Assembly: GCA_016926735.1 (NCBI GenBank) | Contig: JAFGOA010000055.1 | Span: forward strand, 1 to 10,135 | Source: Promethearchaeota archaeon | GTDB lineage: Archaea; Asgardarchaeota; Lokiarchaeia; Sigyniarchaeales; SOKP01 | Reading direction: 5' to 3' | DNA: 10,135 nt | Shown: positions 1 to 10,135 of the stretch, in pieces | Layout: each line of letters starts with the position of its first letter | Numbering within the stretch: the stretch's first letter is position 1 | Notes under the pieces: generated by a model | Database searches by the model: none | Told to the model about the DNA's origin: nothing | What the model saw: the letters and a program-made list of their open reading frames with translations, nothing else | Translations under genes and position numbers: made by a program

Positions 1-54
1 CAATTAAATGTTATAAAAAATAAATATATGATTCAATTCATAGCTAAATATGGA

Positions 55-69
55 AGAAAAACTTTTTGT
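55..69 (+). promoter_or_regulatory. Possible BRE/TATA-like promoter for guaA (leaderless transcript)
   Basis: A purine-rich AGAAAAAC is followed by TTTTTGT about 27 nt upstream of ATG 96, and there is no Shine-Dalgarno before the ATG. The TATA match is imperfect and the region is very AT-rich. Confidence 0.3.
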
Positions 70-95
70 CATATGTAAAAAAATATATATTATAT

Positions 96-1655
96 ATGGA
101 TAAAATAATAGTCTTAGATTTTGGAGGACAATATTGCCATCTAATTGCTAGACGTATTCGAGATTTGGGTGTATATTCTGAGATTCTGCCTTTTAATATA
201 GAAATTAACAAACTTAAAATAATTAATCCTAAAGGAATTATTCTATCTGGAGGTCCTAATAGTGTATATGATGACAATAGCCCTCAATTAACAGAAGAAT
301 TTTCTAACTATATTCTCAAAGAAAAAATTCCTATTCTGGGAATATGTTATGGTTTTCATTTAATTATTAATAAATTTGGAGGAAAAATAGAATCTAAAGA
401 ATTTAAAGAGTATGGTCTCACCGAACTTAATATTTCCAGCTTAGATGAAATATTCGATGGACTTGATCAAACAGAGACTGTTTGGATGTCTCATGGTGAT
501 CAAGTAGTCAAAATACCTAAAGATTTTGAGATCTTGGCATCTACTAATAAATGCCCAATAGCAGCTTATAAAAATAAAAATAATCTATTATATGGGGTTC
601 AATTTCATCCTGAAGTAAAACATACTCCAAAAGGAGATGTTATTCTTAATAATTTTATAAAAAATATTGCTAAGACCAATAAAGAATGGAAATTAGAAAA
701 TTGGATTGAAAAAGAAATCGAAAGTATAAGAAGTCAAGTAGGAAATAATAAAAAAGTAATATTAGGTTTAAGTGGTGGTGTGGATTCTTCTGTTGCAGCT
801 ATTTTACTGCATAAAGCAATTGGTGATAGATTACATTGTATTTTTGTTAATAATGGCTTACTTAGAAAAAATGAAGAATCTGAAGTACAAAAAACATTTA
901 AAGATAAATTAAATTTTAAAAACTTTCATTATATTGATGCTGAGCAGAATTTTATAAAAAAATTGGAAAATATAGTAGACCCTGAAGAAAAACGTAGAAT
1001 AATAGGACATGAATTTATAAAGGTATTTGAGAAGAAAACTCGTGAACTGGAAAAAGAATATCCTGATATAGAATATCTTGCTCAAGGTACTATTTATCCA
1101 GATAGAGTTGAGACTGCTGCGACTAGTAAATCAGCAGCAAAAATAAAATCTCATCACAATCTAACTTTACCTGAGGATATGACCCTTAAATTAATAGAAC
1201 CTTTATCTGATTTATATAAAGATGAAGTTAGAAAAATTGGGTTAAGTCTTGGATTACCTGAAGACATTATTAACAGACATCCTTTTCCGGGTCCAGGATT
1301 AGCTGTGAGAATAATAGGTGCTATAAATAAGGAAAGATTAAATATACTAAGAGATGCAGATACAATTTTAATCGAGGAAATTAAAAAAGCAGGAATTTAT
1401 AATCAGATATGGCAAGCATTTTGTGTATTTTTACCTCTTAAAACTGTTGGAATAATGGGTGATTTCCGAACATATGAATATTTATGTGCTATCCGTATTG
1501 TTGAATCTTTAGATGCGATGACTGCTAATTTTGCAAAAATTAATTGGGATCTATTAGAAAAAATTAGTTCAAGAATAATAAATGAAGTTAAAGGAATAAA
1601 TAGAGTTGTATATGATATATCAAATAAACCTCCAGCTACTATAGAATTTGAGTAA
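96..1655 (+). CDS. guaA: GMP synthase (glutamine-hydrolysing), fused class I glutamine amidotransferase + ATP pyrophosphatase + C-terminal domain
   Basis: Motifs IIVLDFGGQY, ILSGGPNSV, GICYG (catalytic Cys), WMSHGD, QFHPEV (His/Glu of the triad), PP-loop SGGVDSS, LAQGTIYPD, IKSHHN, RHPFPGPGLAVR and C-terminal YDISNKPPATIEFE. Start placed at ATG 96 (MDKIIVLDF) rather than TTG 66 because family similarity begins there. Confidence 0.97.
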   Translation: MDKIIVLDFGGQYCHLIARRIRDLGVYSEILPFNIEINKLKIINPKGIILSGGPNSVYDDNSPQLTEEFSNYILKEKIPILGICYGFHLIINKFGGKIESKEFKEYGLTELNISSLDEIFDGLDQTETVWMSHGDQVVKIPKDFEILASTNKCPIAAYKNKNNLLYGVQFHPEVKHTPKGDVILNNFIKNIAKTNKEWKLENWIEKEIESIRSQVGNNKKVILGLSGGVDSSVAAILLHKAIGDRLHCIFVNNGLLRKNEESEVQKTFKDKLNFKNFHYIDAEQNFIKKLENIVDPEEKRRIIGHEFIKVFEKKTRELEKEYPDIEYLAQGTIYPDRVETAATSKSAAKIKSHHNLTLPEDMTLKLIEPLSDLYKDEVRKIGLSLGLPEDIINRHPFPGPGLAVRIIGAINKERLNILRDADTILIEEIKKAGIYNQIWQAFCVFLPLKTVGIMGDFRTYEYLCAIRIVESLDAMTANFAKINWDLLEKISSRIINEVKGINRVVYDISNKPPATIEFE

Positions 1656-1663
1656 AAAAAAAA
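1654..1663 (-). terminator. Oligo-T tract (A10 on +) in the 15 bp gap between convergent genes; likely archaeal-type terminator for the C45-like gene
   Basis: The run of A at 1654-1663 reads as T10 on the minus strand, 7 nt after the stop codon at 1671-1673. Confidence 0.5.
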
Positions 1664-1670
1664 TATGGAT

Positions 1671-2870
1671 TTACATCCAAATAAATCCATAATCATTATT
1701 AACTAATCCAATTCCAAATTTTACGCAATTTTTATCCATAGAAATATATCCTAAAGTTGCTGGTTCTAATAAATCAATTGGATATCTGTTTATAGAAGCA
1801 TCAGTACCGTCATTATATTGCATTAGATTAATAAATTCTTCCGTTGTTATTTTTCCATCATTTTGATTTGCTAAGCTTAATAATTCTTCACCTTTTGCTT
1901 GGCGTGCTATAGAATAAGAAGGATCTATAAGAAATTGAGCAAAATCTGGTCTTAAATAAGTGTTTGTTCTCACTTTAATATCTTCAATTTCTTGAATATC
2001 AACATTTTCAGTCAAATATGGATTTAATTGAATTGTTTGAACTGCTACACCATTTCCTTTTTTATCAGTAATAATATAATTATATCCAGCAGGAAAACTA
2101 GAGAGCATGATATTCAAACATTCTTCTGTATTTTTTGAAGTTTCAAAAGCAATCATTGATTTAATTGACGTAGGAGTACCAAAATCACCAGGGATAACAT
2201 TTTGAACAAGATTTGTTACCATCATAACGTCTCGATTATTTTTTCCAATAGGATATGAAAAAGCTCCCTGCCAAAGTGAAAAAACAGTTGTTGAATGGGA
2301 ATTAATCAAGGTATATTTTACAAATGCAAGAGTAGGTTGCATAATTGCCCATAAATCATATGTTTGACCTATGGTTTTATCTGAACCAAAAGCTGAACAT
2401 CCTGCAATTTGTTCCATCAATGCTTGAATTGCATATGGAACTAATATTCCATAATAAACATCCATCCATGTTATTTGAAACATAATATCATGATAAGATA
2501 ATCCTGTTGCGTCTGAAACACCTTGAATGAATAATAGATAATTATCTGGGATTGATGCCTCATAAAAAGTCATAAGTCCAGCTACATACTCTATAGAAAT
2601 ATTATTCATAGCAGCAATAGATTTTAAAATAGTATCTAATGTATAAATTGGTTCAATGAGTTTATTGCCTATTTGTAATCCTAATTGGTAATGATCAGAA
2701 GCTATCACTCTTAAATATTTTTGACTATTTGTTTCAATCCAATATGAGTAACCAAATTCTTTATTTTCACAAGCTACAGTAGAATTAATTTGTACGAATA
2801 AAAAGGCACTAGTTGAAAATAACAATAATATTAGAAACAAAAAAGACTTCTTTTTTTGCATTTTTACCAT
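1671..2870 (-). CDS. Secreted or membrane-anchored peptidase C45-like (acyl-CoA:6-APA acyltransferase / Ntn-hydrolase) proenzyme
   Basis: The N-terminus is basic then hydrophobic (MQKKKSFLFLILLLFSTSAFLFVQ), like a signal peptide. Pro-region motifs YQLGLQIG and FIQGVSDATGLS precede a putative autocleavage site G|C158-SAF, followed by IGQTYD (cf. GQNWD), GKNNRDV, YNYIITD, RTNTY and SIAR. The start could be 2870 or 2861. Confidence 0.7.
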   Translation of the reverse strand: MVKMQKKKSFLFLILLLFSTSAFLFVQINSTVACENKEFGYSYWIETNSQKYLRVIASDHYQLGLQIGNKLIEPIYTLDTILKSIAAMNNISIEYVAGLMTFYEASIPDNYLLFIQGVSDATGLSYHDIMFQITWMDVYYGILVPYAIQALMEQIAGCSAFGSDKTIGQTYDLWAIMQPTLAFVKYTLINSHSTTVFSLWQGAFSYPIGKNNRDVMMVTNLVQNVIPGDFGTPTSIKSMIAFETSKNTEECLNIMLSSFPAGYNYIITDKKGNGVAVQTIQLNPYLTENVDIQEIEDIKVRTNTYLRPDFAQFLIDPSYSIARQAKGEELLSLANQNDGKITTEEFINLMQYNDGTDASINRYPIDLLEPATLGYISMDKNCVKFGIGLVNNDYGFIWM

Positions 2871-2891
2871 TTTAATTTTTTATAAAATTGG

Positions 2892-2929
2892 TTATAAAAA
2901 CTTTGTTAAAAATCTATATAAACCTTTTT
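2892..2929 (-). promoter_or_regulatory. Two tandem BRE-TATA candidates for the C45-like gene
   Basis: The minus strand reads AAAAAGG-TTTATATA (2929-2915) and AAAG-TTTTTATAA (2904-2892). The second ends about 22 nt upstream of ATG 2870, which fits a leaderless mRNA. Confidence 0.55.
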
Positions 2930-2960
2930 AAAATATGATTTTTTTGAAGATATTTTTAAT

Positions 2961-2992
2961 AAAAAGAAAAAAAAACTGATAAGTTTCAGTTT
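2961..2992 (-). terminator. Hairpin plus T-tract terminator after the stand-alone glutamate synthase FMN-domain gene
   Basis: A perfect 7 bp inverted repeat AAACTGA (2973-2979) / TCAGTTT (2986-2992) has a 6 nt loop. On the minus strand it runs into TTTTTTCTTTTT and starts 4 nt after the stop at 2997. Confidence 0.65.
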
Positions 2993-2996
2993 AGGT

Positions 2997-4646
2997 TTAA
3001 TAATTTCCAGAGTAGATTTCTTTCTTTACTAATTCTAAATCTAAATCTTCTTGTGATTTAATATCCAAACCCCAATGGCTACAGACATCTATAGCTCTCT
3101 GAGAGATACAAGCGATATCATTTCTAGATAGAAGATCTAATTTGAATTTTCTAACACCGGCTAGTAATTGTTTTAATCCTGTTCCAAGCTTACTTTTAAA
3201 GTATGTATATACTCCTAAAGCAGATGGAGGAATTTCTTTATCTGGAAATTTTCTTTTTAGTTGGTCATATTCAACAAAAGCTTCTGCTAATGTAAGGGTA
3301 TCTGGTTCTTTTTCTTTTGGAAATCCTAAAGAACTCAACATTCCACGAGATACAGATTTTTCTTCGATCCAATCTCCAACATTTTTTGCTTTCATAGCTG
3401 CTGTTATTGGTGCACGAGCCATTGCAATACAAGTTACATATGGAGCACCCATTGCTAATGATTTAAAAATTTGTGTTTCATTAGATATTCCTCCCGCAAT
3501 TGCTACTGTTGGAATCTTTGCATTAGGTGTTTTTTTCTTGATCATATCTAAACATCCTACTGTTAATGCCTCAAGATATGCTGTAGGAATAGAACCTTCA
3601 TTCATCATACTAACTGGGCTCATTCCTGTACCTCCTCCAGCTCCATCCAATGTAAGCCCATCAACTTTTCCTTCTACCGCTAATCTTATAATCCAAGCTG
3701 TTGCAGCTGGTCGATAAGCACCTGTTTTAATAAATAAATTTTTAGCACCAGCAGATCTTAATTGGTCAATTTCTTCCAATACATCTTCAGTTGATGAAAG
3801 ACCTACTCTGCTATGTCTTTCAAAGTCAGGAATTAATCCCGCATTCCATTCTTCTATAACAGAAGGATTTGAAGGATCAGGAATTACTAGATATCCTCTT
3901 TTTTGTAATAATTGTGCTCTTTCTAAGCTACTTAATCTAACTTCTCCTCCAATTGCTTTCGCTCCTTGTCCAAATTTAATTTCTAAAGATGTACAATCCA
4001 ATTTTGAAAGTACATAGTCGAAGACACCTAATCTTGTATCTTCTACATTTTTTTGAATAATAATATCCCCATGTTTTCCATCCCAATATTCTCTAAATGC
4101 ATTAACACGATATTTCATATCTTCTGTATCGACTACTTTTGGATACATTCCTCCATTTTCGAAATGTGCATTAGGATCCATCCCTACAACATTTTCTCCA
4201 ACTGTTATACTTGTACCTGCAAGTGCAGAACCCATTGCTAATCCGTCCCAATTCCTTTTCGCTACATAAGTACTTCCCAAACCGGCAATAACAAATGGTA
4301 ATTTTTGTGGAATTTTTCCCCAAAATGTGGATATATCAGCATTTGGAAAAATAACTGAATCTTCATGAACATCTGCGATTCCTTTGGCTCCTCTAACCTC
4401 AAATTGAATCTGAAAATCTCCAAATGAGAATCCAAAATCTTTTGGAGTTCCAGCTGTTGAATTTCCAAAATATTCTCTCATTGGATATAATACTTCCCGA
4501 CCTCTTAAAGCACTTTTACTTACCTCACAAAATACAGGACAATCATAAGTACAGATTGGACATAAACCAGATTCACATGAATCTTCTACTCTTGTTCTTG
4601 TACCTATCATTGAAGATCTGTGAGTTACCATTGAAAATTTTGTCAT
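2997..4646 (-). CDS. Stand-alone FMN-binding glutamate synthase family protein with N-terminal Cys-rich motif
   Basis: GltS FMN-barrel motifs IAGLGST, TVGENVVGMDP, EIKFGQGAKAIGGE, FERHSRVG, IKTGAYRP, LTLDGAGGGTGMSP, IAGG, IFKSLAMGAPYV and MARAP. The N-terminus has C24-x4-C29-x2-C32-x3-C36-x3-C40. An SD-like AGGT lies at 4658-4655. Confidence 0.9.
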   Translation of the reverse strand: MTKFSMVTHRSSMIGTRTRVEDSCESGLCPICTYDCPVFCEVSKSALRGREVLYPMREYFGNSTAGTPKDFGFSFGDFQIQFEVRGAKGIADVHEDSVIFPNADISTFWGKIPQKLPFVIAGLGSTYVAKRNWDGLAMGSALAGTSITVGENVVGMDPNAHFENGGMYPKVVDTEDMKYRVNAFREYWDGKHGDIIIQKNVEDTRLGVFDYVLSKLDCTSLEIKFGQGAKAIGGEVRLSSLERAQLLQKRGYLVIPDPSNPSVIEEWNAGLIPDFERHSRVGLSSTEDVLEEIDQLRSAGAKNLFIKTGAYRPAATAWIIRLAVEGKVDGLTLDGAGGGTGMSPVSMMNEGSIPTAYLEALTVGCLDMIKKKTPNAKIPTVAIAGGISNETQIFKSLAMGAPYVTCIAMARAPITAAMKAKNVGDWIEEKSVSRGMLSSLGFPKEKEPDTLTLAEAFVEYDQLKRKFPDKEIPPSALGVYTYFKSKLGTGLKQLLAGVRKFKLDLLSRNDIACISQRAIDVCSHWGLDIKSQEDLDLELVKKEIYSGNY

Positions 4647-4944
4647 ATTTTTCTACCTTTTAATTTTTAATAGAACTATTTAATATTTTTCGATTTTATC
4701 ATAATTTACCTTTGAAGATCTTTAGTTCATAAAGTTTCATACAAATTATGATTAATGCTTACTATTAATTTAACATATAAATAAATAGTATTAGTTAAAC
4801 GAGTATATTAGATATACCCAATATAACAAATATAGTTTCCTAAAAATATAAAAGAATAATAAATGACCAGAAAAACTCCTTTATTTTAGATATTCAAACC
4901 TATATTTTTCTTTATTATAAAAAAATATAACTAATTATATTATT

Positions 4945-5011
4945 TAATACTGAACGGAAGCCTATGATTCCCAGTCCTGCATGAACATTGTTCATAGAAA
5001 TGAAGGTATTA
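4945..5011. other. GC-enriched self-complementary island in the divergent intergenic region (candidate structured RNA or operator)
   Basis: About 44% GC (25/57 nt over 4950-5006) within very AT-rich flanks. It has terminal complementarity TAATAC/GTATTA, internal CTATGA/TCATAG, and the palindrome ATGAACA-T-TGTTCAT (4981-4995). Confidence 0.4.
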
Positions 5012-5043
5012 TAAAAAGTTAATAAAAAATATGAATTTATCAT

Positions 5044-5057
5044 AAACCTTTTATATT
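5044..5057 (+). promoter_or_regulatory. Candidate BRE-TATA promoter for the hdrBC-gltB123 operon
   Basis: AAACC-TTTTATAT lies about 80-100 nt upstream of the hdrBC coding start. The AT-rich context lowers specificity. Confidence 0.4.
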
Positions 5058-5149
5058 TTATTTGAATATAACTTATTAGAGTAAATATATTTTCAATACG
5101 TAAAATATATCTTTAATTATAATTAAAATAAAAATGGTGCAGTTGGGCA

Positions 5150-6475
5150 ATTCAAAAAGAAATAATTTTTTTCCCTGGATGTGTAATAAGTTATAGATTA
5201 CCATTTATCGAAGTGTCAATAAGAAAATTATTAGATCATTTTAATATCTCTATTGAAGATGACAAGAGATTTTCATGTTGTCCTGAACCAAATGGAATCA
5301 AAAATTCAAATGAATTGGTTTATTCATTGACAGCAGCTCGTAATTTAAGCATTGCTGAATCGAAAAATAAAGATATATTGACTCCGTGCAATGGGTGTTT
5401 TGAAACACTTAAAGGAATTAGAAGTGAAATTAAATCTGATTTGCATTTTAGAAATGAAATTAATGAACATCTTGAAAAAATTAATTTAAATGTGAGTGCT
5501 AAAAGTGATGTTTTTCATTTAGTTGAATTTTTTCATAAACTCGGTAGTGATATTATTAAGGATAGTATAAAATTTCCTCTTAATGGATTAAGAGTTGGCG
5601 TTCATTATGGATGTCATTTTCTCCGGCCAAGCAATAAAATTCAAATGGATGATCCTATGGAACCTCATATATTTGATGCTCTAATTGAAGATCTAGGTGC
5701 TAACAGTATTGAATATGATAGAAAAATGGATTGTTGCGGGGGAAGTTTAGATCGAGCTGGAAAAGCTGATTTTGGTTTGGAAATGGTTCATGATAAATTA
5801 GAAGCAATGAAAGATCAAAGAATTGATTGTATTGTTGTTGGTTGTCCACAATGTTTTATTCAATTTGATCACCTTCAACAAGATCTAAAAAAATTAGATT
5901 ATGTTTATGATATTCCTGTTCTATATTATTCAGAATTATTATGTATTGCTTTAGGATTAGATATAAAAGAAATTATGACGAAATATCATCGTACTCCAGT
6001 GGAAAAAGTATATGAAAAAATAGATTCAATTACCCGTAAAAATAAGTTAATTAAAGATTATTTCGATATAGAATTTTTAAAAAAATGCTTTAAATGTGGA
6101 GCATGTAATAATGATTGCCCCGTTGCTAAAATCACAGATTTTGATCCCAATAAACTTATTGGTCAGTTATTAAATGGAGATATTAACAGTGTTATTCAAG
6201 ATCCTTCTATTTGGATGTGTTTAGATTGTTTTGTTTGTTATGAATTATGTCCCTCAAAAGTTGGATTAGTAGAGATATTTACGAAACTTAGAAACCTAGC
6301 CAGAGAAAAAGGTTTCGTTGTTGAAGGATTTAGACATGAGTATGATTCTTTTAAAAAAATGGGAACAATCGCTATGTTCTCTAAAGCTGCTCGAAAAAGA
6401 GTAGGGTTGGATTCAAATAAACCTGAACTTGAAGATTTAAAAAAAATATTAAATGAAATTGAAGAGGAAAAATAA
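5150..6475 (+). CDS. hdrB: Heterodisulfide reductase subunit B - subunit C fusion (two CCG domains + C-terminal 2x[4Fe-4S] domain)
   Basis: The frame is open from 5132 (after TAA 5129) and reads IQKEIIFFPGCVISYRLPFIE upstream of the tracked GTG 5213. The first CCG domain is FFPGC...SCCPEP...TPCNGC and the second is HYGCHFLRP...DCCGG...GCPQC, followed by IPVLYYSELLCIALG. The HdrC-like part has CFKCGACNNDCP and IWMCLDCFVCYELCP. The start is uncertain (ATT 5150 assumed; see findings). Confidence 0.88.
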   Translation: MQKEIIFFPGCVISYRLPFIEVSIRKLLDHFNISIEDDKRFSCCPEPNGIKNSNELVYSLTAARNLSIAESKNKDILTPCNGCFETLKGIRSEIKSDLHFRNEINEHLEKINLNVSAKSDVFHLVEFFHKLGSDIIKDSIKFPLNGLRVGVHYGCHFLRPSNKIQMDDPMEPHIFDALIEDLGANSIEYDRKMDCCGGSLDRAGKADFGLEMVHDKLEAMKDQRIDCIVVGCPQCFIQFDHLQQDLKKLDYVYDIPVLYYSELLCIALGLDIKEIMTKYHRTPVEKVYEKIDSITRKNKLIKDYFDIEFLKKCFKCGACNNDCPVAKITDFDPNKLIGQLLNGDINSVIQDPSIWMCLDCFVCYELCPSKVGLVEIFTKLRNLAREKGFVVEGFRHEYDSFKKMGTIAMFSKAARKRVGLDSNKPELEDLKKILNEIEEEK

Positions 6476-6476
6476 G

Positions 6477-7670
6477 ATGAACTGGGAAAATTATACGAGC
6501 TTACCTGAAATATTTCAAAACCAAAGAATATTTGATGGATGTGGTATTTCTGGTTTTCTAAATATAGATGGAAAACGTGAAAGTGGAAAAAAAGTTAGGG
6601 ATATGTTATGCATTCTCCATGATCGAGAAAATGGATTAGGTGCTGGTTATGCCGGTTATGGGATCTATCCTGATTATAAAGATTATTATGCATTTCATTT
6701 CTTATTCGATGATGAGAAAAGTAAAGAGAACGTATTATCTCATTTAGAAAAAATGGGTTATATAATTCTCTCCGAAGCTATACCTACAAAAATAGTACCA
6801 AATTTGGATAATCCGCCTATTATCTGGAGAGTATTTTATGAACCAAAAAAGTTGAAAAACACTTCTGATGATGAACAGATAATATCATTAGTTATGAATA
6901 TTAATGCTAATTTTGATGGGGCATTTGTAATGTCTTCTGGAAAAAATATGGGTGTTTTTAAAGGAAATGGTTGGTCTCACGAAATTGCAGATTATTATAA
7001 AATAGAGGATTATAAAGCTTATATGTGGCTTGCCCATAGTAGATTTCCGACCAATACTCCTGGTTGGTGGGGCGGAGCCCATCCGTTTAATCTCCTTGGT
7101 ACATCTGTTGTTCATAATGGTGAAATAACCTCTTATGGTACTAATAAACGGTATCTTGAATCATTTGGCTATAAATGTACCTTATTTACTGATACTGAAG
7201 TTATCGCATATTTATTTGATTTATTAGTTAGAAGGCATAAATTACCTATATCGATAGCAAGCTTAGCTTTGGCTCCGCCATTATTTAATGACATTGAAAG
7301 AATGAGTAGTGATTTCAAAATAACATTAAAAAATATAAGAGCTACATATCGTTCAGCAATGCTTAATGGTCCATTTTCGATTGTTGTAGGACAAAACAGT
7401 CCAAAGCCTACAATGATAGGATTATCTGATCGAAAAAAATTAAGACCCTTAGTAGCAGCAATATCTAATGATGAGAATTGTATATATCTAAGCAGTGAAG
7501 AAGCAAGCTTTCAAAGATTAATGTTAAATGAAGAATTTAAAAATGAATTTAAAGAAATTTGGCATCCAAAAAGTGGAACTGCAATAATTGCCCGCCTTGG
7601 AGATGGTCTAATAAGAAAGGGTTTAGAAAAACCATTAGAAAAAATAAAATTATCAATTGTAGGAGGTTAA
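6477..7670 (+). CDS. Glutamate synthase subunit, class II (Ntn) glutamine amidotransferase domain (GltB1-like)
   Basis: Motifs DGCGISG (nucleophile Cys, codon 6540), HDRENGLGAGYAGYG, SSGKNMGVFKG, AHSRFPTNTPGWWGGAHPF, VHNGEITSYG, TDTEV, LNGPFS and DRKKLRPL. ATG 6477 is 1 nt after the hdrBC stop, with GAGG at 6464-6467, so it is preferred over 6453. Confidence 0.92.
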   Translation: MNWENYTSLPEIFQNQRIFDGCGISGFLNIDGKRESGKKVRDMLCILHDRENGLGAGYAGYGIYPDYKDYYAFHFLFDDEKSKENVLSHLEKMGYIILSEAIPTKIVPNLDNPPIIWRVFYEPKKLKNTSDDEQIISLVMNINANFDGAFVMSSGKNMGVFKGNGWSHEIADYYKIEDYKAYMWLAHSRFPTNTPGWWGGAHPFNLLGTSVVHNGEITSYGTNKRYLESFGYKCTLFTDTEVIAYLFDLLVRRHKLPISIASLALAPPLFNDIERMSSDFKITLKNIRATYRSAMLNGPFSIVVGQNSPKPTMIGLSDRKKLRPLVAAISNDENCIYLSSEEASFQRLMLNEEFKNEFKEIWHPKSGTAIIARLGDGLIRKGLEKPLEKIKLSIVGG

Positions 7671-7673
7671 AAA

Positions 7674-9197
7674 ATGTCATTAGAGCATAATATACCAAGT
7701 TATTTTCGAGTAAAAATTGATACTAAATATTGTAAAAAATGTAAAAGATGTGTTTCTCATTGTAGCTATGGAGCACTTTCCTTTAATAATGAAAAAATAG
7801 TATCTGATGATTCAAAATGTGTAGCTTGTAATCGATGTGCTGCTATGTGTCCTGGAAAAGCAATTCGAATAGTTAAGGATGAATCTTGCTTGCCTCCTCA
7901 TGGAAATTACACTCGCAGAATACGGAATATTATTTGGGCACAATCAGGTTCTGGAGGTGTTCTTTTAAGCGCTACCGGAAATGATCGTCCCATCAGAAAT
8001 ATTTTTGATGACTTATTACTTGATGCTTGTCAAGTTACTAATCCATCCATTGATCCACTCAGAGAATCTATTGAAACTAAAATATTTTTTGGTAGAAAAC
8101 CGCAAAGACTTGATTTTGAAACAGATTCTTTAGATCCTGAAAAAATATCCCTTAAGACAGAATTTCTTCCAAATTTCGAAATAGATATGCCCTTGATGGT
8201 TGGACATATGAGTTTGGGATCAATAAGTTATAATGCTTGTATGGCAATTTATCAAGCAGTCAATGAATTAAATATATTAGCTGGTTCTGGAGAAGGGGGA
8301 TTACATCCTGATTTTTATGAATATGGAAAAAATATAATAACCGAAGTTGCTTCCGGAAGATTTGGAGTGGATATCAAATATCTACAAAATACAGCAGGTT
8401 TGGAGATAAAAATAGGTCAAGGTGCAAAACCTGGGCATGGTGGGCATTTACCTGGAGAAAAAGTAAATAGCTTAATATCACAAACTCGGATGATCCCAAA
8501 AGGTTCTGATGCATTAAGTCCATATCCTCATCATGATATCTATTCTATAGAAGATCTTGCCCAATTAATCGCAGCACTAAAAGAAGCAACAAGATATAAA
8601 GTTCCAATTGGTGTAAAAATTGCTGCTGTTCATAATAGTGCACCAATTGCTGTGGGAATTGTAAGGGGTGGTGCTGATTTTATTTCTATTGATGGTTTTA
8701 GAGGAGGTACTGGCGCCGCTCCAAGAATTATTCGAGATCATGCGGGAATTCCTATAGAACTTGCAATAGCTTCTGTAGATCAAAGACTTCGACAAGAAGG
8801 TTTAAGAGATCAAGTAACGATTGTAGCAGGAGGATCAATACGTTATTCTGCAGATTTAATCAAAGCTATAGCTTTAGGTGCTGATGTTGGAATGGTTGGT
8901 ATGCCCGTTTTAATAGCACTAGGGTGTAGAGTTTGCCAACAATGCTTTAGAGGCTTATGCAGTTGGGGAATTGCTACTCAAAAACCTTATTTGGTAAAAA
9001 GATTAGATATTGATGTTGCTAGAAATAGATTAATCAATCTTTTCCATTCATGGAATGAAGAATTAAAGGAAATTTTAGGAGCAATGGGTATTGATTCTGT
9101 TGAATCTTTAAGATCAAATAGAGATAGATTACGATACATCGGCCCAAATCCAAAAATTGCAGATATTTTAAATGTAAAACATGCAGGTGAAATATAA
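7674..9197 (+). CDS. Glutamate synthase subunit, 2x[4Fe-4S] ferredoxin + FMN-binding synthase domain (GltB2-like, archaeal type)
   Basis: Ferredoxin motifs CKKCKRCVSHC and CVACNRCAAMCP; synthase motifs QVTNPSIDPLRE, MSLGSIS, GSGEGG, VASGRFGV, EIKIGQGAKPGHGGHLPGEKV, HHDIYSIEDL, DGFRGGTGAAP and KAIALGAD; Fe-S motif GCRVCQQCFRGLCSWGIATQ. SD AGGAGG at 7661-7666. Confidence 0.95.
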   Translation: MSLEHNIPSYFRVKIDTKYCKKCKRCVSHCSYGALSFNNEKIVSDDSKCVACNRCAAMCPGKAIRIVKDESCLPPHGNYTRRIRNIIWAQSGSGGVLLSATGNDRPIRNIFDDLLLDACQVTNPSIDPLRESIETKIFFGRKPQRLDFETDSLDPEKISLKTEFLPNFEIDMPLMVGHMSLGSISYNACMAIYQAVNELNILAGSGEGGLHPDFYEYGKNIITEVASGRFGVDIKYLQNTAGLEIKIGQGAKPGHGGHLPGEKVNSLISQTRMIPKGSDALSPYPHHDIYSIEDLAQLIAALKEATRYKVPIGVKIAAVHNSAPIAVGIVRGGADFISIDGFRGGTGAAPRIIRDHAGIPIELAIASVDQRLRQEGLRDQVTIVAGGSIRYSADLIKAIALGADVGMVGMPVLIALGCRVCQQCFRGLCSWGIATQKPYLVKRLDIDVARNRLINLFHSWNEELKEILGAMGIDSVESLRSNRDRLRYIGPNPKIADILNVKHAGEI

Positions 9198-9201
9198 TAA
9201 A

Positions 9202-10035
9202 ATGACAGAAAATATTACCAAAGAAAAAAAAAGGATAAATAACAATAATAATCCAATTACGATTAATTGTGCGCCAAATGGCGACCCGCTAGATTATCGA
9301 GTATTGAATGAAGAAATACATCAATCTCTAAATTCAGGATATAATAAAATTATTCTAAATAATGTCTGTGGTCAAAGATTTATCGGGGCGTCTCTTCAAG
9401 GCGATTTAGAAATAGAGATTAATGGAGTTCCTGGAAATGATTTAGGAATCTTTATGGATGGACCAAAAATAACAGTGAATGGTAGTTGTGAAGATCAAGC
9501 AGGAAACACAATGAATGATGGTACAATTATTATTCATGGAGATGGTGGTGATGTTATTGGATTATCAGCTAGAGGTGGTAAAATTTACATAAAAAAAAAT
9601 GTTGGGTATAGAGTAGGAATTCACATTAAAGAATATGAAAGAAAATATCCTGTAATTATTATTGGGGGGACTGCTCGAGATTTTTTAGGTGAATATATGG
9701 CTGGTGGTCTGGTTGTTGTTCTTGGCTTAAAATTTTTACCAAATGGAAAGATTATAGAAAATGATATGTCTATCTGTGGAAATGAGTTAGGAACTGGAAT
9801 ACACAGAGGAAAAATAATTTTAAGAACAGAAGAAGATTTGGAACCAAAATTAGGAGTAGGAGCCAAATTATTTACGCCTGATGAAATTGAATTAAAACAA
9901 ATTGAGATATATCTTAAAGAATATTGTAGAATCTTTAACATTCCTTATGAATTAATAACTCAAAAACCATTTAAAGGAGTAATACCTATTTCAAAACGAC
10001 CCTTTGCTGGGAGTTACTGTGGACAGTTGATATAA
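9202..10035 (+). CDS. Glutamate synthase subunit, GXGXG beta-helix domain (GltB3-like)
   Basis: Motifs NVCGQRFIG, INGVPGNDLGIFMDG, EDQAGNTMNDG, IHGDGGDVIG, NVGYRVGIHIKEY, ARDFLGEYMAGG and GTGIHRGKI. ATG 9202 follows the gltB2 stop (9197) and SD AGGTGA (9185-9190), so it is preferred over 9181. Confidence 0.92.
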   Translation: MTENITKEKKRINNNNNPITINCAPNGDPLDYRVLNEEIHQSLNSGYNKIILNNVCGQRFIGASLQGDLEIEINGVPGNDLGIFMDGPKITVNGSCEDQAGNTMNDGTIIIHGDGGDVIGLSARGGKIYIKKNVGYRVGIHIKEYERKYPVIIIGGTARDFLGEYMAGGLVVVLGLKFLPNGKIIENDMSICGNELGTGIHRGKIILRTEEDLEPKLGVGAKLFTPDEIELKQIEIYLKEYCRIFNIPYELITQKPFKGVIPISKRPFAGSYCGQLI

Positions 10036-10076
10036 CCTTCAAATTATTTATAAAAATTTAGTAATTTTGGGTATGA

Positions 10077-10133
10077 TTAATTTATATTAGAAGATTCATA
10101 ATATTGCTCTATTACCGTTGGAGAGACAATTAT
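10077..10133 (-). CDS. Possible 3' end of a convergent gene entering from beyond the window
   Basis: A minus-strand frame is open from the window edge: IIVSPTVIEQYYESSNIN* (TAA at 10079-10077), with slightly higher GC than the spacer. It is too short to identify. Confidence 0.3.
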   Translation of the reverse strand: MIVSPTVIEQYYESSNIN

Positions 10134-10135
10134 AG

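Follow-up and report, generated by a model that had tools for sequence, protein, structure and literature searches.

Introduction

In characterised glutamate synthases (GltS, or GOGAT) the electron donor is NAD(P)H or ferredoxin; a role for F420 is a proposal made from gene context alone. In thiol:fumarate reductase (TfrAB) an HdrB-like CCG module passes thiol electrons to a flavoenzyme, and in solved HdrABC complexes HdrC links HdrA electrically to HdrB. Asgard archaea carry many Hdr-like genes; we know of no heterodisulfide in these organisms.

In methanogens, according to the gene-context accounts of FGltS(I) and FGltS(II), the gene for a dedicated input subunit precedes the split GltS genes (PMC3448663, PMC3087415). 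In those accounts the F420 function is deduced from gene context, the enzyme not having been purified, and this putative F420-dependent GltS offers a precedent for swappable input subunits (PMC3087415, PMC3448663). The FGltS input subunit is FrhB/FdhB-like (F420H2), whereas the operon described here has an HdrBC-like protein and the FrhB-like genes of the genome lie on other contigs. No description of an HdrBC-headed glutamate synthase was found in the literature searched, and the HdrBC-like protein in the place of the donor subunit suggests an undescribed, possibly thiol-driven, way to power nitrogen assimilation.

Gene organisation

The window, by which we mean the whole stretch of 10,135 nucleotides analysed, comes from a Lokiarchaeia-like, non-methanogenic Asgard archaeon. 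It holds a tightly packed four-gene operon, hdrBC-gltB1-gltB2-gltB3, at 5150-10035 on the forward strand (4.9 kb, Table 1).

Table 1. Features of the operon and its upstream region.
Feature	Position	Strand	Description	Evidence
Candidate operator/promoter element ATATAAC-N12-ATATA	5066..5089	+	60 nt 5' of hdrBC start	
hdrBC-like gene	5150..6475	+	441 aa, ATT start	Pfam and NCBIfam matches
gltB1	6477..7670	+	class-II (Ntn) glutamine amidotransferase subunit	GATase_2 1.9e-10
gltB2	7674..9197	+	FMN/2-oxoglutarate subunit	Glu_synthase 1e-128 and Fer4 families
gltB3	9202..10035	+	GXGXG beta-helix subunit, last gene of the operon	PF01493 GXGXG 1.5e-30

The original prediction of gaps of 1, 3 and 4 nt, with an SD at each internal gene, is borne out by the junction coordinates. 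The TAA of hdrBC and the ATG of gltB1 are 1 nt apart, the gltB1 stop is followed after 3 nt by the ATG of gltB2, 4 nt separate the gltB2 stop from the ATG of gltB3, and SD-like GAGG, GGAGGT and GGTGA precede the three internal starts. For hdrBC, the ORF list gives GTG at 5213 as the sole start (ORF 5213-6475), with which the first cluster-ligand Cys is lost; alignment with relatives backs the earlier choice of 5150, and judged by this alignment the true start is the ATT codon found there. The ATT start codon is also conserved among the relatives.

The contig stops 100 nt past gltB3, and whether a forward-strand gene is absent there, as had been noted, is not assessable from the window. Of the 19 relatives with DNA at this position, 13 have a convergent ORF next, whereas a forward-strand ORF follows after a gap of 126-456 nt in five and after about 12 nt in one (L034). 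Neither GltD nor FrhB was among the five forward-strand ORFs that were scanned.

The HdrBC-like protein

The hdrBC product consists of an HdrB-like half with two CCG motifs (residues 1 to ~296) and, fused C-terminally to it, an HdrC-like half with two [4Fe-4S] motifs (~306-438). Pfam matches were obtained to two CCG stretches (PF02754, 5.4e-23) and to a 4Fe-4S dicluster (Fer4_8, 1.6e-10). The best NCBIfam models were HdrB for the N-terminal part (TIGR03288, residues 3-270) and HdrC for the C-terminal part (TIGR03290, residues 290-417), with scores of 236.5 and about 88.2 bits that do not reach the curated equivalog cut-offs of 345.15 and 160, respectively. In the PDB the protein matched HdrB (8rvu_b, 5e-62) and HdrC (5odc_C, 7e-19), and an AF2 model of the protein (pLDDT 88.9) superimposed on HdrB structures with a TM (target) of 0.92-0.93 and an rmsd of 1.7-1.9 Å.

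Two CX(31-39)CCX(35-36)CXXC motifs and two HdrC-type [4Fe-4S] motifs are present, and their 18 Cys align to those of HdrB and HdrC. Cys 11, 43, 44, 80, 83, 155, 195, 196, 232 and 235 of the HdrB half and Cys 313, 316, 319, 323, 357, 360, 363 and 367 of the HdrC half are invariant or nearly so in 31 sequences. Since all HdrB-type cluster ligands are intact, thiol/disulfide chemistry would be possible for this protein.

The HdrB fold, the ten non-cubane ligands and the HdrC dicluster domain are shared with HdrABC (PDB 5odc, 7bkb, 8rvu), from which the protein differs by its B-then-C fusion, its sub-equivalog scores and its non-methanogenic host. Given these scores, and with neither a ComA gene found in the genome nor an HdrA gene at this or related loci, a CoB-CoM heterodisulfide reductase was rejected as its identity. 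TfrB was rejected as well, the TfrB model NF004898 matching with its CCG part alone (67.1 bits, cut-off 385) and the SdhB-like N-terminal half being absent. TfrAB of Methanobacteriales nevertheless resembles the present system in its double-CCG HdrB-type module, in the proposed route from thiol oxidation over Fe-S to a flavin, and in having a biosynthetic substrate. In TfrB the CCG domains come after an SdhB-like N-terminus, whereas here HdrB is followed by HdrC and the likely partner is a glutamate synthase, in an Asgard host in which no ComA gene for CoM synthesis was detected.

The search for CoM/CoB synthesis was confined to ComA (PF02679), which was not found in a genome that is 99.3% complete. 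DsrC was likewise not found in the genome search. Because ComA was not found, CoM/CoB, the couple on which the potential argument of the original prediction had been built, is unlikely as the donor in this Asgard host.

The glutamate synthase subunits

In translation, GltB1 has a conserved 21-residue leader, which is predicted to be cleaved off, followed by the nucleophile motif DG-CGISGF; with an N-terminal nucleophile Cys and a GATase_2 match it qualifies as a class-II amidotransferase. GltB2 starts with a ferredoxin domain of the 2x[4Fe-4S] type (Cys 20, 23, 26, 30, 49, 52, 55, 59) and has a four-Cys cluster motif in its FMN domain (Cys 418, 421, 424, 429), and these cluster Cys are invariant in 21 sequences. 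Its match to PF01645 spans profile positions 5-368 of 369, as befits an FMN/2-oxoglutarate subunit, PDB GltS large chains match it at 4.5e-62, and the full-length protein is encoded in single copy in the genome. GltB3 is assigned as the GXGXG subunit by its PF01493 match. Taken by these GATase_2, FMN/Fe-S and GXGXG subunits, gltB123 is a split archaeal glutamate synthase at the level of sequence. The same amidotransferase, FMN/Fe-S and GXGXG core is found in bacterial NADPH-GltS and Fd-GltS (PDB 7mfm, 1ea0, 1llw), whereas here it is split into three genes, GltB2 has its own 2x[4Fe-4S] domain and the locus lacks GltD.

Conservation across Asgard genomes

The order hdrBC-gltB1-gltB2-gltB3 was found in 22 of the 23 related loci whose contigs are long enough to show it, and nine more that are broken off by contig ends agree with it. 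The nearest in-frame gltB1 start lies at -23 to +26 nt relative to the end of hdrBC in 21/22 loci and at +78 nt in the remaining one (L022). The relative-aligned gltB1 start is ATG, GTG or TTG in 21/22 loci, and its offset from the end of hdrBC is -4 to +26 nt in 20 of those 21 and +78 nt in L022. With these short junctions, the idea that hdrBC and gltB1-B2-B3 form one conserved, translationally coupled unit held up. So did the adjacency when the synteny survey that had been proposed was run in Asgard archaea, distant genomes included: G038, G047, G076 and G041 keep the order, with HdrBC 38-39% and GltB2 56-59% identical.

A wider survey for the fusion and GltB2 covered 201 Asgard genomes. The full-length fusion occurs in 17 (in one broken by a contig end), all 17 of which have a Fer4-GltB2 orthologue. 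The two genes are ~1.2 kb apart on a single contig in 14 of these genomes; in the other three they are on separate contigs and lie close to a contig end or reach it. The cluster is absent from 162 of the 201 genomes (E<=1e-60). Recurring across Asgard genomes in this way, the arrangement is far beyond chance.

Some observations count against a partnership with HdrBC. Two genomes (G083, G195) have an intact gltB1-B2(-B3) and have lost hdrBC by deletion, a 53-residue remnant being left in G083, so HdrBC is not indispensable to gltB123; GltB123 without HdrBC perhaps takes ferredoxin electrons directly via the Fer4 domain of GltB2. At one locus (L021) hdrBC-gltB1 is followed by unrelated DNA. No HdrBC-GltB fusion protein was found, which is weak evidence.

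The probable electron-input position

A paralogous cluster in three Asgard genomes (G041, G020, G058) has the order glnA, Pyr_redox_2 flavoprotein, gltB1, gltB2, gltB3 and small 2x[4Fe-4S] protein. It shares the gltB1-B2-B3 core (GltB2 52-53% identical) and has a redox gene directly 5' of gltB1, overlapping it; this gene encodes an NAD(P)H/FAD flavoprotein, accompanied by the separate small dicluster ferredoxin, in contrast to HdrB plus HdrC. Because an NAD(P)H flavoprotein fills the slot before gltB1 there, this slot looks like the electron-input position. HdrBC had been proposed as the electron-input subunit, and the equivalence of the slots speaks for that part of the proposal.

Profile searches found no HdrA, GltD or FrhB gene within the window, nor any linked to the cluster in the related loci examined, so that the operon's lack of all three, as first read from this DNA, extends to its relatives. 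An NAD(P)H-GltS (GltB plus GltD) was rejected, as no Fer4_20 plus Pyr_redox_2 gene is encoded with gltB; an F420-dependent GltS (FGltS) was rejected, as an FrhB/FdhB-like gene is absent from the window and the related loci scanned. Elsewhere in the genome, Fer4_20 matches are confined to contigs C171, C13 and C231. The sole stand-alone GltD-like gene (C171) adjoins a PyrK-like gene and is of the Nfn/Sud type, and the match on C13 sits within a fused 918-aa ORF. The three FrhB-like genes are all off the operon contig, with FrhB_FdhB_C matches on C231 and C110 only. Four HdrA genes (C207, C228, C231, C50) stand against two canonical HdrB/HdrC sets (C207, C142), so an orphan HdrA could dock on HdrBC.

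Proposed electron path and alternatives

Our leading reading, held tentatively and at a little under an even chance, is that the four genes encode one assimilatory split-type GOGAT with the HdrB-HdrC-like fusion as its input in place of a GltD- or FrhB-like subunit. HdrBC and the gltB123 GOGAT are probably functional partners, and if they are, a donor of the thiol or dithiol kind is about as likely as not. A thiol-donor mechanism for glutamate synthase is plausible, with the balance tilted somewhat against it; to our knowledge the CCG-domain proteins LutA, GlcF, GlpC and SdhE have no proven thiol substrate, which counts against such a donor.

In such a mechanism a low-molecular or protein dithiol would drive Gln + 2-oxoglutarate -> 2 Glu via the HdrBC-like subunit. 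A thiol or dithiol other than CoM/CoB would give up its electrons at the pair of non-cubane [4Fe-4S] clusters in the HdrB half, and the donor couple may equal the redox couple served by Asgard HdrABC complexes. From there the electrons would pass to both [4Fe-4S] clusters in the HdrC half, then to those of the GltB2 N-terminal domain, the Cys4 cluster of the FMN domain and FMN. Ammonia released by GltB1 would give 2-iminoglutarate with 2-oxoglutarate, to be reduced by the GltB2 FMN. We infer a physical complex of HdrBC and GltB123, and likewise the path from HdrBC to the FMN, its donor and its direction; the gene content, the conserved order and coupling, the co-occurrence, the slot equivalence, the intact ligands and the glnA linkage are observed. 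The fullest version, an Asgard thiol-dependent GOGAT fed by a cytoplasmic dithiol carrier that is kept reduced by HdrABC-type complexes and oxidised by the HdrBC-like subunit, is possible and rather doubtful.

If true, the HdrBC input module would give a central nitrogen-assimilation enzyme a new class of donor, thiols being the fourth besides NAD(P)H, ferredoxin and the putative F420. For a non-methanogenic relative of eukaryotes, a physiological sink would thereby be assigned to Hdr-type thiol chemistry for the first time. A GOGAT wired to an HdrB active site would provide a concrete assay, GOGAT activity, for finding the Asgard thiol, and the operon is compact enough to make anaerobic heterologous expression and cryo-EM realistic.

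Alternatively, HdrBC could belong to the GOGAT complex without thiol chemistry, as an Fe-S adaptor for an HdrA-type, other flavoprotein or hydrogenase module from another locus or for ferredoxin, the true donor being H2, NAD(P)H, F420H2 or ferredoxin. The HdrA copies without B/C partner, the HdrA-linking role of HdrC in HdrABC complexes and an FrhB-like gene near HdrA on C231 speak for this. We consider it unlikely, since no examined locus has HdrA or another flavoprotein linked to the cluster, and since strict retention of the ten non-cubane ligands over deep divergence is unexpected for a pure wire; moreover, if the HdrC half meets GltB2, its usual HdrA-facing side would be occupied.

Still less probable is that the genes are neighbours only, GltB123 being a ferredoxin-dependent GOGAT through its own Fer4 domain and HdrBC a co-transcribed protein with a separate role, e.g. 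re-reducing or oxidising a thiol pool required under nitrogen limitation. The two genomes without hdrBC, the lack of HdrBC-GltB fusions and the ferredoxin-like entry domain already on GltB2 would agree with this. It accounts poorly for the GltB2 orthologue in every genome with the fusion, the conserved 1-26 nt coupling to gltB1 and the NAD(P)H flavoprotein in the equivalent slot, and the fusion was found away from gltB in no examined locus with room, the broken L021 excepted.

Direction of the reaction and the upstream element

The preferred assimilatory reading also agrees with the position of glnA, which lies within 8 kb of the cluster in 11/32 loci, indicating GS-GOGAT assimilation, and directly 5' of hdrBC in G038. 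In the opposite direction, for which a glutamate-oxidising disulfide reductase had been suggested, the GltB2 FMN would oxidise glutamate, HdrB would reduce a disulfide and the reduced thiol would feed a confurcating HdrABC-hydrogenase during amino-acid fermentation. Amino-acid fermentation has been described for Asgard archaea of this host type, the TfrB and HdrB cases show that HdrB can work in both directions, and the genome has canonical HdrABC genes, but we regard this direction as very unlikely, given the retention of GltB1 with its nucleophile Cys and of GltB3, the frequent linkage to glnA (also the first gene of the paralogous cluster), the absence of the cluster from most Asgard genomes, which fits accessory assimilation better than core catabolism, and an upstream motif common to hdrBC and glnA in the same genome.

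This motif, ATATAAC, occurs within 200 nt 5' of hdrBC in 22/33 loci, often paired at 9, 19 or 39 nt, and may be an operator or promoter. The glnA gene on C75 has a paired ATATAAC repeat at about -47 and -27, and exact ATATAAC pairs number seven genome-wide. The hdrBC element and the glnA pair have the common spacer TTATTAGAG.

Organization of the cluster

The window is the complete 10,135-bp contig C82 of a 3.88 Mb genome in 238 contigs (99.3% complete), and its GC content is 24-36%. The features discussed here are collected in the table. The junctions between the four genes measure 1, 3 and 4 nt, and GAGG, GGAGGT and GGTGA are found upstream of the internal starts, in exact agreement with the spacing and the Shine-Dalgarno sequences of the original prediction. 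Upstream of hdrBC is a 503-nt spacer, then, on the opposite strand, the gene for a 549-aa GltB2-like protein and, further out, a C45-family gene. The 549-aa protein has a Cys-rich motif at its N-terminus and is without NCBIfam match or PDB relative; its gene is a conserved neighbour in four other loci (L009, L011, L015 and L026). Another recurrent neighbour is guaA, present upstream or downstream in 10 of the 32 related loci.

Features of the window and of related loci and contigs
Feature	Position	Strand	Description
guaA	window 66-1655	+	fused, glutamine-hydrolysing GMP synthase
549-aa GltB2-like gene	window 2997-4646	-	divergent from hdrBC; partial Glu_synthase (FMN domain) match only, 4e-15
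hdrBC upstream element	window 5066-5089		direct repeat ATATAAC-N12-ATATA
hdrBC-like	window 5150-6475	+	441 aa; first ~296 residues HdrB-like, two CCG domains (TIGR03288, 236.5 bits)
hdrBC-like, 3' part	within window 5150-6475	+	last ~135 residues HdrC-like, 4Fe-4S dicluster (TIGR03290, 88 bits)
GltB1	within window 5150-10035	+	GATase_2
GltB2	within window 5150-10035	+	N-terminal Fer4 dicluster domain and Glu_synthase (1e-128)
GltB3	within window 5150-10035, last of four	+	GXGXG
glnA upstream pair	own genome (G000), C75 4833-4877	-	ATATAAC-N13-ATATAAC
HdrA-like gene	own genome, C231 21774-23696		two in-frame TGA
HdrA-like gene	own genome, C50 71751-73682		one in-frame TGA
HdrA-like gene	own genome, C207 2926-4884		one in-frame TAA
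Broken hdrBC-gltB1 locus	L021 2722-7685		AT-rich non-coding and unrelated DNA after hdrBC-gltB1
gltB1-gltB2 gap	L027 10473-10999		~527 nt; 3-20 nt in other loci
HdrC-tail remnant	L059 (G083:C81) 8193-8351	-	53 residues

Since the contig ends 100 nt past gltB3, the window itself cannot show what follows, and the original prediction had left room for a GltD or F420 subunit encoded just beyond it. Among the 19 relatives whose contig continues past gltB3, neither GltD nor FrhB was found 3' of it. In 13 of these the ORF that follows is convergent with gltB3, and in six it is on the plus strand, at a gap of 126-456 nt in five and of ~12 nt in L034. A Pfam scan of five of the plus-strand ORFs gave one Na/Ca exchanger and four proteins without Pfam family; the sixth, in L032, is a fragment of the 549-aa GltB2-like gene.

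A conserved ATT codon at the putative start of hdrBC

The predicted ORF start of hdrBC, GTG 5213, would cut off the cysteine of an FPGC motif, a residue aligned with the first HdrB ligand. From 5132 onward the frame is open, and in the window no ATG, GTG or TTG precedes this cysteine. At the position of window 5150 an ATT is found in 27 of 33 loci (the window and its 32 relatives), and a canonical start is absent from the open frame before the FPGC motif in 18 of the 33. A stop codon lies immediately 5' of the ATT in L023 and L024, and six loci (L018, L019, L020, L025, L027 and L037) have ATG at, or at most two codons from, the ATT position. SD-like GGTG, GGAGG or GAGGT is located 8-12 nt upstream of the ATT. 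We conclude from these alignments that hdrBC starts at the ATT of window 5150-5152, a conserved start codon and the start coordinate of the original prediction. A frameshift or pseudogene at the 5' end (ATG 5134 is in another frame) was ruled out by the open frame from 5132, by the conserved N-terminus, which is encoded with its first ligand cysteine upstream of 5213, and by the ATT pattern of the relatives. With an ATT start, automatic gene callers truncate or misplace the start of hdrBC, as exemplified by a 420-aa database record. The ATT may also throttle translation of the operon's first gene.

Conservation of the four-gene order

The 32 related loci, taken from species-representative genomes, all come from MAGs labelled Promethearchaeota, Lokiarchaeota or otherwise Asgard, and their HdrBC proteins share 58-95% identity. 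The named protein matches are likewise Asgard, and by these matches the host is an Asgard archaeon rather than a methanogen. The order hdrBC-gltB1-gltB2-gltB3 is found in 22 of the 32; nine end at a contig edge and are consistent with it up to there, and one (L021), in which other DNA stands in place of gltB2-gltB3 after hdrBC-gltB1, reflects either rearrangement or a chimeric MAG contig. In 21 of 22 loci an ATG, GTG or TTG aligns with the gltB1 start of the window; its distance from the hdrBC stop is -4 to +26 nt in 20 of these 21 and +78 nt in L022. In L027 the interval between gltB1 and gltB2 is unusually long.

Among the matches listed, the full-length fusion is present in at least 17 of 201 sampled genomes of the phylum; 553 weaker matches lie beyond these, so weaker fusions could be missed. 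Identity is 61-100% for eleven of the 17 (one of these truncated by the contig edge) and 38-39% for the other six. Every one of the 17 genomes carries a Fer4-type GltB2 orthologue, located ~1.2 kb from the fusion on the same contig in 14; in three the two genes lie on different contigs, at or close to an end. The distant loci of G038, G047, G076 and G041 have the identical four-gene order; the synteny that the original prediction proposed to survey holds in the 22 related loci and in these four genomes. GltB2 matches at E<=1e-60 were found in only 39 of 201 Asgard genomes, with full-length orthologues of >=52% identity in 21; most Asgard genomes are without a GltB2 of this kind.

Protein-representative clusters include ~25 of full-length B-then-C fusions (33-58% identity, no taxonomy attached), and a protein atlas holds look-alike CCG+Fer4 clusters, many of them bacterial and with the domain order not given. 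A sequence search for HdrBC fused into longer proteins gave none at E<=1e-10, which is weak evidence.

The position upstream of gltB1

A second cluster type is found in G041 (L063, C4), G020 (L061, C130) and G058 (L062, C21), with the order glnA, Pyr_redox_2/Rubredoxin_C flavoprotein, gltB1, gltB2, gltB3, 2x[4Fe-4S] protein. The flavoprotein (453-461 aa), whose gene overlaps gltB1, and the 2x[4Fe-4S] protein (157-160 aa) form an input module that differs from classical GltD. G041 carries both cluster types. The position directly upstream of gltB1 is thus filled in one of two ways, by an NAD(P)H-type flavoprotein, with the dicluster protein encoded separately, or by an HdrB-dicluster fusion, and the two input genes were seen together in no cluster examined. 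This parallel is the strongest argument for HdrBC as a putative electron-input module. The same picture of an input subunit emerges from two papers on methanogen gltS clusters, in which an FrhB-like 'subunit 4' was proposed to make an F420-dependent GltS (PMC3087415, PMC3448663).

Predicted cluster chain and candidate electron donors

Each of the ten cysteines in the two CCG motifs aligns with its counterpart in solved HdrB (8rvu_b, 5e-62; 5odc_B, 5e-53). An alignment of 31 sequences, down to 37% identity, shows them and the eight HdrC-half cysteines to be invariant or near-invariant. The AlphaFold2 model of HdrBC (pLDDT 88.9, pTM 0.82) superimposes on HdrB chains at an rmsd of 1.7-1.9 Å, with a TM (target) of 0.92-0.93, and on HdrC with TM 0.52-0.62. 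GltB2 retains eight ferredoxin-domain Cys and the four-Cys motif of the FMN domain. The retained ligands and the HdrBC model make a predicted cluster chain from the HdrB active site to FMN chemically plausible. Complex prediction with GltB2 and HdrBC gave 'no answer' in two runs, each scoring 0.00, which counts neither way on binding, and no split archaeal GltS was among the solved structures matched in the PDB.

The leading reading, at somewhat under even odds, is that the cluster encodes a four-subunit assimilatory GOGAT, in which a thiol or dithiol would be oxidised by the HdrBC subunit and the electrons wired to FMN. Potentials are roughly -0.14 to -0.29 V for thiol/disulfide couples and near -0.1 V for the 2-oxoglutarate + NH4+/glutamate couple, with extra pull from glutamine hydrolysis. 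CoM/CoB and DsrC were set aside as redox partners, since neither ComA (CoM synthesis) nor DsrC was found in the 99.3% complete genome; the CoM/CoB couple on which the original prediction drew for its potentials is accordingly unlikely as donor here. GcvH, encoded on C17, is uninformative on the redox partner.

Alternatively, HdrBC could be an Fe-S adaptor that connects to ferredoxin or to a module of the HdrA type. The genome encodes four HdrA proteins (C207, C228, C231 and C50) and canonical hdrC-hdrB sets on C207 and C142, so that an orphan HdrA partner for HdrBC is possible; we consider the adaptor role rather unlikely. Some of the HdrA-like genes have in-frame TGA, which may be selenocysteine codons. 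There is one true GltB2 gene in the genome, and three FrhB-like genes (two on C231, one on C110). A GltD from elsewhere as small subunit was judged unlikely, because the GltD-like gene of C171 stands beside a PyrK-like one in an Nfn/Sud arrangement; a further Fer4_20 match lies inside a fused 918-aa ORF on C13.

Unlikely, and somewhat less probable than the adaptor role, is that hdrBC is co-transcribed with gltB123 but separate in function; the flavoprotein parallel upstream of gltB1 speaks against this reading and the loci lacking hdrBC speak for it. G083 (100% complete) and G195 (81% complete) have intact gltB1 and gltB2 (79% identity), and hdrBC is missing. G083, which also has gltB3, keeps a remnant of the HdrC tail (L059), and in G195 (L060, G195:C19) small unrelated ORFs take the place of hdrBC. 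Only 5 of 16 sampled genomes of their genus have GltB2. The loss may be decay in progress, or a sign that GltB123 takes ferredoxin electrons directly, and these two genomes would argue against an obligate role of hdrBC.

No link of an HdrBC/CCG protein to glutamate synthase was found in full-text searches of the literature, although supplementary gene tables could mention the cluster. Public annotations of the HdrBC-like protein read only '4Fe-4S dicluster domain-containing', 'heterodisulfide reductase-related' or 'HdrB/C'. We rate the cluster as an undescribed combination of known modules, with a putative function.

Upstream motif and probable role in nitrogen assimilation

In 22 of the 33 loci the 200 nt upstream of hdrBC contain an ATATAAC heptamer, often paired 9, 19 or 39 nt apart. 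In the own genome, which has two glnA genes (C75 and C44), such a pair precedes the C75 glnA, and its spacer has TTATTAGAG in common with the hdrBC upstream element. Exact ATATAAC pairs number only 7 in the whole genome. The relaxed form, ATATAAC-N11-13-ATATA, is not enriched genome-wide (23 sites vs 50-59 in shuffles), and interest lies solely in the motif's location. The repeat is a candidate operator or promoter element of a nitrogen regulon, and we infer that hdrBC and the C75 glnA may have a regulator in common. A scan for promoters and terminators of bacterial type gave 26 sites vs 33 expected and says little about an archaeal host.

In GltB1 the nucleophile motif CGISGF is retained, preceded by a conserved leader of 21 residues. 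glnA is found inside the 8-kb flanks of 11 of the 32 loci; it lies directly upstream of hdrBC in G038, convergently downstream in G076, and is the first gene of the flavoprotein-type clusters. The nucleophile, the glnA linkage and the upstream motif together favour a role of the cluster in GS-GOGAT assimilation, and the reverse operation offered as an option in the original prediction, a glutamate-oxidising disulfide reductase, is on the same three grounds very improbable.
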